In this document: positions 1 to 64,000 of the stretch, piece after piece
How the letters are laid out: the number at the start of each line of letters is the position of its first letter
How positions within the stretch are numbered: the first letter of the stretch is position 1
Source: a virus
Strand: one strand, 5' to 3'
Virus record (IMG/VR): IMGVR_UViG_3300007345_000033
Length of the DNA: 64,000 nucleotides
Program-made: the position numbers and the translations under genes
The notes under the pieces: generated by a model
Told to the model about the DNA's origin: nothing
The model's database searches: none
The model's input: only the letters and a program-made list of their open reading frames with translations

Positions 1-282
1 ACACGGGACATTTTTTACTCCTAATCGCCGTTTTCAATTTATACGCATATTATACCCTAACCCTATGTGAAAGTAAAGAAAGAAATTTATGAATTACCCT
101 TATTTTTATCTTTACTATCAGACATAACCTTAGTATAATAATCATGTGATTTGAAAGGTTAATATCATGAGTATCAAAAGAAACCCTATTGCTGCTGCTC
201 TTTGTAAGGGTCAGTTTAAGCATAAAATAGTTCGTAACAAAACTAAGTACACCAGAAAAGTAAAACATAAAAAGGGGTTGAC

Positions 283-1026
283 ATGACTAAGAAAATTGCT
301 TATTGTTCTGATATTCATTTAGAATGGACAAAGCTGTCCGAAGGACTTCAGAATGAAGAGGGGGCGGACCTATTAATCCTGGCCGGTGATATTTGTGTCG
401 CATTCGAGGCAGAAAAGTATCTAAAGTTCTTTGAGGAAACTTGTAGTAATTTTCATCAGGTTTTGTATATTCCTGGTAATCATGAACACTATATGGGTCA
501 TATTGATGATACAGTTAGAATTCTTCGGGAGAAGTTAGGTCACATTGGTAATTTGTGTATTGCCAACAACCATGAATACGATTATTATGGTATCAAAATT
601 TGGATGGGAACATTGTGGTCAGATATGAACCGTAATGACCCTTTAATCATGGAACAATGTAGGATGACGATTAATGATTACAATCGTATTTCTTGTGGGG
701 ATGGATATACAAGAAATCTATCACCAAGCGATACAGTTAAATTGTTTGAAGAAACGGTCAATTCAATTAATTATAATGCAGATATTGTGGTAACGCATCA
801 TGCTCCTAGTTATAAAGCGACGCATCCTCGTTTTAGATATAGTACTACTTCTGGTGCTTTTTATAGTAATTTAGACGAAAAGATTCATGATTCAAATATC
901 AAATATTGGATTTACGGGCATGTTCATTACAACACTGAATTTGAAATTGGTGGCACAAAAGTTATGTCAAATTGTTATTTGGATGATATGCGACCTGAAT
1001 TCAAAATGAAATATTTTGAGATTTAA
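283..1026 (+). CDS. calcineurin-like metallophosphoesterase
   Basis: Metallophosphatase motifs present in order: D-x-H (CSDIHLE), GDxxV/D (LAGDICV), GNHE (IPGNHEHY), downstream GHVH. Paralog of 1680..2435. Confidence 0.6.
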   Translation: MTKKIAYCSDIHLEWTKLSEGLQNEEGADLLILAGDICVAFEAEKYLKFFEETCSNFHQVLYIPGNHEHYMGHIDDTVRILREKLGHIGNLCIANNHEYDYYGIKIWMGTLWSDMNRNDPLIMEQCRMTINDYNRISCGDGYTRNLSPSDTVKLFEETVNSINYNADIVVTHHAPSYKATHPRFRYSTTSGAFYSNLDEKIHDSNIKYWIYGHVHYNTEFEIGGTKVMSNCYLDDMRPEFKMKYFEI

Positions 1027-1033
1027 AAAAACG

Positions 1034-1063
1034 CTTTACTTCTTAATAAAATTATTTTATAAT
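1034..1063 (+). promoter_or_regulatory. sigma70-like early promoter (-35 cTTTACT, 17-bp spacer, -10 TATAAT)
   Basis: ctttact 1034..1040. tataat 1058..1063. A-tract upstream. Conserved leader gtataatttgaatagga downstream. Confidence 0.6.
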
Positions 1064-1065
1064 AT

Positions 1066-1419
1066 GTGTATAATTTGAATAGGATGACTTTGATGAACAC
1101 ATATAACCCTGACTTTTGGGTAGTACTTAAAATTGCTAACCCATATCATGATGTTGACTATCGTGTACTAGGTGCCTGGGGCGGTAGTTATCTATACGGC
1201 GATTCCTGGCGTCTTAATTCAGGAATTGTTTCAGTGGAAGATGCTGGTGATTGCTATAACATCTGGGGTTCTTCTGGTAGTCGATATGTCTGTAATAAAG
1301 AACGGTATGGTTTAAAAATGGCGTCTGTTGGAATCTACCAAAAACTACTTGACAAATATCCAGGAACTGTTATGCTTGATGAAGATACTGACTGGTTAAA
1401 TTATGATTGGAGTAAATGA
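1066..1419 (+). CDS. hypothetical protein
   Basis: ORF begins just after a sigma70-like promoter plus AGGA RBS at 1027..1085. Gly/Trp-rich sequence with no recognisable motif. Confidence 0.4.
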   Translation: MYNLNRMTLMNTYNPDFWVVLKIANPYHDVDYRVLGAWGGSYLYGDSWRLNSGIVSVEDAGDCYNIWGSSGSRYVCNKERYGLKMASVGIYQKLLDKYPGTVMLDEDTDWLNYDWSK

Positions 1420-1669
1420 AATGAATGTAAAAGACTTTATCCAAATTTTGGAAACATATGATCCAGAAATGTTAGTTGTTATGAGTTCAGACAGCGAGGG
1501 TAATAATTATTCACCATTTTCTGATTTTGATGAAGGTTATTATATACCATATAGCACCTATTCTGGTGAGATGTATTTTGACCAGAATTTAGAAGAAGAG
1601 CCTGATGAATATGATGTTGATGAAATTCGTCAAGAACAAAGGGCATTAGTATTATTCCCTATTAATTAG
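1403..1669 (+). CDS. hypothetical protein (paralog of 10866..11120)
   Basis: Shares SxDxEGNxYSP...YYxPYS...EY motif with ORF 10866..11120. The 4-nt overlap with the upstream gene (ATGA) suggests translational coupling. Confidence 0.45.
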   Translation: MIGVNEMNVKDFIQILETYDPEMLVVMSSDSEGNNYSPFSDFDEGYYIPYSTYSGEMYFDQNLEEEPDEYDVDEIRQEQRALVLFPIN

Positions 1670-1679
1670 GAGAAAAACA

Positions 1680-2435
1680 ATGAAAATCGCTTATGCAAGT
1701 GATCTACATCTAGAACATCGGCTAATGAAGCCATTGGAAAACGATGGTGCGGATTTGTTAATCCTTGCTGGTGATATCACAATGGCAAGTACATTGAATA
1801 ATCGTGGTACAGGTGCAATGCACCAATGGTTCAAGGATACTTGTGCCAACTTTGGGAGCGTGATCTATATCATGGGAAACCATGAATATTATGACTCACG
1901 CTTTCCTGATGCGTTCTATCAAATTCAAGAACGTCTTGGTTACATCAGTAATCTTTTTGTCCTTGAAAATGAGGGCATGATTTTTGATGGTAAAACTTTC
2001 TGGTGTTCTACATTGTGGACTAATGCCAACAATCGAAACCCTATTGATATGTACTCTATTCATCATGGTATGAATGATTATAATTGGATTAGGGGCTCCG
2101 ATAAAGGCGAAAAATTCACTGTGGATGATATGGTGTCTTATCATGAATTAAGTATCAGAAACTTTGATAGAAGTGCGGATGTGGTTGTTACACATCATTG
2201 TCCGTCGCAATTGTCGATGGCACCACAACATGCGAATAGTAAGTTGAACTATGCTTTCCATTCAAATCTTGAAAACTTTGTTGCTGACTCAGATATCAAA
2301 CATTGGATTTGTGGCCATACACACTATAGTATAGGCTATCATTTGGGTAATACTCAGGTTCACATGAACTGTCGTGGTTATCCTCATGAGTTTGGCCATA
2401 ATAATTTTGAGTTGGCTTATTTTGATTTGGAGTGA
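1680..2435 (+). CDS. calcineurin-like metallophosphoesterase (paralog)
   Basis: ASDLHLEH, LAGDIT, MGNHEYY and GHTHY motifs. Collinear similarity to 283..1026. Confidence 0.6.
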   Translation: MKIAYASDLHLEHRLMKPLENDGADLLILAGDITMASTLNNRGTGAMHQWFKDTCANFGSVIYIMGNHEYYDSRFPDAFYQIQERLGYISNLFVLENEGMIFDGKTFWCSTLWTNANNRNPIDMYSIHHGMNDYNWIRGSDKGEKFTVDDMVSYHELSIRNFDRSADVVVTHHCPSQLSMAPQHANSKLNYAFHSNLENFVADSDIKHWICGHTHYSIGYHLGNTQVHMNCRGYPHEFGHNNFELAYFDLE

Positions 2436-2735
2436 AAATAGGGGGAGCGAAAGTTTCCCTATTTTTTTGTTGACATCTAAGATATGATTTGATATTATAA
2501 TCATAATGAGAACAAAGAGGTGATGTTATGTATCAGGTTTATCTAAACAACTTCAATTATTATCACTGGAAAATCTTTGATAATATCATTGATGCAATTC
2601 AATTCTCAAAGAAATTGGGTTTTGAGGCATCTGTCCACTATATGATGGACGACAAAGTAGTAGAGGTTATCTAATGTCTGAAGATCAGTATTATGACGAA
2701 CTAGCTGATATCTATGAATTGGAGAATGTAGAGTA

Positions 2736-2999
2736 ATGAAGTATTATACAATTACACTGAAGAAAATCCTTATTGATCTTGACGACCATAAGGATTTTCG
2801 TAATGTACTAATGACTCTGGTAACAGAGGGTGGTATGTATGTTGGTGACTTTGATCGTGATCCTACAGACCCATCATTGTATTACTTCACTCTCATTGCA
2901 GAGCATGAGCATCAATTAGTGTCCTTTCTAAAAGACGAAGAATATCCTGAGTCTTTGAAAGATACAATTGATGTTCTTGAAGTTACTATCCAAGAATAA
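2736..2999 (+). CDS. hypothetical protein
   Basis: ORF with an upstream AG-rich RBS and an acidic sequence. Confidence 0.35.
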   Translation: MKYYTITLKKILIDLDDHKDFRNVLMTLVTEGGMYVGDFDRDPTDPSLYYFTLIAEHEHQLVSFLKDEEYPESLKDTIDVLEVTIQE

Positions 3000-3069
3000 G
3001 TATTTTCCGATTGACAAAAAGTTCGATATCGGATATATTCAATTCATAAATTGAGAAAAGGAAATCAAA

Positions 3070-3339
3070 ATGAAACAGATTAAAGACGCACGTGGTTATG
3101 CATATGATCTAGTAGATAACAATTTGGTATCTGAAGAAACTATGTTGACTGCATGCTTGAAATATATGTCTCAGGATGAAGTCCTGGATATGTTGGAAAA
3201 GAATGAAATGATTCTTGAGGATGAAGAAGATGATCTTGATGCCGAGGATTGTTTTGATTATGAATTGGAAGCCGAAGTCTTTGCAGATGCAATGAAAGAA
3301 GCTTACTACAACTTTATGAAGGCTCGTGATGGCTCGTGA
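3070..3339 (+). CDS. hypothetical acidic protein
   Basis: RBS gaaaaggaaa upstream. Highly acidic C-terminal half. Confidence 0.4.
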   Translation: MKQIKDARGYAYDLVDNNLVSEETMLTACLKYMSQDEVLDMLEKNEMILEDEEDDLDAEDCFDYELEAEVFADAMKEAYYNFMKARDGS

Positions 3340-3853
3340 TATTTGGGTAATCTCTGATACCCACTTTAACCATGCCAATATTCTCAACTTTAATGATAGT
3401 ATTGGTAACCCAGTTCGATCTTTTGATAGTGTTCAAGAGATGAATGAAATCATGATTAGAAACTGGAATCAGGTTGTAAGACCTGGTGACGAAGTTTATC
3501 ATCTTGGTGATGTTCTCTTTGGCACTAACAAGAGAGATTGGATGGCTAAGAATTTCCCTAGACTAATGGGATCAAAACGGCTGATTGTTGGTAATCATGA
3601 TAATGTCAAGGAATTGACTTTGAGTGGTCACTTTCAAAAGGTCATGATGTGGCGTCAGTTTAAAGATTTAGGTCTTTTGCTGACGCATGTCCCAGTACAT
3701 CCTTCTACTCTTAAAGAAGGACGATTTGGTGATTTAACACCCATTAATGTACATGGTCATATCCACCAAAATAAAAGTCCTGAAGGACCGTACAAATGTG
3801 TTTGCGTCGAGCAGACTAATTACACACCAGTAAACATTGAGGAACTGAAATAA
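3326..3853 (+). CDS. metallophosphoesterase (short form)
   Basis: ISDTHFNH (D-x-H), LGDVLFG (GDxxD-like), VGNHDN (GNHD) and HGHIH motifs in canonical order. Confidence 0.55.
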   Translation: MMARDIWVISDTHFNHANILNFNDSIGNPVRSFDSVQEMNEIMIRNWNQVVRPGDEVYHLGDVLFGTNKRDWMAKNFPRLMGSKRLIVGNHDNVKELTLSGHFQKVMMWRQFKDLGLLLTHVPVHPSTLKEGRFGDLTPINVHGHIHQNKSPEGPYKCVCVEQTNYTPVNIEELK

Positions 3854-4165
3854 ATGGCACACTATAGAAAAATCAACAAAATCACACGCGATACGCACCC
3901 AGAGATTTTTGAATACTTTGATAATGATGATTGGGACTGGGACGAACAGCTTGATGAAGTACATGTTAAGCATGACATCACCAGTTACCAAATTCGAATG
4001 GTTATTGATGAAAATGTAACCAAAGACGAATCCCTATGGGGTAGTTGGGTTGGTTGGTATGATAATAGCTACGCATATGGATCAGAGCCCGAAGATTATC
4101 CGCAAGAACTTTGGCGTGTTGAACAAAAAGAAGTAACCAAAATTGAATGGGTTGTTGTGGAATGA
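3854..4165 (+). CDS. hypothetical protein
   Basis: ORF immediately after the previous stop (TAAATG). Trp-rich. Confidence 0.35.
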   Translation: MAHYRKINKITRDTHPEIFEYFDNDDWDWDEQLDEVHVKHDITSYQIRMVIDENVTKDESLWGSWVGWYDNSYAYGSEPEDYPQELWRVEQKEVTKIEWVVVE

Positions 4166-4572
4166 GTATTACTAAAACAGTAAAAGTGATGATGAAAGCT
4201 GGAGTACCGTGTGTATCTGGTAGAATCTATAATACGGATGTGCTTCAAAATGCTATTGATGAAGCGCTTACCAATGAATTGTTTGTTGAATTAGATGGCC
4301 CAGAAAATATTTCCGAGACAACGTTTTTATCGGAAGTTGTGCTTGACAAAGTAATTGGTAAGATTAATTCAATCGTGATCGATGGCGAAGACGTATTTGT
4401 GGAATTTACAACATTCCAAACGCCTCTGTCTGAAGCGTATAAACAGCTATTAGAATCTGACGTGCCATTGATATACAATCTTATCGGTTGCGGTGCGGTT
4501 GATAAAAACACCTTAGAAGTATCTGAATATACAATTGGAAAAATGTCTGTTTACTTGGATAGGAATGAATAA
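4163..4572 (+). CDS. hypothetical protein
   Basis: ORF 4147..4572; likely start at internal Met (MSITK). ATGA overlap with the next gene. Confidence 0.35.
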
Positions 4573-5669
4573 TGTTTAGTACGAACGTAATCTATAAATT
4601 GGATACAAAGGGTAAAATCAGAACATGGCAAGCGTTTGCGGATGGTAATTCTTGGTACACCGTTGCTGGTTTAATTGATGGTAAAAAAGTTACCAGCGAG
4701 CCTAAGATTGTGGAAGCCACAAATGTTGGTCGATCCAACGAACGTAATGAAGAAGAGCAAGCAATTTTTGAAGCCACAGCTGATATGGAAAAGAAACTGA
4801 CTCGTGGATATTTTTTGAATATTGATGATGTCGGTAAGTTCGATAAATTCAAACCGATGCTAGCAAACGATTATACCAAACTAAAGGCTCCTTTAGTGTA
4901 TCCAGTATGGTCTCAGCCTAAGCTGGATGGCATCAGATGCATTTATATGAATGGTAAATTGTGGACAAGAGCAGGTAAAGAAATTGTATCTTGTCCACAT
5001 ATCGTTCAGGCTTTGATGGGGTTGGATAAGGACATTATTCTGGATGGAGAATTGTATAATCACGAACTTCGGGATGACTTTAACGAGATCACTTCCATTG
5101 TTCGTAAAACAAAACCAAAAACTGAAGATTATCTTAAATCCGAAGAATTAATTCAATTCCATGTTTATGATCAATACAGCGCTGAACCTTTCTGGACACG
5201 ACTACAGAAATTGTTTGCACGATTAAAAGATAACGATATTGATCGGAATTATATCAAACCTGTTGATACTCAATATGTATCTTCCGATGAAGAATTGAAC
5301 GAACTTTACGGACGTTATTTGAATGATGAGTATGAAGGTCAAATGGTTAGACTTAACGAGAAATATGAGAACAAACGTTCGAAGTATTTGTTGAAGCGCA
5401 AGGAGTTTTTGTCTGACGAATATACTGTTTTGGATGTTGAAGAAGGTTTGGGTAACTGGTCAGGGGCCATTAAACGGTTTCATTTCAAAACTGAAGACGG
5501 TCAAGATTTTTCGGCTGGTGTCCGTGGGACTTATGAAAAACTTAGCGGTTTGCTTGAATCTGGTAAAAAGCCTGACTGGGCAACTGTTCGTTACTTCACA
5601 CCAACACCTGATGGCATTCCAAGGTTCCCTGTTGTTACGGATTACGGATGGGGTAAGAGGGAAGATTAA
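4572..5669 (+). CDS. ATP-dependent DNA ligase (T7-like size)
   Basis: Adenylation motif I K-x-D-G present (PKLDGIRC). Length of 365 aa is typical of small phage ligases. A downstream OB-fold region is plausible. Confidence 0.7.
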   Translation: MFSTNVIYKLDTKGKIRTWQAFADGNSWYTVAGLIDGKKVTSEPKIVEATNVGRSNERNEEEQAIFEATADMEKKLTRGYFLNIDDVGKFDKFKPMLANDYTKLKAPLVYPVWSQPKLDGIRCIYMNGKLWTRAGKEIVSCPHIVQALMGLDKDIILDGELYNHELRDDFNEITSIVRKTKPKTEDYLKSEELIQFHVYDQYSAEPFWTRLQKLFARLKDNDIDRNYIKPVDTQYVSSDEELNELYGRYLNDEYEGQMVRLNEKYENKRSKYLLKRKEFLSDEYTVLDVEEGLGNWSGAIKRFHFKTEDGQDFSAGVRGTYEKLSGLLESGKKPDWATVRYFTPTPDGIPRFPVVTDYGWGKRED

Positions 5670-5675
5670 AACCTC

Positions 5676-5704
5676 TTTACTTTCCGTATAAATTAATATA
5701 TAAT
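5676..5704 (+). promoter_or_regulatory. sigma70-like early promoter
   Basis: tttact 5676..5681. 17-bp spacer. tataat 5699..5704. Confidence 0.55.
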
Positions 5705-5734
5705 AAGCTTCTAAATTGATAAAAGGATAAAATT

Positions 5735-6121
5735 ATGTTAATGACAACCGCAGCAATTTGCTTGGCTATGAATGTGTATTTTGAATCTCGTGGAGAATCG
5801 TACGATGGTCAGATGGCCGTTGCCGAAGTCACGATGAATCGAGTGACAAGTTCAAAATATCCAAATGATGTATGCTCGGTTGTCAAACAACGTAAGCAGT
5901 TTTCTTGGTATAAACCTGGTAAAAATGAATATAATATCAAAGATGAAAAAGCATGGGAACAAGCCATGGAAATCGCTAACCTTGCTTTGGATGGACTAGT
6001 ACCCAAAACAGGTGCTATGTTCTTTCATGCTTATTGGGTAAATCCCCGTTGGGCTCACTCCCCAAAACTTGAAAAGGTACAAACTATCGGAGTTCATACT
6101 TTCTACAAATATAAGGATTGA
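5735..6121 (+). CDS. SleB-like cell wall hydrolase domain protein
   Basis: Sequence pattern NVYFESRGE...VAEVTMNRV...KQFSWY resembles the Hydrolase_2 / SleB family. Confidence 0.5.
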   Translation: MLMTTAAICLAMNVYFESRGESYDGQMAVAEVTMNRVTSSKYPNDVCSVVKQRKQFSWYKPGKNEYNIKDEKAWEQAMEIANLALDGLVPKTGAMFFHAYWVNPRWAHSPKLEKVQTIGVHTFYKYKD

Positions 6122-6287
6122 TACTATGTATAAAGTTAATTACATGATTGTTAATAAAGATAACTTTGTTGTCGATAAAAACAAGAGTTTTAAAAACTTT
6201 GAAACTGCTTATGACTTTATGAACAAACTTAAGAATGATAAAACCATCAAACTTAAGACTTTACCTATCGTAGATCTTGGAGATTAA

Positions 6288-6590
6288 ATGACTAAGAAAA
6301 GCTTGATCAAATCCAAAATGGAACACGATAAGTGGCTCCGTAGTATGGGTCTACAACCATATAAGGGTCGCTTGAAGAAACGTGGAGTTACCAAAATTCC
6401 CGATTATTCTTGCGATCCATTACCCAATAATGTGAGTATGAGTAATAGTGTTGGTTCTTGTGAGTTAAAAACCAAACCAAAATATACGGGAACTTACATT
6501 AAAGGTGTTGTTACATCTCATAAATCAAACCTTATTCCAATCACTTCTAATAAACAAGCTGTTGATGCAGCTCAAATGCGGAGAAATTAA
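6288..6590 (+). CDS. hypothetical protein
   Basis: ORF with a basic N-terminus. Confidence 0.3.
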   Translation: MTKKSLIKSKMEHDKWLRSMGLQPYKGRLKKRGVTKIPDYSCDPLPNNVSMSNSVGSCELKTKPKYTGTYIKGVVTSHKSNLIPITSNKQAVDAAQMRRN

Positions 6591-6820
6591 TGAAACAAAC
6601 TTATTTTAACGACTATTCTTCCGAATATTTTGAATTGACTAAAGATCCTCAATACGAACTAAATTCGTCTGAAAATTCATTTAAGACTAGTTTATCTTTA
6701 ACAGAATTTAACAAAGTGTCTAGAAAAATAAGATCAAATTTAAAACTTTCTTCTGATGAAGGTTCAATTAAGGGATTTGTCCAAACTCCAAAATTGAAAT
6801 ACAATACGGTTGTAATGTAA
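6590..6820 (+). CDS. hypothetical protein
   Basis: ORF overlapping neighbours by ATGA and TAATG junctions. Confidence 0.3.
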   Translation: MKQTYFNDYSSEYFELTKDPQYELNSSENSFKTSLSLTEFNKVSRKIRSNLKLSSDEGSIKGFVQTPKLKYNTVVM

Positions 6821-7035
6821 TGATAATGATTGATCCCCCATTTGGATGGTTGTATGGGTTTCCAAAGGTATGTCCCGATGATCGTTTAGGGAATGTAAAT
6901 GAATGGCTTGTAGAAGAAGGATATCCAAAGGAAGAGATAGAATCTTACGGACAACATTTCTATTATCGAACTATTTCGGTTGTGAATGGAATTGACTATA
7001 ATGAAAAAGAAAAAGTTCAACCATCAGCTAGTTGA
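6820..7035 (+). CDS. hypothetical protein
   Basis: Short ORF coupled to its neighbours. Confidence 0.3.
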   Translation: MIMIDPPFGWLYGFPKVCPDDRLGNVNEWLVEEGYPKEEIESYGQHFYYRTISVVNGIDYNEKEKVQPSAS

Positions 7036-7660
7036 ACACTTAGACCTAAAAACTGAAACCATTAACGGAAAACGACATTATGTTTTGCCTGATGGAAAAA
7101 CTAAACTCAAATCAGTTACTTCCATTCTTTCTGAAGTTTTAGATAACTCTTGGGTTGAAGAATGGAAGTCGAGGGTTGGGGAAGAAGAGGCAAAAAAAAT
7201 ATCTACCCAATCCACTAACAGGGGTAGTTCTATTCATGACATAGCGGAGAAGTATGTAAAAAATGACGAAAACTTCTTAGATGGCCAAATGCCATTTAAT
7301 GTTTATCAATTTAAGCCTATCAAAAAGATATTAAATAAACACGTAGATAATATTCGTGGAGTGGAAATTGCTCTATATTCAAAAGCTTTAAAATGCGCTG
7401 GAAGGTCCGATTTGATTGCTGAGTATGATGGAGTGACTTCAGTAATTGACTATAAAACGTCAAAGAAAATTAAAACTGATGATGATATTAAAAGTTATTT
7501 TCTACAATCCACAATCTATTCTATGATGTTCGAGGTAATGTATAAAATACCGGTTCCTCAAATTGTAATTATTATGACCGTTGATTTTGAAGATGAGCCA
7601 TTAGTATTTGTGAAAGATAGGGGAAATTATATTAATGAAATACTTAGATTATTAGCTTGA
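6986..7660 (+). CDS. PD-(D/E)XK family nuclease (RecB/Cas4-like fold)
   Basis: Motif GRSDLIAEYDGVTSVIDYKTSKK matches the D...(D/E)-x-K core. The true start may be the internal Met at 7001. Confidence 0.45.
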   Translation: MELTIMKKKKFNHQLVEHLDLKTETINGKRHYVLPDGKTKLKSVTSILSEVLDNSWVEEWKSRVGEEEAKKISTQSTNRGSSIHDIAEKYVKNDENFLDGQMPFNVYQFKPIKKILNKHVDNIRGVEIALYSKALKCAGRSDLIAEYDGVTSVIDYKTSKKIKTDDDIKSYFLQSTIYSMMFEVMYKIPVPQIVIIMTVDFEDEPLVFVKDRGNYINEILRLLA

Positions 7661-7715
7661 CTTCTAATAAAATTTAGTATATAATAAAAATGAAAATTGA
7701 ATAAAGGAAAAGAAT

Positions 7716-7991
7716 ATGGGTTTTTGGAGCACACTTGGTGATGTTTTGATGGCAATTGGTTCGGGCACTAATCCATCACAGAATCAAAATACAGACGTTC
7801 CGGCAAATGTCATCCGTGATATGACTGTTCAGATTCAGATTCAAGATGGATTTAATTGGCGAACTGTTCAAACAATTATGGATGGTAATGCTTCTGTTGT
7901 GAATTTTTCCATGCAAAGTGTATCTCGCATGCACCCTAATTATAGGGTAAGGGCCATTGATGCCAATGTCCGAATTGTAGATATGCTGTAG
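7716..7991 (+). CDS. hypothetical protein
   Basis: ORF with an upstream AAGGAAAAG RBS. Confidence 0.35.
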   Translation: MGFWSTLGDVLMAIGSGTNPSQNQNTDVPANVIRDMTVQIQIQDGFNWRTVQTIMDGNASVVNFSMQSVSRMHPNYRVRAIDANVRIVDML

Positions 7992-8035
7992 GCAAACAAT
8001 TCTCCTATGGTGTATCATAGCCATAGGAGAAACAC

Positions 8036-8737
8036 ATGCGCAGAAGTATTACAAGGGAACAACAGCAATATTTAAAAGACCTAGGACTATATCACGGTTC
8101 CATTGATGGACTTTGGGGAAGATTATCAGAAACAGCGGTAATGGCCTTTCAGGAAATGAATGGTTTAACTGCTGACGGTATTATCGGACCAAATACTCGT
8201 CGTGCTATGTCTGAACATTTAGACAATGAATGGCGGGATAAAATAGAAAAACCTGCCAGTAAAAACCACTGGCCGAAAGAATCTACTGCATCTTTGATTG
8301 AATTTTATGGACAACCTGGATCCAGTAGAGTTAAATTAAAACTGCCTTATCAGATGAGATTATCTTGGGATAAGGGTGTCATAATTAATTCAATGTCATG
8401 TCACGAAAAAGTAGCCCCATCTTTGAAAAGAATCTTCAATGATATCAAGAAAAACTATAGTATGGACGAGATCAGAAAACATGGTTTTGATCTGTATGGT
8501 GGTTGTTATGTTGTCCGAAAGATCCGTGGCGGGAGCCGTTGGTCTACGCATTCTTGGGGATGTGCCATTGACCTTGATCCGGCCAGGAATGGGCTAAGGA
8601 CAAAATGGAAAGATGCTTATTTTAGCAGACCTGAATGTGCTAAATTTGTGGAAGCCTTCGAGAAAGAAGGATGGTATTCTTTAGGTAAAAATAGAAACTA
8701 TGATGCAATGCATTGGCAGGCGGCGTATCGTAATTAA
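8036..8737 (+). CDS. endolysin: peptidoglycan-binding domain + peptidase M15 (VanY-like) domain
   Basis: N-terminal PG_binding_1-like repeat (LGLYHGSIDGLWG...ADGIIGPNTRRAM). C-terminal zinc D-Ala-D-Ala carboxypeptidase signature SRWSTHSWGCAIDLD. Confidence 0.7.
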   Translation: MRRSITREQQQYLKDLGLYHGSIDGLWGRLSETAVMAFQEMNGLTADGIIGPNTRRAMSEHLDNEWRDKIEKPASKNHWPKESTASLIEFYGQPGSSRVKLKLPYQMRLSWDKGVIINSMSCHEKVAPSLKRIFNDIKKNYSMDEIRKHGFDLYGGCYVVRKIRGGSRWSTHSWGCAIDLDPARNGLRTKWKDAYFSRPECAKFVEAFEKEGWYSLGKNRNYDAMHWQAAYRN

Positions 8738-8757
8738 CTACTTATGAGAGTAATTTT

Positions 8758-9054
8758 ATGGTAGGAATAGGTGTAAATTCTGGTAAAGATATTCATACAA
8801 TCGGCAAACCAAATACTGCTGATGCCGTGGTAATATCTACCAAACAATCTACTGTATTTGCAGGTGGGCAATTAGTGGCCACCGATGGCGATCCGGTAGA
8901 GCCTCATGGGGTTGGTGAGCATGCTGACCCCGAAACCGATAATGGAAGCTCAACAGTATTTTGTGTTGGAGTTCCCGTAAATAGAAAGGGTGATCCAGAT
9001 ACTTGTGGTCATCCCAGAGCAACAGGTGTAACAACAGTTACGGTTGGTCCATAG
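8758..9054 (+). CDS. PAAR-like spike-tip protein (gp5.4-like)
   Basis: About 98 aa and Gly-rich, with repeated GDPxxxHG / GDPDTCGH motifs typical of PAAR-repeat proteins. Confidence 0.35.
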   Translation: MVGIGVNSGKDIHTIGKPNTADAVVISTKQSTVFAGGQLVATDGDPVEPHGVGEHADPETDNGSSTVFCVGVPVNRKGDPDTCGHPRATGVTTVTVGP

Positions 9055-9073
9055 AAAAATTAGGAGATAGAAT

Positions 9074-9844
9074 ATGGAATTGAGTAGGCGAACGTTTATT
9101 GCAGGATTATTTGGAGGAGCCACGGCCACCTTTGTTAGACCTGTGGTGGCATCAACCCCGATTGCCGGGATGGACAATATTTTGGATGCATTCCCTGTTA
9201 TGAAAATGGAGGATTCTACTTCAAAATTAAATTTCTTTATGAGACATTTGGTTCGTGAGGGTGATGACGAAGAATCCATTTTAGGTGGAGGCTTTCAGAT
9301 CGATAAAGTATCAACAGATGATGCGGTTGATAGGGAAACAATTACTTCGTATTTGAAAGAAAAAATCCCGTATATTGATGATGTGGGTGAAATTAAATCT
9401 ATCAATGATGTTTATATGAGTATTCTTAGATGCAAAAACAATATTGTAAAAGCTTGCAGAAGAAAAATGGGCAATTACTACTTTTATAATGAAGAAGATG
9501 AAGAAATGGTCATTTTCTATGCAGGAAATACTATTATGGATTCTCCTATTCTAGCAAATGACAAAACGGGATATAATGTCAATCCATTTGAAGGTGGATA
9601 TGAGAAATATTTCTGTCGATTTAAGCTTAAAAAGGAATTGTATGAAGAATGGTTGAATAGTGAAGACGCTTTGGAAAAGGCTAATTTACGACCGCACAGT
9701 CATTTATTTCCAGTAATTGAAAAATATGCCAATGAACAAAGACAAAATCTTGCCAAACATGGACACGTAGGATCTCCGTCGGTAAAGAGTAATATTCCGC
9801 CTTTAAGTGATAGTTACAAATCTGCTATTAATACCGGAGTTTAG
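9074..9844 (+). CDS. Tat-signal secreted protein of unknown function
   Basis: N-terminus MELSRRTFIAGLFGGATATFVRPVVAS is a twin-arginine motif (SRRxFI) followed by a hydrophobic h-region and an AxA-like cleavage site. Confidence 0.45.
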   Translation: MELSRRTFIAGLFGGATATFVRPVVASTPIAGMDNILDAFPVMKMEDSTSKLNFFMRHLVREGDDEESILGGGFQIDKVSTDDAVDRETITSYLKEKIPYIDDVGEIKSINDVYMSILRCKNNIVKACRRKMGNYYFYNEEDEEMVIFYAGNTIMDSPILANDKTGYNVNPFEGGYEKYFCRFKLKKELYEEWLNSEDALEKANLRPHSHLFPVIEKYANEQRQNLAKHGHVGSPSVKSNIPPLSDSYKSAINTGV

Positions 9845-9847
9845 ATA

Positions 9848-10405
9848 GTGAAACTAATGGTTGTGGGTCATGGTCGTCATGGCAAAGATACAGTATCCGA
9901 AATTCTTCGAGATCACTTTGGATTAACATTTCAAAGTAGTTCTCAGTTTTGTTGTGATTTATTTATTTTTGACGAACTGAAAGATAAGTATGGATACAAA
10001 ACTTCGAAAGAATGTTATGACGACCGCCACAATCATAGATCTGAATGGTTTGATTTGATTTGCGATTATAATAAAAATGATCTGGCCCGTTTGGGTAAGG
10101 CTTTATACGAACAATATGATGTATATTGTGGGTTAAGGAACAAACATGAGTTAGGTTCTTTAAAAAGAACAGGAATTATTGATGCAGTAATTTGGGTTGA
10201 CCGCTCAAAACGAGAACCGCTTGAATCAAATAAAAGTATGACAATAACTAAAGATATGGCCGATTATTGTATTAATAATAACGGAACCCTAGAAGAATTA
10301 CAAGTTAATGTATATAATTTAATGTTTATGCTTTCTTTAGAAAAAGAGATTAATTATGGTATTTACCGAAAAACAACTAAACGAAATAATCGAACTTTTA
10401 ACTGA
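9848..10405 (+). CDS. 1: deoxynucleoside monophosphate kinase (T4 gp1-like)
   Basis: N-terminus MKLMVVGHGRHGKDT parallels T4 gp1 MKLIFLSGVKRSGKDT (Walker A). C-terminal NNNGTLEEL parallels T4 TNDGSLEEL. Confidence 0.65.
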   Translation: MKLMVVGHGRHGKDTVSEILRDHFGLTFQSSSQFCCDLFIFDELKDKYGYKTSKECYDDRHNHRSEWFDLICDYNKNDLARLGKALYEQYDVYCGLRNKHELGSLKRTGIIDAVIWVDRSKREPLESNKSMTITKDMADYCINNNGTLEELQVNVYNLMFMLSLEKEINYGIYRKTTKRNNRTFN

Positions 10406-10862
10406 GTATGATAATAATACAAAAATTTATCTAGGTTGCGATTCTGTGGTAAACAATACTGAAGATAAAAAGAAAATGGGAAAATACGCAACTGTCGCTA
10501 TTATTCATCTAAATGGTAAAAATGGTTGTAAAATCTTCTCAAGCATTTCGTATGAGCCTGATTATGACCTTAAAAAGAATCGTCCAAAAATGCGTATGAT
10601 GAACGAAGTTATGAAAGTTTGCGAATTGTATAATCAATTGGCACCTTTGGTGGATGAGTATGATATTTCTATTCACTTGGATATTAATGAGGATGAAAAA
10701 CATGGATCTTCCTGCGCAATAAAAGAAGCGGCAGGATATGTTCTTGGAGTCACTGGCTTAACCGAAGATAAGATTAAGTTCAAGCCGCATTCTTGGGCAA
10801 GTTCATTCGGCGCTGACCGTGTTGCCAACAAGGGTCATACAGTTTATAGAAAGGCTGCTTGA
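10356..10862 (+). CDS. hypothetical protein
   Basis: 168 aa ORF overlapping the preceding gene. Confidence 0.4.
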   Translation: MVFTEKQLNEIIELLTEYDNNTKIYLGCDSVVNNTEDKKKMGKYATVAIIHLNGKNGCKIFSSISYEPDYDLKKNRPKMRMMNEVMKVCELYNQLAPLVDEYDISIHLDINEDEKHGSSCAIKEAAGYVLGVTGLTEDKIKFKPHSWASSFGADRVANKGHTVYRKAA

Positions 10863-10865
10863 TTT

Positions 10866-11120
10866 ATGAAAGTTAAAGATTTACTAGAACAACTAAATCA
10901 TTATAATGATATTAGTCCTGATATGGAAATCATTATTAGTTGTGACGCCGAAGGAAATAAATATTCACCGCTTTGTCAAGTAGATGACGCATATTATGTG
11001 CCATATTCGTCATGTTCTGGAGATGTTTATTATGAGTATAATCTTCAGGAAGAATATGACGATTATGCTGATGAAATTCGCAGCAATCCATTGGCATTGA
11101 TACTCTATCCTAATAACTAA
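10866..11120 (+). CDS. hypothetical protein (paralog of 1403..1669)
   Basis: Shares the CDAEGNKYSP...YYVPYSSCSGDVYYEYNLQEEYDDY motif with 1403..1669. Confidence 0.45.
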   Translation: MKVKDLLEQLNHYNDISPDMEIIISCDAEGNKYSPLCQVDDAYYVPYSSCSGDVYYEYNLQEEYDDYADEIRSNPLALILYPNN

Positions 11121-11520
11121 AGGAATAAACATGAACAAAAGCAATGTACTAATGTTAAAGCAGATGCTCAAAGAAGCAAACAAACAACTAAAAGAATATA
11201 CTGCTTTTCATGACGAATCAAATATTCTGAAAACTCAAACTGAAATTGAAACTCTACAAAAAGAACTGAAGAAATACGGATGATGTGTGTAAATCAAGAA
11301 TTAATTCAAAACATTTTTAATGTAATGAGTATTACTTCTGAGAAGGCCACTAATTACAAATTAGTTGAAACTCAAAGTCATATTGGACAGGTCTTTTTTC
11401 TAACCTTTGATATGGTAGGATGTACATGCGAAGTTGATGTTACCCCGAAAAATTAATGAAATTCATAAAAACTTCTTTACTTTTTAACCTAAATAAACTA
11501 CAATAATGAAAATTAAATAA

Positions 11521-11606
11521 GGGTGTGCGGTGAAGTTGGAGAGTCGCGGTGGGCTGTAAACCCACCCCTTTATGGTGAGTAGGTTCGAATCCTTCCACAC
11601 CCACCA
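11521..11606 (+). tRNA. tRNA-Tyr (anticodon GTA), type II
   Basis: Acceptor gggtgtg/cacaccc. Anticodon loop ctGTAaa. Long variable arm. T-arm aggttcgaatcct. CCA encoded. Confidence 0.7.
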
Positions 11607-11624
11607 TAATTCTAGGAGGCTAAT

Positions 11625-11807
11625 ATGCATACTATCTATATCCTATTAGGTGGTCATGAATACGAAAGCACTCATGTAATTGCAGTATTTGATGATAAAG
11701 ATTTGGCATATAAAGAATTAGAAGTTGCCAATAAGCAAGAAGAATGTTATGGGTATGACTATTGTTATATCGATAAAAAGGTCTTGAATAAAAGACCGGA
11801 AGTATAA
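11625..11807 (+). CDS. hypothetical small protein
   Basis: RBS taggagg 8 nt upstream of the ATG. Confidence 0.4.
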   Translation: MHTIYILLGGHEYESTHVIAVFDDKDLAYKELEVANKQEECYGYDYCYIDKKVLNKRPEV

Positions 11808-11836
11808 TGCGCCAGTAACGTCGTTAGTCGGAATTT

Positions 11837-11910
11837 GGGGCTGGTCTATGGGTAGCGGTTGATCCTTGCAAGATCGACGTCAGAGGGTTCGATTCCCTCC
11901 AGCTCCACCA
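11837..11910 (+). tRNA. tRNA-Ala (anticodon TGC)
   Basis: Acceptor ggggctg/cagctcc with G3:U70 (Ala identity pair). Anticodon loop ctTGCaa. T-arm gagggttcgattccctc. CCA encoded. Short D-arm. Confidence 0.55.
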
Positions 11911-12110
11911 AACAAAGGGATACCATAATATGGCAACCGGTTGCTGGTATCTAACGACCGAACTCCCTGGCATGGTCTAGTCACCATGTTATAGTTCGGT
12001 CCTCTAATGAGAGGGTAATATTAGGGCATGGTTAGACGGGGCCTTATGGTCTCGTGAGGTGTTATCGCCATCGGGTGAATGTAACGGGGTCTAATCAAAT
12101 TATACTTGGT

Positions 12111-12189
12111 CTGGGCGTAGTTCAGTCTGGTCAGAATGCTCGCCTTGGAAGCGAGTGGTCGGAGGTTCGAATCCTCCCGCCCAGACCAA
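12111..12189 (+). tRNA. tRNA-Pro (anticodon TGG)
   Basis: Acceptor ctgggcg/cgcccag. AC stem ctcgc/gcgag with loop ctTGGaa. T-arm ggaggttcgaatcctcc. CCA encoded. Confidence 0.75.
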
Positions 12190-12202
12190 GTATAATAAAT
12201 TG

Positions 12203-12276
12203 CAGTTGTAGTATAATGGCTATTATGTCTGGCTTCCAACCAGAGGATGAGGGTTCGATTCCCTCCAGCTGCTCCA
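12203..12276 (+). tRNA. tRNA-Gly (anticodon TCC)
   Basis: Acceptor gcagttg/cagctgc. D-arm gtataatggctatta (as in T4 tRNA-Gly). Loop ctTCCaa. T-arm gagggttcgattccctc. Confidence 0.75.
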
Positions 12277-12370
12277 AGGCACGGGTTAGCACACTTAGCC
12301 TCTTAATCGAGGAAGATTGTTCTTTCTAGATAAGTTCAATCAAGGTGGAAAGGGCTAACCCTAAATAAAT

Positions 12371-12446
12371 GCTCGTGTAGCTCAATCGGGAGAGCGTCGG
12401 TCTGTCGAACCGAAGGCAGTGGGATCGAAACCCATCACGAGCGCCA
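12371..12446 (+). tRNA. tRNA-Asp (anticodon GTC)
   Basis: Acceptor gctcgtg/cacgagc. D-arm gctcaatcgggagagc. Loop ctGTCga. CCA encoded. Confidence 0.75.
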
Positions 12447-12452
12447 TTTTAT

Positions 12453-12529
12453 GTTGGCCGTAGCTCAGTTGGTAGAGCGCCAGTTTGTGGTACTGGACGT
12501 CGCGGGTTCGAGCCCCGTCGGTCACCCCA
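12453..12529 (+). tRNA. tRNA-His (anticodon GTG) with extra 5' G(-1)
   Basis: Canonical D-arm gctcagttggtagagc. AC stem ccagt/actgg with loop ttGTGgt. G(-1) opposite C73. One acceptor mismatch. Confidence 0.65.
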
Positions 12530-12544
12530 AATGAAAGTTATGAT

Positions 12545-12913
12545 ATGAACAGTGGTAAATATAAAATTGGAATTGATTATGACTTCTACAAAGAAAGTAT
12601 CTACAAAGTAGAATTTAACGATTTTTTATCTGAACATCATCCAGATAGTCTATTGGAAACCGATGGTTATCAATTGTTCGAGATTCATACCGGTGAATAT
12701 GCCGGTCTTATTTTTGGCGTTAAAAACCTAGAAGTTATTGAGGTCGAAGGTCAGGCCGATGATATGGTAACTTTTGAGTATGATACAATCATTCCTCATA
12801 ACCCATATCCTGGTATAGATACTGGACCTATTGTGGAAGAATATTTGAAGCATTTTGTTTTGAATACTCTTGAAAATGAAGCGAATAGAATGAAAGATTT
12901 AATGCAGGATTAG
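12545..12913 (+). CDS. hypothetical protein
   Basis: Tracked ORF 12485..12913 overlaps tRNA-His. The likely real start is the internal Met (MNSGKYK) after the tRNA. Confidence 0.4.
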   Translation: MNSGKYKIGIDYDFYKESIYKVEFNDFLSEHHPDSLLETDGYQLFEIHTGEYAGLIFGVKNLEVIEVEGQADDMVTFEYDTIIPHNPYPGIDTGPIVEEYLKHFVLNTLENEANRMKDLMQD

Positions 12914-12978
12914 CTCAGGGGTAGAGCGTCTGTTTTACACGCAGAATGTCAGTGGTTCGATTCCACTATCCTGTACCA
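12904..12978 (+). tRNA. tRNA-Val (anticodon TAC)
   Basis: Acceptor gcaggat/atcctgt. D-arm gctcaggggtagagc. Loop ttTACac. CCA encoded. Confidence 0.75.
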
Positions 12979-12982
12979 AATT

Positions 12983-13058
12983 GCTAAGATAGCTCAGTTG
13001 GTAGAGCACCTGATTAAAGATCAGGGTGTCGGAGGTTCGATTCCTCCTTTTAGCACCA
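12983..13058 (+). tRNA. tRNA with anticodon loop ttAAAga (formally Phe-AAA; unusual A34)
   Basis: Canonical cloverleaf: acceptor gctaaga/ttttagc, D gctcagttggtagagc, AC stem cctga/tcagg, T ggaggttcgattcctcc, CCA. Positions 34-36 read AAA. Confidence 0.5.
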
Positions 13059-13181
13059 TATTAAAGGAGTCGGGGCAGGATGGTAATGCAGCGGATTGAA
13101 ATTTCATTTGTATAAATAGTAATGTAGGTCACGATGTTGGCGCATCTACCTACTCTAGAAATACAAAGGGAGATTTCCAGC

Positions 13182-13790
13182 ATGAAACTATTTATTTGTC
13201 AATTCTGCGGCAGGGAAACAACTAATCCTGGTGCCAATAAAAAACATGAGATTGGTTGTAGGAATAACCCAAATTCAAAAATTTGTGGCGGTAATAAAAA
13301 AGGGTATGTTCCTTGGAATACTGGAAAAGTGGGTGTACAAACTGCTTGGAATAAGGGTAAACCTGGAACATTTAGAGGTAAGAAACACACAGCAGAAACC
13401 AAAAGAAAGATGTCTGAGAGCAAAAAAGCATTATACGCTACTGGATGGGAGTGTATCGCTGGAAGATGTCCAAAATATGATTATGAGTCCCCTATTGCCG
13501 GAAAGATAAAGGTAGATGGTAGTTGGGAATTGGCATTTTGTGAATTTGCTGATAAAATGCAATTAAACTGGGAAAGAAATAAAAAACGTTTTCCGTACAC
13601 TAAACCAGATGGAACTAAATCTACGTATCAACCAGATTTCTATGTAAAAGAATTAAAGTCTTATATTGAAGTCAAAGGATATGAAACAGATTTAGATAAG
13701 GCTAAATGGGAACATTTTCCCGAAAATCTGATAGTGCTTCGAAAGAAAGAAATCGGTGGGTTGGATGAGTGGTTTGCTAAACCGTCATAG
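13182..13790 (+). CDS. homing-endonuclease-like protein: NUMOD3 motifs + gp4-like PD-(D/E)XK nuclease domain
   Basis: N-terminal Cys pairs (CQFCG...CRNNP) and NUMOD3-like GKKHTAETKRKMSESKK. C-terminus YQPDFYV...YIEVKG (PD...ExK) aligns with ORF 54493..54939. RBS agggag before the Met at 13182. Confidence 0.55.
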   Translation: MKLFICQFCGRETTNPGANKKHEIGCRNNPNSKICGGNKKGYVPWNTGKVGVQTAWNKGKPGTFRGKKHTAETKRKMSESKKALYATGWECIAGRCPKYDYESPIAGKIKVDGSWELAFCEFADKMQLNWERNKKRFPYTKPDGTKSTYQPDFYVKELKSYIEVKGYETDLDKAKWEHFPENLIVLRKKEIGGLDEWFAKPS

Positions 13791-13806
13791 GATTAAAAGT
13801 TCTATC

Positions 13807-13834
13807 GAGGGTTCGAATCCCTCACTCACCGCCA
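13807..13834 (+). other. tRNA 3'-half fragment (T-arm + acceptor 3' strand + CCA)
   Basis: gagggttcgaatccctc + actcacc + g + cca. The upstream partner ggatgagt forms an acceptor only with a bulge. The inferred anticodon loop would be 9 nt. Confidence 0.4.
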
Positions 13835-13841
13835 AGGTTCA

Positions 13842-13869
13842 CTGGGTTCGACTCCCAGCGGCTCCGCCA
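13842..13869 (+). other. tRNA 3'-half fragment (T-arm + acceptor 3' strand + CCA)
   Basis: ctgggttcgactcccag + cggctcc + g + cca, with no adjacent 5' half. A perfectly complementary ggagtcg lies at 13066..13072 upstream of the HEG-like gene. Confidence 0.4.
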
Positions 13870-13874
13870 AAATT

Positions 13875-13968
13875 GGATGATTAACCAGAGCGGCCTCTGG
13901 ACCTGTCTTGAAAACAGTGTGGTCGGGTTAGAAGCCCGATTGGGGATCGACACCTCAATCATCCGCCA
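13875..13968 (+). tRNA. type II tRNA with selC-like architecture, anticodon loop ctTGAaa (Ser-TGA by anticodon)
   Basis: 8-bp acceptor ggatgatt/aatcatcc. 6-bp D-stem with 4-nt loop (ccagag cggc ctctgg). Long variable hairpin cgggttagaagcccg. T-arm tggggatcgacacctca. G73 + CCA. Confidence 0.45.
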
Positions 13969-14056
13969 ACTTCTAAAATAGGAAAATAGATAATGGAAAC
14001 TGGAGATATAATTCTTGTTTTAATTTTAACATCGGCTATTTTCTATATTATGTTTT

Positions 14057-14131
14057 GGAGCACAGGCTGACTGAGTAGGCGGTGGATTGCAAATCCACAT
14101 TAGGTAGGTTTGATTCCTACGTGTTCCTCCA
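14057..14131 (+). tRNA. tRNA-Cys (anticodon GCA)
   Basis: Acceptor ggagcac/gtgttcc. AC stem gtgga/tccac with loop ttGCAaa. T-arm gtaggtttgattcctac. CCA encoded. Confidence 0.6.
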
Positions 14132-14144
14132 ACATAAAAAACGC

Positions 14145-14173
14145 TTGACTTCGCTTTTGATATAAACTATAAT
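14145..14173 (+). promoter_or_regulatory. sigma70-like early promoter (-35 TTGACT)
   Basis: ttgact 14145..14150. 17-bp spacer. tataat 14168..14173. Leader gtataaattgataagga. Confidence 0.6.
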
Positions 14174-14201
14174 ATGAGTATAAATTGATAAGGAGTGATA
14201 A

Positions 14202-14396
14202 ATGTTTTTCGGTTCGTATAAAGGAACCAGTATCGAAACGTCTTATTCTGTAAGACGAGTTGGGGAACTTTATTACGTTGTTATGTGTTACGAAGATGGA
14301 TCATTTGACGAAGACCAAATTCAAAACGCTCCATCGTTTGATACGTTTGATGATGCATTAAAAGCGGCTCAAGCTCTAAAGGCATTGGAGAATTAA
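14202..14396 (+). CDS. hypothetical small protein
   Basis: Preceded by promoter 14145..14173 and RBS aaggag. Confidence 0.45.
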   Translation: MFFGSYKGTSIETSYSVRRVGELYYVVMCYEDGSFDEDQIQNAPSFDTFDDALKAAQALKALEN

Positions 14397-14401
14397 TAAT
14401 T

Positions 14402-14478
14402 GCCTGTGTAGTCCAATTGGAAGAGATGCTTGATTTAGATTCAAGAGGTTGTGGGTTCGAATCCCACCATGGGCACCA
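14402..14478 (+). tRNA. tRNA with Leu anticodon TAG but short variable arm
   Basis: Acceptor gcctgtg/catgggc. AC stem cttga/tcaag with loop ttTAGat. T-arm gtgggttcgaatcccac. CCA encoded. 5-nt variable loop. Confidence 0.45.
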
Positions 14479-14479
14479 T

Positions 14480-14552
14480 GACTGTACAAGTGGTCTTGAC
14501 AGTGGTTTCATAAGCCACCAGGGATAGTTCGATTCTATCTACAGTCACCAAA
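14480..14552 (+). tRNA. tRNA-Met/Ile2 (anticodon CAT)
   Basis: Acceptor gactgta/tacagtc. AC stem gtggt/gccac with loop ttCATaa. CCA encoded. Confidence 0.6.
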
Positions 14553-14558
14553 TTATGG

Positions 14559-14633
14559 ACCTGTAGCTCAGTTGGACAGAGCGTGTGGCTACGAACCACA
14601 AGGTCGAGGGTTCGAATCCTTCCAGGTTCACCA
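14559..14633 (+). tRNA. tRNA-Arg (anticodon ACG)
   Basis: Acceptor ggacctg/caggttc. D-arm gctcagttggacagagc. Loop ctACGaa. T-arm gagggttcgaatccttc. CCA encoded. Confidence 0.75.
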
Positions 14634-14692
14634 AATAAAATCAGATACATAGAGTGTCTGTATAAGTAAAATACTAAAGGAGTTTTAGTAAG

Positions 14693-15760
14693 ATGAGTAA
14701 AAAAGAATTTGACCTGTTGGTCTTTATCGGTCGTTTTCAACCATTTCATAATGGACATCAGGCCGTTATTGATGAAGCTCTAAAGAGAGCGGACGAAGTA
14801 TTAGTTATCATTGGTTCATGTGGTGGACCAAGAACAATACGAAATCCATTTACATACGGAGAACGACATGCGATGATTCGTGCATCCAATGATGATGCTT
14901 ACGAAGATGGTCGTTTATGTATTGATGGTGTGGATGATTATCCATATAATGACAGTAAATGGCTATCAGAAATTCAATTGATTATTGATGATGATACTAA
15001 CCTTTCTAATTGTAATCGTAATCTAAATAACCTTGACAATCCTAAATGGATTAAGAAGGTCGGGTTGATCGGTCATTCAAAAGATAATACTTCATACTAT
15101 TTGAAAATGTTCCCAGGAATGGATTCGGTTGCAGTTTCTGATTACAAAGGCATCAATGCAACTAACATTCGTGAAGACTTGCTATCCTTCCCCAATGAAA
15201 AATATTACAAACGTGATATGCCAAATCCTGCACAAAAAGTGATTGAGAATATTATCAATAAAGACTATTGGGCACTTTTAAAGCAAGAATATGAAATGAT
15301 CCAAGAGTATAAGGATTCATGGAAATATGCACCTTATCCTCCTACATTCGTTACCACTGATGCGGTAGTAATTCAATCTGGACACATTCTACTTGTACGC
15401 CGAGGTCATGCACCAGGAATTGGTCAATGGGCTTTGCCTGGCGGATTTTTAAATCAAACAGAAACTCTACTTGACGGATGTATTCGAGAACTGCGAGAAG
15501 AAACTCGTTTGAAAGTTCCTGCACCAGTATTGAAAGGTTCTATCAAGGGACAACATACGTTTGATGACCCAAATCGTTCATCACGTGGACGCACTATCAC
15601 TAATGCTTTTTACTTTGAATTAACACCTATGGAAGAATTACCAAAGGTCAAGGGTTCAGATGATGCAATTGAAGCCAAATGGTTTAAATTGAGTGAACTG
15701 GATAGTAAGGTGATGTTTGAGGATCACTACGGAATTATTGACTACTTTGTTGGTCTTTAA
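14693..15760 (+). CDS. natV: bifunctional NMN adenylyltransferase / Nudix hydrolase (NadM-Nudix, NatV-like)
   Basis: N-terminal nucleotidyltransferase signature LVFIGRFQPFHNGH. C-terminal Nudix box GFLNQTETLLDGCIRELREETRL (GX5EX7REUXEEXGU). Confidence 0.8.
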   Translation: MSKKEFDLLVFIGRFQPFHNGHQAVIDEALKRADEVLVIIGSCGGPRTIRNPFTYGERHAMIRASNDDAYEDGRLCIDGVDDYPYNDSKWLSEIQLIIDDDTNLSNCNRNLNNLDNPKWIKKVGLIGHSKDNTSYYLKMFPGMDSVAVSDYKGINATNIREDLLSFPNEKYYKRDMPNPAQKVIENIINKDYWALLKQEYEMIQEYKDSWKYAPYPPTFVTTDAVVIQSGHILLVRRGHAPGIGQWALPGGFLNQTETLLDGCIRELREETRLKVPAPVLKGSIKGQHTFDDPNRSSRGRTITNAFYFELTPMEELPKVKGSDDAIEAKWFKLSELDSKVMFEDHYGIIDYFVGL

Positions 15761-15810
15761 TAAAAATCCTAACAAAGAGTTAGGTAACATAAACTTTAGA
15801 GGAGTTCTAA

Positions 15811-17127
15811 ATGAAACAATCAATTTTATTGAATACTGATAGCTATAAAGCATCAATGTTTGTACAATATCCACCAAAAACCGAGGCGGTATATTCTTAT
15901 ATTGAATCTCGTGATGGAAAATATAATGAGCTAGTATTCTTTGGCCTACAGGCTTTTATTAAAGAATACTTGTCAGATCCAATTACACAAGAAGATATTG
16001 ACGAAGCAGAAGCAATTTGGACTGCACATGGAGAACCTTTCAACCGTTCTGGTTGGGAGTATATCCTAAATGAACATGATGGATATTTGCCAGTGGAAAT
16101 CAAGGCTGTTCCCGAAGGAATGCCAGTCGCTATTCATGATGTGATGCTCACTATTGAAAACACAGACCCAAATTGCTTTTGGTTGACTACTTATCTTGAG
16201 ACCGCACTTCTTCGTGCTATCTGGTATCCAACTACAGTTGCTACCAACTCGCGAGAAATTAAGAAGCTGATCGCAAGTTATATGGATAAGACTTCTGATA
16301 GCCGTGAAGGATTGGTGTTTAAACTCCATGACTTTGGTGCAAGAGGAGTGTCGTCAAATGAAAGCGCAATGCTTGGTGGTATGTCACACTTGATTAACTT
16401 CATGGGTACAGATACCATTGTTGCCACTCTTGGTGCCAGAAAATACTATGGCGCAGATATGGCTGGATTTTCTATTCCGGCGGCTGAACACTCTACTATC
16501 ACTTCGTGGGGTAAAGAGAATGAAGTCGAAGCATATCGCAATATGGTAAAACAGTTTGGTAAACCTGGAGCGTTAGTGGCAGTGGTATCGGATAGCTATG
16601 ATATCTATAATGCCGTGGAAAATCTCTGGGGCGAAAAACTAAGGCAAGAAGTTATTGATTCAGGTGCGACAGTTGTTGTTCGCCCCGACTCTGGTATTCC
16701 TTGGAAAGTTGTCCGTGATACCGTTAAACTTTTAGATAAGAAATATGGGAGTACAAAAAACTCAAAGGGATATCGTGTGTTAAATAACGTCCGTGTAATT
16801 CAGGGTGATGGTGTTGATTATGAGGCTATTGATAAAATTCTACAGACACTATTCGTCAATAGGTATTCTGCCGATAATGTGGCATTTGGTATGGGTGCAA
16901 ACCTTTTAAGTACATCTCAAAGAGATGATCAGAAGTTTGCCATGAAGTGTTCTGCTGCAAAGGTTGATGGCGTATGGCGAGACGTATTCAAAGACCCTAT
17001 TACCGATCCTGGTAAGAAGTCTAAAAAAGGTCGATTTGATGATCCAAGACTTAAGCGTGTATTCTATAATGGAAAACTTGTTCGTGAAACCACTTTTGAT
17101 GAGGTTCGACAAAATGCCATGCTATAA
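15811..17127 (+). CDS. nadV: nicotinamide phosphoribosyltransferase (NadV/NAMPT-like)
   Basis: 438 aa. N-terminus LLNTDSYK. Conserved FGARGVSS, GTDT and AAEHST segments characteristic of NAMPT. Adjacent to the NMNAT gene, as in the vibriophage KVP40 NAD salvage pair. Confidence 0.8.
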   Translation: MKQSILLNTDSYKASMFVQYPPKTEAVYSYIESRDGKYNELVFFGLQAFIKEYLSDPITQEDIDEAEAIWTAHGEPFNRSGWEYILNEHDGYLPVEIKAVPEGMPVAIHDVMLTIENTDPNCFWLTTYLETALLRAIWYPTTVATNSREIKKLIASYMDKTSDSREGLVFKLHDFGARGVSSNESAMLGGMSHLINFMGTDTIVATLGARKYYGADMAGFSIPAAEHSTITSWGKENEVEAYRNMVKQFGKPGALVAVVSDSYDIYNAVENLWGEKLRQEVIDSGATVVVRPDSGIPWKVVRDTVKLLDKKYGSTKNSKGYRVLNNVRVIQGDGVDYEAIDKILQTLFVNRYSADNVAFGMGANLLSTSQRDDQKFAMKCSAAKVDGVWRDVFKDPITDPGKKSKKGRFDDPRLKRVFYNGKLVRETTFDEVRQNAML

Positions 17128-17246
17128 AAACACAAAATCAAAAAATATGTTGTTTGGATGGTCAAAGTTTGGAAATTAAATTGGAAAATCAAAGTAAACC
17201 AAAAGTATAAATAGAAGTATGACATAAACATCTAGGAAGGAAACGT

Positions 17247-17456
17247 ATGACTCTTCTAGAGACTATACTTGCTTGTACTCTACTTTGGGTTTATTACATA
17301 GGTGGGGTTGCAATATCTAATTTGTTGCAATTTCCACCTGATTATGAAGGGGAAAGGCCAAATGGTTTGTATTTCGTATTTTGGCCTTTGGTTTTGACGA
17401 TTGAGTTGTTTATGTTATTCGTAATCAATCCTGGTCATGGAGATGATGAAGAATAA
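17247..17456 (+). CDS. small membrane protein
   Basis: Two hydrophobic segments. ATGTCA overlap with the next gene. Confidence 0.35.
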   Translation: MTLLETILACTLLWVYYIGGVAISNLLQFPPDYEGERPNGLYFVFWPLVLTIELFMLFVINPGHGDDEE

Positions 17457-17707
17457 TGTCAGCCAGATTCAGAAATAAATCGATGTTGACCGAAAGAGTA
17501 AGAACTCTGGAGTTTAAGAACTATTCTCAGTTAGATTTTGATATAAAATATCATGCTTTTGAAAATGGGGAAATTACACTGGAGGATGCATTTCCTGATA
17601 TTTCTGTCGAAGCTCAAGAATTTATTCTTTACGGAACAACCCGTCAAGAATGGGAAGATCTTAATAAAACTCCTGAAAGATCAGATTTTATCAGTGTGAC
17701 GACTTAA
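17456..17707 (+). CDS. hypothetical protein
   Basis: Coupled ORF. Confidence 0.3.
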   Translation: MSARFRNKSMLTERVRTLEFKNYSQLDFDIKYHAFENGEITLEDAFPDISVEAQEFILYGTTRQEWEDLNKTPERSDFISVTT

Positions 17708-17716
17708 TACGTCCGC

Positions 17717-17962
17717 GTGGGTCAATGGTTAGCCCACAATTCAAGGAGTTCTATAATGAAATTAATTTATCTTTTAGTCGCTATTGTGTTGCCCGGAGAA
17801 ACTAAACCTTTGGAGCAAAATATTCTGACGATACCAGTTCCGAATATGGCACTTTGTAAAGCATTACAGTCAGAGACTTTTATAACAGAACCTGACGATA
17901 AATTCTTTTATGCAACCAATTGTGTCGATTTATCTGATATATTGGATAAAGAAAGTTTTTGA
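17717..17962 (+). CDS. hypothetical protein with N-terminal signal/TM
   Basis: N-terminus MKLIYLLVAIVLPG is hydrophobic. Confidence 0.3.
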   Translation: MGQWLAHNSRSSIMKLIYLLVAIVLPGETKPLEQNILTIPVPNMALCKALQSETFITEPDDKFFYATNCVDLSDILDKESF

Positions 17963-18189
17963 TGTTAATAGAATTAGTATTATCTTTTGCATTAAAATCT
18001 AATCCTGATCCAATGGATATTACATTTATGTCTTTTGAAATGCCTTCTATGGAAGAATGCATGGAAGAAGAATCTAAATTAAAAGAAAGAAGAAAATTTC
18101 TTCCGGAATATGATATAATAATTGTTTGTATTGAGACGGAAAAAGTCTTTACTTCTAAGCTTAAATAAGCTATACTATGTAAATAATAA

Positions 18190-18268
18190 AGCGAATATAG
18201 TCCAACCGGTAGGAGACAACGAACTTAAAATTCGTACAGTGTGGGTTCGAATCCCACTATTCGCACCA
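18190..18268 (+). tRNA. tRNA with Leu anticodon TAA but short variable arm
   Basis: Acceptor gcgaata/tattcgc. 3-bp D-stem as in Leu tRNAs. AC stem acgaa/ttcgt with loop ctTAAaa. T-arm gtgggttcgaatcccac. CCA encoded. Confidence 0.5.
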
Positions 18269-18286
18269 ATTCTTTGGAGATATATT

Positions 18287-18805
18287 ATGAAGCGTGTTTG
18301 TACTATTATGGTTGGGATGCCTTATTCAGGTAAGTCTACTTTGGTTGAGAAATTTCGACTTATGGATCCGAATGCATTTGTGTACAGCACGGACCGGTAT
18401 ATTGAAGATAAAGTGCAAAAACTGGGTTCAACGTATAACGATATCTTTGCCGATACGATTAAAGAAGCCACGAATTTTTGTGATGACCGTTTGGATGATG
18501 CATTTAATTATACGTCAAACAACATTATTTGGGATCAAACCAATCTTTCGCGCAAAAAGCGTGGGAAAATTACTTCAAAGATTTTATCATCTAGTGATGA
18601 TGAATGGACGTTTAACGCATGTTTTATCACCATTGATGATTTAGATGTTTGGAACCGTCGAATTACAAAACGGGTGTATAAGAAAATTCCCCAAGAAGTC
18701 TTGTTTAAGATGGAACGTAGTTTTCAGATGCCAACAATAAACGAAGGATTTGATAAAATTTCGGTATACAATATTAATGGTGAATTAAAAAGGGTGTATC
18801 CATGA
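18287..18805 (+). CDS. P-loop NTPase (putative kinase)
   Basis: Walker A GMPYSGKST near the N-terminus. The tracked ORF begins inside the upstream tRNA; start reassigned to the Met after the tRNA. Confidence 0.45.
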   Translation: MKRVCTIMVGMPYSGKSTLVEKFRLMDPNAFVYSTDRYIEDKVQKLGSTYNDIFADTIKEATNFCDDRLDDAFNYTSNNIIWDQTNLSRKKRGKITSKILSSSDDEWTFNACFITIDDLDVWNRRITKRVYKKIPQEVLFKMERSFQMPTINEGFDKISVYNINGELKRVYP

Positions 18806-19128
18806 GCGTAAAACGATATCGTAAAAAACCAGTTGAAGTAACTGCGGTTCAGTGGAATGGTGACAACTATCAAGAAATTATTGATTTCTTTGGGTCCAGT
18901 AATTCTTGGCGTGTATCTAAAAATTACTCCCCAAAAAGTTTGAGTATTCAGACCCTTGAAGGGACGATGAATGCTAGTCTTGGGGATTATATTATTTGCG
19001 GGGTACAAGGCGAATTTTATCCTTGTAAACCCGATATTTTTGATAAGACGTACTATGCCCTTGTAGAAGATCGCGAAGACCTTACTGTGGGCGAAGTCGT
19101 GCAAAATCTAAAAAATATTTCTGTGTAA
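18802..19128 (+). CDS. hypothetical protein
   Basis: ATGA-coupled to the kinase gene. Confidence 0.4.
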   Translation: MSVKRYRKKPVEVTAVQWNGDNYQEIIDFFGSSNSWRVSKNYSPKSLSIQTLEGTMNASLGDYIICGVQGEFYPCKPDIFDKTYYALVEDREDLTVGEVVQNLKNISV

Positions 19129-19138
19129 AAAGTTTAAT

Positions 19139-19215
19139 GGCCCCTTAGCTCAGCGGATTAGAGCATGGAGTTTCTACCTCCAGGGTCGTGGGTTCGAATC
19201 CTACAGGGGCCACCA
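19139..19215 (+). tRNA. tRNA-Arg (anticodon TCT)
   Basis: Acceptor ggcccct/aggggcc. D-arm gctcagcggattagagc. AC stem tggag/ctcca with loop ttTCTac. CCA encoded. Confidence 0.7.
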
Positions 19216-19233
19216 ATTTTATAGGATGATACA

Positions 19234-19572
19234 ATGAAAGTAAATATTGGTAAATATAAAAAAGATAACAATTCCCGTAAAAAAGTTAAGGTAGAATTTG
19301 ATGGAGAAGATTTCTATTCTTTGGATTCAACTTTGGCCATTATCATTCTTCCTGCTTTGAAACAATTCAAAGATATCAAATATAAATATGTCCTAGATAA
19401 AGAAACCGAGGATGGTATGATGACAGATATTCTGGACAAGATGATTTATTCCTTTGAAATTTATGCCAAGCATGAGAATTGTGGTATGTATTGGGAAAAA
19501 AGCGAAAAGGCCGATAAATTCTTTGAAGGATTGGAATTGTTTGGTAAATATTATACGAGTTTGTGGTACTAA
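19234..19572 (+). CDS. hypothetical protein
   Basis: ORF with RBS ggatga upstream. Confidence 0.4.
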   Translation: MKVNIGKYKKDNNSRKKVKVEFDGEDFYSLDSTLAIIILPALKQFKDIKYKYVLDKETEDGMMTDILDKMIYSFEIYAKHENCGMYWEKSEKADKFFEGLELFGKYYTSLWY

Positions 19573-19898
19573 TGATTATACATAAGTTTGAAAACGAAGA
19601 AATATTTGAGGCTCTGTATAAAGGCGGACAAGACGACTTTATTAAAGGGGTTGGTTCACAAACAACAGCTCCTGGTTATGTGCAATGCCATTTTGTTATA
19701 GATAAGTATATTACTGACAAAGAAGAGTATTGGGGAGATTGGATATCTTGTTTTGAATGGAATTCAGAAACTGGTATGAATTACCGAACATTTCAAGAAC
19801 TAAGTAGCATTGAGAAACATGAATGCTGGTTTTATTCCAATACGGAATTAGTAGTAGGAAAGACAAATGAAAAGATATACAGCAAAGGAACTGATTGA
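19563..19898 (+). CDS. hypothetical protein
   Basis: Coupled ORF. Confidence 0.4.
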   Translation: MVLMIIHKFENEEIFEALYKGGQDDFIKGVGSQTTAPGYVQCHFVIDKYITDKEEYWGDWISCFEWNSETGMNYRTFQELSSIEKHECWFYSNTELVVGKTNEKIYSKGTD

Positions 19899-20082
19899 AG
19901 AAATTAAGACAGCGGATTTTGTACGAGGAGAAGTTCACCTGAATGCGGCAGAAACGGTCACTGCCAGAATTAAAAAGAAATCTTTGATTGAGAAATTGGA
20001 GAAAAAGGATCAAAACGATAGTGATTATTTTGCATCAGTGTATATTGATGATAAAGGTCGAAAGCATATTAAATTTGTCTAA
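19867..20082 (+). CDS. hypothetical protein
   Basis: Coupled ORF with a basic C-terminus. Confidence 0.35.
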   Translation: MKRYTAKELIEEIKTADFVRGEVHLNAAETVTARIKKKSLIEKLEKKDQNDSDYFASVYIDDKGRKHIKFV

Positions 20083-20096
20083 ATCATAAAAAACTC

Positions 20097-20125
20097 TTTA
20101 CTTTCAGTTTGAAATAAACTATAAT
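20097..20125 (+). promoter_or_regulatory. sigma70-like early promoter
   Basis: tttact 20097..20102. 17-bp spacer. tataat 20120..20125. Leader gtataaattgaatagga. Confidence 0.6.
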
Positions 20126-20153
20126 ATATGTATAAATTGAATAGGAAGTTTAA

Positions 20154-20390
20154 ATGGAAATTAATTGGAATAAAATTGCAGAGCCTAGTGATAAGGAATT
20201 AATTTATTGGGAAATGATTGATAATTTAGCATCGGATATTAAAAAAACTTCAATTATGGCCTTTGGAGAAATTGAAAATGATGAGGAAATTTCTAAAGAA
20301 AGTTATGATCGTTTGATTTCAGTTGTTAACCAACTTAACAGTATTTCGTCAAATTTAATTAAAGCAAATTTTATTGGTGTTAGCCAATAA
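20154..20390 (+). CDS. hypothetical protein
   Basis: Preceded by promoter 20097..20125 and the conserved leader ending aatagga. Confidence 0.45.
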   Translation: MEINWNKIAEPSDKELIYWEMIDNLASDIKKTSIMAFGEIENDEEISKESYDRLISVVNQLNSISSNLIKANFIGVSQ

Positions 20391-20397
20391 AAACTTC

Positions 20398-20427
20398 TTT
20401 ACTTTTTATGCTAGATATACTATAATA
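20398..20427 (+). promoter_or_regulatory. sigma70-like promoter driving the tRNA / structured-RNA block
   Basis: tttact 20398..20403. 18-bp spacer. tataat 20422..20427. No ORF follows; tRNAs and structured RNA lie downstream. Confidence 0.5.
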
Positions 20428-20550
20428 TATCTATAAGTTGATAAAAAAGGAAATTAGCAAGGTAAGCTCGCAAGTTAGATACTCGGTTAGAGTGAAGGAT
20501 GCGGGAGATTGTTAGGGATGAGTGGACGGGATCGCCTAGCAAATTATTAT

Positions 20551-20624
20551 TGCCCTATAGCTTAATGGGAAAGCATTCGACTGATAATCGAAAGACCGAG
20601 GATCGTTACCTCGTAGGGCAACCA
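20551..20624 (+). tRNA. tRNA-Ile (anticodon GAT)
   Basis: Acceptor tgcccta/tagggca. D gctt/aagc. AC stem ttcga/tcgaa with loop ctGATaa. T cgagg/cctcg. CCA encoded. Confidence 0.7.
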
Positions 20625-20629
20625 AGTAT

Positions 20630-20705
20630 GGACCCTTAGCTCAGTTGGAAGAGCATCTGACTTTTAATCGGAAGGCCGTGAGTTCGAATCTCACAGGGTC
20701 TACCA
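20630..20705 (+). tRNA. tRNA-Lys (anticodon TTT)
   Basis: Acceptor ggaccct/agggtct. D gctcagttggaagagc. Loop ctTTTaa. T gtgagttcgaatctcac. CCA encoded. Confidence 0.75.
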
Positions 20706-20710
20706 ATTTT

Positions 20711-20784
20711 TGATTCGTGGTGAAGTGGTATCATAGCTGACTTTGACTCAGTTGTCGGAGGTTCGAATCCTCCCGAATCATCCA
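20711..20784 (+). tRNA. tRNA-Gln (anticodon TTG)
   Basis: Acceptor tgattcg/cgaatca. AC stem gctga/tcagt with loop ctTTGac. T ggaggttcgaatcctcc. CCA encoded. Confidence 0.65.
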
Positions 20785-20922
20785 AAAATAATGGGCGGAA
20801 GGATTGAGATGGGAAAGGCTACGTATAAACATTGCGTATGTGAATTGTGTGGTAAAAAAGTTGTTTTGGATAAACATAATTTAGATTGGGAAAATATAAA
20901 GAAGTTAATTTGATTGTTTTGT

Positions 20923-21013
20923 AGTCCCTTAGTTTAATGGTAAAACACCCGTCTTATAAGCGGCACCGTCTCCAGATTAGAGAGCGATATGGGTTCGAAT
21001 CCCATAGGGACTA
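20923..21013 (+). tRNA. type II tRNA-like gene, anticodon loop ctTATaa (assignment unclear; TAT or shifted TTA), no encoded CCA
   Basis: Acceptor agtccct/agggact. D gttt/aaac. 4-bp AC stem. About 21-nt variable arm. T atgggttcgaatcccat. Confidence 0.4.
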
Positions 21014-21117
21014 CAAAACAATTAAAAGCGACAGATCGTAACCCAGGTCGCCTACCAAAATACGAAAGAGAAAAATGCATATAACTTGAAATGATTTGTC
21101 AATATAAATAAAGTTGA

Positions 21118-21193
21118 CGCAGCGTGGAGAAGTGGTTATCTCGCCATCCTCATAAGTTGGAGATCGTAGGTTCAAATCCTACCGCTGCCCCCA
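21118..21193 (+). tRNA. tRNA (anticodon CAT; Met/fMet/Ile2)
   Basis: D gaga/tctc. Loop ctCATaa. T gtaggttcaaatcctac. Acceptor cgcagcg/cgctgcc. CCA encoded. Confidence 0.6.
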
Positions 21194-21201
21194 AAAAATA
21201 T

Positions 21202-21277
21202 GTTGGTGTAGTGTTAATGGCTAGCACGTCAGTCTCCAAAACTGAAAGTTCGGGTTCGAGTCCTGGCACCTTCGCCA
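21202..21277 (+). tRNA. tRNA-Trp (anticodon CCA)
   Basis: AC stem tcagt/actga perfect with loop ctCCAaa. T-arm ttcgggttcgagtcctgg. Acceptor has 2 mismatches. CCA encoded. Confidence 0.55.
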
Positions 21278-21307
21278 TTTTTTTAATAAGAATTTTGTTC
21301 GTTTTGC

Positions 21308-21379
21308 TGGATAGTAGCACAATGGCAGTGCAGCTGACTGTTAATCAGCAGGTTGTTGGTTCGAGTCCAACCTATCCAG
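21308..21379 (+). tRNA. tRNA-Asn (anticodon GTT), CCA not encoded
   Basis: Acceptor tggatag/ctatcca. D gcac/gtgc. AC stem gctga/tcagc with loop ctGTTaa. T gttggttcgagtccaac. Confidence 0.65.
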
Positions 21380-21394
21380 CAAAACGAATAATTC

Positions 21395-21470
21395 GCTGTT
21401 ATAGCTCAATTGGAAGAGCAGCTGTTTTGTAATCAGCAGGTTGTGGGTTCGATTCCTACTAACAGCACCA
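21395..21470 (+). tRNA. tRNA-Thr (anticodon TGT)
   Basis: Acceptor gctgtta/taacagc. D gctcaattggaagagc. Loop ttTGTaa. T gtgggttcgattcctac. CCA encoded. Confidence 0.65.
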
Positions 21471-21475
21471 TAAAT

Positions 21476-22480
21476 AAATTGCGAGGTATAGCTCGCTTGT
21501 CCCATGATCTTCGGGTCATGGGAATAGGGTAAGACTGGTAACAGTCCCAAAGGCAGGTTTCCTATAAACTGCCGCCAGCAATGGTCCTTCTATACAAGCT
21601 CAGAGTGGAGTTGACTCGGTTGATAGCCGAAAGCAACTCGTTGTCAGTAGAATGGCAATAGTGGAGCAAGGTAGAATTGTAGTCCGAAAGGATGTGACCG
21701 GAGCCAATCGGTGAGGTCTAATTGACTGTGGTGGTGAAGCTACGATTAACCAAACTACCGAATCTTACACTCAATGAGTAGTTACTGAGTTTGACCATTA
21801 GCGTGGAAAGGCAAAGTAGCATTACAAGAGTTGAAAGGGTAGGACCTGGAAACTTGAAGTATCGTTTAGTATCCCGCAAGGAGAAAGACAGGTGATGTGT
21901 TGTATTTTGTATCCCAAAAGGATATGAAGCAACTGGAGTGGCACATCACAGTAGGTTCGCAAATTAGCTCATTTGGTAGAGCAAAAGACGCATAATCTTT
22001 AGGTAGTGGGTTCAAATCCTGCATTTGTTTAAAAAGCAAAGTCTACTCCGGTACGTCATTAAAGACGCTTAATACCATACTCGTAAGGGAATATGGTGCA
22101 TTGAAGCTCGCAAGGCGGATGTGTTTGTTTGGAAAGAAAACGTAAACTCTTAGCGGAGTTGAACTGCTCGCAAGGCAGGCGGAAGATTGAAAGACGAGTA
22201 GTGACGTATGACACAGGAAATGCCACCTGTATAAAAAGGCAGCGTTGGAAGATACTGTATTAGTGTTCCACACAATGCAGTGGATACGTAGAGAACGTGG
22301 CTCGCAAGGCTTACGATAATGCTACAAAAGACTTCCATCTTATGCTATAATCTCAGGCTAGGCAAAACTATCTTAAAAGATACACTGTGGGCTAACTAGT
22401 AACGCCGTTGCAGTAAAATGCGAGACGATAACGATTGTAAGTGCAAATCTTACCAGTGTATCTCTTAAGATAGTTTTAAA
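21476..22480 (+). ncRNA. candidate large structured ncRNA (about 1 kb, ORF-free, GNRA/UUCG tetraloop hairpins, repeated gctcgcaaggc motif)
   Basis: No credible ORF in about 1 kb of an otherwise gene-dense phage. Hairpin cccatgatc-UUCG-ggtcatggg at 21500. Multiple c-GCAA-g and GAAA loops. Motif gctcgcaaggc at about 22105, 22160 and 22300. Flanked by tRNAs, with an embedded tRNA-like element. Confidence 0.5.
21958..22028 (+). tRNA. tRNA-like element (anticodon CAT, G33, no CCA) embedded in the structured RNA
   Basis: D gctcatttggtagagc. AC stem aaaga/tcttt with loop cgCATaa. T gtgggttcaaatcctgc. Weak acceptor (6 bp). Possibly a pseudo-tRNA or a structural domain. Confidence 0.35.
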
Positions 22481-22554
22481 GCGGAATGGTGTAGTAGTAA
22501 CATTTCTGTCTCATAAGCAGAAGATCGTAGGTGCAAATCCTACTTCCGCATCCA
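22480..22554 (+). tRNA. tRNA (anticodon CAT)
   Basis: Acceptor agcggaa/ttccgca. AC stem tctgt/gcaga with loop ctCATaa. T gtaggtgcaaatcctac. CCA encoded. Confidence 0.5.
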
Positions 22555-22634
22555 AAAAATAAAACGATAAAAAGGGGTTTACTTTCAGCCCCTTTTCATA
22601 TATAATCAACTTATAAATTGAAATAAGGTTTGTT

Positions 22635-22895
22635 ATGAAAGTTGAACACGTTGTTTGGAAATTTGGTAATAAGATGCCAACCACTGGCTTAATTCGAGCC
22701 AAAATTACATTTTACACAATAGATGTAATGGGACAATACGAGTCTATGAATTTGGTCGTTACCGGTTCTATTAACCATGGCGATTATCCATACGACAGAG
22801 CACAAAGGATTACCTTTCCTGGTGGAAAGGTAGAAATCGATACTAATGGAGTAAAATCTATTCAGATTTTGGCTGTTGGTGAAATTACTGAATAA
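22635..22895 (+). CDS. hypothetical protein
   Basis: Follows a promoter/hairpin at 22570..22600 and RBS taaggtt. Confidence 0.4.
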   Translation: MKVEHVVWKFGNKMPTTGLIRAKITFYTIDVMGQYESMNLVVTGSINHGDYPYDRAQRITFPGGKVEIDTNGVKSIQILAVGEITE

Positions 22896-22906
22896 GGAAA
22901 ATATAA

Positions 22907-23179
22907 ATGACTAAAATTGAAAAATGGATGGTGATGCCTCCTTACCATATGATGATAGCTATCGTTCCACAATCAATCCGTAAAGGTAAAACCAACGAAG
23001 AGTTGTGGGTTGAAATGAACATGGAAAATGCTGGCGATACCAAAAAGGAAGCCTGGAAGAAATTTATGGAATGCGCCGGAGACGGAAACAAATCAAATAT
23101 TGGTTCGTTTGGTCTGACAGAAAAAGAGCAATTTAAAGCTTTTGGTTTTAATGTGCAACAGGTACTGGTAATCGCATAA
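22907..23179 (+). CDS. hypothetical protein
   Basis: ORF with an RBS. Confidence 0.4.
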   Translation: MTKIEKWMVMPPYHMMIAIVPQSIRKGKTNEELWVEMNMENAGDTKKEAWKKFMECAGDGNKSNIGSFGLTEKEQFKAFGFNVQQVLVIA

Positions 23180-23196
23180 ACTGAAAGGGTTTAAAA

Positions 23197-23472
23197 ATGT
23201 ATAAGATTGTTTTTGGTGTCGTTGGTGGTATTGTTGCTGGTGCGTTGATCGGCGCTGCAACTGCTAGTCAGGCTGGTGTTTGGGGTGCAATCGCTACTTC
23301 CGGATGGCCCACGCAAAAGAGCGAAGCTTTTAAAGTAGAAGCATTTGGTTTTGATTTTCGAGTTTATGAATGGAAATCTAAAACTGATCCTGATACTATT
23401 TGTACTGTTGCTATTGGCAACGTTAAACATGCCCCGTATATGGGCCTAAATTGTTTCCGCAAATCAAATTAA
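23197..23472 (+). CDS. Gly-rich small membrane protein
   Basis: N-terminal GxxxG-rich hydrophobic segment VVGGIVAGALIGAATA. Confidence 0.4.
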   Translation: MYKIVFGVVGGIVAGALIGAATASQAGVWGAIATSGWPTQKSEAFKVEAFGFDFRVYEWKSKTDPDTICTVAIGNVKHAPYMGLNCFRKSN

Positions 23473-23522
23473 AGTTGATAATTGTGGTTATTAATGTTGG
23501 GTACGATTATAATTGATGTTAC

Positions 23523-23843
23523 TTGGGTAGAATCATTGTCAAAATTATCATGATTGAAATCTTAAGATATACCTTATTGGCCTGTCAATTGGGCTTACTA
23601 TGGGTAGCAATGCGTAGGGCTTTTGTTTTTATGAAGTTTTATATCGGAATTAATTCCTTGACAGAAGCCGAGTGTTACCGCCAGTGGTCCGAGTTACTCG
23701 GTTCAAAAAAACTAAAAAATACCAAAATAAATGAAAAACATGCTGGGTTGATTAAATCTTTATACCTGATTGATATCAATAAAAAGATTAATACCAATCT
23801 AATCTATGCTTTAATCCTAACGGCGATGATTGTGATGTGGTGA
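23523..23843 (+). CDS. membrane protein
   Basis: Hydrophobic N- and C-terminal segments. Confidence 0.3.
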   Translation: MGRIIVKIIMIEILRYTLLACQLGLLWVAMRRAFVFMKFYIGINSLTEAECYRQWSELLGSKKLKNTKINEKHAGLIKSLYLIDINKKINTNLIYALILTAMIVMW

Positions 23844-23999
23844 TGACTTACAAAGAAATACTACGATATGTCAACGAGGCATATTATGATTTAGATTATG
23901 GTCGGTCTGATAATGCAAAATTAAAAGACGACACCAGAAAATATCTTAACCAATCTATGTATTGGTTAGAAGAACTACGTTCAAAACTGAAAAAGGAAA

Positions 24000-24905
24000 T
24001 TGATAATGAAAAAGATCCTGCTACCTCTAATTCCCGTGGGAATGATTCTTAGCCTATCAGGCTGTGTGGGAGAACGAGTGGAAGTGCCGCCTGCATCGGT
24101 AGGTATGATTCTTGGTAAAAATGGATATCAAGGAGATTTAATTCCACCGAGTCGGTTTCGTCTACCTTTCTGTTGGGTAAATTGTGATAAACTTGTTGTG
24201 GTTGAAGCTTCTGACGTTGGTATGAAAGAAGAAATGACTGTGCTTATGCCGCAAGATAACTTGGACTTGGGAATTGATGTTCGTTTCACTCTTGCCTTGA
24301 CTGAAGATAAAACACAGATTATCTCGGTGTTTGATCGAGTTGTACCTGTCCGTTTGGACAGTGGAAATTACGGCACAACCCTGGCCAATATCTATACAGT
24401 ATACGGCCAATCAGTGGTTCGTAATGTTGTTCGTTCAACTCTTTCGGAATATTCAATCGCTGAAATCGCTGCTAACCAATCAGCAGTATCTGAACGACTT
24501 CGACAAGAAGTATCAGGTGCCCTGAAGAAAACTCCCCTGGAAGTTAAACAATTCGGGCTGGCAAATATCAAATTTCCATCAGTAATTACCCAGGCTCGTG
24601 AAGCCGCTCAATCCCGTAAGATTGACGTAGAACGTGCTGAAGCTGACGCTCAGGTTAAAATTCGTGAGGCCCAGGCTCGTCTTGAAGTAACACGAGCGGA
24701 ACGGGAAGCTGACCTATTGGCAGCACAAACAATTGCCGAACAAAATCAAATTTTGGCCGAAGGTGTGACACCAGAAGTTCTTCGCTATATGGAGTTAGAA
24801 GTTTTGAAAGAAATGGCCAAAAATAAGAATGCGGTATTCTTCCCTGTTGATATGATGGGATCGATTGGTCTTCAAAATAAAATCTTTAATGGAGCTAAAC
24901 AGTAA
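24000..24905 (+). CDS. SPFH (band 7 / stomatin-prohibitin) domain lipoprotein
   Basis: Lipoprotein signal with lipobox LSGC. C-terminal Ala/Glu/Arg-rich coiled coil (QAREAAQSRKIDVERAEADAQVKIREAQARLEV...) typical of SPFH proteins. Confidence 0.65.
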   Translation: MIMKKILLPLIPVGMILSLSGCVGERVEVPPASVGMILGKNGYQGDLIPPSRFRLPFCWVNCDKLVVVEASDVGMKEEMTVLMPQDNLDLGIDVRFTLALTEDKTQIISVFDRVVPVRLDSGNYGTTLANIYTVYGQSVVRNVVRSTLSEYSIAEIAANQSAVSERLRQEVSGALKKTPLEVKQFGLANIKFPSVITQAREAAQSRKIDVERAEADAQVKIREAQARLEVTRAEREADLLAAQTIAEQNQILAEGVTPEVLRYMELEVLKEMAKNKNAVFFPVDMMGSIGLQNKIFNGAKQ

Positions 24906-25279
24906 TGTTTAATCTTGAATTTATGACGGGAGCGGCATCCTTTGCCGCACTTAACTTTTTGATGTTTTTATTGGTGCTGGTGGTTGGTTTATTTATCGTA
25001 TATCAATTTTTAACAGTTACTTGGGTTAGCACCATAAATCATTACGAAAAAACTGGAAAGTTTAAAATTATTGGAAAACGATATATCATTTTTCTTATCT
25101 TGTTTGCGGGTTCCTTACTTTTCTTCGGTTCGAACGTTCAACCAAAAGTAGCTATTAAAACACCAGTTAATCGCGAACTGATGGAATACCAAGAAAAGAA
25201 CGAACCAGTTGTTATTGTTACCCCCAAACCACGAACACAAAACCTTAACGGATTCTCTCCACTAAAAGAAGGAAATTAA
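24905..25279 (+). CDS. membrane protein (possible NfeD-like partner of the SPFH protein)
   Basis: ATGA-coupled to the SPFH gene. Two TM helices followed by a soluble C-terminal tail. Confidence 0.35.
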   Translation: MFNLEFMTGAASFAALNFLMFLLVLVVGLFIVYQFLTVTWVSTINHYEKTGKFKIIGKRYIIFLILFAGSLLFFGSNVQPKVAIKTPVNRELMEYQEKNEPVVIVTPKPRTQNLNGFSPLKEGN

Positions 25280-25280
25280 A

Positions 25281-26243
25281 ATGAAAACAATCCTAGCAAC
25301 AATCCTACTAACAACTACTGCATTGACCGCAAGTGCGAATGATATTCGTATTGTTGGATCATCTACAGTATTCCCCTTTGCTTCGGCCGTGGTCGAACAG
25401 TTTTCTAACAAAACTGGAATGAAAGCAACAATTGAATCTACTGGTTCCGGAGGAGGATTCAAACTATTTTGTTCCGGTGTTGATGAAGATACTCCTACCA
25501 TTACCAATGCTTCTCGACGTATCAAAGATAAAGAGGTAGCACTTTGTCGGGATAATGGCGTGACCGAAGTAACTGAATATAAAATTGGTTATGACGGTAT
25601 TGTTTTGATCGGAAATATCGGCGGTTATGATATGGAGATTACCAACGAAGATTTGTTCTTTGCCCTGAACTCAACGATCAAATATGCCGGAGAAACCGTA
25701 CCAAATCCCTATACCAATTGGAGTGATGTTCGACCAGGCCTGCCCGATATTCCAATTGCTGTTATGGGCCCACCACCTTCGTCTGGTACACGAGATGCCT
25801 TTGAAGAATTGGTGATGGAACCAATTGCCAAGGCTTTTGACCTACATGTTGAACTTCGAGAAGATGGTGCCTATATTGAAGCCGGAGAAAACGATAATCT
25901 TATTGTCGAGAAAATCTCAAAAGATGACAATCTTTTTGGTATTGCTGGATTTTCATTCTTAGATCAAAATTATGAGAAAATTAAAGGTGCGGTTATCAAT
26001 GGTGTTGAACCAACCTACGATAATATTGCCGACGGCATTTATCCTGTTTCTCGTTCGTTGTGGTTTTATGTAAAAAATGATCATAATACCGTTATAGATG
26101 GTGTTGAAGATTACGTAAATGAATTTACTGATGAATCTACGTGGGGGCCTGATGGATATCTCGCTGACCTTGGATTGATTAGTCTTCCAGATGCAGAACG
26201 TGTTGCTCCTGAATTTGGTGTCACTAACGGTAAATTCCAATAA
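25281..26243 (+). CDS. pstS: phosphate-binding protein PstS family
   Basis: Signal peptide followed by IRIVGSSTVFPF...ESTGSGGGF, matching the PstS/PBP motif (GSSTV.P...GSG.G). Terminator hairpin gggagcttcggctccc at 26251..26266. Confidence 0.7.
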   Translation: MKTILATILLTTTALTASANDIRIVGSSTVFPFASAVVEQFSNKTGMKATIESTGSGGGFKLFCSGVDEDTPTITNASRRIKDKEVALCRDNGVTEVTEYKIGYDGIVLIGNIGGYDMEITNEDLFFALNSTIKYAGETVPNPYTNWSDVRPGLPDIPIAVMGPPPSSGTRDAFEELVMEPIAKAFDLHVELREDGAYIEAGENDNLIVEKISKDDNLFGIAGFSFLDQNYEKIKGAVINGVEPTYDNIADGIYPVSRSLWFYVKNDHNTVIDGVEDYVNEFTDESTWGPDGYLADLGLISLPDAERVAPEFGVTNGKFQ

Positions 26244-26250
26244 CTATGAT

Positions 26251-26266
26251 GGGAGCTTCGGCTCCC
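26251..26266 (+). terminator. rho-independent terminator hairpin
   Basis: gggagcttcggctccc followed by a T-rich tract, directly after the pstS stop. Confidence 0.6.
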
Positions 26267-26327
26267 ATCTTTATATTCTCCGGTCATGAGCGTTGAGTTC
26301 ACATCAGTTTATAAAAAAACATAAAAA

Positions 26328-26358
26328 AACCTCTTTACTATCATACCGGCTTAGCTTA
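26328..26358 (+). promoter_or_regulatory. sigma70-like early promoter (canonical copy)
   Basis: aaaaaacctCTTTACTatcataccggcttagctTATAATacgtgtataaattgataagga. Near-identical copies near 26985, 27995 and 29352. Confidence 0.65.
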
Positions 26359-26364
26359 TAATAC

Positions 26365-26781
26365 GTGTATAAATTGATAAGGAGTTATATCATGGGTTTA
26401 GATATGCATTTGGTTACTGTTAGTGAAGGGGAGTTTCCTCGCTACGAGAATTCTGGTTGTAACTATATTGAAGAAGCGTATTGGCGTAAGGCCAATGCTA
26501 TCCATAAATATTTTGTGGACCTGGCAGGAGTCGATAATTGTGAACCATTCTTGGTCACCAAAGAGATTCTGGAAAATCTACAAGATATTTGTCAGAAAAT
26601 TTTGGCCGACCGACAGCTAGCAGAAGATCTTCTTCCCTCACAAAGTGGTTTCTTTTTTGGTAATACGTCATACGACGATTACTACTACGACCAATTGGAA
26701 TATACTGTTGAACGAATTGAAAACCTTTTTGGGAACAAAGTTTTTGAGGGCAATGATGTTTACTATTGGGCGAGCTGGTGA
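26365..26781 (+). CDS. hypothetical protein
   Basis: Preceded by a canonical promoter (tttact-N17-tataat) and the leader gtataaattgataagga. Confidence 0.45.
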   Translation: MYKLIRSYIMGLDMHLVTVSEGEFPRYENSGCNYIEEAYWRKANAIHKYFVDLAGVDNCEPFLVTKEILENLQDICQKILADRQLAEDLLPSQSGFFFGNTSYDDYYYDQLEYTVERIENLFGNKVFEGNDVYYWASW

Positions 26782-26978
26782 TGGTTGAAATAACAGAAGA
26801 AGAATATAAATTATTTAATCTTTATCGTAAAATATTTAAACATTTAAGGCCAGAAGTATCGGGAACATATTTTATTTGCGGAGAAAGCGGCGAAAAAGAT
26901 GTGAATGGCCTCCCAGAGAAAATAACTGTATGCCCTGCCATGGGAGTTGGGTTCACATCAGTTTATAAAAAAACATAA
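26766..26978 (+). CDS. hypothetical protein
   Basis: Coupled ORF. Confidence 0.35.
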   Translation: MGELVMVEITEEEYKLFNLYRKIFKHLRPEVSGTYFICGESGEKDVNGLPEKITVCPAMGVGFTSVYKKT

Positions 26979-27045
26979 AAAACCTCTTTACTATCATGCC
27001 AGCTTAGCTTATAATACGTGTATAAATTGATTAAAGGTTTATAAG

Positions 27046-27831
27046 ATGATTTATGATCTGACCAAAGTTCCCTCTAAAATCCGGGAGCAAATTGAAACAA
27101 CTCCGAAATACCGAGAGTTGTTCTCCAAGAAACCTGAACAACTTTTGGCGATTGATGGTAATGCGAAAACCATCAAAGGTCAGAAAAAAGGTTTCAAGAC
27201 TGCTATCATGTATCTGACTCCCGGGCGTGGTTCCGGTGAGAATATGTGCCCGACAGCAGCTTTGGCTCAGTGTGAGGCTCCGTGTTTGAACACCGCTGGC
27301 ATGGGCGCCATGTCCAACGTTCAAATTGGTCGCCTCCGTAAAACCCTATTCTTCCAACAATATCGTGACGAATTTCTGGTACTCCTTCGCAAGGAAATTC
27401 GTCGTTGTGTCAAGTCTATCACGAAGAGCGGATATGTTCCTTTGATCCGCTTGAACGGCACGAGCGATATTCGTTGGGAGAATTTTGGTATTCCTCAGGA
27501 GTTTCCTGAAGTTCAGTTCTACGATTATACCAAACTCACTAATCGTAAGAATATCCCATCAAACTACGATTTGACTTTTTCCTATTCCGGTGTTCCCCTT
27601 TATCAACACGTGAACGAACAAGCTGTCAGCGCTGGCTATCGTATTGCTGTCGTGTTTCGTGAGCGTGCTATTGTGCAGCGTTTGTTAGAGAACGGGGAAA
27701 CTTTCATGGGACTTCCTGTGGTGGACGGTGATGATACGGATATCCGTCACCTTGATCCTCATGGCTCTATCGTGGCTTTGTACGCCAAGGGTAAAGCTCG
27801 TAAAGACACTTCTGGTTTTGTGGTTGATTGA
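27046..27831 (+). CDS. conserved hypothetical protein (Cys-rich)
   Basis: 261 aa. Preceded by a promoter copy at about 26985..27040. CPTAALAQCEAPC motif. Confidence 0.45.
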   Translation: MIYDLTKVPSKIREQIETTPKYRELFSKKPEQLLAIDGNAKTIKGQKKGFKTAIMYLTPGRGSGENMCPTAALAQCEAPCLNTAGMGAMSNVQIGRLRKTLFFQQYRDEFLVLLRKEIRRCVKSITKSGYVPLIRLNGTSDIRWENFGIPQEFPEVQFYDYTKLTNRKNIPSNYDLTFSYSGVPLYQHVNEQAVSAGYRIAVVFRERAIVQRLLENGETFMGLPVVDGDDTDIRHLDPHGSIVALYAKGKARKDTSGFVVD

Positions 27832-27832
27832 T

Positions 27833-27988
27833 ATGGATTATACGTTGTTTAAGGAACGAGTCTGGTTCCTTCCTGGCCGTGGGAAATACCTTTACTATGT
27901 GAGACAAAACGGTCGGTTTGTGGGCGGACCGTTTCGGTCAAAAAAAGCCGCCATCGAAGACCTGCGAGTCAGGAAAAATAATTTATAA
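27833..27988 (+). CDS. hypothetical small basic protein
   Basis: Internal Met of tracked ORF 27728..27988 located just after the upstream stop. Confidence 0.3.
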   Translation: MDYTLFKERVWFLPGRGKYLYYVRQNGRFVGGPFRSKKAAIEDLRVRKNNL

Positions 27989-28065
27989 AAAACCATAAAA
28001 AACCTCTTTACTATCATACGATCTTAGCCTATAATACGTGTATAAATTGATAAAGGTTTTATATC

Positions 28066-28281
28066 ATGTCTAAAAAAATCGATCCTGAAGTTTTGGCCTC
28101 CTTTCACGCTTGGGTCAATGACGGCCAAGAAGAGCGTTACGACGAAAACGGTTTTCTGAAACCCGAGTATGAAGACGAATACGAAAACGAAGAAGACGAG
28201 CCTTTCCAGTTTATGGGTTGGTTCGAGAATCAAAATGTTTCTGACGAAGTTTTGGCCCTGGAGGATTCTCTGTATGACTGA
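28066..28281 (+). CDS. acidic small protein
   Basis: Promoter copy at about 27990..28050. Highly acidic sequence. Confidence 0.4.
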   Translation: MSKKIDPEVLASFHAWVNDGQEERYDENGFLKPEYEDEYENEEDEPFQFMGWFENQNVSDEVLALEDSLYD

Positions 28282-28525
28282 ACGAGATAAAGCTATTTCC
28301 CGCCTTCTTAATCATATCTATATGTTAAACGAATATCGCATAGATATTGACGGAAATATGGATTATAAGGAATGGATAAAAACAAACCGTGATCCTTCGG
28401 CGGTAATGAACAAGTACCGTATCGAAGAATGCGAGGATGAAATCGAGGATTTACTCCTATCAATTGAGCTACGTATTCGTAAATGTATGGAATGGTTTAA
28501 GGAAGAAAATGATGAATGTGAATGA
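28274..28525 (+). CDS. hypothetical protein
   Basis: Internal Met of ORF 28169..28525 overlapping the upstream stop (ATGACTGA). Confidence 0.35.
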   Translation: MTERDKAISRLLNHIYMLNEYRIDIDGNMDYKEWIKTNRDPSAVMNKYRIEECEDEIEDLLLSIELRIRKCMEWFKEENDECE

Positions 28526-28823
28526 AATTTTTGAATCCCTACAAGATCTAGAATATAGTATTCTGGAGCAAACTGAAAAAGTTTCGGCCAGAGACCTGGG
28601 CCTTGATCCTCGTTGTGGAATTTTTCATGTGGATAAAGATGGCGAGTTCGTGATGGTGGATAAACATGATCGTCGTAGAGTGGACTACTACGGTGGCCTG
28701 GAATATGTCGATGAAGAAAACATCTTAACCCTGAACGAATACGTTTTGTATATGGCAGATCACGGGCGGATCGCCAGAATGATTAAATTTTATCATGAGA
28801 ATAAAGAATCCGATAATGTATAA
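28509..28823 (+). CDS. hypothetical protein
   Basis: Internal Met of ORF 28437..28823, coupled. Confidence 0.35.
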   Translation: MMNVNEIFESLQDLEYSILEQTEKVSARDLGLDPRCGIFHVDKDGEFVMVDKHDRRRVDYYGGLEYVDEENILTLNEYVLYMADHGRIARMIKFYHENKESDNV

Positions 28824-29417
28824 GCTTCTGAAAGATCATAGCATGGAGGAAATCTACGCTATGATGGCCTCCCATAAAAACGGCAAGACCATTGAGATGC
28901 TGGTGAACGGCAAATGGCAAACAGCAGTTATGCCTCTTTGGTGGCCGAATTGTACCTATAGAGTCAAACATTAAAACCGATAGTTGACTCATAAGTATTC
29001 TTGATTAGAGGAGAATAAATTTATTATGTATATAATGGAAAACAGGAGATTATGTATATGTGTTTGAAAATGAAAAAAACTTCAGAGACGCCATGGCCAT
29101 GACCACACAAAATTATTCTGGCTTTTCTTTGACTCTTTACTCCGTATTTGTCCTGAGAAAGAACGAAAGGGTAAAACATGGCAGTACACTATCATAAAAG
29201 ACATTACTGGTTTCTTCGATAAACAAATCAAAATTTATGGAAACCCCAGAAAAAATGTTATCTTAAAAATGGTTGAGGTGTATTATAAAGCTTGACCACT
29301 ATAGAATAGTATATAATATTGAACTAAAATGAAACGGCCCCAAGCCAATAAAAAGCTCTTTACTTTCATAAAGGCCTAGGCTATAATACGTGTATAAATT
29401 GATAAAGGGAATATACT

Positions 29418-30236
29418 ATGTCAAGAAATAAAACCCGTTTGCCGGTGATGACCGTTTCCTCCAAGCCCGTTGTTCATGAAGAAACTGACGAGCAAGTAAG
29501 TCAGCGTATTTACGACCGTTTCGACGTCCTTGGACTTCTGGCCGAGGCCTGTATTCTAGGTACGGCTCGCTCACTAATCGTTTCTGGTCCGGCTGGCCTG
29601 GGTAAGTCATATACGGTTGAGGAAAAGCTAGCCGGGCATACCAATAGTAGTTTGATTGTGAAGGGTTACGTTCGAGCAACCGGTCTGATTAAACTTCTAT
29701 ACAACTATCGTAATGAGGGGCAGGTTCTTGTATTCGACGACGCCGATACTATCTTTCATGACGATACCTCACTCAATATTCTGAAGGCCGTTTGTGATAC
29801 AACCGAGCAACGCCGAGTATCCTGGCTCTCCGAAGGCACTTTAATTGATGATGAAACCGGCGAGGAAGTTCCCAAGAGCTTCGACTTCAACGGCACAATT
29901 ATCTTTATCACAAACCTTGACTTCGACGCCATGATTAATAAGCGTCATAAACTCACTCCACACCTGGAAGCACTTGTATCACGTAGTCACTATATTGACT
30001 TGTCACTTAAAACACGCCGTGACTACTTGATTCGTATCAAACAAGTGGTAAGCCAGGGTATGCTAAACAACTTTCTCTCGGACACTAATAAAGAAAAAGA
30101 GGTAATGGACTTCATTGAAGAAAACCAAAACAGCCTCCGAGAGCTTTCACTTCGTATGGCAATCAAAGTAGCCAACCTAAGAGCCGGCAATCCTCAGAAC
30201 TGGCAACGCATCGCCCGTGTAACTTGTTGTAAGTAA
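29418..30236 (+). CDS. AAA-family P-loop ATPase
   Basis: Walker A GPAGLGKS. Walker B VLVFDDAD. Promoter copy at 29352..29400. Confidence 0.55.
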   Translation: MSRNKTRLPVMTVSSKPVVHEETDEQVSQRIYDRFDVLGLLAEACILGTARSLIVSGPAGLGKSYTVEEKLAGHTNSSLIVKGYVRATGLIKLLYNYRNEGQVLVFDDADTIFHDDTSLNILKAVCDTTEQRRVSWLSEGTLIDDETGEEVPKSFDFNGTIIFITNLDFDAMINKRHKLTPHLEALVSRSHYIDLSLKTRRDYLIRIKQVVSQGMLNNFLSDTNKEKEVMDFIEENQNSLRELSLRMAIKVANLRAGNPQNWQRIARVTCCK

Positions 30237-30606
30237 AGGAATATAGACTAATGACTCCCTTCGGAAAACTCCCCAAAGACGTACAACGTACCATGCAAAA
30301 AGAACTGGAAAAAGGCCAGACCTTTGAAATGTTTGAATTAAACTTCCAACAATGGTTTCCGTTGAATAATATAACAAAATTTGATGATAGTCTAATATAC
30401 CGTAAGACTAAGTGATAGTGAAAAGATCGTATAGTTTTTTATGTAGTTTAAACTGTACGGTCTAACCCTAAACAATAACATATGTTATATAATAAGTGTT
30501 AAAAAAACGAATGATTAAAAATCCCCAAAAATAAACCTCAGCGAATCAACGATTGTATCAGTCGTGTACGGCGATGTATGGCCTTGAAATGGAGACTAGA
30601 AAAACA

Positions 30607-31005
30607 ATGAAATTCCACGAAATTATCCCTGGATTGATTGATGGTAAAAGGTATCGTCGCCGGAATTGGAAAGACGCCACCAGATATATCTATGCTGATG
30701 TATATACTGATGGTAGCTATGACATATGCGATAACGATTCTTTTGTTGTTGACTCATCAATTGGTAACTGGCTTACTAGCGGTTATGATGAATGGGAAGA
30801 ATACAAAGAATATCCCAAAAATCTAAGCTTTATTGAGGCATGTCGTATGGCAAAAGAAGATGGTGCTGTTGTTAGCACGGGCAGCCGTTCTAATTATGAA
30901 TGGGATGATGGTGCACTGAGAATGCAACATTCAGTATATGTTATTTTTACAGATGAATGTGTTTTTGACAAATGGCATGTTGTTTATTATAAAGGAGAAA
31001 AGTAA
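30607..31005 (+). CDS. hypothetical protein
   Basis: Internal Met of ORF 30553..31005. Confidence 0.35.
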   Translation: MKFHEIIPGLIDGKRYRRRNWKDATRYIYADVYTDGSYDICDNDSFVVDSSIGNWLTSGYDEWEEYKEYPKNLSFIEACRMAKEDGAVVSTGSRSNYEWDDGALRMQHSVYVIFTDECVFDKWHVVYYKGEK

Positions 31006-31418
31006 TGACTGTACGTAATGAAAGCAAGCTAGCACTAGGTGATATGCATGCAGCTCATGTTCGTCATCTTATGATGGCTGAACGGGATGGTAAGACAATT
31101 CAACGTTATACTAATGGTTGGCATGATGTTCGCGAAAAATGCAATTGGTATCTAGATAATGTTTATCGTGTCAAGCCAAATATTGAATTGCGTATTCCAT
31201 GGGAAGTGATCGACCGGAGATGGCAATGGGCAGCTATGGATCGGAATCTAGAAGTGTTTATGTACCCGGAAAAACCAAAAATTAGTGAAAACTACGACGA
31301 CATGTGGGTTTCTGGTGGGGAAGATTATCGGCGGATTGATCATATCGTATTGTTCGATAATCTACCAGACCATAGCGATTGGAAGTTCACACTAACAAAG
31401 CGACCAAATGATGTTTGA
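31005..31418 (+). CDS. hypothetical protein
   Basis: ATGA-coupled. Trp-rich. Confidence 0.4.
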   Translation: MTVRNESKLALGDMHAAHVRHLMMAERDGKTIQRYTNGWHDVREKCNWYLDNVYRVKPNIELRIPWEVIDRRWQWAAMDRNLEVFMYPEKPKISENYDDMWVSGGEDYRRIDHIVLFDNLPDHSDWKFTLTKRPNDV

Positions 31419-31875
31419 TTTTAATAATTTGAAAATTGGTGATACTGTTTATCGGGTTATCGAAGAGTGCCGGATGTTTGATGATACCCCTGACAAAGAA
31501 TTCGCTGAGTTTGATGGTAAGGTGTGGTTTCGGTATACAGCCAAAACGTGGGTTGGAAAGATAAAAGAACTAACAGTGACTGGCAAAACCGCAACAAACA
31601 TTGAAGGTGATATTGGTAATTCTGGGGATAAATATGAACTTCTTGATCGGGTTTATCTAGTTGACGATAAATGTGATTATCAGTATATCACAATTGAAGA
31701 TATTAACGAACATGGAACTGTTGAGTATTTCACTGATAGAAAAGAAGCTGAGGAAAAAGTATCAAAGATTAATCGAATGCATGATCGAAATTTCTCAACA
31801 TTGAAAGAAGCTGAGGAACATCAGAAAAACGGTAGATTGTTAAAAATGAATATTCTAAAGTCTCTGGGAGATTGA
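31408..31875 (+). CDS. hypothetical protein
   Basis: Coupled ORF. Last plus-strand early gene before the repeat blocks. Confidence 0.4.
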   Translation: MMFDFNNLKIGDTVYRVIEECRMFDDTPDKEFAEFDGKVWFRYTAKTWVGKIKELTVTGKTATNIEGDIGNSGDKYELLDRVYLVDDKCDYQYITIEDINEHGTVEYFTDRKEAEEKVSKINRMHDRNFSTLKEAEEHQKNGRLLKMNILKSLGD

Positions 31876-32000
31876 TATGTGTAACGTACCAACATGGCTG
31901 ACCAACTCTCGTGACCAACATGGCTGACCAACTCTCGTGACCAACATGGCTGACCAACTCTCGTGACCAACTTCCTTGACCAACTTCCTTGACCAACTTC
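31876..32000. repeat. tandem direct repeats (23-bp unit x3, then 13-bp unit caacttccttgac x3)
   Basis: ccaacatggctgaccaactctcgtga repeated three times, then gaccaacttcc(t/c)t three times. Confidence 0.8.
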
Positions 32001-32254
32001 CCTGACAACATGGTGTAAAAAAAGGCGGTCAAAAGCCGCCCATACTTTTCTATTATAACAATGATTCCGGAAGTGTAATATACAATCCACTATACGTTTT
32101 TAATAATTTCTAAAATTAAGTTTTCATAATTCAATTCAATAGTAATGTATGTTTAATGCATAATGGGTATAATAAGGTCTAATGATAATTGCCTAACAGC
32201 TAGACCTTATTATACATTGTAATATAGTGTGTTGTATTGTATAATATGTTGGAT

Positions 32255-32400
32255 TCTTGGTTGCGCATTCTTGGTTCTAGAATCTTGGTTGCGCATTCCT
32301 GTTAGATTCCTGGTTGTAGATTCTTGGTTGCGCATTCTTGGTTCGCGAATCCTGGTTCCGGATTCTTGGTTCTCGATCGTTAAACGCTGGGTTAGGAAGG
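32255..32400. repeat. tandem degenerate repeats of about 14-16 bp (attcttggttgcgc / atcctggttc family, about 9 copies)
   Basis: Visible periodic reiteration of (a)ttc(t/c)tggtt(g/c/t)(c/t)(g/a) units. Confidence 0.75.
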
Positions 32401-32565
32401 ATCCGTTACATCGAAAGGATATTTCGGAAATGAGTTGTTTTCTTTCTTCGAACACGATGGAACCGATTAGTTCATTTCGAAACTCGTGGCGTTTAACTTA
32501 GTTTTATATCTTAACCGTTTAGGGGCTGAAAGTAAAGGGGTAATCCGTTGAATTCATTAATTTTT

Positions 32566-32814
32566 TTATGGCGATCGCGCGCTTCGGTCATAAAATATGA
32601 ATATGCCGACGGCGCGCCCAAGCACCTTATGAACTTGACCCATGATATCCGCAGCTAGCAAAGCGTCTCCGTTTGAAACTTTTAAGGCCACAGACATTAA
32701 AGTGCTGTTGGCATTAATCCGTTCAAATAAATCTGAACTGGTTTCCAAAGTTTTTAATGAAGGTTCAATTTCAGGCTGCCAAGAAAAAGTTTCCATTACA
32801 TCGCCGAGTTTCAT
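32566..32814 (-). CDS. small protein in a PeSL-like cassette
   Basis: Minus-strand ORF with the cassette promoter (revcomp ctttact-N17-tataat) immediately upstream at about 32830..32880. Confidence 0.4.
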   Translation of the reverse strand: MKLGDVMETFSWQPEIEPSLKTLETSSDLFERINANSTLMSVALKVSNGDALLAADIMGQVHKVLGRAVGIFIFYDRSARSP

Positions 32815-32915
32815 AAAACTTCTCCATAAGATTAAACCCCATTATACCCTAAGCTGCCATGGAAGTAAAGAGGTTTTTTATGGCCTGGCGCGCTGGGAGC
32901 CGAAGCTCCCATTTC

Positions 32916-33137
32916 TCATTTATTTTTAACCCATGGAATTTTCTCCAAATCTTTTCCAATCGCCTGCTCAATACGATCAATTGCATCATACTCATTATCA
33001 GCTACGCATAAAATGCCATAACCATCACCAATGGCGATAAACGGCCCGAGACGACCAACCAATCGTTCACAAACCAACGTACCATTCTCATAGGCACGAC
33101 GTATATTAATATCATTCAAACACATCAGCAAACCCAT
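32916..33137 (-). CDS. cassette small protein
   Basis: Minus-strand ORF flanked by a cassette promoter (33150..33200) and a terminator. Confidence 0.4.
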   Translation of the reverse strand: MGLLMCLNDINIRRAYENGTLVCERLVGRLGPFIAIGDGYGILCVADNEYDAIDRIEQAIGKDLEKIPWVKNK

Positions 33138-33520
33138 AGATTTAACTCCTTATTACCTATAGGTATGTTATACCCTAAGCTGCCATGGAAGTAAAGAGGT
33201 TTTATATGGCCTGGCGCGCTGGAGGAAATCCCTCCAGCTTTACGTTTATTTTTCTCGGTAATTGATATCAATCAATAGCATTACGGCGATCCCGATAAAC
33301 AAAACGGTGAAATAGACAAACACTCCAGCATAAGTCATTAATAGTTCTCCAGTACAAACAGATCATAAGCTACAAGGCCAATGATAACGAACACGAAAAA
33401 AGTAGTCATAGCGAACCCCTAAAAGCTATAGGTACATTATACCCTAAGCTGCCATGGAAGTAAAGAGGTTTTCTATGGCCCAGCGCGCGATGGAGAAAAG
33501 GGGGCCGAAGCCCCCTTAAA

Positions 33521-33769
33521 TCAGGCTACCTCAATTTCGGGTTCGGAGGCTTTGGCCTTAGTATCGGCAAAGCTTTCACCGGTTGCCCGGCCATTACGGA
33601 CAGCCGAACGATAAGCACGGGTAGCTTCCTTAATACCGAATCCATCCTTTTCCAAGTTTTCGGAATGGATAGCTTCCACGATCAGGGGAAGGACATCTTC
33701 CATAGCCTTGTCGGTGTTAGCGTTCATTACTCCAGCGACAACCGAACGGCGAGTAGGGCGATTCCACAT
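33521..33769 (-). CDS. cassette small protein, MWNRPTRRSVVA family (copy 1)
   Basis: 82 aa. Near-identical to 33901..34149, 36967..37215 and the N-terminus of 36054..36563. Own promoter, RBS (ggagttaaagctATG) and gggggccgaagccccc terminator. Confidence 0.6.
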   Translation of the reverse strand: MWNRPTRRSVVAGVMNANTDKAMEDVLPLIVEAIHSENLEKDGFGIKEATRAYRSAVRNGRATGESFADTKAKASEPEIEVA

Positions 33770-33900
33770 AGCTTTAACTCCTTATTAACTATACCCCATT
33801 GTACCCTAAGCTGCCATGGAAGTAAAGAGGTTTTCTTAGGTTTTTTAAGAATCCTCCGGCGCGCTCTGGCAAAAGAAAAGGGGGCCGAAGCCCCCTTAAA

Positions 33901-34149
33901 TCAGGCTACCTCAATTTCGGGTTCGGCAGCCTTAGCTTTAGAATCAGCATAGCTTTCACCAGGAGCACGACCGTTGCGAACAGCCGAACGATAGGCACGG
34001 GTAGCTTCCTTAATGCCAAAGCCATCTTTCTCTAAGTTTTCGGAATGGATAGCTTCCACGATCAAAGGCAAAACGGCTTCCATAGGCTGGCCTTCGTTAG
34101 CAGACATAACAGAGGCAACAACCGAACGGCGAGTAGGACGATTCCACAT
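33901..34149 (-). CDS. cassette small protein, MWNRPTRRSVVA family (copy 2)
   Basis: Paralog with the same flanking cassette elements. Confidence 0.6.
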   Translation of the reverse strand: MWNRPTRRSVVASVMSANEGQPMEAVLPLIVEAIHSENLEKDGFGIKEATRAYRSAVRNGRAPGESYADSKAKAAEPEIEVA

Positions 34150-34549
34150 AGCTTTAACTCCTTATTAACTATAGGTATGTTATACCCTAAGCTGCCATGG
34201 AAGTAAAGAGGTTTTCTTAAGTTTTCTTAAAAAATCCGCGAGCGCGCTGGGGAGCCGAAGCTCCCCGTTGGATCATGCTATGCTAGTATGGATTCTACGA
34301 AGGGATTCTTCGTCGATACCTTTCAATTCTTGTAGTGTACGTTTACGGATAGTCATCCGGTCCGAATCCTTGTGCATCGGATTGCTCATAATTTTGTCAG
34401 TGATGTGATTTGTAATCTCACGGCGGATGGCGGCAATGGTTTTCATAGCAGAACTCCTTAAAAGCTATAGGTACATTATACCCTATGCTGCTATGGAAGT
34501 AAAGAGGTTTTCTATGGCCAGCGCGCTGGGAGCCGAAGCTCCCCTTTCC

Positions 34550-34747
34550 TTATTCTTTCAACATACGTATTAGCATTTTTACTACGGCTGGATTATCCAT
34601 TTTAAAGATTTTGGTATTTTGGCCTGTATTCTGTGGTGGCACATATTCAAACCACGCACCGCTCTCATCCCGGCGAAAGCGAAGGCACTCCCCGGCTGGA
34701 CGGTCGATATCACCTAACACTAGATTGCCGTAATTATTTTTATTCAT
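34550..34747 (-). CDS. cassette small protein
   Basis: ORF with a cassette promoter and terminator. Confidence 0.4.
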   Translation of the reverse strand: MNKNNYGNLVLGDIDRPAGECLRFRRDESGAWFEYVPPQNTGQNTKIFKMDNPAVVKMLIRMLKE

Positions 34748-34864
34748 CAGCAGGTCTCCTTAAAAGCTATAGGTACATTATACCTTAAACGGGCATGGAA
34801 GTAAAGAGGTTTTTTATGGCCAAGCGCGCGATCGCGAAAAAAGGGAGCCGAAGCTCCCCTTTCC

Positions 34865-35038
34865 TTACTCATCAATATTAGCTAGAGCAGCTGGGCGCCA
34901 ATCATAATCAAACGCAGCGAGTTGACGGGCAAGCTCACACAAAAACGTCCAGTCGTCACCGTAGACCCGGCACTCTTTAATATAACGGTCATAAACGGCA
35001 GAAGCGGCTTCAAAGGCAACACGAGTGGTAATCATCAT
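34865..35038 (-). CDS. cassette small protein, MIKTR/MMITTR family (copy 1, 57 aa)
   Basis: Below the ORF-track cutoff. Manually translated MMITTRVAFEAASAVYDRYIKECRVYGDDWTF... Paralog of 35503..35682 and 35791..35937. Confidence 0.45.
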   Translation of the reverse strand: MMITTRVAFEAASAVYDRYIKECRVYGDDWTFLCELARQLAAFDYDWRPAALANIDE

Positions 35039-35156
35039 TTAAGGCTCCTTATTAACTATAGGTCATTATACCCTAAGCTGCCGTGGAAGTAAAGAGGTTT
35101 TCTTAGAATTCTTCGGCGCGCTTCGGGTAAGAAAAAAGGGGCCGAAGCCCCTTTCC

Positions 35157-35387
35157 TCAAAGTTCTTTTTCAACTATTTCAATATATTCGTTCAGAATAT
35201 CACGAACATTTTTTACATCATAAAGATCGGCGAAAGTAAAAGTTGGGGAATTATAAGAATCTCCAGGGATAACTTCTAACTCAATAGTTAGCTGGGTAGA
35301 ATTATCAGCAAATTCCTCAATATATATTCCCATTTTTTCGTGGCTAAGGTCGAAGCCTTCAGAAATATAAGAATTTTTGATAGACAT
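35157..35387 (-). CDS. cassette small protein
   Basis: ORF with a cassette promoter and terminator. Confidence 0.4.
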   Translation of the reverse strand: MSIKNSYISEGFDLSHEKMGIYIEEFADNSTQLTIELEVIPGDSYNSPTFTFADLYDVKNVRDILNEYIEIVEKEL

Positions 35388-35502
35388 AATTTGCTCCTTT
35401 AAGTTATAAGAGTATATTACCCTAAGCTACCGTGGAAGTAAAGAGGTTTTCTTAGAATCCGTGAGCGCGCCATCGCGAAAAAGGGGCCGAAGCCCCTTTC
35501 CT

Positions 35503-35682
35503 TATGTAAAGTCGTATCCTAGTGCTTTTAATAAAGCCTCGGCGCATCTACGGTCATAATCGGCGAGTTGACGGGATATCTCAGACAAAAACTTCGAGTC
35601 GTCACCGGACGTCCGGCCCTCAGCAATATATTTGTCATAAACGGCACAAGCGGCCTCGTAGGCAAGACGGGTCTTAATCATA
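35503..35682 (-). CDS. cassette small protein, MIKTR family (copy 2, 59 aa)
   Basis: Manually translated MIKTRLAYEAACAVYDKYIAEGRTSGDDSKFLSEISRQLADYDRRCAEALLKALGYDFT. Confidence 0.45.
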
Positions 35683-35790
35683 GTAGAACTCCTTAGTAAC
35701 TATAGGTATGTTATACCCTAAACGGGCATAGAAGTAAAGAGGTTTTCTTAGAATTCTTCAGCGCGCTGGGGAGCCGAAGCTCCCCGTTGA

Positions 35791-35937
35791 TCATTTCAGA
35801 TAGGTACGTTCGTATTCACCGATTTGATAAGCAAGCTCAAACAAAAACTTGAAATCGTTACCAGACGTCCGGCCCAAATCCTGATAGGACTGATAAACGG
35901 CTAGAGCAGCTTCGTAGGCAACACGGGTCTTAATCAT
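35791..35937 (-). CDS. cassette small protein, MIKTR family (copy 3, 48 aa)
   Basis: Manually translated MIKTRVAYEAALAVYQSYQDLGRTSGNDFKFLFELAYQIGEYERTYLK. Confidence 0.45.
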   Translation of the reverse strand: MIKTRVAYEAALAVYQSYQDLGRTSGNDFKFLFELAYQIGEYERTYLK

Positions 35938-36053
35938 AGCAGAACTCCTTATTAACTATAGGTCATTGTACCCTAAGACGCCATGGAAGTAAAGAGGTTT
36001 TCTTAGAATTCTTCAGCGCGCTGGCAAAAGAAAAGGGGCCGAAGCCCCTTTAA

Positions 36054-36563
36054 TCAGTATCCAGTAAGGTTAGAAACTTGTTCTACAGAAAGCGAACTAG
36101 GGGAAGCATAAGGATCGTCAAACGAAGTATCGTAATCGTCCGAACGTTTTTGTTCTTGGGCTTCTTTTTTGATTTCTTCGTCTTGTTCCTTAGCTTTTAG
36201 CTTTGCTCGGTAATCCATTAGACGCTTCATATTAGCCTGGACAACAGCATCCTTTTCCTGATCGGTAATAGTTTCTTTTGTCTCAGACTTTTTCTGTTTT
36301 GGGCTTGCTGTAGTAGCTACCTCAATTTTAGTTTTCTTTTTACGGGGTTTTGGGCTAGCTACTTTACGTTCCGGCATTACTCCGGTTGCTCGACCGTTAC
36401 GGACAGCCGAAGCATAATGACGACGAGCGACTTTAAGGTCACATTCAAAACCGGCTTCCAATTCAGCTTCTACGATCAGGGGAAGGACGTCTTCCATAGC
36501 CTTATCGGTGTTAGCGTTCATTACTTCGGCAACAACCGAGCGACGGGTTGGTTTGTTCCACAT
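36054..36563 (-). CDS. cassette protein: MWNRPTRRSVVA-family N-domain + Lys/Glu-rich C-terminal extension
   Basis: N-terminus MWNKPTRRSVVAEVMNANTDKAMEDVLPLIVEA is homologous to the 82-aa family. The C-terminal half is low-complexity and charged. Confidence 0.5.
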   Translation of the reverse strand: MWNKPTRRSVVAEVMNANTDKAMEDVLPLIVEAELEAGFECDLKVARRHYASAVRNGRATGVMPERKVASPKPRKKKTKIEVATTASPKQKKSETKETITDQEKDAVVQANMKRLMDYRAKLKAKEQDEEIKKEAQEQKRSDDYDTSFDDPYASPSSLSVEQVSNLTGY

Positions 36564-36667
36564 AGCTTTAACTCCTTAGTAACTATAGGTATGTTATACC
36601 TTAAACGGGCATGAAAGTAAAGAGGTTTTCTTAGAATTCTTCTGGCGCGCTGGCAAAAAGATCCTTC

Positions 36668-36850
36668 CTATTGTTTCCAGGCGTGTTTGATATCGTCGTA
36701 AAACTCTTCAAGTTGAGCTTTCCAATAAGCACGATATGCCGCAAAAGGACTATTGAACGATAGATTATTTTCCGCACACCATACTCTAACGTCAGCCTCA
36801 ACCATAGCTTCTAGATCAGAATGCATTGAGCAAATTTTAGGATATTCCAT
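36668..36850 (-). CDS. cassette small protein
   Basis: ORF with flanking cassette elements. Confidence 0.35.
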   Translation of the reverse strand: MEYPKICSMHSDLEAMVEADVRVWCAENNLSFNSPFAAYRAYWKAQLEEFYDDIKHAWKQ

Positions 36851-36966
36851 ATTCTCTCCTTTAATATATTTTTAAAGTATAGCCTATAAGATCATGATAG
36901 TAAAGAGGTTTTCTTAGAATTCTTCGGCGCGCGAAGCGAAAAAAAGGGGGCCGAAGCCCCCTTAAA

Positions 36967-37215
36967 TCAGGCTACCTCAATTTCGGGTTCGGTAACCTTA
37001 GCCTTGGTATCAGCATAGCTTTCACCAGGAGCACGTCCATTACGAACGGCAGAACGGTATGCACGGGTAGCTTCCTTCATACCAAAACCGTCTTTCTGGA
37101 GATCGTTAGAATAAATAGCTTCAACGATCAGGGGAAGGACAGCTTCCATAGGCTGACCTTCGTTAGCAGACATAACAGAGGCGACGACAGAGCGACGGGT
37201 TGGTTTATTCCACAT
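36967..37215 (-). CDS. cassette small protein, MWNRPTRRSVVA family (copy 3)
   Basis: Paralog. Terminator gggggccgaagccccc at 36945..36960. Confidence 0.6.
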   Translation of the reverse strand: MWNKPTRRSVVASVMSANEGQPMEAVLPLIVEAIYSNDLQKDGFGMKEATRAYRSAVRNGRAPGESYADTKAKVTEPEIEVA

Positions 37216-37295
37216 AGCTTTAACTCCTTATTAACTATACCCCATTGTACCCTAAGATGCCCTGGAAGTAAAGAGGTTTTCTTAAGAATCTTCGC

Positions 37296-37420
37296 GCGCT
37301 GGACCAACCAACTGCCAACCAACTATATACTAACCAACCAACTGCCAACCAACTATATACTAACCAACCAACTGCCAACCAACTATATACTAACCAACCA
37401 ACAACTAACCAACCAACTAA
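37296..37420. repeat. tandem direct repeats (30-bp unit x3 plus partial)
   Basis: ccaaccaactgccaaccaactatatactaa repeated three times, followed by degenerate ccaacc units. Confidence 0.8.
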
Positions 37421-37799
37421 CGATAAAATACTCAAATTGTATGCGAGCGCGGTGCCCGTATAATAATTTGAATTTCGTAGAAAAGTTCTTTCGGTTCCCC
37501 GTAAAATACGGTATAATGTAAATAATATAAAAGTTTCTTAGGAGATACGTTATGGAATCCCATTTCTTCGTGGTTCGTTTCTTTATTATGATGGGCTGTA
37601 TTTTGGGTAGTATTCTTATTCTCGCCCATATAGCTGATACTTTTATTATATATTAGTATACACGAGTAACGCTTGAGCGGTAGCGCTGCGCTAGCGCTAT
37701 ACTTAAAGCTTACGAACGAATCATGCGCTAGGGTCATTTTTATTCTAACCCCCCCCCACCATTAATACATATGGTTCGGGGGTTTAGGAGTTTTTGAGT

Positions 37800-37920
37800 A
37801 TAAGCATCGCCAACGAGAGTCAACGAGAAGGAAGAGTCTTCAACGAGAGTCAACGAGAAGGAAGAGTCTTCAACGAGAGTCAACGGGAAGGAAGGGTCGC
37901 CAACGAGAGTAAACGAAAAG
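37800..37920. repeat. tandem direct repeats (31-bp unit x3 plus partial)
   Basis: caacgagagtcaacgagaaggaagagtcttc repeated with minor variants. A C8 homopolymer at about 37750 lies just upstream. Confidence 0.8.
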
Positions 37921-38143
37921 CAAGGCGATAAACGATTTTCTTTTAACTAAAGCCTTACCTCATCTTTAAGGGATTTCGCTTTGCCTTATATATAAAAAAA
38001 CCGCCGGGAAATTTTTTGGTATCAAAAGGTCGATTAATAATAGTTTATTATAAAAACCAAGGGTCTATACTATACTAAAAGTTTTGTATCAAGCTTTAGC
38101 TATTTGTTGAATTATTACCTAAGACAAGATTACCGTACCCTTT

Positions 38144-38527
38144 TCATTCATCTGCTAAAATTTCTCCAATAATATCTTCTAGGTCAAAGTTCTTGTAAGC
38201 AACCTTCTTGCCAGTTCTATGATCAACAACACGATTATCAGGTTCATTGTAAGTCCTAACAATATCCGTGGCATTGAACCGATTTTTTTGATCCTCTCCA
38301 TAATACCACTGAACAACCTTCTTGGCAAGTATATTAAACGCTTCCTTTAGATTTCGTGATCTTTCTCTATGGTTCTGTCCGATTACAGTAATACCTGACT
38401 CAATATGAGTGATACGAACGCAGTTTTGGTGCTTATTTCGATGTTGACCACCAGCACCAGTTCCTGAAAACCAGTCTAGCTTAAAATCCTTTTTGGTCCA
38501 AGACTTATCTGGAATTTTATTAGTCAT
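38144..38527 (-). CDS. GGQ-motif peptidyl-tRNA hydrolase domain protein (ArfB/YaeJ/ICT1-like class I release factor domain)
   Basis: SGTGAGGQHRNKHQNCVRITHIESGITV matches the RF-1 domain SGxGGQxVNKxxSAVRxTHxPTGIVV, including the catalytic GGQ. 127 aa, as in ArfB. Confidence 0.6.
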   Translation of the reverse strand: MTNKIPDKSWTKKDFKLDWFSGTGAGGQHRNKHQNCVRITHIESGITVIGQNHRERSRNLKEAFNILAKKVVQWYYGEDQKNRFNATDIVRTYNEPDNRVVDHRTGKKVAYKNFDLEDIIGEILADE

Positions 38528-38838
38528 TATTCACTCATCTTTTTCACATCAAGTGGGATTGCGTTATGTAAAGCCATAAATCCACAATTCATTCCCATTA
38601 TATATGCATCTGCATCAAAGCCAAATACGTTATATAAAACGTAACGATATGATCCCTGGTCTTCTAGTTCACCTTTTACAATACGGCTAACTACCGAGTA
38701 GAATGCCTTCATTTGGTCTTCCTTCGAAAGACTTTCCCACCAGGCGTCCATTTCTTGTTTTTCTTGTTCGATTAATGCTTGAAATTCTTGAGTTTGATCA
38801 GACAATTTTTGCATAATATTTTCTTTATCATTAGTCAT
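38527..38838 (-). CDS. hypothetical protein
   Basis: Coupled ORF (ATGA). Confidence 0.4.
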   Translation of the reverse strand: MTNDKENIMQKLSDQTQEFQALIEQEKQEMDAWWESLSKEDQMKAFYSVVSRIVKGELEDQGSYRYVLYNVFGFDADAYIMGMNCGFMALHNAIPLDVKKMSE

Positions 38839-39461
38839 CTAACAAAAGCTCCTATTCTCCCATTTAACTCTTTTGAATCAATAAACTTATACCCCATCGG
38901 TGGAACTTTATTTTGACCTTCCCATACAGGTATAAACTCCTTTATTCCATTATCAAAGTCAACATTTCTTCTGAAATGCACTTCAATTAGTTTGCCACCA
39001 ATAAATTCACAGTTAATAATTTCTTTATTAGAAAACTGATTTAGAATAGACGGGAACGGTATGGTTTTGTCTGTTTTAATCCAACGATCCCAACGGGTCA
39101 TTGTATTTTCTTTTTTGATACCTTTGACACACAACGTCTGCTTTCCATAAACATAATCTACACTTAGATGATCACCTTCGAAGAACTCTGACCAAAAATG
39201 TCCCACAGGCATGTTATCCGTTGTGTTTTCTATCCAAACCTTTTTGGCCCCCATACCAAGGCCGAGTGCATTAACACAAGGTCTGACGATATACCAATCT
39301 GGTTTCGGCACCCTTTGTCCCACAGGACCGCAGATGTAATTTAGTTTTCTGGATAGAATAAGTTTATCCATAACCCACATTTCATCTGGATCGGCATTCA
39401 TCCAGTAGTATTCTTCTGGACAAGGTTCTGGAAGATCAAATTTCATATCCCTTAACACCAC
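38835..39461 (-). CDS. hypothetical protein
   Basis: 208 aa, coupled ORF. Confidence 0.4.
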   Translation of the reverse strand: MVLRDMKFDLPEPCPEEYYWMNADPDEMWVMDKLILSRKLNYICGPVGQRVPKPDWYIVRPCVNALGLGMGAKKVWIENTTDNMPVGHFWSEFFEGDHLSVDYVYGKQTLCVKGIKKENTMTRWDRWIKTDKTIPFPSILNQFSNKEIINCEFIGGKLIEVHFRRNVDFDNGIKEFIPVWEGQNKVPPMGYKFIDSKELNGRIGAFVR

Positions 39462-39724
39462 CAGTTTATTTGGTCAAACTGATTTTCCTCTTTATCAATT
39501 TTATTTTCCAGCTCCACCGCCAAATTTCTCATTTTATATTTAAAGTTTTTATAATAATCCATCATCATATAATGAATATCTTCAACTAACTTGGGATTGG
39601 TCACCAGGATCAGAGTATCGGAAACTGTAAGTATGATATATTCTTCTCCAATTTCAGGTTCAGTAATCTCTCCGCATATCTTTCCCGGAAAATATGTTAA
39701 ATCATCTATATATGGATAAATCAC
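39452..39724 (-). CDS. hypothetical protein
   Basis: Coupled ORF. Confidence 0.35.
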   Translation of the reverse strand: MIYPYIDDLTYFPGKICGEITEPEIGEEYIILTVSDTLILVTNPKLVEDIHYMMMDYYKNFKYKMRNLAVELENKIDKEENQFDQINWWC

Positions 39725-40035
39725 CGAAGGTGATAATCCGTCGTCATAGTTCGTTCCGTAGGTTCTTACCTACGCCGAATACTTTCTTGGTTCGTTAGTT
39801 ACCTTACCCAAAATTTTTAGTTTCTTTATTTCAATCATAAATCAATCATATTTCTTGATACCATATTAAGTATGATGTAACTGAAAATCATTCCCAATAT
39901 GAATCCCGTGACTAGGCCTAAAAATAATCCAATAAAAAATACCATCAATCGTCCTTAAAAAAATCCAGGTAAATTAACGTAAATGCCGCGCCAAATAATA
40001 TTGTATAGTATATAATAAGGAAAATAATACCCATA

Positions 40036-40410
40036 TTATCTCAGGGCTTCTTCATAATATCGAATAACATCATTTTGTTGTGATACATAAGCCTTTAATT
40101 TGGCCAAATTCACCGAAAGCCTTTCATAGTCCTTGACCGTGATAGCAACATATGAAGCCTTTGGATCCTTAACCAAATAGGTTTCAAAAAACTCTTTATA
40201 GTTACCACCGTTAATAACTTTGATTCTTGGTGGGGTTAAATTTGGAATCTCTGGCCTAACCGCCAATGGTACTTGAATTGGTACGGCCTTCTCAATAACT
40301 ACTGGAGGGCTTGCTAATGCCGTCCCTTGGGGTTTGTTGGTAGCCACTCCACAGCTAGTTAGAAGGGCCAGTGAAATCAAAGAAATTATTAAAAGTTTCA
40401 TTCGTTGCAT
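40036..40410 (-). CDS. lipoprotein (candidate o-spanin)
   Basis: Signal peptide with lipobox LLTSCG. Start lies inside the 3' end of the upstream membrane/coiled-coil gene. Confidence 0.4.
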   Translation of the reverse strand: MQRMKLLIISLISLALLTSCGVATNKPQGTALASPPVVIEKAVPIQVPLAVRPEIPNLTPPRIKVINGGNYKEFFETYLVKDPKASYVAITVKDYERLSVNLAKLKAYVSQQNDVIRYYEEALR

Positions 40411-40768
40411 TTTGCATTCTCTTTTCGATTAGTGTTGGTTTCTTAATGGATAAATCAGTCAAATCGTGTTTATTTAATTTTTCTTGTAAAACTCTAACCC
40501 TTCCATTGGAAGCCGTCAAATTTTGTTGCAATTTATTGTTTAGCTCTTCATATTTTTCAATTGAGTCTTTGAGGCTGTTGATAGTCTCTACACTACTCTC
40601 AACATTTCTGACCAAAACTCCATTGTCACTTAAGAGTTGAAGATATTGCGACTTTAAGTTTTTGGTTGTGACCTGATTATAAACATTCCAGCCTGTCATT
40701 CCAATTAACAGTGTTATTAATACTTTTGTGAAGACTCCACTGAAAACTTGCTTTAAGAGTAAAAGCAT
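40355..40768 (-). CDS. N-terminal TM + coiled-coil protein (candidate i-spanin)
   Basis: TM segment VFTKVLITLLIGMTGWNVY followed by a heptad-rich periplasmic region. Overlaps the downstream lipoprotein gene. Confidence 0.4.
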   Translation of the reverse strand: MLLLLKQVFSGVFTKVLITLLIGMTGWNVYNQVTTKNLKSQYLQLLSDNGVLVRNVESSVETINSLKDSIEKYEELNNKLQQNLTASNGRVRVLQEKLNKHDLTDLSIKKPTLIEKRMQNATNETFNNFFDFTGPSN

Positions 40769-40990
40769 TTTCTTTTTCCTTATTTGAAAATTAAGTATAT
40801 TATAATTTATATAAAGTGAAATGTAAAGATATTTTTATGTACTCTTGATTGTTTTTTTGGGTTCTGATGCTTTTTGAGTTCTCCTTAAAATTTATTTTAA
40901 TTTTTTTCTGATTATATCTATTTTTTTCTTTACTTTTCTCCAAAGCTTTAGTATAATCACTTTGTGGTAAATGAAATAATAGATTAGGAG

Positions 40991-41224
40991 TTGCTGATAA
41001 TGATATATGAGACTGATGTTGAAGTTGAGATTGATGACGAGGAAATGATTGAGTATCTTCAGTGTAACGGATACGTAATCTTGAGAGAAGGGTTTAACCG
41101 TCTAAACAAAGATGATATACGTTTCTTGATGGATTTGGTTGATGCCACCATCGAATTACGGAGCAATGATAAGACTCGAATTTATGACGCATTGCAAGAA
41201 ATGTATCGAGTCAAAAGATATTAA
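40991..41224 (+). CDS. hypothetical acidic protein
   Basis: ORF with RBS taggag. Confidence 0.4.
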   Translation: MLIMIYETDVEVEIDDEEMIEYLQCNGYVILREGFNRLNKDDIRFLMDLVDATIELRSNDKTRIYDALQEMYRVKRY

Positions 41225-41297
41225 AATTAAATCTTTACTTTTTTAAAAAGTTTTATTATAATATGATTATGGTTGAGTTAACGAAAGGAATTATATT

Positions 41298-42224
41298 ATG
41301 GCTCATAATGTTGAAACTATGGCATATGCTGGAGAAGTTCCATGGCATGGTCTGGGTAAAGAAGTAATTGCTGATTTATCTCCCGAGCAAATGCTCCGCG
41401 AAGCGGGGATTGATTGGACAGTTAAAAAATATCCTGCAATGATCGTTCTTAATGATGATGTGAAAGAAATTGGTCGTAATGCACTGGTTCGTAGTTCGGA
41501 TAATAGCATCCTTGATGTTGTTACTGATGATTGGAATCCGGTGCAGAATCAAGAAGCCTTTGAGTTTTTTAATGAGTATGTAAATGCCGGTGACATGGAA
41601 ATGCATACTGCTGGTTCTCTTCAGGAAGGTCGGATCGTTTGGGGCTTGGCTAAAGTAAAGGAGTCTTTTGAGTTGTTTAAAAGCGACCGTATTGATTCTT
41701 ATCTCTTGTTCACTAACTTCCACAAGTATGGTTTTTCTACCGATATTCGATTCACTCCGATTCGAGTGGTTTGTAACAATACCCTAACCCTTTCGTTGAA
41801 TGGTAAGGTTGATCGGATGGCAAAGTTCTCTCACCGTCGAGAGTTTGATCCTGAACAGGCCAAGGAAGTACTGGGTATTGCCACTGATAAGTTACAGAAG
41901 TATAAAGAGATGGCTGAATTTTTGGGAAGTAAACGGGCCAAGGGCGAACATGTTGTTGATTACTTCAAGCGCCTATTTCCTACAAATGGCGCTAAAGATA
42001 TGTCCAAAAATGCTTCTACTGCTTTGTCGGTAGTTGATAGTCAACCAGGTGCGGAATATGCTCAAGGTACTTGGTGGCCAGTATTTAATGCTGTTACCTA
42101 TACCACAGATCACCTTATGGGTCGAACTCAGGAAGGTCGAATTACTTCTTCTTGGTATGGTCCAAACAAGAAGTTGAAGACCAAAGCCCTGGAGCTAGCA
42201 GTTGAAATGGCAGAGGCGTCATAA
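41298..42224 (+). CDS. hypothetical protein
   Basis: 308 aa, preceded by promoter 41229..41265 and RBS aaggaa. Confidence 0.45.
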   Translation: MAHNVETMAYAGEVPWHGLGKEVIADLSPEQMLREAGIDWTVKKYPAMIVLNDDVKEIGRNALVRSSDNSILDVVTDDWNPVQNQEAFEFFNEYVNAGDMEMHTAGSLQEGRIVWGLAKVKESFELFKSDRIDSYLLFTNFHKYGFSTDIRFTPIRVVCNNTLTLSLNGKVDRMAKFSHRREFDPEQAKEVLGIATDKLQKYKEMAEFLGSKRAKGEHVVDYFKRLFPTNGAKDMSKNASTALSVVDSQPGAEYAQGTWWPVFNAVTYTTDHLMGRTQEGRITSSWYGPNKKLKTKALELAVEMAEAS

Positions 42225-42290
42225 AAAAAGGCTTGACCTCTGGCCTAAAACCTAGTATAATTACACCTGTAACGAATAAAGGAATTAAAC

Positions 42291-43424
42291 ATGGCCAGAG
42301 GTCTTACTGTTCGAAAGAAAAAGAAAGTATCGTTGACTAAGACTCAAGCAAGTCTGATTAACGCAAAATACTTCGGTGAAGAACCAGTCTTGAAAGAAGG
42401 TTATTCGCAATCTGATTATATCGGCGCGCTTAACTGGTATACGTATATGTGTTCGGCCGCAGAAGCTCGTAAATTTATTGAGGAGTTTTTGAAAGAAACT
42501 GATCTCAATACTGAATTGCGTAAATTCAGAAAAGTTCCTGATGTATGGGTTCCAAATACTGCAGCATGGGTAGCTCGCATGCTATCTCGTGGTATGCCCC
42601 TTGCGGAATCCTCTTTTGAATATATGATGGAAGAGATTAATAAATCTTTTAATAAAATTCCTTCCAATGAAAATACTAAAAAAGAAAAGAAACCAGTAGC
42701 TCCGGTAATTTCGATTCAAGATCGAATGAGAGAAAAAGCCAACGATATTATCGGAGAGATTGAGTCTATTGTTGATGATCGTGAAAATCAACCGGAATTC
42801 TCTTTGTATAATTGGTTAAAAGAGCAGGATATTCCTGCGGCTTACGCCAAACATATTGTTGACTTTTATACGCCTGTTATGATTGAATATTTGGAAGTAG
42901 AGGAAGGCAAAGACAAAGATCTTAACGAAGCTTATGCATATTTGAAAAAACGTCAGCTAGCCAAAGAAATTAAGTTCTTTATGATGTTGGTTGATGATGC
43001 TACTCGTTATGGGGAAGTAACCAAAAAAGTTCGTAAGCCCCGTAAACCAAAATCTATTCCGGCGGCCAAAAAGATTAAATCTCTGAAATATCAAAAAGAA
43101 GATACGAATTACAAAATTGCTTCTGTTGACCCGGAAAAGATTATTGGAGCCACCGAGTTATGGACTTTTAACACTAAGTACAAAGTCATGACGGTATTCA
43201 GGGCTTTGAATCGAGAAGGTTTGCAAGTTAAAGGTACTAGCATCATTAATTATGATGAACAAAATTCTCATACTAAACGAACTGGTCGCAAACCGGATTA
43301 TTTTGTTGAACGAGTACTTAAAGGTGGTAAAATCGTCCTCCGTAAGCTGATGGACGAGATGGACAAAGAAACAACCTTGGCTCATCGTATTAATGATAAC
43401 ACAATTTTATTGAGGGTGACGTAA
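42291..43424 (+). CDS. hypothetical protein
   Basis: 377 aa with RBS aaaggaa. Confidence 0.45.
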   Translation: MARGLTVRKKKKVSLTKTQASLINAKYFGEEPVLKEGYSQSDYIGALNWYTYMCSAAEARKFIEEFLKETDLNTELRKFRKVPDVWVPNTAAWVARMLSRGMPLAESSFEYMMEEINKSFNKIPSNENTKKEKKPVAPVISIQDRMREKANDIIGEIESIVDDRENQPEFSLYNWLKEQDIPAAYAKHIVDFYTPVMIEYLEVEEGKDKDLNEAYAYLKKRQLAKEIKFFMMLVDDATRYGEVTKKVRKPRKPKSIPAAKKIKSLKYQKEDTNYKIASVDPEKIIGATELWTFNTKYKVMTVFRALNREGLQVKGTSIINYDEQNSHTKRTGRKPDYFVERVLKGGKIVLRKLMDEMDKETTLAHRINDNTILLRVT

Positions 43425-43651
43425 TGATTGTATATTGTGTATGGGCTGGGGATCAATATTACCCAACTGGGCCCGGAGATCTTAAAGGTATTTTTGAAAC
43501 TAGGGAAGAAGCTCAACAATTGATAAATAAACTTAATGAAGAATATGAATATGGTTTTCGTAAACGGTGGGATTGGGTTGAAATTACGAAAGAAACAGTT
43601 CAATCAGAAAAATATCAAGACGAAGAGAATATAGACGATGAAGATGAATAA
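43424..43651 (+). CDS. hypothetical acidic protein
   Basis: ATGA-coupled. Confidence 0.35.
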   Translation: MIVYCVWAGDQYYPTGPGDLKGIFETREEAQQLINKLNEEYEYGFRKRWDWVEITKETVQSEKYQDEENIDDEDE

Positions 43652-43994
43652 AGCGCAAGAAATACGTAAAATTACATTTGAACAATATAAATTAAGTTCT
43701 GTGAATGATGTTTATAATATGTTAACTAAACGCATAGAAAATGAAGCCGAAAAAGGCAGTTTTGGATTAACGCATTTTTTCACGGAACTTGATAAAGAGC
43801 ATTCAAAAGAATTAGGTAAAGAAAAATATTATACTTATACCAGCAGTTCTTGTTATGATAAAGTTAATAATAGATGGACAATTTCAAATCATATTGTAAC
43901 CGGAAAGACGATAAAAGAAGTTATGGATTTATTACGTAAAGATGGCTTTAGTATTAAATCTGAACAAAATTGTCAGTACATAATAACTTGGTAA
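43638..43994 (+). CDS. hypothetical protein
   Basis: Coupled ORF. Confidence 0.35.
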   Translation: MKMNKAQEIRKITFEQYKLSSVNDVYNMLTKRIENEAEKGSFGLTHFFTELDKEHSKELGKEKYYTYTSSSCYDKVNNRWTISNHIVTGKTIKEVMDLLRKDGFSIKSEQNCQYIITW

Positions 43995-44385
43995 AAAAAA
44001 CAGTTGATAACTTATAAAAATTCCTTTACTTCTAAACTAAAATTAAATATACTATATAAATAATAAGCGGATTTGATTATCAGATTCTAAAAGTTATTCA
44101 GGACACGGGGGCAGTTCCCGTCGTCTCCACCAGAAGAGTATTGGTTATCAGGGTTGGAATAAACCTGGTGTAATAGATTTTCCAAACGTCCAGTACTCTT
44201 TTGATGGGGACGATTCAGGTTCGACTGGTAATAAGTAAGTTCTCTGTAGAATACGCTATTTAAAAATAAATGCTAACGATAACTTCAAAGCATTTGATTA
44301 CGCCTTAGCTGCGTAATCATTGGGCGGCCACTGCCTCGAAACAGAAGTGTGGCATTATTTCCTAAAATTTTATGAAAGGTTTAAC

Positions 44386-44754
44386 ATGAAAACATTTTTG
44401 ATTGCAACTACTGCATTGGTAGTTTCAACAACAGCAGCCTTGGCTGGTGGAATGCAACCAGGCGTTTGGTCTGGTGAGGCTTTTGCAGAATATGGGGTAA
44501 ATGCCCAAGATGTAACACTTGGAGGCGGTGTTGCTTATGATATCAACTCAGTTAGCTTGTGGACTGAAACTGAACTTCAAGTAGCTCAAGAAGTTGATTT
44601 GACTTTGAGTGATGTTACCTTTGGTGCAGATTATGCAATTCTACCTCAAGTAGATGCGTATATGGCATTTGAGTTTGCTGGTAATCCAGATGCAGCTAAT
44701 GGTCTTGGGGTTGAATATAATGAAACTTCAATTGGCCTTCGCTACGAGTGGTAA
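44386..44754 (+). CDS. secreted small beta-barrel outer-membrane-like protein
   Basis: Signal peptide MKTFLIATTALVVSTTAALA. Alternating hydrophobic pattern. C-terminal ...GLRYEW (terminal aromatic, typical of OM beta-barrels). Terminator ggggagcttcggctcccc at 44762..44779. Confidence 0.45.
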   Translation: MKTFLIATTALVVSTTAALAGGMQPGVWSGEAFAEYGVNAQDVTLGGGVAYDINSVSLWTETELQVAQEVDLTLSDVTFGADYAILPQVDAYMAFEFAGNPDAANGLGVEYNETSIGLRYEW

Positions 44755-44808
44755 ATTATCACAGGGGAGCTTCGGCTCCCCTTTCACCTAAAGATTGTTA
44801 ATAATATT

Positions 44809-45033
44809 ATGGTACCAACTGACAAAAATAAATTCGTTGATGAAATAGAACTTCTATGTAAAGAAAAGAAAATGGAATATATTGATGCTGTCATTGAATG
44901 GTGTGATAAAAATAATTTAGAAGTTGAAACTGCTGCTTATTGGATTAAACGAGATCGAACAATGAAATCTAAAATTCAAACTGAAGCAGAAAATCTTAAT
45001 ATCTTGAAACGTGGGGCGCAATTGCCAATTTAA
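44809..45033 (+). CDS. 33: late transcription accessory protein gp33-like
   Basis: C-terminal KIQTEAENLNIL resembles T4 gp33 KIQSEAIDENLL. Sits immediately upstream of gp59/gp32, as in T4. Confidence 0.45.
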   Translation: MVPTDKNKFVDEIELLCKEKKMEYIDAVIEWCDKNNLEVETAAYWIKRDRTMKSKIQTEAENLNILKRGAQLPI

Positions 45034-45036
45034 ATT

Positions 45037-45621
45037 ATGAATGGTTATGAAGCTTATAAAGAATATCTTGCTTTAAAGCAACATTTTACTAAACCTACAT
45101 ACGATTATATTAAGTATAACGGCAAAGTAAGATCTAATCAAGATTCGTTTAATAAAAGAAAAGATAAAGTCTTTTTTGATAAACTAGCCAAACATGAAAA
45201 TGTTCACAATTTCTTAATCGCAAATCTAGTTAAAGATCCTAAAGTATGGGTCAAAGAATTGGCGTATAGTGAAAATGCAGAACAGATTTATTTGGAATGG
45301 AAAAAAAGGCAACAATCTTTATCTTATCATTTTAAGACGGAGTTGGGTAAATTAGATGAAGAATTTAATTCTAATTTTAAACCCACTAAAAACGAATCTC
45401 ATCCATTTCTTTTTAGGTTATATTTGGCTGAAGTTATTAGCCTTGAAACATTATGTATTTTATTGAAAGTAACCAAATCGAAAAAATACTGGGATGATAT
45501 TATGGAATATGATCCTATTTACGAAACTATAAAATTGACTATCGAAAAATATACGCCATTAATTAAGTTTGACGAAGATAAATATAAAAAGATAGTCCTT
45601 GAATTCTTCACAAATTTATAG
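45037..45621 (+). CDS. 59: helicase loader gp59-like
   Basis: YKEYLALKQH...YDYIKYN...RKDKVFFDKL parallels T4 gp59 YKLYLMIKQH...YDVIKYN...RRDKYFFQKL. Confidence 0.6.
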   Translation: MNGYEAYKEYLALKQHFTKPTYDYIKYNGKVRSNQDSFNKRKDKVFFDKLAKHENVHNFLIANLVKDPKVWVKELAYSENAEQIYLEWKKRQQSLSYHFKTELGKLDEEFNSNFKPTKNESHPFLFRLYLAEVISLETLCILLKVTKSKKYWDDIMEYDPIYETIKLTIEKYTPLIKFDEDKYKKIVLEFFTNL

Positions 45622-45705
45622 TAATATAAATACACTTGCGGATACGGAAGTATCCAATACATATACAACAATATAAAATATACATTATATAAGGAATATA
45701 CTAAT

Positions 45706-46611
45706 ATGGATTTTTCAAAACTTAAATCTCAGTCATCTAAATCTATGGATGATTTGACCAAAAAACTAGCGGCTGTATCTGGCAACGAACGTTCTTCTGA
45801 TGATCGTTTTTGGTCCCCAACTGTTGATAAAGCAGGTAACGGTTACGCAGTTATCCGATTTCTCCCAGCACCTAATGATGAAGACGTACCATTTGTACGT
45901 TTGTTTGATCATGGCTTTCAAGGCCCAGGCGGTTGGTATATCGAAAACTCTTTGACCACAATTGGTCAAAATGATCCTGTATCAGAATATAATTCAAAGC
46001 TTTGGAACAGTGGTATTGATGACAATAAAGCAATCGCCCGTAAGCAAAAACGTAGACTTCATTTTATTTCTAACATCTACGTAGTTGAAGACCCGGCTAA
46101 CCCTGCAAATGAAGGTAAAGTATTTCTTTATAAGTACGGTAAAAAGATTTTTGATAAGCTTAATGATGCAATGAATCCTCAATATCAAGACGAAACGCCA
46201 ATTAACCCGTTTGATTTTTGGAACGGCGCGAACTTTAAACTTAAAATTCGTAATGTAGAAGGATACCGAAACTATGATAAATCTGAGTTTGCTTCTCCTG
46301 GTGCTCTTTTGGATGATGACTCTGAATTGGAAGCAATCTGGAAACAAGAAGCTAGTTTGGCTGACTTCCTAAAACCAGATAACTTCAAAAGCTATGATGA
46401 ATTGAAGCGTAAATTGGCCAAAGTTCTGGCCGAAGATTTGGAAACGGATCGTTCTAGTCGAGCAGAAACTATTGAGGAATTACAACCTAAACCTCAACGA
46501 GAAATGGCAGCCCCTTCTATTGAAGAAGATGAAACCCCGCCATTTAGTATGAGTGGCGATGATGATGAGGATGATTCGTTAGAGTTTTTTGAAAACTTGG
46601 CAAATAAGTAA
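45706..46611 (+). CDS. 32: single-stranded DNA-binding protein gp32
   Basis: KAGNGYAVIRFLPAPNDEDVPFVRLFDHGFQGPGGWYIEN parallels T4 gp32 [39 protein letters not shown]. 301 aa, as in T4. Acidic C-terminus (GDDDEDD). Terminator at 46618..46640. Confidence 0.85.
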   Translation: MDFSKLKSQSSKSMDDLTKKLAAVSGNERSSDDRFWSPTVDKAGNGYAVIRFLPAPNDEDVPFVRLFDHGFQGPGGWYIENSLTTIGQNDPVSEYNSKLWNSGIDDNKAIARKQKRRLHFISNIYVVEDPANPANEGKVFLYKYGKKIFDKLNDAMNPQYQDETPINPFDFWNGANFKLKIRNVEGYRNYDKSEFASPGALLDDDSELEAIWKQEASLADFLKPDNFKSYDELKRKLAKVLAEDLETDRSSRAETIEELQPKPQREMAAPSIEEDETPPFSMSGDDDEDDSLEFFENLANK

Positions 46612-46617
46612 AACTAA

Positions 46618-46640
46618 AGGGAGCTTTCGCTCCCTTTTTT
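46618..46640 (+). terminator. rho-independent terminator after gene 32
   Basis: gggagctttcgctccc followed by tttttt. Confidence 0.65.
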
Positions 46641-46658
46641 GTTAATTCTATTAAATAT

Positions 46659-48767
46659 TTACCCAACTTTCGTACTTACCGAACCTCTATGTGTTGGCGA
46701 TGGTTCTATATTTCTGGCCGTCTGCGTAAATGATGGCGGTCTTCCTTTACCAGAGATTGAATCCGAAGGTCCGTTATCAGGGCCAGTATTACGACTATCT
46801 TCTGAACTTTGTTGTCTTATAAGTTCCATGTTTTTAGCTGCATCATTTGCGGCGACCTTCTGTCCAGCAGTAGGATCTACTAGTTCACTTGAATCTGTAA
46901 CTGGTGGTTGATTAGCCATTTCTGCATTCAATGATAACGGTGTATCTTTAGTTGGAGAATTAACTTCAATGGCTTCAGCACTACCCCCAGCGGGCTGTAC
47001 TGGAGTTGGCATTGTATTTAATTGTTCGGAAGATAAAGGTAAAGTTGTTTCTGATAATGTAGGGAGTTTTGGTATCGATAATGGAGAACTAGAAGAATTC
47101 TCCGTAGCAGACGACCCGACTCCATTAACTTGGGCTCTTGATGGGGTTATTGGAATTTCTCCGGTTGTGGATTTTGTTGTATTAGAAATTCGCGGCCCGC
47201 TATATAAAGTTCTATCAAATATATCATTAAGAATATCAGGAGACTCAGTTCCCGGCGGAGCTGGATACAATTTTGAAAAATTAGAAACAGCTGGCCCCAA
47301 TGGTCCTCCATTATCGGGGGTTGTTTGTTGTGGTGTTTGTTGTCGTTGCGGCGTATTTGTTTGTTGTGGTGTTTGTTGTGGTTGCGGGGGTTGATTCATA
47401 ACATTAATTTCTTCGAAGATGGTTTCTCCAAGCTCTTTAACTGGCTTTATCCATGCTCCGCTTAAATCTTTACTAATACTAAGAGCCCCTTCTCTTATAT
47501 ATGGGTCTTGTAATACAGATCTTAATCTTTCAGCTCGTTCTTGTGGGTCTAAATCTGAACTAAATAAGCCAGCATTTTTCATTTCTTCTAGAGCTTTGAT
47601 TTCTGCTTCTGAAAGGTTTCCAACAAAAGGGCCTTTTCCATCTTTTATAAATCTATTCACTATAGATTCAAAGGTAGAAATATTTTTCGGATCTGCGGCT
47701 TCGAAATAATTTGCTAATTTATCAGGTGTGCTGGGTTCTTGCTCTTGTTGAGTTTGAGTTGCTGACGAAGCTTGAGTTGGTGCCGCAGGAGTACTATTTT
47801 CAATCCCAGTCGAAGATTCAATAGATTTCTTAACAGCATCTACTCGTTGATTAGTAAGATTAGTATCCAAATATTCAGATAAAAAATTATCTTTTTTCGC
47901 AAAAGGAAGCGGTGAGGTATAATCATTACTGAAAGTTTCCAAAATATCAGGTTGTTTTGACATACTGAAATTACTTATCGGATCATTTTCATCTTTTATT
48001 TGTTGATTAATTGCGGCTTTAATCGGGTCAACTGCTGGTCTTGTTTGCGGATTGGATATTGTTGTACTTGGTGTACTTGGTGTAGATAATGTTTGTGCTG
48101 TTGAAGATCCGGTCGCAGCGCCTCTTCCGAGGTTAGAAAAGAGTGAAGATCCTGTCGCAGCGCCTCCTCCGAGGTTGGGAAGAAGTGAAGAACCTAATGA
48201 TCTTACTCCGGATACAAAATTACCAAGAGATCCTAATCCGGAATTTCCTCTGAAATTACTACTTCTACTATTTCCACCAGAATTCCCTCCAAAAAAACTA
48301 TTTACCGGAAAAGACTTTTGAATTAAATTTGGAACTAATGGAGCCATTAAAGCTGTTCCTGTCGATAATCCACTAATCACTCCGCCCATACCAAATGATG
48401 ATAAAATATTATCAAGTCCGCTTTGAATTGGTGAAGGGGTCGTCGATTGTGATTGTGTTCCAGCAGAAAAATTACCAAAACTGCTAATTGAACGAGTTAT
48501 TCCTTCCGCAAATTCTTTTAGATTTTTGGTTAATGAAACTATTTCTTTTAGAATTTGGCCTTGAGATAATAAAGATTGCTGAGTAGAATTGTTTAAATTT
48601 TTAACTTCTTCTGAAATAGAAGAACCTTTATTTGCTATTTTTTCTAAACTAGGTTTTAGTTTTAAGCTGTTGGATTCTCGAATAGTTTCTATTAAATCTC
48701 CAACCCCCAATTCGAAAGGATTTATATTTTCCGAGATTTCTATGTTTTGTGATGTGTTATTTTGCAT
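46659..48767 (-). CDS. large low-complexity (Ser/Thr/Gly/Pro/Gln-rich) protein
   Basis: 702 aa, with reiterated TPQQ and GGNS motifs. Coupled to the downstream 1197-aa gene. Confidence 0.45.
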   Translation of the reverse strand: MQNNTSQNIEISENINPFELGVGDLIETIRESNSLKLKPSLEKIANKGSSISEEVKNLNNSTQQSLLSQGQILKEIVSLTKNLKEFAEGITRSISSFGNFSAGTQSQSTTPSPIQSGLDNILSSFGMGGVISGLSTGTALMAPLVPNLIQKSFPVNSFFGGNSGGNSRSSNFRGNSGLGSLGNFVSGVRSLGSSLLPNLGGGAATGSSLFSNLGRGAATGSSTAQTLSTPSTPSTTISNPQTRPAVDPIKAAINQQIKDENDPISNFSMSKQPDILETFSNDYTSPLPFAKKDNFLSEYLDTNLTNQRVDAVKKSIESSTGIENSTPAAPTQASSATQTQQEQEPSTPDKLANYFEAADPKNISTFESIVNRFIKDGKGPFVGNLSEAEIKALEEMKNAGLFSSDLDPQERAERLRSVLQDPYIREGALSISKDLSGAWIKPVKELGETIFEEINVMNQPPQPQQTPQQTNTPQRQQTPQQTTPDNGGPLGPAVSNFSKLYPAPPGTESPDILNDIFDRTLYSGPRISNTTKSTTGEIPITPSRAQVNGVGSSATENSSSSPLSIPKLPTLSETTLPLSSEQLNTMPTPVQPAGGSAEAIEVNSPTKDTPLSLNAEMANQPPVTDSSELVDPTAGQKVAANDAAKNMELIRQQSSEDSRNTGPDNGPSDSISGKGRPPSFTQTARNIEPSPTHRGSVSTKVG

Positions 48768-48785
48768 ATACGAAGTTACCTTGGT

Positions 48786-51700
48786 TTACCAAAAGTCATT
48801 TCCTCTTGGATCGTGTTTATCCGGATCATATGGTTCTTCTTTGTCGACAGGATCGGGATCGTTCCTTGATGTGGCGGCATCAATGCGCGCATTTGGCCAA
48901 TCTCTATCATCTGAAGTATCTCCAGGTGTCTGTTCGCTGTTGTCAGTTGATTGTTGTTCTTCAGGTTGTTTTTCAGGTTCTTCAACCAACCCATCAGTTC
49001 CAGATATATCTGGTGGATTAAACAACTCATAATTGATTTGTTCTAATGGTTCTTCTTCGATCTTTGAAGGCAATTCAAGCGGTTTTCCTAGGGTTACAGA
49101 AACAAGTTCTTTATGCGTATTTTCACTAATTTCGCCATTTTCGTATTTTTCATTCAAAATTTTAATAATAGCTGAAACGGATGGATTTTCAACTAATCCT
49201 TTGGAACCTTTCCCTTCAACAATTTCAAATCCAAGGGCTTTTGCTGCATCTCTAAGTTGACCAGCAACACTCGCCCCTTGAGCAATTATTTTTTTCGCTC
49301 CTTCTGGAATAATTCCTTTATCTATTAATTCTTGAAATACTCTACTTGGTTCTACTACACTACCTTGCGCATAGCCTTGTCCGCGCAATCCCATATGTGT
49401 AGTATCTCTTTGTCCTTTATTGTTTAAGCCTTCGGCCTTAAATGTGACAATATTTTCTTTTTTTACGTCATTTGATTCTAGGAATTCCATAAAATCTTTT
49501 GACATTTTGTGACCTTCACGGCCCAATACTACAAAATCAACTCCCTTTGCTTTGGCAGCATTAATATACATTTTTGCTTCTTTTTCGCTGAAGTGCGGGA
49601 GTATAAATACCTTTGTGAAATCTTTTCCACTTTTTTTGATATTTGTTTGTATTAATTCTTCAATTTGTTCTTGCGTTTTAGCTCTTTTTCCAGTACCAGG
49701 TGCGATTTGGACCACCATTGCAAAATTAGGAGAACCTTTGCCTGTAGTTGCTACAGCAGGTTCTTGTAGTTTCATATCTACCATATCTTCGGCTTGGAAT
49801 GCCGAAAAGAGTGTAGATTTAGCTTTAGTGTATCCTCTTTCTAAATCTTTAATAAAATCAAATACACTAGCTGGATCTAAGAGTCCTCCTCCGTATTCTT
49901 TAGTTTCAAAATGTAAGTGTGGAGCGGTTATTTCTCCCCATCCATTTTCGTCAAGAAATTTAACAGTGTCATCTAGCGCCCTTTGATATATTTCTTGTTT
50001 TTTTTCGGTAGTTAATTTTTCTTTTCCAAATGATCTTTCAAATGCATCTAAATATTCACCATACCTTTTTTGCGCTGCTCTTCCAAAATAAGTTCCACTT
50101 CCGGTTACAGTAGAAATTTGATCTCCTTGAGTTACATCATCTCCTACTTTATATGGTTTACCAGTATTTGGGTTTATTATCGGACCACCGGTGTGTAGGA
50201 AACGGTATACGATCCCATCCTTTCCTTTTATCTTAATAACTTTTCCAGCCTTTGGGGAAACACTACTTGAAGCTTGAATTATTTTTCCGTTAACTGGTGC
50301 AAAAATAGGCGCATTTTGACCAATAAGTAACCTATTAGTTACTGGGTCAATTGCATACATATCAACTCCATAGTGTTTGCGGGTTCCGCCGGTCGCTGTT
50401 CGCCTAATATCAAAAGCTCCGGAAGTAATACCTTGAACATTTCCTTTTGGTGTTATATATGATAATGCTCCAGTTATTGGCGTAATTCTTCCAAATTTAT
50501 CGACATTAAGTTGAGCCCCTCCGGGCTTTCCATAAGGATAAAACTTTGTACCAACAACCTTTTGAGAGGTTTCGGTAACTCCTGTTTTTTTGGTTTGTTC
50601 AAATAATGATAAAACCGGTTGTGTTTTTTTCGTTGAAGGTATTTGTTGGCTTTGTTGCGTAGGCGATGTGATTGTAGAGGAAACTTCACCATTTTCCGCA
50701 ATCCATTTTTGATAAGCAGCATAAGCTTTTTTGGTTTTTTCGAGCCAAGCTTGTTCTTCTCTAACTATACCAGCTCCATGTATATTAGAATATTCTGATC
50801 TATCTTTTCTACTCCAAGTTTCTTTCGAGTTATACACTTTACCAGTTCCGGTAATAGTTTGGCTTCTTGCTGCACTTGCTGCAACAGATCCAGAAGAGTT
50901 TTGAGTTCCGAAATTACTATAATTTGAACCAGCTAATACTTGTTCTACAATTTTATCCATTTGGGCTTGTAACGCAGGATCGCCCATTAATTTATTATAA
51001 TTTTGATTAAACTTTCCACCCGAGTGAAATGGAGCGTAATAGCTACTATTTCCGCTTCCCATTGCATCCATTAACGAACTATAAGTTCCAGGGTGAGCAT
51101 TAACCCTATTCATTAAAGTTTCTATTAATCCCATTTGGGTTTCTTTATCTTTATATCCCACTTCTGATAAAGTCAATGCCTGCAATCTTTTAAGAACTTT
51201 GGGATCTTTAAGTTCTTCTCTAAATCTATCTCTTTTGAATGGATCTCGAATCTCGGCCGGCATTTGATTTGGTTGAATTGTATTTGTTGTTTGTGCGGCT
51301 GGTGTTGTTGGGGGAGCTTGAGAAGAAGTTGGTTGATTCGGATGTTCAGTATTGTATCTATTTATAAAACTTTTTATAACAGCTTCGCCACTATTCTGTA
51401 ATACGAACTGTAGCGTAGGGTCGGATGATGCCTCAGTTAACAAACCAGGGGGCCAGTTATAACCTGTTGGTAGACCTAAATTCTTAGCAAGTTGCTCGAT
51501 ATTTTGTGCGGCTGGTGTTGTTAGAGAAGTTTGAGAAGGAGACTGAGGAGTCTGCGTTATAGGCATATCGCCGCTAGATCCAAATCTTTCTTGTATTTCT
51601 TTTAACACATTACTGGTAAAATCAGCTGACCCTGAAGATACAGAAGAATCAGAATTTTCTGAAACATTACTGGGTGAAAATTGTTGTAAAACATTAACAG

Positions 51701-52379
51701 CGGCGTCTAAAGCTTGTCCAGCTGGACCAGCCTTTGGAATAAGACCATTAGTAGATGTATGCGCGTTTTTTGTATTTGATAAAGTGGCCCTACTAGCCCC
51801 CGCAGCGTTTGCAGCAAGAGCGGCGGCTGCTAAACCTGCAAATATAGGCTTTTTTAACATTGATCCAAACATACCACCAATATCCCCCCCTGTTGCAGTA
51901 GGTTGATGGAAAAGTTGACTTCCTCCATACCCAATTCCAGAAGTTTGGGTATATGTTGGTGAAGCTGAAGTCATCGACTTCATATATTTATTGATAGCAG
52001 ACAGACTGGTATTTAATGAAGAAGCAGAATCCGATGCTAATGTTGATGATGATACGTTTGGAGAGGCACCGGCGCTTGGTCCTTTTGGTGGTGTCGGCCT
52101 TCCGTAACTAGACATATTCCCATAGGATTTAAACGATGATCTAGATTGTTCGAGGAATGAATTTAGGGTTTTTAACGATTGAGATATTTCTTTTTGTAAC
52201 CGTATATTTTGTTGAGTTAAAGAATTATTGGTTTTAATACCACCCAAGGTTTGTATATTGTTACGTTCTATGGCATTGATTTGGGAATCAATATTAAGAT
52301 CATCGTTTTGTGAATTAGGCATAAATTGACCTAAATCTCCACCAATACCTTTTTCTGAAGCCGCTTCTCTGAAATTCAA
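48786..52379 (-). CDS. giant protein with peptidase M23 domain (probable virion-associated peptidoglycan hydrolase / structural protein)
   Basis: 1197 aa. M23 signatures HYGVDMYAIDPV...GDQISTVTGSGTYFG...APHLHFE (HxxxD...HxH). Extensive S/T/G/A/P low-complexity regions. Confidence 0.55.
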   Translation of the reverse strand: MNFREAASEKGIGGDLGQFMPNSQNDDLNIDSQINAIERNNIQTLGGIKTNNSLTQQNIRLQKEISQSLKTLNSFLEQSRSSFKSYGNMSSYGRPTPPKGPSAGASPNVSSSTLASDSASSLNTSLSAINKYMKSMTSASPTYTQTSGIGYGGSQLFHQPTATGGDIGGMFGSMLKKPIFAGLAAAALAANAAGASRATLSNTKNAHTSTNGLIPKAGPAGQALDAAVNVLQQFSPSNVSENSDSSVSSGSADFTSNVLKEIQERFGSSGDMPITQTPQSPSQTSLTTPAAQNIEQLAKNLGLPTGYNWPPGLLTEASSDPTLQFVLQNSGEAVIKSFINRYNTEHPNQPTSSQAPPTTPAAQTTNTIQPNQMPAEIRDPFKRDRFREELKDPKVLKRLQALTLSEVGYKDKETQMGLIETLMNRVNAHPGTYSSLMDAMGSGNSSYYAPFHSGGKFNQNYNKLMGDPALQAQMDKIVEQVLAGSNYSNFGTQNSSGSVAASAARSQTITGTGKVYNSKETWSRKDRSEYSNIHGAGIVREEQAWLEKTKKAYAAYQKWIAENGEVSSTITSPTQQSQQIPSTKKTQPVLSLFEQTKKTGVTETSQKVVGTKFYPYGKPGGAQLNVDKFGRITPITGALSYITPKGNVQGITSGAFDIRRTATGGTRKHYGVDMYAIDPVTNRLLIGQNAPIFAPVNGKIIQASSSVSPKAGKVIKIKGKDGIVYRFLHTGGPIINPNTGKPYKVGDDVTQGDQISTVTGSGTYFGRAAQKRYGEYLDAFERSFGKEKLTTEKKQEIYQRALDDTVKFLDENGWGEITAPHLHFETKEYGGGLLDPASVFDFIKDLERGYTKAKSTLFSAFQAEDMVDMKLQEPAVATTGKGSPNFAMVVQIAPGTGKRAKTQEQIEELIQTNIKKSGKDFTKVFILPHFSEKEAKMYINAAKAKGVDFVVLGREGHKMSKDFMEFLESNDVKKENIVTFKAEGLNNKGQRDTTHMGLRGQGYAQGSVVEPSRVFQELIDKGIIPEGAKKIIAQGASVAGQLRDAAKALGFEIVEGKGSKGLVENPSVSAIIKILNEKYENGEISENTHKELVSVTLGKPLELPSKIEEEPLEQINYELFNPPDISGTDGLVEEPEKQPEEQQSTDNSEQTPGDTSDDRDWPNARIDAATSRNDPDPVDKEEPYDPDKHDPRGNDFW

Positions 52380-52549
52380 TGCTATATCTTTCCGTTAATT
52401 TGATGATTTCTTTTCAATAAATGATTTTAACAATTCTACATAAATATCCCGTTCAAATGGGACCATATTCTCTAATTCACTTATTGAATATTTATGATGC
52501 TGAGCCATTGCAAAATTTACTTTAAAGTAATTTTCCAAGTTATTATGAC

Positions 52550-53254
52550 TCAGCGCCAAGAGAAAAAATCGTTTAGTGACCTAAGTACGATTTTCTTATC
52601 AATACCAGATGAATCTGTGTAAAACAATTCGTGCTTCATAGTGGGCGAATTTGATAGAAATTCCTGAACCTTTGAGAAAGTTTTTAGATCCAATGCTTCG
52701 AGAAAATCTCCAATTTCTTCTGGTGATAAATCTTCAGAATCATAGACCTCATCTCCATTATAAATTTGTTTTACACAACGAATAATAAGTTCAAACATAT
52801 GTTCTTTTTCAATATCCAAAAATGTATCATCACTATAAAGGGCTGCTGATGGGTATTTCATTATAAATCCGGAATTATCATCTATTTTAATATTTGGATC
52901 GTTTTGTTTCGGGAAAACAACTTTTATCGTATCAAGATCTATTTCAAAATCATATAATTGCCCGTCATCTACATCTCGGAATGAAATATTAACAATATTA
53001 TCAACCGAAAACGATCTAATTTTCAAAAATGTATATTCCAAATCAAAGATAGTCAATTCGTCTGTATCTAATTCATCAAGGCAGCAATTCGTGACAATTT
53101 GTTTAATAGCAACTAATATATCAGTTGGCTCTTCACTTTCTTTTGCAATTAACAGAAGTTTTTCTTCTTTAACTAAGAAAGGTCGAAATTTAAATTCTTT
53201 ATCCATAGATGGAATTTTTATAGTATGAATAGGGTGTTCAATTTTTGGTAACAT
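52550..53254 (-). CDS. hypothetical protein
   Basis: 234 aa, acidic. Confidence 0.4.
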   Translation of the reverse strand: MLPKIEHPIHTIKIPSMDKEFKFRPFLVKEEKLLLIAKESEEPTDILVAIKQIVTNCCLDELDTDELTIFDLEYTFLKIRSFSVDNIVNISFRDVDDGQLYDFEIDLDTIKVVFPKQNDPNIKIDDNSGFIMKYPSAALYSDDTFLDIEKEHMFELIIRCVKQIYNGDEVYDSEDLSPEEIGDFLEALDLKTFSKVQEFLSNSPTMKHELFYTDSSGIDKKIVLRSLNDFFSWR

Positions 53255-53296
53255 AATTACTCCATTAAAAGTTTAGTATAATCAAAATCAATTTAT

Positions 53297-53926
53297 TTAA
53301 TAAGTCACTAAAGGATCTTTCAATCCACCGCCTTCTATGGTAAACTGAGAATAAGTTATTGAGGTTGCAAGGCGTATTAAATCGCCTTTATCGTTCCATG
53401 CTAATGGCATTTCCAACAAAGAAGAAGGGAATGCTTCGTATAGATTTATCTTTTTAACAATATTTCCGACCTGGTCATATAAAAATATTTGCATGGTACT
53501 TGTGTATTCACTTTTATATTTTGAAACATATTTTGGTATTCTAATTCCGGATTCCGAACCATTAAATTCAAATATAGTTCTCATCCAATCATACCAAAAA
53601 TGTAATAGATCGGCCTTTTTATCTAATAAGATAGAAAAAGTTGTATCGTGATAATATGAATTGAATGGGATCTTTTGGGTTGGACCAAATCCGAATCTTT
53701 GTACTTCAGCGGAAAGTAAAGAAACCCCAGGTATTTTTACTTGATCAATTCTATATCGTAATATGTCATTGGTTACATTAAAGAGGGACTTTTCAGTTCC
53801 ATCATAACTTTCTAGTTTTTTATTTTGTAATATTGGCGGAATTGATAATGCAACCTCAAATGCATGAGGTTTTAAATAGCCATATCCGCTTATATTAGAT
53901 TTAAAATTGTTTAGGTTAAATCCCAT
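53297..53926 (-). CDS. hypothetical protein (gp3-like by position only)
   Basis: 209 aa. Occupies the position of gp3 in the T4 3-2-4 / 53-5 divergent arrangement. No motif verified. Confidence 0.3.
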   Translation of the reverse strand: MGFNLNNFKSNISGYGYLKPHAFEVALSIPPILQNKKLESYDGTEKSLFNVTNDILRYRIDQVKIPGVSLLSAEVQRFGFGPTQKIPFNSYYHDTTFSILLDKKADLLHFWYDWMRTIFEFNGSESGIRIPKYVSKYKSEYTSTMQIFLYDQVGNIVKKINLYEAFPSSLLEMPLAWNDKGDLIRLATSITYSQFTIEGGGLKDPLVTY

Positions 53927-54492
53927 TATCTTTTTCTTTTACTACTGTTATAAATCCAACGTTGTAATGGTAACACTGCTACTTTAGACCATTCAGAAGG
54001 AGCTACTAATTGAAATTTACTTTTTACATGACTATATAAATATCTTTTTATACACCCGTCAATTCCATCAAATCTAGTTGACATTTGTTTAAGCATTCTA
54101 TAAGTTACATTTATTTTAGTGGTTTTGTCAAATTTATTATTGTTAGTTATTTTACTTAATTCTTGAAGAAGTGCAATCCTCATTGTTTCTGGTAAGTAGT
54201 GTAAATTTATACCCAAGAAACCATTGGCATAATATTCAATCGGAATAACCAATGGAAATGCATCATAATAAGGCAATATATGTTTATATTTTGGATCATA
54301 TGAATATAAATACATTCTACCTAGTTCCGGAAATCCTACTTTTTGAAATGATTTGGCTTGTGGGTTTCTTGTAGTTGCGGTTTTTAATTTTAAAATTAAG
54401 TCTCGAATCCAATTGATTGCAGATTTTCTTTGTTCTTGTAGTTCGTAAGACGATTTGTTAAGTAAATCTTGAAAATTCGTATTCTTTGACAT
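53926..54492 (-). CDS. hypothetical protein (gp2-like by position only)
   Basis: 188 aa, basic C-terminus. Positional inference only. Confidence 0.3.
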   Translation of the reverse strand: MSKNTNFQDLLNKSSYELQEQRKSAINWIRDLILKLKTATTRNPQAKSFQKVGFPELGRMYLYSYDPKYKHILPYYDAFPLVIPIEYYANGFLGINLHYLPETMRIALLQELSKITNNNKFDKTTKINVTYRMLKQMSTRFDGIDGCIKRYLYSHVKSKFQLVAPSEWSKVAVLPLQRWIYNSSKRKR

Positions 54493-54939
54493 TTATAATA
54501 TACCTAATTCTTTTTCTGTGAAAATCTTAAAGCTCCAACCACGATCATTACAATACTGTTCGGCGGCTTCCCATTTTGCTTGATTCACTCCCCAATTTTT
54601 AACTTCGGTCAAATAACTTTTTGTTATTTTTGCTTTCTTTTTTGGCTCGGTTGTAAATTTTAATGGCTTCACTTCAATCAATATGGTTTCCTTCATTCCT
54701 TTACTATTTATTTTAGATACTATGAAGTCTGGAAAATAACGATGTATTTTATTGTCAATTGGAGAGCGATATGGAATAGATAGTTCTTCCGACGCCCAAG
54801 TAATTATTTCCTTTCTATTGTCTAAATACAACATTAATTTAAGCTCATATCCAGAACGATAAACAATATTTGTTGGATCTCCTTTGTATTTTTCTGGATA
54901 TTTCGGTTTAAAAAAACCTTGAGTGTATTTTTTCGACAT
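54493..54939 (-). CDS. PD-(D/E)XK nuclease-fold protein (gp4 head-completion-like by position)
   Basis: YFPDFIV...LIEVKP...QAKWEAAEQY motif. 148 aa. Divergently transcribed from the baseplate genes, as T4 gene 4 is. Homologous to the C-terminal domain of ORF 13182..13790. Confidence 0.45.
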   Translation of the reverse strand: MSKKYTQGFFKPKYPEKYKGDPTNIVYRSGYELKLMLYLDNRKEIITWASEELSIPYRSPIDNKIHRYFPDFIVSKINSKGMKETILIEVKPLKFTTEPKKKAKITKSYLTEVKNWGVNQAKWEAAEQYCNDRGWSFKIFTEKELGIL

Positions 54940-54997
54940 AATTCTACTAGATTACTTAATAAATAATAATTTAATATATTTATATAAAGGTAAAGAG

Positions 54998-55819
54998 ATG
55001 CCATTAGCGCCGACTTTAAACAAACCTCTTGTAACGAATTTTCCAACCCCTTTGGACACGGATCGTATCATAAAGAAAAGATTTCTCCCCAATGATCTAT
55101 TGTTGAATGGTGAAGAAGGGGGTAATAACTTTTATATGCAAATTGGATTTCAGGAATATAGTTTCGGAGAGCGTAATCAAATTGGATTGACTGGGTCCGA
55201 TTTGTTATACCTACCAATTCCTCAAAAAGTCAATGATAGTTTACTTGTTGGTTGGTCCGAACATAGTACGGTAAGTTTTAATGGCTTTAATACAAATACG
55301 GGAGCTGGTAAATCCCCGGTCAAAAATGCCGTAAAAAATGCAGGAACCGCTATTGTTGCTAATCCAACGGTTCAAAACATTACTGGATTTCAAATAAATC
55401 CATATTTGATTTTGTACTTTCAAAGGCCGTTTTTTAGACAATTTTCATTTAGTTGGACATTTGCACTGAGAACAGAGCAAGAATCAAAAACTTTGAGATA
55501 TATGGTAAATACATTGAAAGATAATGCTTCTCCAGTTATAGGTGCGGCAACTATGGGATATCCCAACGTGGCGTTAATTAATCTATTTCCAAATGACATG
55601 TTTAATATGTTACGATTTAAACCATGCGCAATTATGGGAGTTACAGTTGATCATACTCCAGTTGGCCCGGCATTTGTAGAAAACGGTTCTCCGGTATTAG
55701 CTTCCCTTAGACTAGATTTAAAAGAAGTTGGCGTTTGGAGCCAAGGTGAATTTACGGAAAGTCAACAACAAGGTGGAATTGACGATGTCGGAATAGAAGA
55801 TGGCGGATTCGGAGAATAA
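54998..55819 (+). CDS. baseplate/structural protein
   Basis: First gene of the plus-strand baseplate operon. RBS aaggtaaagag. Confidence 0.4.
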   Translation: MPLAPTLNKPLVTNFPTPLDTDRIIKKRFLPNDLLLNGEEGGNNFYMQIGFQEYSFGERNQIGLTGSDLLYLPIPQKVNDSLLVGWSEHSTVSFNGFNTNTGAGKSPVKNAVKNAGTAIVANPTVQNITGFQINPYLILYFQRPFFRQFSFSWTFALRTEQESKTLRYMVNTLKDNASPVIGAATMGYPNVALINLFPNDMFNMLRFKPCAIMGVTVDHTPVGPAFVENGSPVLASLRLDLKEVGVWSQGEFTESQQQGGIDDVGIEDGGFGE

Positions 55820-56714
55820 AATGGCAAATAGATTAATTACTGAAAAATATTTCGATAAATTTCCAATAATACAATATTCTAATACAGAAGTTGTGGATAT
55901 AACCCGTAGGACAACCCTACTTGATACTATTTCTAAAAATCCTTATAACTTTTATTCTTACGATATATCAAATGCGGAAAGAGCGGATCATCTAAGTTAT
56001 AGATATTATAAAGATTCATATTTTAGTTGGTTAATATACCTTTCGAATAATATCATTGATCCATATTATGAATGGTTTTTGGATAGCGAAGAATTCGAGA
56101 ACTTTCTAATAAAAAAATATGGTTCCATTGAAGAATCTTTGAGAAAGGTTCACCATTATCAAAATGATTGGGAATTTAAGGAAAAGATATCTATAAGTTC
56201 TTATGAAGCGTTAGTGGATTCTCAGAAAAAGTATTGGGAACCAGAATATGCATTCAACAATATAAAGCAATATAAAAGAAAGGAAATTGACTGGAAGTCT
56301 AATACAAATAAAGTTATTTCTTATGAAGTTTCCTCTAATTCGTTCATAGAAGGGGAAGTTTGCAAAATTGTATTTAACCCAGAAGTAGAAGAATTCGGTA
56401 AAGGAGAAGTAACTACTATATCTAATAATATGATTTACATCAATAACGTATCGGGTACATTCTATACAGACGATGATGTTTCAGTTCTCCCAACAAGTTA
56501 TATTTACGGGATAGAAAGTCAAACAAATACAATTTTTACTGATGTATCTTCTGTGTCTAATAATATTTCGGAAGAAGAATTAGTATATTGGAAAGAAGTC
56601 ACTAACTATGAATATGAATATAATAAGAATCAATTCAACTCAACTATAAGATTGATTGATTCTAAATTTTCCAGACAAGCCGCAGAAGAACTTAATGAAT
56701 TAATGGGAAATTGA
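55800..56714 (+). CDS. structural protein
   Basis: Coupled ORF in the baseplate operon. Confidence 0.4.
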   Translation: MADSENKMANRLITEKYFDKFPIIQYSNTEVVDITRRTTLLDTISKNPYNFYSYDISNAERADHLSYRYYKDSYFSWLIYLSNNIIDPYYEWFLDSEEFENFLIKKYGSIEESLRKVHHYQNDWEFKEKISISSYEALVDSQKKYWEPEYAFNNIKQYKRKEIDWKSNTNKVISYEVSSNSFIEGEVCKIVFNPEVEEFGKGEVTTISNNMIYINNVSGTFYTDDDVSVLPTSYIYGIESQTNTIFTDVSSVSNNISEEELVYWKEVTNYEYEYNKNQFNSTIRLIDSKFSRQAAEELNELMGN

Positions 56715-56717
56715 TAT

Positions 56718-57902
56718 ATGGCGTTTACAAAAGAAATTGGTATAGGGGATTGTATAGCTGATGTTACTTATAATGGAGAATATCTGCCAATAATGTCTAT
56801 AGACATTAAAGAAAATATATTGGATCCATTTGGCCCAAAGGCAAGTATATATTTAAGAGATGTTTTTAATAACTTTGCGTTTCTTCCTGGGAACGAGAAA
56901 GATAAAATCATAATAACATTTACGGATCATTTAAATAATAAAGTTGTATTTGACATGAGGCCGTTTAAACATGTTAATATGCACGACGCCACCAAAAATA
57001 ATAAAGGTAGCGGAAAATATCAAGTTTCTGAATTGATAGTAGTTACTCCGGAATATTTGGCAAATTTAAAAAATCCAGTACAGGGGAAGAAAGAAGGTCC
57101 AAGTACCACAACTGCAAAAAGTATATTACAAGGAAACCTGGGGACTACGAAAAATGTGATAATTGGGGATTCGTCCACGTCCCCTCAACAAATAAATTTT
57201 ACTTTAGATAAACCTTCAGATGCAATTGGAAGTAAATTGAACGGTCTTGGATCATCAAGTTCTAGCGGTTCTGCGTTTTATGTATTTTTTCAATCTGTTG
57301 TTAATGGGATTGCTTCTTATACAATTACCACCTTTAATAAATTGATGCAACAAAAACCTCAATTTGAATACGTTAAAAGATCAGATGCCGGTACGGGAAA
57401 TATTTCTAAGCAAGATTTAATTTATTCTATAATGGGTTTAAACGTCGATTCTTCCTTTGACCTGGAAAGAAGAATTGATGGGCAATTGTCAGGTAAGTCA
57501 TTTAATCTATCAACTGGTCAGACTTATACTATGGGTCCAATTGCACCGGCAACTAAACCCGAAGATCCAACTGTAATTGATAGAACTGTTGAAATGCCTA
57601 ACCCAGTTTATATAAATATTTTGTACGATAAGGTTAATACTAAAAACAAGACAAATGTGGTTAAAGCGCAATTACAAAAAGCATGGGAATTAGCAAAGTA
57701 TTCAGAAGTAAACGGTATGATAAGAATTTATGGTAATGGCGGAATACAATTGGGGAGTTTGATAGATATTGACCCAGGAGATACACCAAATAGACTTCAA
57801 GGGAAAGGTTTGGTTACGGCCATTCAACACCAAATAGCAGACGAAGGAATTAGTCCTAGATATGTGCAAAATGTTGCTGTTGTCCCAATTCCTAAATCAT
57901 AA
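56718..57902 (+). CDS. baseplate hub-associated protein (gp27-like by size and position)
   Basis: 394 aa, immediately upstream of the gp5-like gene. T4 gp27 is 391 aa. No motif verified. Confidence 0.35.
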   Translation: MAFTKEIGIGDCIADVTYNGEYLPIMSIDIKENILDPFGPKASIYLRDVFNNFAFLPGNEKDKIIITFTDHLNNKVVFDMRPFKHVNMHDATKNNKGSGKYQVSELIVVTPEYLANLKNPVQGKKEGPSTTTAKSILQGNLGTTKNVIIGDSSTSPQQINFTLDKPSDAIGSKLNGLGSSSSSGSAFYVFFQSVVNGIASYTITTFNKLMQQKPQFEYVKRSDAGTGNISKQDLIYSIMGLNVDSSFDLERRIDGQLSGKSFNLSTGQTYTMGPIAPATKPEDPTVIDRTVEMPNPVYINILYDKVNTKNKTNVVKAQLQKAWELAKYSEVNGMIRIYGNGGIQLGSLIDIDPGDTPNRLQGKGLVTAIQHQIADEGISPRYVQNVAVVPIPKS

Positions 57903-57911
57903 GGTGATATA

Positions 57912-59486
57912 ATGAGATTTAAATTTGCTGAAGTAAGGAATATCGAAAATGATCCTTCTCAATCCGGAAGGGTTTCGGTTAGATCTTATGGCGATCAAGA
58001 TAACGAGAAACTAACACCTGACAGTGCTTTACCTTGGGCAATTCCACTCCAATCCAGTACTTCTGCCGCAACCAGTGGATTGGGAGAAACGCCAACTGGA
58101 TTAGCAGTGGGTTCAAGGGTAATGATAGGTTATATGCCCGAAGATAAAGCCGAACAATTTCCCATAATTATGGGATCGTTTAGTAGGGCAGAAACCCCTT
58201 CATCCCAAGGGCCACAAGTGGGAGCTGACCCCAATAGTGGCGGTAAAATTGGCGCTCCCGCTCCAGATTTTCCTGGTGGTATTTTACCTAAGTCCGATGG
58301 AACCTTAGTTGAATATAATGATCCTGCGGATGGTTCGCCGAAGCCAAATATTTCCAAAAATCCGGCCGCAAATTTGATTATGAATAGGGATAATTTGATT
58401 AAAGCCTTTGTTGATAATTCATATTGTGCATCTCCGACAGCTGGCGATATTGGAAGAGAAGAAAATGGTACTGCTGGTTTGAGGGAAAAATATGCCCCAA
58501 ATGCGGATGGGCCCAGTACAGCTGCAGCTAAACCAGGTAAGGATATATTGAAGGTTTCGGAAGAAGTTGGTTTAGTACCAATTTTGCCTAACGTATATCA
58601 AGATTTACAAAAGGCGGATATGATGTTAGCGGCATATTCGGAAAAATCTCATCTAGACATGTTAAGTGAATCTTATTTTAATGTATTGAAATTATTCACC
58701 ATACAATATTCGTATCAATATACTATTGATGTTTTGACAAAAGCTTTATCTGGACCGAAATCAAAATTATTGAGTGAGAAATATAAGAAAATAATAAATG
58801 ATGCTCATGAACAATTTTCGGAGGAATATTTAAAAACCGGAGGTAATCTAAAAACTATTTCGTATAACGTAGTGGTAAATTCTGACTTCGATACAATCCC
58901 GGAAAGGAATATAGTCACAAAAGTTCCGGATTTGTATATACAAGATTATTATCATTATTCTAGATCAAAATTTCCAGGTTATAAAACATGGATTAAACCA
59001 GAATCTAATACGATTTTTTACACAAAAAGAAATCTTGGGGAAACATATTATGAGACTTCCGAAGAAGAAATATTACAACGTAGTATTGATAGATTATATA
59101 ATGCCTTGAATGAATACTTTTTAAATAAAACTCTCGCGGTGAATATCTTAATAGATATATTCGATGCTGAAATTAGTAATATTAAGATTGACTATATTGA
59201 AATATCTTTGGGAAAAAACTTCAAGAATTATTCTTCTAGTTCACCAAAAACCTTATTGGGATCAATGGCCGATAATATCAATAATCAAATATCAACTCAT
59301 TTACCTAGATCGGTAATAGATACAGATAAAGCCACAACGATTATTAAGGATTTTTCAGAAAAGATTTCTATTGCCAAAAACATGAGAAAAATTACCAAAA
59401 ACGCAATTAATAAATATTCTACTAAATTAAATAACTCGTCCAATACAAGCCCCTTGACATCAGAGGGAATACGTTTATTTGAATGA
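57912..59486 (+). CDS. 5: baseplate hub / central spike protein gp5-like (N-terminal OB-fold domain)
   Basis: SGRVSVRSYG...LPWAIPLQSSTSAATSGLGETPTGLAVGSRVMIGY parallels T4 gp5 AGRVRVRVHG...LPWMSVIQPITSAAMSGIGGSVTGPVEGTRVYGHF. Confidence 0.6.
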   Translation: MRFKFAEVRNIENDPSQSGRVSVRSYGDQDNEKLTPDSALPWAIPLQSSTSAATSGLGETPTGLAVGSRVMIGYMPEDKAEQFPIIMGSFSRAETPSSQGPQVGADPNSGGKIGAPAPDFPGGILPKSDGTLVEYNDPADGSPKPNISKNPAANLIMNRDNLIKAFVDNSYCASPTAGDIGREENGTAGLREKYAPNADGPSTAAAKPGKDILKVSEEVGLVPILPNVYQDLQKADMMLAAYSEKSHLDMLSESYFNVLKLFTIQYSYQYTIDVLTKALSGPKSKLLSEKYKKIINDAHEQFSEEYLKTGGNLKTISYNVVVNSDFDTIPERNIVTKVPDLYIQDYYHYSRSKFPGYKTWIKPESNTIFYTKRNLGETYYETSEEEILQRSIDRLYNALNEYFLNKTLAVNILIDIFDAEISNIKIDYIEISLGKNFKNYSSSSPKTLLGSMADNINNQISTHLPRSVIDTDKATTIIKDFSEKISIAKNMRKITKNAINKYSTKLNNSSNTSPLTSEGIRLFE

Positions 59487-59498
59487 TAAGGAAGCAAA

Positions 59499-60242
59499 AT
59501 GGCAACCGATGATAACAAAACTTTACCTATACCTATGTGGGCGGACCCGGATAGTGGTATAGTTCCAAAGTATCCTTATTTTTATGGTAAAAGGGATCCT
59601 TCTGGTAGATATGAATTTTCATATAGTAACCCAAAGGAACTTGATAAGAGTAGTGTTGAACGGTATGAGGCTTCTGGAAGTTTTGAAACTATTCATTCCC
59701 ATCCGGATAAAAAAGAAATTAGGACTAAATTTAATGCTGGACAAAGCTTTGAATATACTGCCGGTGGATCGAGTAAACAAGTAGACGGTAATGTATTTGA
59801 ATCAACTTCTTCCACAAAACATGAAAATATTTCCGGAGATTCTGGTAAAATAACAGGTGGAAAATCCATTAATGTGTCCGGCGGTTCTCAAATAAATATG
59901 GGTAAGAACGTTCTTATCGCATCGGCCGGAGATAGTAATTCAATTGGGATGGGTACTACTTCCGGAGAATCAATAACGGACCATGTTGGTAATGTATATC
60001 AGAGTTTTGAAGGAAACTTTGTAAAGAGCGTAATTGGCACCGAATTGAAACTTGTGGTAGGAGATTACGGAATACAAGTTCAGGATGGAAATTATGATGT
60101 TGATGTTTCAGGAAACTTAAGAATATTTTCCGAACAAAATGTAACTATTGAATCCGATACTCAAATTGTAATAAAAATAGGAAATACCGAAGTAATTATT
60201 GATGAGAGTAATATAGGAACGCTTAAAGCGCTATTGTCATGA
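59499..60242 (+). CDS. Gly-rich beta-helix-like spike/baseplate protein
   Basis: Repetitive GxSxxxxG and V/IxxG periodicity (GGKSINVSGGSQINMGKNVLIASAGDSNSIGMG). Confidence 0.4.
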   Translation: MATDDNKTLPIPMWADPDSGIVPKYPYFYGKRDPSGRYEFSYSNPKELDKSSVERYEASGSFETIHSHPDKKEIRTKFNAGQSFEYTAGGSSKQVDGNVFESTSSTKHENISGDSGKITGGKSINVSGGSQINMGKNVLIASAGDSNSIGMGTTSGESITDHVGNVYQSFEGNFVKSVIGTELKLVVGDYGIQVQDGNYDVDVSGNLRIFSEQNVTIESDTQIVIKIGNTEVIIDESNIGTLKALLS

Positions 60243-60263
60243 TAAATATAATAACGAGGACAA

Positions 60264-60716
60264 ATGGCTAGATTAACAAGGGCGGACTTTTTTCGAAAAG
60301 ATCCTAATAAAAAATTTGAATTTTATTCGGATTTTACTAATAATTTCAAAACCCTTCCTGGTGGTAAACATCTTGCTAGGGCTTTGGATGAGAGATCAAT
60401 ACAACAATCCCTAAAAAATATAATATTAACTGGAATTGGAGAAAGGCCATTTCAACCATTAGTCGGTTGTCAAATAGCCAAGATGTTATTTGATCCCAAT
60501 AACCAAGGCGAAAAATCATCATTAGAATTTTTCATTCAATCTGCAATAGAACTAAATGAACCAAGGGTCATTTTAGTTGATATCATAGTAGATAACGGCG
60601 AGACAATTAATAGATATCATAGAGATTCTAACGAAGTAGTGATCACTATAAAATATAAAACAATAAATGATTCCACGACGAAATCATTTACACAAATCCT
60701 TAAAAGAGTTCGATAA
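60264..60716 (+). CDS. 25: baseplate wedge protein gp25 / GPW family
   Basis: SIQQSLKNIILTGIGERPFQPLVGCQI matches the GPW/gp25 signature (IxQSIxxILxTxxGERxxxPxFG). 150 aa. Confidence 0.7.
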   Translation: MARLTRADFFRKDPNKKFEFYSDFTNNFKTLPGGKHLARALDERSIQQSLKNIILTGIGERPFQPLVGCQIAKMLFDPNNQGEKSSLEFFIQSAIELNEPRVILVDIIVDNGETINRYHRDSNEVVITIKYKTINDSTTKSFTQILKRVR

Positions 60717-62554
60717 TGGCAGCAAATACAAATAGTACATTAACTTTAAGTTCTTTGGATTTTGATACACTCAAAGATAATTTTAAAAGTTTTCTTCAAT
60801 CTCAAGATAAATTTAAAGATTATGATTATAACGGATCTAATATTAGTGTTCTGTTAGATATTTTGTCATATAATTCATATTTAAATTCATTTTATTTGAA
60901 TATGGCAGTATCAGAAATGTTTCTAGATTCGGCTCAATTATATGATTCAGTTATTTCTCACTCAAAGGAACTGAATTATGTTCCTGCCAGTGCAAGGTCT
61001 AGTTCCGCCAAAATTAATTTTACCGTTGATGTATTAGGTCAAGATGGTATTTTAACTTTACCCAAAGGAACCAGATTCAGGGGTTATAACTCTAATAGTT
61101 CATATATATTCACCACGAATAATACATTAACAATTCTTTCTTCAAATGATACATTTTCTACTTCTAATTTGGAAATATTTGAAGGAGAATATTATCAAGA
61201 TACATATATTGTAAATTATAACGAAGAAAATCAAAAATTTTTACTAACAAACCAAAAATCTGATATTAATAGTGTTGTGGTTAATGTAACTGAAGATTCT
61301 TCAAGTAAAGATTATAAGAGAAAAGATCACTTATTTGGTCTAAACGGTAATTCAGAAATATACTTTATACAACCTTCAAGAGACAATTTATACGAAATTG
61401 TATTTGGGGATGGGCTTTTTGGTAAAAAGCCAAAACATGGCGCGACTGTAAAAATAAGTTATAGAGTTACATTCGGAGAAGAAGCAGATAACATTAATGC
61501 ATTCGATTTTGTGGAAGATTATTATTTTGATATTCCTAACATAGAAGTTGTGGAAATTTCTTCCGGGGGGGCTGAACAAGAATCTATTGAAAGTGTTAAA
61601 TTTGCGGCCCCGAGGTATTTTGCCACTCAACAAAGAGCGGTCAGTTCGGACGATTATTCTTCATTGGTATTTTCGCAATTTAGTAACGAAGTTTCTGACG
61701 TAAATGTATACGGTGGACAGGAAGTAGTTCCTAAACAATATGGTAAAGTAATGTTAGCGATCAAACCTTCGGTTGGGGTGATTGCATCTCAATATTTAAA
61801 AGATAGCATCTATAATTATTTGCAAGAATATATCGCATTACCCAACAGAATTGTCATTGAAGATCCGGATTATTTCTATTGTTCGGTTATTTCCAAAGTA
61901 CAATACGACCAGGCAATATCAACTAAATCTCCTTCAGAACTTCAATCAGATTGTATTTCTTCCATCGTTACATATAGTAAAAATAATCTAGAATTATTTG
62001 GCAAAGATTTGAGATATAGTAAACTCGTTAAACAAATTGATGATAGTGATGCCAGTATTACAAGTAATGACACAGAAATTAGAATTGTTAAGAAATTAAC
62101 ACCAGCTATTGGCACAGATACATCTTACAATATTCAAACTGGTAACGAAATTTATTACAATTCAACAGTATATGTATCAAATACAGTTCATGAATCGTAT
62201 CATACAAGTAGTTATGACTTGCATTCCGAACATACTTCTATTCTTTCTTCTCGATTTACGTATAATTCCAATGATGGAAAAACATACCCATTGAGTTTTA
62301 TTGAAGAAGATCAAAAAGGTAATTTAGTGGTGTTCGTCACTGTTGCAGATCAATTAGTCAAAAATGACATAGTTGGTTCAGTTGATTATGCAACTGGAGA
62401 AATTAATATTGAAAATATTAATGTGGCAGATTATACCGGAAGTATTAATTTGTATATTAAAACTGATACTAAAGATATTCTTTCCAAACAAAATAAAATT
62501 CTTATTATTGATCCCGCCGATATCACTGTAGATATTATAGAGCAATTAGTATAA
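60716..62554 (+). CDS. baseplate wedge protein (gp6 / baseplate J-like)
   Basis: 612 aa, ATGA-coupled directly after gp25, as gp6 is in T4-like phages. Confidence 0.5.
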   Translation: MAANTNSTLTLSSLDFDTLKDNFKSFLQSQDKFKDYDYNGSNISVLLDILSYNSYLNSFYLNMAVSEMFLDSAQLYDSVISHSKELNYVPASARSSSAKINFTVDVLGQDGILTLPKGTRFRGYNSNSSYIFTTNNTLTILSSNDTFSTSNLEIFEGEYYQDTYIVNYNEENQKFLLTNQKSDINSVVVNVTEDSSSKDYKRKDHLFGLNGNSEIYFIQPSRDNLYEIVFGDGLFGKKPKHGATVKISYRVTFGEEADNINAFDFVEDYYFDIPNIEVVEISSGGAEQESIESVKFAAPRYFATQQRAVSSDDYSSLVFSQFSNEVSDVNVYGGQEVVPKQYGKVMLAIKPSVGVIASQYLKDSIYNYLQEYIALPNRIVIEDPDYFYCSVISKVQYDQAISTKSPSELQSDCISSIVTYSKNNLELFGKDLRYSKLVKQIDDSDASITSNDTEIRIVKKLTPAIGTDTSYNIQTGNEIYYNSTVYVSNTVHESYHTSSYDLHSEHTSILSSRFTYNSNDGKTYPLSFIEEDQKGNLVVFVTVADQLVKNDIVGSVDYATGEINIENINVADYTGSINLYIKTDTKDILSKQNKILIIDPADITVDIIEQLV

Positions 62555-64000
62555 TGCCATATCAAATTCCAACTCATATTTCGAATTTAATCGAAAGTCA
62601 ATTTCCTAATATCTATAAAGAAGATGGGCCCAATTTCGTTCTATTCATGAAAGCATATTATGAATGGATGGAATCGGCGTGGGATAACGAGTTCAACGGA
62701 TATGGTGGTCCAATTCGCGAATCAAGAGAACTTTTGGAATATAGAGATATCGACCAAACTATTGTTAAGTTTCTTGAATATTTTCAAAAGAAATATCTAT
62801 ACGGTATTCCGTTTGAGGTAATTTCAAATAAAAGATTTCTTCTAAAACATATTCTGGATGTTTACAGGTCAAAGGGTAGCATTCAATGTTATCGTTTGTT
62901 ATTTAAATTACTATATGATGAAGATATTGAAGTTTATATCCCTGGGCGCGACTTATTGCGCCCATCAGAAGGTATCTGGAGACAACCAAAATATTTGGAA
63001 GTAACCGGAAATAGTTTACTTGAAAGTTATGTTGGTCAGACAATTATCGGAAGTTCTTCTCGAATTACAGGTATTGTTGAAAGCTATTCCAAAGAATATT
63101 TTAATGATGATATTATTCACATTTTACACTTGTCAAACACCAGCACCAGAGATAAAGATTTTGAAGTTGGCGAAAAAGTTGTTCTTTACGGCGAACAATC
63201 TGATACTTCTAAAATTGAAGCAGCTCCTGCTATTAAAGGTTCTTTACAATCATTAGAAATTACCAATGGTGGGCAAGGTTTTAGCGTCGGCGATATAATC
63301 AAGATTGTTCATAAAGATTTGGATACTAATGATGTAATTTCTTATGGATCTGAAGGGGTTCTTAGGGTTTCATCTGTTAGTAACGAATTCGGAACAGTTA
63401 ATTTCTTAATCCTTGATAGTGGTACTGGGTTTACCAATACCGCTCAAACGTTTGTTTATAGATCTTCAGATCAAGGAGAAGGTGCATCTTTTGAAATAGG
63501 AAATTTATCTTCCACACGGATTATTGAATATAATACTGACATTCTTGGGAATTATTTGACGGTTCCTTTAGATGCAACGGCTTATGGATTACCGAAAGAT
63601 GTTTCGGCCAATTTATCATCAACTATTGGATCTTCTTTAGAAAAAGAATCTCAAACTTTTGGTTCTATTTTGACCTTGGATAATATTTTCACGGGTAATA
63701 ACTATGCAGCAGAACCTTACGTATTTGCAAGACCAGTTCAAACTTCATTACCGATGTATGGTAATGTGGCTTATTCAACTACATCAAATACTATCGTTGG
63801 AACAAATACTAATTTTGATTATTTCTTTTCCAATGATGATGTAATAGGTTTAAAATATTCTTCAACTGTATCGGAAGCTGGATACGAATACGCTGTTATC
63901 AAAGAAGTGGTTTCTAATACAGAAATTACATTGTATGGACCACCGTCAACAAACTCAATGGCAAACGCTCAATATATGGTAGCGCCAACCATTCTTCCTT
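62554..64000 (+). CDS. baseplate/tail fibre-associated structural protein (partial, continues beyond window)
   Basis: ATG overlaps the upstream stop (TAATG). Open frame to the end of the window (MPYQIPTHISNLIESQFPNIYKEDGPNF...). Confidence 0.45.
   Translation, partial: MPYQIPTHISNLIESQFPNIYKEDGPNFVLFMKAYYEWMESAWDNEFNGYGGPIRESRELLEYRDIDQTIVKFLEYFQKKYLYGIPFEVISNKRFLLKHILDVYRSKGSIQCYRLLFKLLYDEDIEVYIPGRDLLRPSEGIWRQPKYLEVTGNSLLESYVGQTIIGSSSRITGIVESYSKEYFNDDIIHILHLSNTSTRDKDFEVGEKVVLYGEQSDTSKIEAAPAIKGSLQSLEITNGGQGFSVGDIIKIVHKDLDTNDVISYGSEGVLRVSSVSNEFGTVNFLILDSGTGFTNTAQTFVYRSSDQGEGASFEIGNLSSTRIIEYNTDILGNYLTVPLDATAYGLPKDVSANLSSTIGSSLEKESQTFGSILTLDNIFTGNNYAAEPYVFARPVQTSLPMYGNVAYSTTSNTIVGTNTNFDYFFSNDDVIGLKYSSTVSEAGYEYAVIKEVVSNTEITLYGPPSTNSMANAQYMVAPTILP

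Follow-up and report, generated by a model that had tools for sequence, protein, structure and literature searches.

The stretch of viral DNA analysed here (64,000 nucleotides, IMG/VR record IMGVR_UViG_3300007345_000033; the window) probably carries a mobile cassette, built around a free-standing putative homing endonuclease of the PD-(D/E)XK type, that interrupts a resident phage tRNA-Ser(GCU) gene at its anticodon loop. The module extends over 13066-13869 (~800 bp), with an insert of ~735 bp between the two pieces of the resident tRNA. From 5' to 3' this insert contains a leader hairpin over the ribosome-binding site, the PD-(D/E)XK ORF and a second tRNA-Ser(GCU), which differs in sequence from the split resident one. 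In our best reading the putative homing endonuclease targets tRNA genes and brings a replacement allele with it; we infer both cleavage and homing from the sequence. The features of the locus, with the evidence for each in brackets, are:

13066..13098, + strand: 5' remnant of the resident A-type tRNA-Ser(GCU) (family identity, 5'-half HMM)
13098..13177, + strand: cassette leader, a nested hairpin (MFE fold, RNAalifold on 6 homologous leaders)
13111..13118, + strand: TATAAATA box, T4 late-promoter consensus (same place in homologs)
13182..13790, + strand: free-standing homing-endonuclease-like ORF, 202 aa (homologs, domain and fold comparisons)
13755..13834, + strand: carried B-type tRNA-Ser(GCU) with a 13-nt deletion (Rfam tRNA 36.3 bits, MAFFT against four homologs)
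13835..13869, + strand: 3' remnant of the resident A-type tRNA-Ser(GCU) (match to intact family members)
13875..13967, + strand: type-II tRNA-Ser(UGA) in the downstream flank, outside the cassette (Rfam tRNA-Sec model 42.8 bits)

At the nucleotide level the window resembles its relatives only within 13064/13072..13834/13869, the flanks being unrelated, and the sharp end of this similarity marks the cassette edges. It stops upstream of the tRNA-Ser(UGA), whose tRNA-Sec score lies below the Rfam gathering score of 47 and which ARAGORN calls at -ps90.

The 5' remnant consists of the acceptor strand GGAGTCG, the D-arm GCA-GGATGGTAA-TGC, the 5' strand of the anticodon stem (GCGGA) and then UU(G). 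It corresponds to nucleotides 1-33/34 of the tRNA, cut in the anticodon loop after U33/G34 with the junction ambiguous by 1 nt. The tRNA preceding it is the tRNA-Phe at 13058. Its 24-mer GGCAGGATGGTAATGCAGCGGATT occurs exactly in 87 IMG/VR stretches, nearly all of them intact tRNA-Ser(GCU) genes, and the remnant departs from these genes exactly past GCGGATTG. It scores 10.1 bits with the 5'-half HMM, against a control maximum of 2.5; ARAGORN makes no tRNA call at 13066-13098 in either default or intron mode. Assignment of this piece to a Phe(GAA) or Ser(UGA) tRNA was ruled out by the family comparison, which gives Ser(GCU) broken at position 34. The 3' remnant comprises the variable-arm 3' strand AGGTTCA, the T-arm CTGGG-TTCGACT-CCCAG, the acceptor CGGCTCC, a G and CCA, and agrees with intact tRNA-Ser(GCU) family members from the variable arm to the end. 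An exact search of IMG/VR with the 3'-fragment pattern returned one match, which was unrelated.

By direct reading, GGAGTCG at 13066-13072 pairs at 7/7 positions (one G-U) with CGGCTCC at 13859-13865. The first-pass annotation of this DNA had noticed the complementarity of this 7-mer to an acceptor downstream; it holds, and the 7-mer opens a full 33-nt 5' half. Both remnants are members of the same tRNA-Ser(GCU) family, broken at nt 33/34. Compared with intact relatives, the two together lack ~20 nt, from tRNA position ~35 to the variable loop, a gap that takes in what remains of the anticodon loop as well as the 3' side of the anticodon stem and the 5' side of the variable arm. Two orphan 3' halves had also been listed. 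That at 13842-13869 belongs to the same split gene as the piece at 13066, as the proposal of homing scars from one insertion-split tRNA gene would have it, whereas that at 13807-13834 is not an orphan, because it is the end of a whole tRNA-like gene (13755-13834) with its 5' part inside the ORF. Chance resemblance, or plain duplication of tRNA ends within the cluster, has next to no probability as the source of the fragments. T-arm and CCA motifs are frequent in this 23-tRNA cluster, but neither fragment is identical to another cluster tRNA or recurs anywhere in the window at ≤3 mismatches (0 expected). The 5' half is also 24/24 identical to a widespread tRNA family, the acceptors pair throughout, and the pattern is repeated in other phages with a permutation control.

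An intron, of group I or another kind, with an endonuclease ORF in a tRNA gene and halves spliced to a working tRNA, had been raised at first pass and is in our judgement very improbable. Insertion at nt 33/34 of the anticodon loop would suit it, since this is the classic site of group I introns in bacterial tRNAs, and I-Ssp6803I is a PD-(D/E)XK homing endonuclease in such an intron. The homolog in Acinetobacter phage Apostate, moreover, is flanked by two complete, mutually complementary tRNA-Met halves. Against an intron, no Rfam intron model, group I included, matched at E≤10 in 12800-14200, none reached the gathering score in six related loci, Apostate included, and ARAGORN in intron mode did not join the halves. 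The remnants lack ~20 nt of tRNA and splicing would therefore be unable to restore it, while the non-coding insert amounts to only 83 nt plus a tRNA, leaving no space for a ribozyme core; no ribozyme was detected. The insert also has its own promoter-like box, a putatively regulated ribosome-binding site and a full-span tRNA, and most relatives are without any 3' half.

The ORF that interrupts the resident tRNA gene, present on the + strand as first annotated, carries a Cys/His pair region towards its N terminus, a helix resembling NUMOD3 and, C-terminally, a PD-(D/E)XK nuclease domain. The core fold and D...(D/E)xK motif of the PD-(D/E)XK superfamily (TnsA / T7 endonuclease I-like) are present, with invariant residues D152/E163/K165, and the protein retains every family-invariant residue. 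The family counts 209 homologs (homolog loci in IMG/VR were gathered by an alignment-based scan), and the earlier view of a homing-endonuclease-like gene in a tRNA cluster is borne out. The NUMOD3 motif claimed at that stage is seen as a motif-like match (PF07460, E=0.0023), and several homologs have a precomputed PF07460 match, but its 18.3 bits fall short of the Pfam gathering score of 20.4. No GIY-YIG domain was found in the protein with Pfam or PHROGs. The similarity claimed between the C-terminal domain and a gp4-like protein of the window (54493-54939, minus strand; PHROG 218 at 3e-54) is confirmed, though it is weak (BLASTP E=7e-4 over 49 aa). The two have only the nuclease-like core in common, and as a T4 gp4-type head completion protein the ORF shows no full-length similarity, matching phrog_218 only at 4e-5 over 62 residues. 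Its final 12 codons lie within the carried tRNA gene; the predicted C-terminal tail has low pLDDT (64, then 43) and is conserved among homologs as tRNA sequence only. Names given to the homologs in databases include 'endodeoxyribonuclease I / Holliday junction resolvase'.

The carried tRNA has the anticodon GCT at 13776-13778, a long variable arm (13786-13806), a T-arm, the acceptor GGTGGGT/ACTCACC and an encoded CCA, and its 5' half is coded inside the last ~36 nt of the ORF. The anticodon AAA, given by the Rfam alignment, was rejected, as intact homologs show the arm in question to be the variable arm and the anticodon to be GCT. MAFFT alignment places the 13-nt deletion between GGTTT repeats near 13770-13776. 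Gone with it are the D-arm's 3' half and the anticodon stem's 5' strand, and the ORF stop has shifted from an anticodon-loop TAA to the TAG at 13788-13790. The tRNA is intact in homologs at 76-82% HEG identity. The Rfam score of the carried copy (gathering score 29) compares with 57-59 bits for three intact homologs (L266, L271, L277), its MFE fold is not a cloverleaf and default ARAGORN makes no call. In our reading the 13 nt were lost through slippage, and the carried tRNA of this phage is probably defective; because it is damaged, 'rescue' by it would not operate, or not normally, in this genome. tRNA finders overlook this damaged copy, as they do both remnants and the neighbouring tRNA-Ser(UGA).

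Upstream of the ORF, the MFE fold of the leader has an outer stem (13098-13105 with 13170-13177) that masks part of the Shine-Dalgarno sequence GGGAG (13168-13172), a middle stem (13107-13113 with 13161-13167) and an inner stem (13124-13129 with 13148-13153). RNAalifold on the homologous leaders gives 26 pairs, nine of them with compensatory changes. The TATAAATA box falls within the 5' strand of this hairpin, and (T/C)ATAAATA is positioned identically in 6/6 close homologs as well as in numerous distant ones. Because the window as a whole shows no excess of the motif (12 found against 10.2 expected), we treat the box as a candidate promoter only. In T4 I-TevI, a late promoter lies inside a hairpin that masks the ribosome-binding site, and its transcripts lack the masking strand. 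The leader hairpin of the cassette would likewise conceal the ribosome-binding site in read-through transcripts, and the box within it would start transcripts without the masking strand. Expression would probably be late.

The same arrangement recurs in other phages. All eight homolog contexts at 60-82% identity (L266, L268, L269, L271, L233, L357-L359) have a 5' remnant followed by the leader, the HEG and a complete Ser-GCU that overlaps the ORF end. A same-strand tRNA starts within -50..+15 nt of the stop in 51 of 71 unique IMG/VR ORFs, against 0.096 expected per locus; 33 of these 51 stop-linked tRNAs are Ser-GCU, compared with only 38 of the 305 same-strand tRNAs in the whole loci. At 13 loci, N36-A37-A38 of the anticodon loop serves as the stop codon. 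At least 22 of the 71 loci have a truncated tRNA 5' half upstream, with scores that exceed those of all 142 control segments, and 3' remnants complementary to their own 5' remnant were found in 7 of 23 loci (acceptors permuted, 500 trials: mean 0.45, maximum 2). The three-part layout is also present in L359, L271, L277, L289, L290, L314, L335 and L338. Since the acceptors differ among these phages and stay self-complementary, the remnants come from each genome's own gene. The roles of the carried and destroyed allele types are swapped in L314. Cultured phages show the same design with other tRNAs, namely PhaxI and Kuja with tRNA-Met and IME341 with tRNA-Arg TCT. The homologous protein is YP_007002815 in PhaxI, YP_010094813 in IME341 and YP_009886420 in Apostate. 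A megablast search with positions 12900-14150 of the window found no match in 50,697 phage records, and distant blastn of the region gave generic tRNA similarity only.

At one locus, defined by the same upstream protein gene, the tRNA-Ser(GCU) is intact in L241, L188, L238 and L180, occupied in L233, and reduced to a scar with only 22 nt of HEG tail in L256; the similarity between L241 and L233 ends at tRNA nt 33. No HEG-free form of the window phage was found, the cassette region being ~100% identical in 12/12 metagenomic contigs. Exact-protein look-ups returned only near-identical copies of this phage, all bearing the cassette, and a 99.3% variant (L085) differs solely beyond 14551. A NatV-anchored search of IMG/VR and metagenome contigs gave relatives that were only ≤55% identical and non-syntenic.

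These states bear on the possibility that the pieces are scars of ordinary recombination in a tRNA cluster and that the nuclease is a neighbour that does something else, for instance resolving junctions or excluding competitors. The catalytic domain does resemble T7 endonuclease I and Hjc resolvases, the database names of the homologs agree with this, and tRNA clusters are prone to recombination. We regard this explanation as unlikely, though it keeps some weight. The ORF, leader and carried tRNA always occur together with sharp borders at the remnants, and in many lineages the target tRNA is broken at an identical position. Whether the tRNA is Ser-GCU or Met-CAT depends on the nuclease subfamily, a single locus shows the intact, the occupied and the scar state, and the homologs are spread sporadically over unrelated phage families (Ackermannviridae, Straboviridae, and Aeromonas, Acinetobacter and Vibrio phages).

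For a homing cassette we propose the following course. The enzyme would cut the intact A-type tRNA-Ser(GCU) of co-infecting phages in or near the anticodon loop, and repair would copy the donor cassette, with the highly conserved tRNA halves serving as small, portable arms of homology. The carried allele, different in its D-arm and anticodon stem, would presumably be uncut and would replace the destroyed function, a natural 'cleave and rescue' in the role that splicing plays for intron-borne endonucleases. Where the enzyme cuts, and that the A allele is sensitive and the B allele resistant, are predictions.

Several known systems share parts of this design. T4 SegB is a free-standing GIY-YIG homing endonuclease in the T4 tRNA cluster that recognises the T-psi-C region, cuts at tRNA 3' ends, sits between intact genes, and brings itself, with nearby tRNA genes, into relatives that have no HEG (PMC2330249). 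The window enzyme resembles SegB as a free-standing endonuclease gene among phage tRNA genes with a predicted tRNA-gene DNA target. It differs in being PD-(D/E)XK without GIY-YIG, in the break in the anticodon loop, in the target left as flanking remnants and in the overlap of its ORF with the replacement tRNA. I-Ssp6803I, encoded in the group I intron of a cyanobacterial tRNA-fMet, has the nuclease superfamily, tRNA-gene target and anticodon-loop insertion in common with it, but is intron-encoded, with function recovered by splicing, whereas the window cassette has no detected ribozyme and in its relatives function would be recovered through the second tRNA gene that they carry. I-Bth0305I (Vsr-like catalytic domain, PDB 3r3p) is unlike the window ORF in being intron-borne in a protein-coding phage gene; the two come from separate sequence families and do not match significantly. 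ClvR, the synthetic 'Cleave and Rescue' gene drive, uses a nuclease to destroy the wild-type allele and a linked recoded copy that is uncut and provides the function. This logic of nuclease and linked uncut copy is what we infer here, but ClvR is an engineered, Cas9-based construct that does not insert itself where it cuts, whereas the window element is natural, protein-guided and placed at its presumed cut site.

A further arrangement has a host gene split in two by an endonuclease gene, as in the 'fractured genes' with split inteins (PMC2677866); Aeh1 nrdA is split by mobE. The pieces of these genes are functional through split inteins or subunit assembly, unlike those of the window, which are dead and ~20 nt short. 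Intron-less homing with co-conversion occurs in T4 with SegF/gene 56, SegG/gene 32 and MobE/nrdB. In this process a HEG lies beside a cleavage-resistant version of its target, and gene conversion replaces the sensitive allele (PMC2790892, PMC2988022). The same is predicted for the window cassette, which departs from it in being inside the target gene, with both ends left as scars and a complete duplicate carried. The ORF, too, shares ~36 nt with the duplicate, often ending on an anticodon-loop TAA. It is quite improbable, in our view, that the carried tRNA provides no 'rescue', the HEG merely lying upstream of a resistant allele and the overlap and remnants being incidental; this account departs from our preferred one in emphasis, not in kind. 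It could draw on the co-conversion of adjacent resistant alleles by free-standing T4 HEGs (for SegB, PMC2330249), on the ORF stopping ahead of the tRNA in several loci (offsets 0 to +12) and on the persistence of the cassette in the window despite its broken carried tRNA. Most loci, however, keep a complete tRNA of the destroyed tRNA's identity, and the ORF tail is conserved solely as tRNA sequence.

We lean slightly towards a broader reading, in which the cassette represents a large, apparently undescribed class of phage selfish elements: putative HEGs that invade anticodon loops, carrying a cleavage-immune allele of the same tRNA and no intron. In such a class the carried allele would lie partly within the endonuclease ORF, one tRNA-Ser(GCU) allele being carried and another destroyed according to nuclease clade, and sister clades would act likewise with tRNA-Met, tRNA-Arg and others. 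Literature searches turned up no account of a tRNA-gene HEG cassette with a spare tRNA. If the reading is true, an allele-replacement contest would shape phage tRNA repertoires. It would add a third way for a homing endonuclease inside a useful gene to spare its carrier: introns and inteins mend the product, whereas the cassette would bring a spare, presumably immune copy, following the synthetic cleave-and-rescue logic. It would also account for orphan tRNA halves and 'pseudo-tRNAs' in phage tRNA clusters, and for some phage tRNAs that overlap 'endonuclease' ORFs in GenBank records, and suggests that highly conserved tRNA sequence may be a portable landing pad across otherwise unrelated phages. 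Direct testing is feasible, as the carriers Kuttervirus PhaxI, Dhakavirus IME341, Acinetobacter phage Apostate and Vibrio phage Kuja are cultured. Where the tRNA is cleanly split, as with the Apostate tRNA-Met, a phage tRNA-repair ligase, for instance, might rejoin the halves, or they might serve as RNA. An ARAGORN 'virtual splicing' scan, too noisy for statistics, recovered this split tRNA-Met.

The endonuclease gene lies in a cluster of 23 tRNA genes (11.5-22.5 kb) of an uncultured myovirus-like phage. This phage also carries genes for NAD salvage, a tmRNA, and baseplate and head genes like those of T4; comparison with 50,697 phage records turned up no close relative. The feature picked out by the first-pass annotation is real and well defined, if in part misread: it is probably a variant of the free-standing homing endonuclease, carried in a cassette between the two ends of a tRNA gene.

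Features of the locus
12983-13058, + strand, tRNA-Phe
13066-13098, + strand, tRNA 5' half
between 5' half and ORF, + strand, leader, 83 nt
13182-13790, + strand, endonuclease ORF
13755-13834, + strand, tRNA-like gene, overlapping the final 36 nt of the ORF
13835-13869, + strand, orphan tRNA 3' fragment
13875-13967, + strand, type-II tRNA-Ser(UGA), missed by default ARAGORN

Two orphan tRNA 3' halves had been described downstream of the ORF, the first of which is in fact part of the whole tRNA-like gene (Rfam 36.3 bits). The complementarity noted between the second and an upstream 7-mer holds, GGAGTCG and CGGCTCC pairing at 7/7 positions with one G-U. The 24-mer GGCAGGATGGTAATGCAGCGGATT of the 5' half is found exactly in 87 IMG/VR stretches, almost all intact tRNA-Ser(GCU) genes of the form GGAGAGT-GG-GCA-GGATGGTAA-TGC-A-GCGGA-TTGCTAA-TCCGT, variable arm, CAGGG-TTCGACT-CCCTG-ACTCTCC-R-CCA. 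The window 5' half tracks this family through GCGGATTG (position 34) and diverges beyond, and the 3' fragment matches it from the variable-arm 3' strand through CCA. Because both pieces, each unique within the window, match the family in this way, they are the ends of one resident tRNA-Ser(GCU) gene, from which ~20 nt are absent relative to the intact family (position 35 to the variable loop) and into which ~735 nt are inserted. The matching halves had raised the possibility of an intron-interrupted tRNA, but this is very unlikely: no Rfam intron model matches the locus at E≤10, the halves stay separate when ARAGORN is run in intron mode, essential tRNA nucleotides are missing, and the insert contains a complete tRNA as well as expression signals of its own.

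The same architecture recurs in other phages. In all seven homolog contexts examined (L266, L268, L269, L271, L357, L358 and L359; 60-82% identity), a truncated tRNA-Ser 5' half ending ...TT(G) is followed by a (T/C)ATAAATA box, a hairpin and ribosome-binding site, the ORF, and a complete ARAGORN-called tRNA-Ser(GCU) overlapping the final ~39 nt of the ORF; in most, the stop codon is the TAA of U36-A37-A38 in the anticodon loop. An alignment-based IMG/VR scan gave 187 relatives, of which 80 loci were retrieved and 71 unique ORFs analysed. A same-strand tRNA starts -50 to +15 nt from the stop in 51 of the 71 (expected, 0.096 per locus). Ser-GCU accounts for 33 of these 51, with only 38 Ser-GCU genes among the 305 same-strand tRNAs at the loci, and Met-CAT, within a more distant subfamily, for 12. 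The anticodon-loop stop terminates 13 ORFs. Truncated halves lie upstream in at least 22 loci, scoring with a 5'-half HMM above the maximum of 142 control segments. Loci of the Met subfamily have truncated tRNA-Met halves, cut after U33.

Empty, occupied and scar forms of the site, with sharp boundaries, are all present among these genomes. One of the 87 stretches, L233, breaks at the identical nucleotide and continues into a homologous ORF, while in L256, L258 and L248 the identical break is followed by just 22 nt of the ORF 3' end and a complete tRNA-Ser(GCU), which is a nuclease-deleted scar. L241, L188, L238 and L180 have an intact tRNA-Ser(GCU) and, upstream, a protein gene common to L233 and L256 (75-90% amino acid identity); the similarity of L241 to L233 ends at tRNA nt 33, and tRNA-Arg(TCT) and tRNA-Leu(TAA) lie downstream in both. 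Nucleotide similarity of the window to its closest relatives (76-79%) spans only 13064/13072 to 13834, the flanks being unrelated; with L359, which also has a 3' remnant, it extends to 13869.

A 3' fragment follows the carried tRNA in the window and in L271, L277, L289, L290, L314, L335, L338 and L359, its acceptor strand complementary to the 5' remnant upstream in the same genome. The remnant acceptors vary by genome (GGAGTCG/CGGCTCC in the window, GGTGCGG/TCGCACC in L271, GGAACGT/ACGTTCC in L277), and a strict matching test was passed by 7 of 23 loci, against a mean of 0.45 and a maximum of 2 for permuted acceptors (500 trials). Because the acceptors differ between genomes yet match locally, beyond permutation, this pattern argues for repeated entry of the cassette into resident genes rather than for scars carried along.

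That the ORF encodes a nuclease was borne out by two matches, one to PHROG 'endonuclease' (E=1e-15) and the other, with a profile built from 46 homologs, to T7 endonuclease I across the PD...ExK core (E=0.009). P151, D152, E163 and K165 are invariant in the family, which has 209 homologs in the protein collection, and the window ORF retains all invariant residues. The proposed NUMOD3 motif gives a match slightly under the Pfam cut-off; the resemblance proposed to the gp4-like protein (54493-54939, minus strand) is real, though weak (E=7e-4, with cross-hits too). The latter is a gp4-like head completion protein (PHROG 218, E=3e-54) that also matches the Pfam TnsA-like endonuclease N-terminal domain (E=6.5e-22). 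The conserved C-terminal peptide of the ORF family, GELDEW(L/F)KSxxC-stop, is the tRNA 5' half translated, and is of low confidence in the structure model.

The predicted fold of the leader joins 13098-13105 to 13170-13177 and so masks part of GGGAG; 9 of 26 pairs have compensatory changes among six homologs. A TATAAATA box (13111-13118) lies in the 5' strand of the hairpin, and transcripts starting past it would free the ribosome-binding site, an arrangement like that described for late expression of T4 I-TevI. Since TATAAATA is not enriched within the window, its call as a putative promoter draws on positional conservation.

The carried tRNA of the window lacks 13 nt present in L359, L357, L358, L266 and L268. 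This change (GAGTGGTTTaaatcagcGGTTTGCTAA to GAGTGGTTTGCTAA), a deletion between GGTTT repeats common to all metagenomic copies of the phage, removes the D-arm's 3' half along with the 5' strand of the anticodon stem, lowers the tRNA score to 36 bits (57-59 in intact homologs) and shifts the ORF frame, the stop now being TAG at 13788-13790. Given the deletion and the retained invariant residues, the window genome has a destroyed target gene, a spare that is probably defective, and a nuclease that looks intact. The family-wide design is of greater interest than this single, partly decayed copy.

We infer that the enzyme would cut intact tRNA-Ser(GCU) genes close to the anticodon loop, and that repair would copy the cassette by way of homology in the conserved tRNA halves. 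The carried allele, with its different D-arm and anticodon stem, would escape cutting and supply function. In L314 the disrupted gene is of the allele type carried by the window cassette. Allele roles can be reversed between nuclease clades, and the comparison suggests reciprocal allele replacement. Other endonuclease clades, in L314, L302, L318, L315 and L306, have different carried tRNA-Ser(GCU) allele types.

I-Ssp6803I has the nuclease superfamily and anticodon-loop site of the cassette, but is intron-borne. The closest known system is T4 SegB, a GIY-YIG endonuclease encoded among the T4 tRNA genes, whose recognition site is the T-psi-C region and which propagates adjacent tRNA genes (PMC2330249). 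Homing without an intron, next to resistant alleles, is an established process in T4 (PMC2790892, PMC2988022). The cassette differs from known systems in being inserted inside its target, whose ends persist, and in bringing a complete replacement gene whose sequence is partly common with the ORF. No description of this architecture was found in the full-text literature searched, which does not in itself prove novelty.

Related arrangements occur in cultured phages. In E. coli phage PhaxI and Vibrio phage Kuja there is a 10-nt overlap between the endonuclease ORF and tRNA-Met, and in PhaxI a truncated 5' half of tRNA-Met precedes the ORF. In Dhakavirus IME341 the tRNA concerned is tRNA-Arg(TCT): its anticodon loop supplies the TAA at which the ORF ends, and a truncated Arg 5' fragment precedes the ORF. 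In Acinetobacter phage Apostate (NC_049491, 75448-76357) 37 nt and a homologous endonuclease ORF make a clean break in tRNA-Met behind its anticodon CAT, and the TAA stop of the ORF provides A37-A38 of the 3' half. The halves, neither annotated in the record, are fully complementary with nothing missing; the locus lacks both a replacement 5' half and any Rfam intron. The 33-nt 'Methionine tRNA (CAT)' listed at 137,703-137,735 in the Vi01-like phage PhiSH19 (PMC3220722) may be an unrecognised remnant of this kind.

Several further observations were made. L233 (IMGVR_UViG_3300013006_000929) has a second endonuclease homolog ~1.2 kb downstream of the first, starting directly after another truncated tRNA 5' half (GCCTATAGCTTAATGGTAAAGCGAGAAACTCTGAAAA); two such cassettes, each in a tRNA gene of its own, are thus found on one small contig. 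L085, a metagenomic contig of the window phage, is identical through the cassette and departs abruptly at 14551, within the tRNA-Arg region (compared over 14551-14640), reflecting a variant tRNA or a contig-end assembly chimera. The tRNA-Phe has anticodon AAA (loop TTAAAGA) in place of the usual GAA and scores high (70 bits); Phe tRNAs rarely have an unmodified A34. The tRNA-Ser(UGA) has an unusual T-loop (ATCGACA in place of TTCGAAT) and an Rfam score from the tRNA-Sec model only (42.8 bits, where the gathering score is 47). Between tRNA-Leu and tRNA-Arg, a tRNA-like sequence (14480-14552, + strand; acceptor GACTGTA/TACAGTC, anticodon loop TTCATAA, CAT) is uncalled by ARAGORN even at -ps90. 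The tRNA at 20923-21014 (+ strand), 92 nt in length and with anticodon TAT ('Ile'), has a long variable arm of type-II-like form; it is found also in an unrelated phage (L271, 3380-3471). The tmRNA (44038-44407, + strand; tag peptide ANDNFKAFDYALAA) has a counterpart on L018, a NatV-bearing IMG/VR contig.

Follow-up and report, generated by a model that had tools for sequence, protein, structure and literature searches.

The window, a 64,000-nt stretch of viral DNA (IMG/VR record IMGVR_UViG_3300007345_000033), belongs to a T4-like myovirus. Among its products are baseplate proteins resembling gp5 and gp6, along with NAMPT, a cytidylyltransferase/NUDIX protein of NadR-like type, and an ATP-dependent DNA ligase. 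The gp6-like protein is only ~35% identical to its best cultured relatives, those of Caulobacter Cr30, Stenotrophomonas DLP_6, and Sinorhizobium phiM12. No related phage was found at the DNA level when the region and the 12-kb tRNA array were searched by megablast and blastn against 50,697 phage records, which gave only one match to a tRNA-Thr and, in Pseudomonas phages, two of 68 nt. The array, located at 11.5–22.5 kb, comprises 23 called tRNAs on the same strand as the gene of interest, a tRNA-Ser(UGA) at 13875–13968; the window holds no other intact Ser tRNA. Its 5′ spacer, aaatt, is also that of the Gly and Phe genes of the array, and it shares an encoded CCA with about 20 of the array's genes. 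The gene is composed of the following features.

13875..13968, + strand: whole gene, assigned to (8/4) tRNA-Ser(UGA), 94 nt including the encoded CCA
13875..13882, + strand: 5′ strand of the acceptor stem, GGAUGAUU, 8 nt, paired with 13957–13964
13883..13884, + strand: 2-nt linker, AA, between acceptor and D stems; A9 is invariant and column 10 is at least 70% A in the 36-homolog alignment A1
13885..13900, + strand: D arm, 6-bp stem CCAGAG/CUCUGG with tetraloop CGGC at 13891–13894 (covariation)
13902..13918, + strand: anticodon arm, stem CCUGU/ACAGU, loop CUUGAAA at 13907–13913 (direct reading, MFE, Rfam alignment)
13919..13941, + strand: long variable region, 23 nt, hairpin core UCGGG..CCCGA (MFE fold, covariation)
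13942..13956, + strand: T arm, 4-bp stem GGGG/CCUC, 7-nt loop AUCGACA at 13946–13952 (MFE, Rfam alignment)
13957..13964, + strand: 3′ strand of the acceptor stem, AAUCAUCC, including the contested A13957
13965..13968, + strand: discriminator G73 (13965) and encoded CCA (13966–13968) (direct reading)

Read in order, the gene runs GGAUGAUU-AA-CCAGAG-CGGC-CUCUGG-A-CCUGU-CUUGAAA-ACAGU-(23-nt variable)-GGGG-AUCGACA-CCUC-AAUCAUCC-G-CCA. Its MFE fold is an 8/4 cloverleaf (−36 kcal/mol, z = −2.5), and 2 of 200 shuffled sequences fold equally well. This shape places an 8-bp acceptor stem on a 4-bp T stem, with a 2-nt linker, a Sec-like 6-bp D stem, a YGGY tetraloop, and a long variable arm. Much of the original prediction, made from this DNA alone, is borne out by these data. 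The 8-bp acceptor stem (GGAUGAUU/AAUCAUCC) is seen by direct reading, in the MFE fold, and in the alignment to the Rfam tRNA-Sec model, and its eighth pair is kept in 36 of 36 homologs; the 6-bp D stem closing a 4-nt CGGC loop is recovered in the MFE fold and the same Rfam alignment, and all six of its pairs covary. The long variable hairpin (13919–13941), G73 (13965), and an anticodon loop CUUGAAA carrying UGA (Ser) at 13909–13911, and not UCA, had also been identified correctly. The description as an "8/5 fold" was in error. Only 12 nt separate the T loop from G73 (CCUCAAUCAUCC, that is, CCUC plus AAUCAUCC), so the acceptor and T stems can stack as 12 bp, the length found in ordinary tRNAs, whether 8/4 or 7/5, and never as the 13 bp of tRNA-Sec. 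[quoted passage not shown]

Several details of the cloverleaf bear on its identity. U13882, at "position 8," is base-paired in the 8/4 fold, and U13941 closes the variable region and would be position 49 in any 7/5 fold. The first pair of the anticodon stem is a C·U mismatch, which is typical of the family, as this pair is open in 13 of the 36 members of A1 drawn from the matches listed. The T loop starts with A where T54 is usual. The acceptor stem begins with G1–C72, G2–C71, and A3–U70; without G3:U70, alanine identity is not expected. The D-loop GG and T-loop UCGA, which are needed for the tRNA elbow, are conserved in A1, and U33, UGA, and A37 of the anticodon loop and the CCA are conserved as well.

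Routine annotation passes over this gene. With default settings, ARAGORN called 25 genes in the window, the one at 13875–13968 not among them, and called no tRNA-Ser and no tRNA-Glu anywhere in the window; an Rfam scan at gathering thresholds reported nothing at 13875–13968. ARAGORN and the Rfam tRNA-Sec model had both been named as checks on the original prediction. Relaxing ARAGORN to 95% thresholds (-ps95) yielded tRNA-Ser(tga) at exactly 13875–13968, drawn with a 3-bp D stem in a conventional 7/5 cloverleaf. Among Rfam models, tRNA-Sec (RF01852) scored best at the gene when it was scanned locally and permissively (42.8 bits, E = 5e-7), yet this score lies under the gathering score of 47. 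In the RF01852 alignment, the acceptor stem has 8 bp, the D stem 6 bp around a 4-nt loop, and the T stem 4 bp; one model pair must be deleted on the window gene. The general tRNA model, RF00005, also fell under its gathering score and was outscored by the tRNA-Sec model.

The neighborhood of the gene contains several irregular elements. Just upstream, a tRNA-Ser(GCU) gene is split, and the same region contains an endonuclease ORF and a tRNA copy that lacks the D arm; local decay is possible, given that the immediate upstream neighbors are broken tRNA genes. An Rfam search of 13060–14060 gave no match to a group I or II intron at E ≤ 10 that would account for the split in tRNA-Ser(GCU). An exact 18-nt pattern from the D-arm-less, Ser(GCU)-like neighbor gave 0 matches in viral contigs. 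Promoter and terminator scans around the gene performed no better than on shuffled sequences.

The choice between an 8/4 and a 7/5 fold turns on a single nucleotide. A13957 can pair with U13882, as the eighth acceptor pair, or with U13941, as the fifth T-stem pair, and because it has two possible partners, one sequence cannot separate the two folds. The 8/4 assignment of the window gene is thus a comparative prediction that rests on homologs. We began with a small sample of four tRNA-Ser(UGA) genes, that of the window and those of three NAMPT-anchored viral loci. Position 8 pairs with the contested base in each (U-A, G-C, A-U, G-C), and the alternative fifth T-stem pair is broken in 2 of 4. 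Conventional 7/5 Ser tRNAs from the same NAMPT-anchored loci display the opposite pairing pattern.

A scan of viral contigs with the pattern CTTGAAAA-N(22-42)-GGGGNTCGANNCCTC matched at least 120 loci. The matches listed include 97 unique genes, of which 47 can form only the eighth acceptor pair, 44 both pairs, 5 only the fifth T pair, and 1 neither. For a formal comparison, we used A1, an alignment of 36 unique homologs among the matches listed that have the exact layout of the window gene, whose row is gap-free. One of the related loci, L192, has a D arm identical to that of the window gene. Pair 8:83 played no part in sequence selection; at least 5 of 6 D-stem pairs were required, and the T stem was fixed by the search pattern in UGA members and so carries no covariation information for them.

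The 8/4 fold is strongly favored in this alignment. Columns 8:83 form a standard pair in 36 of 36 sequences (UA 25, AU 8, GC 2, CG 1), giving four pair types and 11 double changes. The rival 7/5 pair, columns 67:83, is standard in 26 of 36 and broken in 10 of 36 with no compensatory change, column 67 being an invariant U. Across the full 8/4 structure, 97.5% of cells are standard pairs, compared with 68.6% in shuffles and at most 48% with slid partners. Each of the six D-stem pairs covaries and is intact in every one of the 36 sequences (100%); the three inner pairs covary in 22–24 of the 36 and are always paired. The C-G-G-C tetraloop is at least 90% conserved, and the variable-arm stem (columns 48–51/63–66) covaries with 97% pairing. 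Outside the UGA group, the 4-bp T stems differ by inspection (GGGC/GCUC, GUGG/CCAC, CUGG/CCAG), and the eighth acceptor pair is present in 32 of 37 non-UGA members among the matches listed, versus 15 of 37 for the rival pair. Such compensatory changes across the family indicate selection on the fold.

Covariance models built from these data recover the gene with high scores. The family model built from A1 (R1) scores the window gene at 83.5 bits and finds exactly one member in the window. A second model, R2, from which the window sequence and L192 were left out, scores it at 80.9 bits (E ~1e-19), while the ordinary tRNAs of the window reach at most 30 bits. This score, the RF01852 E-value, and the shared strand, spacer, and CCA of the array place the gene well beyond chance. 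Other search strategies were less productive. A home-made strict structural scanner (8-2-6-4-6 ... 4-7-4-8) was rejected as too loose, with 45 matches versus ~30 in shuffles; the window gene alone is real among the 45. An exact 33-nt pattern spanning the D arm and anticodon gave 0 matches in viral contigs and was too strict, as anticodon stems differ among members. A single-sequence nhmmer search of 80 NAMPT-anchored loci returned three weak matches only. We also dismissed ARAGORN "tRNA-SeC(tca)" calls in four related loci, which are ordinary 72-nt tRNAs with a UCA anticodon and are not Sec-like.

The model recovered 149 well-formed unique family members among the matches listed across the loci examined. 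The eighth acceptor pair alone is possible in 74, both pairs in 64, and the T pair alone in 11 of these listed matches. Their anticodons are UGA (112, a count enriched by the search pattern), GCU (~22), CGA (6), and GGA (3), plus a handful of unrelated tRNAs near threshold; a UCA anticodon occurs in 0 of the 149 listed members. Labels of "GAG" and "GGU" in a small alignment (A2) are artefacts of loop-column placement, the rows concerned being UGA or GCU tRNAs. G occupies position 73 in 119 members, U does so in 23, and A in 7, so that 142 of 149 have G or U there. In phages, the scaffold thus carries every serine anticodon family (UGA, GCU, CGA, GGA). At L192, an 8/4 tRNA-Ser(GCU) lies directly upstream of an 8/4 tRNA-Ser(UGA), and ARAGORN misses both. 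A member is also present, without annotation in GenBank, in two cultured Pseudomonas phages, Milchi and Astolliot; that of Milchi (PQ464597.1, about 72165–72256, complementary strand) scores 87 bits. Bacterial and archaeal genomes gave 24 matches in 185,579 species, mostly on rumen or gut MAG contigs along with several in Nocardia, so that the type is rare in cellular genomes (24 in ~185,000 species) relative to viral contigs (at least 120).

We consider it highly probable, from comparative sequence evidence, that the gene is a functional phage-encoded tRNA-Ser(UGA) with a non-canonical 8/4 cloverleaf. A conventional class II 7/5 tRNA-Ser, in which additional complementarity would have produced the resemblance to tRNA-Sec by chance, is a very improbable alternative. 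In such a fold, U8 and A9 would be unpaired, with a 3-bp D stem, a 10-nt D loop holding G18 and G19, and a 5-bp T stem (UGGGG/CCUCA). ARAGORN at 95% thresholds draws exactly this structure, U13941–A13957 is pairable in the window sequence, position 8 is the canonical U, and the D loop would contain GG. However, position 8 co-changes with the contested base among homologs (UA, AU, GC, CG) and pairs with it in 36 of 36, position 49 of this fold would be an invariant U, which fails to pair in 10 of 36, and the inner D-stem pairs, unpaired in a 7/5 fold, covary and always pair. The lower score of RF00005 relative to the tRNA-Sec model, and its failure to reach the gathering score, also disfavor this fold. 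The original prediction had named a conventional cloverleaf with a 7-bp acceptor and 3-bp D stem as its refutation; ARAGORN -ps95 does draw one, and covariation rejects it. It is barely conceivable that the gene is instead a relative of tRNA-Sec, whether a selC with a mutated anticodon, a tRNA through which UCA codons are read as Sec or as some other amino acid derived from Ser, or what integration or recombination left behind of a selC gene. The local RF01852 match (42.8 bits, E = 5e-7), the 8-bp acceptor, the 6-bp D stem with tetraloop, the long variable arm, and G73 would all fit this origin. The acceptor branch is nevertheless 12 bp rather than 13 bp, the anticodon is UGA rather than UCA, the score is under the Rfam gathering value of 47, and the family anticodons are serine-only, with 0 of 149 UCA among the matches listed. 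No SelA-, SelB-, or SelD-like product was detected among the 10 largest ORFs (Pfam, PHROGs) or the ORFs of 11–24 kb. The window is of a T4-like lytic phage type and holds no duplicated 3′ end of the gene (≤3 mismatches), local repeats amounting to generic T-arm similarity only. Mukai et al. met this very class as false positives of the tRNA-Sec model (PMC5389517). The earlier suggestion of a selC-derived remnant or integration target is not supported: the gene is intact and conserved, its fold is under purifying selection, its family comprises more than 100 phage genes with compensatory changes, and a 3′-end repeat is missing from the window.

A further proposal is that the gene has no use in translation, being either a decaying pseudogene or a tRNA-shaped RNA, such as a decoy for host tRNA-cleaving defense nucleases or a regulatory RNA. 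The split tRNA-Ser(GCU), endonuclease ORF, and D-arm-less tRNA copy immediately upstream lend it some weight, as does the failure of default tRNA finders to detect the gene. Certain allo-tRNA groups, e.g., UAU, are inactive in E. coli and have been proposed to be regulatory (PMC5389517). We judge this proposal unlikely. Every stem of the window gene is intact, it scores 80.9 bits on the independent model, level with bona fide members, and family-wide compensatory changes reflect selection on the fold. The anticodon loop, elbow nucleotides, and CCA are conserved, and the restriction of family anticodons to serine implies selection for decoding. In addition, the gene is the sole intact Ser tRNA of an otherwise near-complete set. 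An ordinary job performed by an unusual shape is the best-supported reading of the sequence data, and the "unusual phage serine tRNA" offered among the original interpretations proved the apt one. The "decoding oddity" also entertained there is not needed, since UGA reads UCN serine codons.

As a functional tRNA-Ser(UGA), the gene would be transcribed together with the remaining + strand tRNA array, and its transcript would be trimmed by RNase P at the 5′ end and to the encoded CCA at the 3′ end. SerRS recognizes its tRNAs by the long variable arm, the discriminator G73, and the first acceptor pairs, and does not read the anticodon. Host SerRS could therefore serylate the product through its long variable arm, G73, G1–C72, G2–C71, and A3–U70. 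Because the acceptor branch is 12 bp and not 13 bp, carriage by EF-Tu rather than SelB is expected, as for related 8/4 allo-tRNAs. From its anticodon, the tRNA would be predicted to decode UCA, UCG, and probably UCU during phage protein synthesis. Serine codons in 45 ORFs of the window are distributed as UCU 30%, UCA 22%, AGU 20%, UCG 10.5%, UCC 10%, and AGC 7%. UCN codons make up 63–73% of the phage's Ser codons, and by virtue of this share in the window ORFs, a UGA-anticodon tRNA covers the majority of Ser codons. The present analysis shows the fold and how it is conserved, the restriction of anticodons, and the genomic context; expression and charging would follow by analogy with relatives in the literature.

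The main value of this finding is as annotation and as a resource. Since default ARAGORN and Rfam gathering thresholds miss the gene, the phage seems to be without a serine tRNA although one is present; genes of this type have likewise been overlooked in other large phage tRNA arrays. Knowledge of selenocysteine and of the genetic code is unchanged, and the wording "8/5 / tRNA-Sec hallmark" should be replaced by "8/4, tRNA-Sec-like D arm." A more speculative and unlikely notion is that adaptation in phages, and not neutral variation, may explain the Sec-like 8/4 scaffold, which would remain a substrate of any host SerRS yet evade what hits ordinary host tRNA-Ser. Possible targets escaped are tRNA-cleaving defense nucleases and the need for host D-loop or position-8 modifications. 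The ground for this notion is that sets of Ser isoacceptors (UGA, GCU, CGA, GGA) share a shape that is rare in cells. If it were true, "defense-proof" tRNAs of this fold would point to a general strategy of viruses.

The class to which we assign the window gene from its sequence is already described. Mukai et al. (Nucleic Acids Res 2017, PMC5389517) defined (8/4) tRNA-Ser as a subgroup of the (8/4) allo-tRNAs, which turned up as false positives of a tRNA-Sec covariance model and are characterized by a 12-bp branch split 8/4, a Sec-like long D stem with a tetraloop, a long variable arm, and G73 or U73. Allo-tRNAs occur in bacteriophage tRNA gene clusters, proteobacteria, and rumen Clostridia, and in E. 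coli, 8/4 and 9/3 examples undergo processing and serylation and are carried by EF-Tu (PMC5389517). The same class is summarized in a 2020 review (PMC7609411); in the literature after these papers, we found none specifically on phage 8/4 tRNA-Ser. The window gene has the 12-bp branch as 8/4, assigned via homologs, together with a long D stem closing a tetraloop, a long variable arm, G73, and a serine anticodon. The pyrimidine at position 20 (Y20) that defines inclusion in the allo-tRNA group would correspond to C13894, the last tetraloop base, if position 20 is taken from tRNA-Sec numbering. Our covariation data (36 close homologs, 149 members) independently confirm, at the level of sequence, the 8/4 fold proposed in 2017.

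Compared with the (8/4) tRNA-Ser of Mukai et al., the window gene shares the 8/4 branch, D arm, variable arm, G73, Ser anticodon, location in a phage tRNA cluster, and a near-threshold match to the tRNA-Sec model. It has no structural difference from that group, and this copy comes from a different, uncultured T4-like phage. Alphaproteobacterial phages pair an 8/4 Ser with an 8/4 His (PMC5389517), whereas the tRNA-His of the window is an ordinary 7/5 tRNA with G-1:C73. We accordingly rejected an (8/4) tRNA-His partner for the window gene. Like tRNA-Sec (selC, RF01852), the gene has an 8-bp acceptor, a D stem of 6 bp closing a 4-nt loop, a long variable arm, and G73, and by analogy it would be serylated by SerRS. 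In contrast, the T stem of tRNA-Sec has 5 bp (13-bp branch), its UCA anticodon reads UGA, and it depends on SelA and SelB, whereas the window gene has a 4-bp T stem (12-bp branch), a UGA anticodon, and a score below threshold. The allo-tRNA-UAU, -GAG, and -UAA of Acidobacteria share the 8/4 (or 9/3) scaffold and Ser identity elements. These non-serine allo-tRNAs have other amino-acid or stop anticodons and are missense or nonsense suppressors, or inactive RNAs; for the window gene, no recoding is implied, because its Ser anticodon is cognate. Canonical class II tRNA-Ser genes from related loci (L004, 6391–6478; L024, 17709–17798) resemble it in the anticodon loop, variable arm, G73, CCA, and presumed synthetase. 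Their U8 is unpaired, their D stem is 3–4 bp long and closes a large D loop, and their T stem has 5 bp; it is in this 7/5 architecture that the window gene differs from them.

The (8/4) tRNA-Ser(UGA) also occurs in two cultured 174-kb Pseudomonas phages, Milchi (PQ464597.1, positions 1472-1563 of the fetched locus L225), where it scores 87 bits with the family covariance model, and Astolliot (OM982621.1, ~71281-71343). Neither GenBank record carries an annotation under the match, and the neighboring tRNAs are annotated in the record of Milchi, the one inspected for neighbors. A tRNA-Ser(GCU) shares the fold in L192, a phage contig with ~30 tRNAs and a tmRNA:

L192, ~2577-2757, reverse strand: 8/4 tRNA-Ser(GCU) directly upstream of 8/4 tRNA-Ser(UGA)

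Both members of this pair were missed by ARAGORN, relaxed thresholds included. The same adjacent arrangement was found in Nocardia genomes (L202, L214, L219, and L221).

In the window, tRNA-Ser(GCU) is represented by two separated pieces, each matching one end of an intact 7/5 tRNA-Ser(GCU) in the comparison locus L151 (4745-4835, minus strand). A Ser(GCU)-like tRNA gene lies nearby:

13066-13098, plus strand: first piece of the split tRNA-Ser(GCU)
13134/13183-13790: ORF between the pieces
13755-13834, plus strand: tRNA-like gene, 80 nt, G73 and CCA, Rfam tRNA model 36.3 bits
13835-13869, plus strand: second piece of the split tRNA-Ser(GCU)

The acceptor halves of the two pieces are perfectly complementary (GGAGUCG and CGGCUCC-G-CCA), and the break falls directly 3′ of UUG in the anticodon loop. 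The insert of ~735 nt contains the ORF, which resembles NUMOD3 and PHROG endonuclease entries and is probably a homing endonuclease. No Rfam model of a group I or group II intron matched within 13060-14060 (E ≤10). The 5′ part of the tRNA-like gene overlaps the 3′ end of this ORF. Its anticodon arm (loop UUGCUAA) differs little from that of tRNA-Ser(GCU) in the comparison locus L004, its T arm is normal, and its variable region forms a long hairpin. The acceptor is separated from the anticodon stem by only 7 nt, so the gene lacks a D arm, which was apparently lost through a 12-nt deletion between CGGU repeats. A search of viral contigs with an 18-nt exact pattern found no exact relatives. Two readings fit the gene: a pseudogene or a tRNA without a D arm.

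Further tRNA calls in the window were also noted:

12983-13058, plus strand: tRNA-Phe with anticodon AAA rather than GAA, Rfam tRNA model 70 bits
14402-14478, plus strand: tRNA-Leu(UAG), A73
18191-18268, plus strand: tRNA-Leu(UAA), A73
53538-53632, minus strand: ARAGORN call of a 95-nt tRNA-Lys(ttt), inside the ORF 53297-53926

The two tRNA-Leu genes (77-78 nt) lack a long variable arm, and normal 85-nt class II tRNA-Leu genes are found in related phage loci. Among the Phe codons in 45 ORFs of the window, UUU accounts for 72%. ARAGORN called no tRNA-Glu in the whole window, although the set has few other gaps and GAA codons are very common (697 occurrences in the 45 ORFs). The tRNA-Lys call is probably a false positive, given its 29.5% GC content, several stem mismatches, lack of Rfam support, and location inside an ORF. 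We likewise rejected the ARAGORN label "SeC" for ordinary 72-nt tRNAs in the related T4-like viral contigs L058, L032, L020, and L033, which are not tRNA-Sec-like; owing to their UCA anticodon, they look like opal suppressors.

Two larger structured RNAs and a tRNA with a long variable arm were located on the plus strand:

20923-21014, plus strand: tRNA with anticodon UAU (AUA, Ile), 7/5 fold, A73, long variable arm
21892-22359, plus strand: full-length GOLLD RNA, 224.5 bits
44026-44407, plus strand: permuted (two-piece type) tmRNA gene, tag ANDNFKAFDYALAA

A tRNA-Met-like gene (21958-22030) is embedded within the GOLLD RNA, where the tRNA array ends. The tmRNA gene matches both the permuted-tmRNA model and the alphaproteobacterial tmRNA model, a possible clue to the host group.

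The variable-arm hairpin of the tRNA(UAU) has the loop CAGAUUA, and further genes of this type are located at the following positions in fetched loci:

L029:16374, L055:17647, L058:18516, L100:2489, L129:6645, L144:3478, L183:5333, L203:5841

Across the fetched phage loci, 17 of 26 unique tRNA(UAU) genes have a long variable arm. The exact motif AGAUUA is present in nine of these 17 and AGAU(G/A/C)N in most others; neither occurs in any short-arm tRNA(UAU) gene. We found no paper describing a phage tRNA(UAU) with a long arm and an AGAUUA loop. The major tRNA-Ile has the anticodon GAU, which this loop includes, so the loop may act as an anticodon mimic for IleRS. Alternatively, by analogy with the nematode nev-tRNA-Ile(UAU), the long-arm tRNA(UAU) could be a class II tRNA charged with Leu.

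Follow-up and report, generated by a model that had tools for sequence, protein, structure and literature searches.

The stretch from 21480 to 22359 of the window (the whole 64,000-nucleotide piece of viral DNA analysed here, IMG/VR record IMGVR_UViG_3300007345_000033) is, with high confidence, a GOLLD RNA, which is prolonged to 22479 by a lineage-specific 120-nt 3′ stem and lies in the tRNA array of an uncultured myovirus. Positions given below are those of the window, and features are on the plus strand (+) unless marked (-). GOLLD is among the largest and most elaborate non-coding RNAs of bacteria and phages, and a rise in expression during phage lytic growth is a trait of the family. As published, GOLLD RNAs are phage-borne, occur in tRNA islands, exceed 800 nt, and have two domains: (i) a less conserved, variable 5′ region of ~420 nt; and (ii) a universally conserved 3′ region, which correspond to residues 1-420 and 421-833 of the solved family member, env-38 (PMC12286853).

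When the whole window was searched with cmscan against all 4227 Rfam families, the GOLLD model (RF02032) matched 21892..22359 (+) with a score of 224.5 bits (E 2.8e-62), above its curated gathering score of 150 bits. The match covers model positions 1-416 of 416 and is not truncated. RF02032 models the conserved 3′ region only, and the match marks the GOLLD 3′ domain, the universally conserved half of the RNA. With the 5′ domain described below, the RNA has a total length of ~880 nt, beyond the 800 nt of the family description, and no point against its membership of the GOLLD family was found. The E-value of 1e-62, together with the covariation described below, places the region beyond chance. 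A sequence-only reading of this DNA had raised the possibility of a large, ornate RNA like the phage-borne GOLLD and ROOL, or else of a novel class, and had suggested a cmscan search as the check. The first proposal is borne out by the full-length match above the gathering score; the second falls, as this copy is part of an existing class (RF02032). In a permissive cmscan (E ≤ 1) of 20380..22620, no match was found to ROOL, HEARO, group I/II introns, RNase P RNA, or tmRNA. The other Rfam families reported in that interval at E ≤ 1, besides GOLLD and the tRNAs, were rejected as sub-threshold noise; for instance, a Plastid-ycf2 match lies on the antisense strand of tRNAs, and a YrlA match reaches 26 bits where its gathering score is 69.

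GOLLD is flanked on the same strand by eight tRNA genes upstream and one downstream, as called by ARAGORN. The upstream genes (Ile-GAT, Lys, Gln, Ile-TAT, Met, Trp, Asn, and Thr; 20551..21470, also matched by the Rfam tRNA model) end with tRNA-Thr (21395..21470), 10 nt ahead of the 5′ hairpin of GOLLD, and a tRNA-Met with a CAT anticodon (22480..22554; ARAGORN and Rfam tRNA) is the last gene of the tRNA-GOLLD unit. The DNA in between (21471..22479) has a G+C content of 43%, vs. 37% for the entire window. The sequence-only reading described about 1 kb without a credible ORF between tRNA-Thr and the CAT tRNA, and indeed no ORF longer than 76 aa is present there on either strand. The ORFs that overlap 21471..22479 are mechanical frames of 25-76 aa, on both strands, and could be taken to encode one or more small proteins, so that the conservation of the region would be at the protein level. 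The likelihood of this is practically negligible: no ORF spans a conserved block, substitutions in the helices are compensatory, indels among the relatives are not multiples of three, and the match to a structured-RNA model is full-length with an E-value of 1e-62. A conserved coding frame, the finding that the sequence-only reading had named as fatal to an RNA, was looked for and none was found.

Upstream of the Rfam match lies the GOLLD 5′ domain (21480..21891), the less conserved half of the RNA, which was recognized through blastn, RNAalifold, and its linkage to the 3′ domain. It opens at ~21480 with the hairpin GCGAG-gtatag-CTCGC. By blastn, more than 25 IMG/VR viral contigs align with 21471..21891 over ~350 nt at 68-75% identity. 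The RNAalifold consensus of 17 aligned 5′-domain sequences contains 87 pairs in 20 helices, and 60 of the pairs show compensatory double changes. In this consensus 96.3% of cells are paired, compared with 33-42% in controls whose partners are shifted by 1-3 columns. The covariation score reaches 0.556, vs. 0.06-0.10 in these controls, and none of 500 column shuffles attains any of the observed measures. The hairpins, whose conservation and covariation in relatives the sequence-only reading had put forward as a check, are thus conserved and strongly covarying. A pattern scan for the 3′ domain returned 55 viral contigs, representing about 50 real GOLLD loci, and a motif scan for the 5′ domain returned 19 loci. 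A GOLLD 3′ domain follows ~310 nt downstream in each of the 17 loci of the latter scan with enough DNA. Since these loci all carry the 3′ domain, the 5′ and 3′ halves are one RNA of ~880 nt. It has to be considered that GOLLD might consist of 21892..22359 only, with the upstream 410 nt being unrelated spacer or decayed tRNA genes that are structured by chance; the Rfam model spans just the 3′ half, and no similarity between the 5′ half and the 5′ domain of env-38 is detectable. However, the 5′ half is conserved and covaries over the 17 aligned loci, it always precedes the GOLLD 3′ domain at a fixed distance, it contains no tRNA signal at E ≤ 1 by Rfam cmscan, and the family itself is described with a variable 5′ region of ~420 nt, all of which renders such a truncated GOLLD very improbable.

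The UUCG-capped hairpin of the sequence-only reading is present at 21500..21523 (tcccatgatc-TTCG-ggtcatggga, read in the sequence), with a stem of 10 bp. Its site is a gap in all aligned relatives except one (L052), which has a different insert there; by this alignment, the hairpin is a lineage-specific insertion in the 5′ domain and not a conserved element. The description of the region as tetraloop-rich is only modestly true, as a strict count (GNRA or UUCG loops whose stem has 4 bp or more) gives 4 such loops in the 1 kb region against 1.1 per kb window-wide. A recurring motif, the 11-mer GCTCGCAAGGC, occurs exactly three times in the 64 kb window, at 22106, 22166, and 22300, where 0.36 copies would be expected by chance and 0 of 100 shuffles reach three. 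These three copies had been reported correctly, along with a fourth in the leader that proves to be just the 9-mer GCTCGCAAG, at 20466. The first and second GCUCGCAAGGC hairpins (22106..22116 and 22166..22176) are aligned to conserved hairpins of the GOLLD model, and both have a CGCAA pentaloop on a stem of G-C, C-G, and U·G pairs. The third (22300..22310) lies in an insertion with respect to the Rfam model, is extra relative to env-38, and is also found in Erythrobacter phage XM05.

Another hairpin, AACUC-UUAGCG-GAGUU (22145..22160, loop 22150..22155), can be followed through ~45 related loci, in which the stem covaries and a palindromic dinucleotide, GC (UUAGCG) or CG (UCGA), is retained in the loop. 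[quoted passage not shown] The hairpin at 22145..22160, with its palindromic GC, is probably equivalent to L21a of env-38, a mapping made via approximate numbering with an env-38 copy of 816 of the 833 nt. Within the limits of that approximate mapping, its conservation supports a conserved contact between subunits.

The RNA-only cage of GOLLD is larger than a ribosome. In the solved homologue, env-38 (PDB 9MEE), this cage is a protein-free homo-14-mer with D7 symmetry and a diameter of 380 Å (Kretsch et al., Nature 2025, PMC12286853). The 5′ domains form its caps, the 3′ domains form its rings, and the linker faces the interior (PMC12286853). From this single solved homologue we infer that the GOLLD of the present phage forms a cage as well. 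By homology, each RNA would adopt a two-domain fold without the help of protein, and the copies would join into a closed homo-oligomeric cage; the linker would bring a covalently attached tRNA-like module into the cage interior. The likeness to env-38 and RF02032 comprises the full-length 3′ match, a length greater than 800 nt, two domains with a 5′ domain of ~410 nt here, a variable linker close to where the 3′ domain starts, and a location in a phage tRNA island directly downstream of a tRNA. On the other hand, the linker here carries a 73-nt tRNA-like module, while that of env-38 has a disordered loop of ~42 nt, and the present RNA has the 120-nt, long-stemmed 3′ extension, which it has in common with only three relatives. 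Since no similarity of the 5′ domain to that of env-38 is detectable, the stoichiometry and the geometry of the caps could differ from those of env-38. A profile of the subfamily found no nhmmer match in the 5′ domain of an env-38 copy taken from a PDF (816 vs. 833 nt), and a forced MAFFT --add alignment, poor in itself and made with this copy that is ~17 nt short, kept 32 of the 87 pairs. The first ~100 nt look loosely similar by eye, a resemblance that is not relied on here. This missing similarity fits the known divergence of the GOLLD 5′ region.

The tRNA-like module (21958..22030) falls in the unaligned variable insert, or linker, of the GOLLD model, near the start of the 3′ domain. The tRNA-like element of the sequence-only reading (CAT anticodon, G33, no CCA) is real: ARAGORN calls it as tRNA-Met(CAT), and it matches the Rfam tRNA model with 47.3 bits (gathering score, 29 bits). 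Its anticodon loop is CGCATAA, with a G at position 33, and its acceptor stem has a C1·U72 mismatch and a G2·U71 pair. The D- and T-arms are canonical. The module thus passes the cloverleaf models, and of the attributes of a decoding tRNA it lacks U33, an acceptor stem with all 7 bp paired, and an anticodon that selection preserves across orthologues. Phage-encoded tRNAs are sometimes found in the GOLLD linker (PMC12286853), and a “pseudo tRNA” for which separate expression was not detected lies within a mycobacterial GOLLD (PMC6582537). Linker tRNAs in GOLLD are already known, and the tRNA-like element here is a known feature of this kind.

About 30 related GOLLD loci have a call in the same slot, for a tRNA or a tRNA-like element, and 27 distinct embedded elements from related loci were compared with 46 flanking tRNAs of the same loci. 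Anticodon loops of 6 or 8 nt occur in 7 of the 27 embedded elements and in none of the 46 flanking tRNAs, and the mean number of unpaired acceptor-stem positions is 1.6 in the former vs. 0.39 in the latter. Embedded elements also carry Ser and Leu anticodons on class-I bodies of 71-77 nt (total tRNA length was used here, as variable-region counts from ARAGORN brackets are unreliable for class II tRNAs), and their anticodon changes from locus to locus, being different in nearly every relative. Given the odd loop sizes, the unpaired acceptors, the Ser and Leu anticodons on short bodies, and the shifting anticodons, the slot is filled by a module of tRNA shape whose features are not those of a typical decoding tRNA, and the module at 21958..22030 is probably a pseudo-tRNA.

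Alternatively, 21958..22030 could be a functional tRNA (Met, initiator, or Ile2 with a modified CAT) that is excised by RNase P and RNase Z, in which case GOLLD would be mainly a tRNA precursor or scaffold and would end up in two pieces. The passed Rfam threshold, the ARAGORN call, the canonical D- and T-arms, and the published mention of phage tRNAs in the linker (PMC12286853) speak for this. In contrast, G33 replaces the near-universal U33, the acceptor stem has a mismatch as well as a G·U pair, and the tRNA score is low for the array in which the module lies. In addition, the relatives fill the slot with degenerate elements, in their loops and acceptors as in their short-bodied Ser and Leu anticodons and ever-changing triplets, and the mycobacterial counterpart has no detected separate expression (PMC6582537). 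A working tRNA is thus distinctly unlikely, and the pseudo-tRNA is the preferred reading.

Similar modules are present in the nearest GOLLD loci of isolate genomes, those of the marine alphaproteobacterial phages MD18 (MT270409), DSS3_MAL1 (MN602268), and XM05 (PV416404), in all of which the RNA is unannotated. GOLLD is detected at the homologous place with 169.6 bits in Phaeobacter phage MD18 and with 120.4 bits (E 1e-32) in Erythrobacter phage XM05. All three resemble the present locus in their location in a tRNA array and in ~70% identity at the start of the 3′ domain, and the tRNA-like module of MD18 and XM05 occupies the same position and shares the unusual C32-G33. The anticodon triplets of the module differ, however, being CAT here, TCT in MD18, and CTT in XM05, and the 5′ domain has no blastn similarity to any of the three phages. 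In MD18 the linker tRNA is the only labelled part of the locus (as tRNA-Arg). A hypothetical CDS of MD18, QJA42972.1 (locus L001, 3493..3678 (-)), is annotated on the strand opposite to GOLLD and tmRNA transcription; it sits between GOLLD, which ends at 3485, and the tmRNA, which starts at 3696, abuts both, and may be an annotation artefact.

The mycobacterial GOLLD, likened here by its published description, is also embedded centrally in a large tRNA cluster and has a predicted pseudo-tRNA inside the gene, but it is chromosomal and belongs to a prophage-derived, horizontally acquired cluster of an actinobacterium (PMC6582537). ROOL, which forms a homo-8-mer nanocage, is likewise phage-borne, large, ornate, and near tRNA islands, but is unrelated in sequence and fold. 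Within the subfamily, seven GOLLD loci (L010, L011, L014, L035, L037, L047, and L050) are located on contigs of 280-380 kb; these contigs indicate that GOLLD occurs in jumbo phages also.

The 3′ extension (22360..22479) is 120 nt long and consists of a 24-bp basal stem around a degenerate tRNA-like interior. The arms of this inverted repeat, 22364..22387 and 22454..22477, are 96% complementary, and the tail folds with an MFE of -39.2 kcal/mol (z -3.8). The interior is a cloverleaf-like relic whose T-arm shares 86% identity with the T-arm of the next tRNA, although no tRNA model match was found in it at E ≤ 1 by Rfam cmscan. Among the related loci, only three (L012, L018, and L026) share the conserved basal stem, around interiors that vary. 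A wide distribution of the tail among GOLLD loci was considered and rejected, as a specific pattern scan yielded only these three known loci; a regular expression written for the 3′ end of GOLLD failed to find most loci, and the tails of relatives were compared for part of them only. Because it is absent from most relatives, the 120-nt tail may lie outside the functional RNA, and the 24-bp stem is possibly a processing or protective stem. Two genuine tRNAs of the array are bracketed in a like manner: tRNA-Ile(TAT) (20909..21026, (+)) and tRNA-Asn (21295..21391, (+)) have complementary flanks of 20-21 nt (95%), which extend the acceptor stem by ~13 bp. In view of these, the long stems of the tail and of both tRNAs may be a local processing device and may mark double-strand-specific processing sites in the precursor.

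A promoter-like site, TTTACT-N17-TATAAT (20398..20426; 10 of 12 positions as in the consensus), precedes the array. This motif has 18 exact copies in the window, where 0.05 would be expected; examples are at 49, 111, 1035, 5676, 20097, 20398, 22578, 26334..29387, 32841..35093 (-), 40929, and 41234, and many copies share the extended consensus TTTACTWTCAT...CTTAGSNTATAAT. TTTACT-N17-TATAAT is evidently the main promoter class of the phage. From 20427 to 22577 there is no copy, and the next one (22578..22606) stands just past the last tRNA; eight tRNAs, GOLLD, and one more tRNA lie between the two. GOLLD is probably co-transcribed with the nine tRNAs from 20398..20426, to judge from this arrangement. 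The sigma70-like promoter of the sequence-only reading is present as a promoter-like site and is probably shared with the tRNAs, as stated there, but it is not the RNA's own, as it probably serves the whole tRNA-GOLLD unit.

Under the proposed mechanism, this promoter would yield one precursor that contains GOLLD and the nine tRNAs, and GOLLD would probably be freed by the tRNA-processing enzymes of its neighbours, namely RNase P at 22480 and RNase Z or other nucleases after 21470. An RNase III-type enzyme may cut the 24-bp basal stem as well. A weak, terminator-like GGGG...CCCC hairpin followed by TTTT (22574..22596, read from the sequence) overlaps the -35 of the next promoter copy; it was not called by the terminator scan, its loop being 11 nt. 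In addition, a 25-nt inverted repeat pairs the first bases of the transcript (20429..20453) with a segment just past its end (22594..22618) at 80% complementarity. It overlaps the -10 of the next promoter and could either bracket the whole precursor or be merely a promoter-proximal similarity. The leader (20428..20550) was considered as a structured element and discarded, with a fold z of only -1.8, no Rfam match, and no similarity to related loci; its only feature in common with the GOLLD region is the 9-mer GCTCGCAAG.

The window as a whole encodes baseplate wedge and hub proteins, a DNA ligase, and NAD-salvage enzymes, and contains 25 tRNA calls. No close cultured relative was found, the baseplate hub protein being less than 45% identical to anything in the phage collection. 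A permuted, two-piece tmRNA of the alphaproteobacterial type (44026..44407; Rfam), with the tag peptide ANDNFKAFDYALAA, is also present. The GOLLD loci of alphaproteobacterial phages are alike in having a permuted alpha-type tmRNA in the same genome, but that of MD18 is directly downstream of GOLLD (L001 3696..4111), whereas the one here is 22 kb away. The permuted alpha-type tmRNA, as in MD18, points to an alphaproteobacterial host. The NAD-salvage pair (14693..17127, (+)), which adjoins the first tRNA cluster, consists of a nicotinamide-nucleotide adenylyltransferase/NUDIX fusion-like protein and a nicotinamide phosphoribosyltransferase. Inside the array, between tRNA-Gln and tRNA-Ile, there is a 34-aa ORF, MGKATYKHCVCELCGKKVVLDKHNLDWENIKKLI (20809..20913, (+)), that has a CxCxxC motif and a Shine-Dalgarno-like GGAAGGA 5 nt upstream. 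The neighbouring tRNA-Ile with the rare TAT anticodon (20923..21014, (+)) is called by both ARAGORN and Rfam (61.8 bits) and, at 92 nt, has a long extra segment for its class-I identity. Two other tRNA calls are doubtful: one at 13755..13831 (+) is weak in Rfam (36.3 bits) and missed by ARAGORN, and a 95-nt tRNA-Lys at 53538..53632 (-) is called by ARAGORN alone.

The locus leaves the definition of the GOLLD family unchanged. It adds a clean and complete example of GOLLD in a tRNA- and tmRNA-rich myovirus, and a well-populated subfamily of about 60 viral contigs with a distinct 5′ domain that now has covariation support. It further provides numbers in support of the linker “tRNA” in this subfamily being a degenerate module of tRNA shape. 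With these additions there is a useful basis for choosing constructs in structural work and for tests of tRNA-related functions. As a speculative and on present evidence unlikely extension, the linker module of this marine or alphaproteobacterial-phage subfamily of GOLLD may be under selection as a non-decoding element instead of being a passenger gene, with the D/T elbow kept while the acceptor end and the anticodon loop drift. It may be caged at ~14 copies per particle, where it might lure tRNA-binding factors as a decoy or offer them a docking handle, with the 24-bp 3′ stem as a dedicated processing or capping element. The factors concerned might include host anticodon nucleases, RNase P, the CCA-adding enzyme, or ribosomes. 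If this decoy or docking reading were true, it would provide the first concrete functional hypothesis for GOLLD that is tied to tRNA biology.
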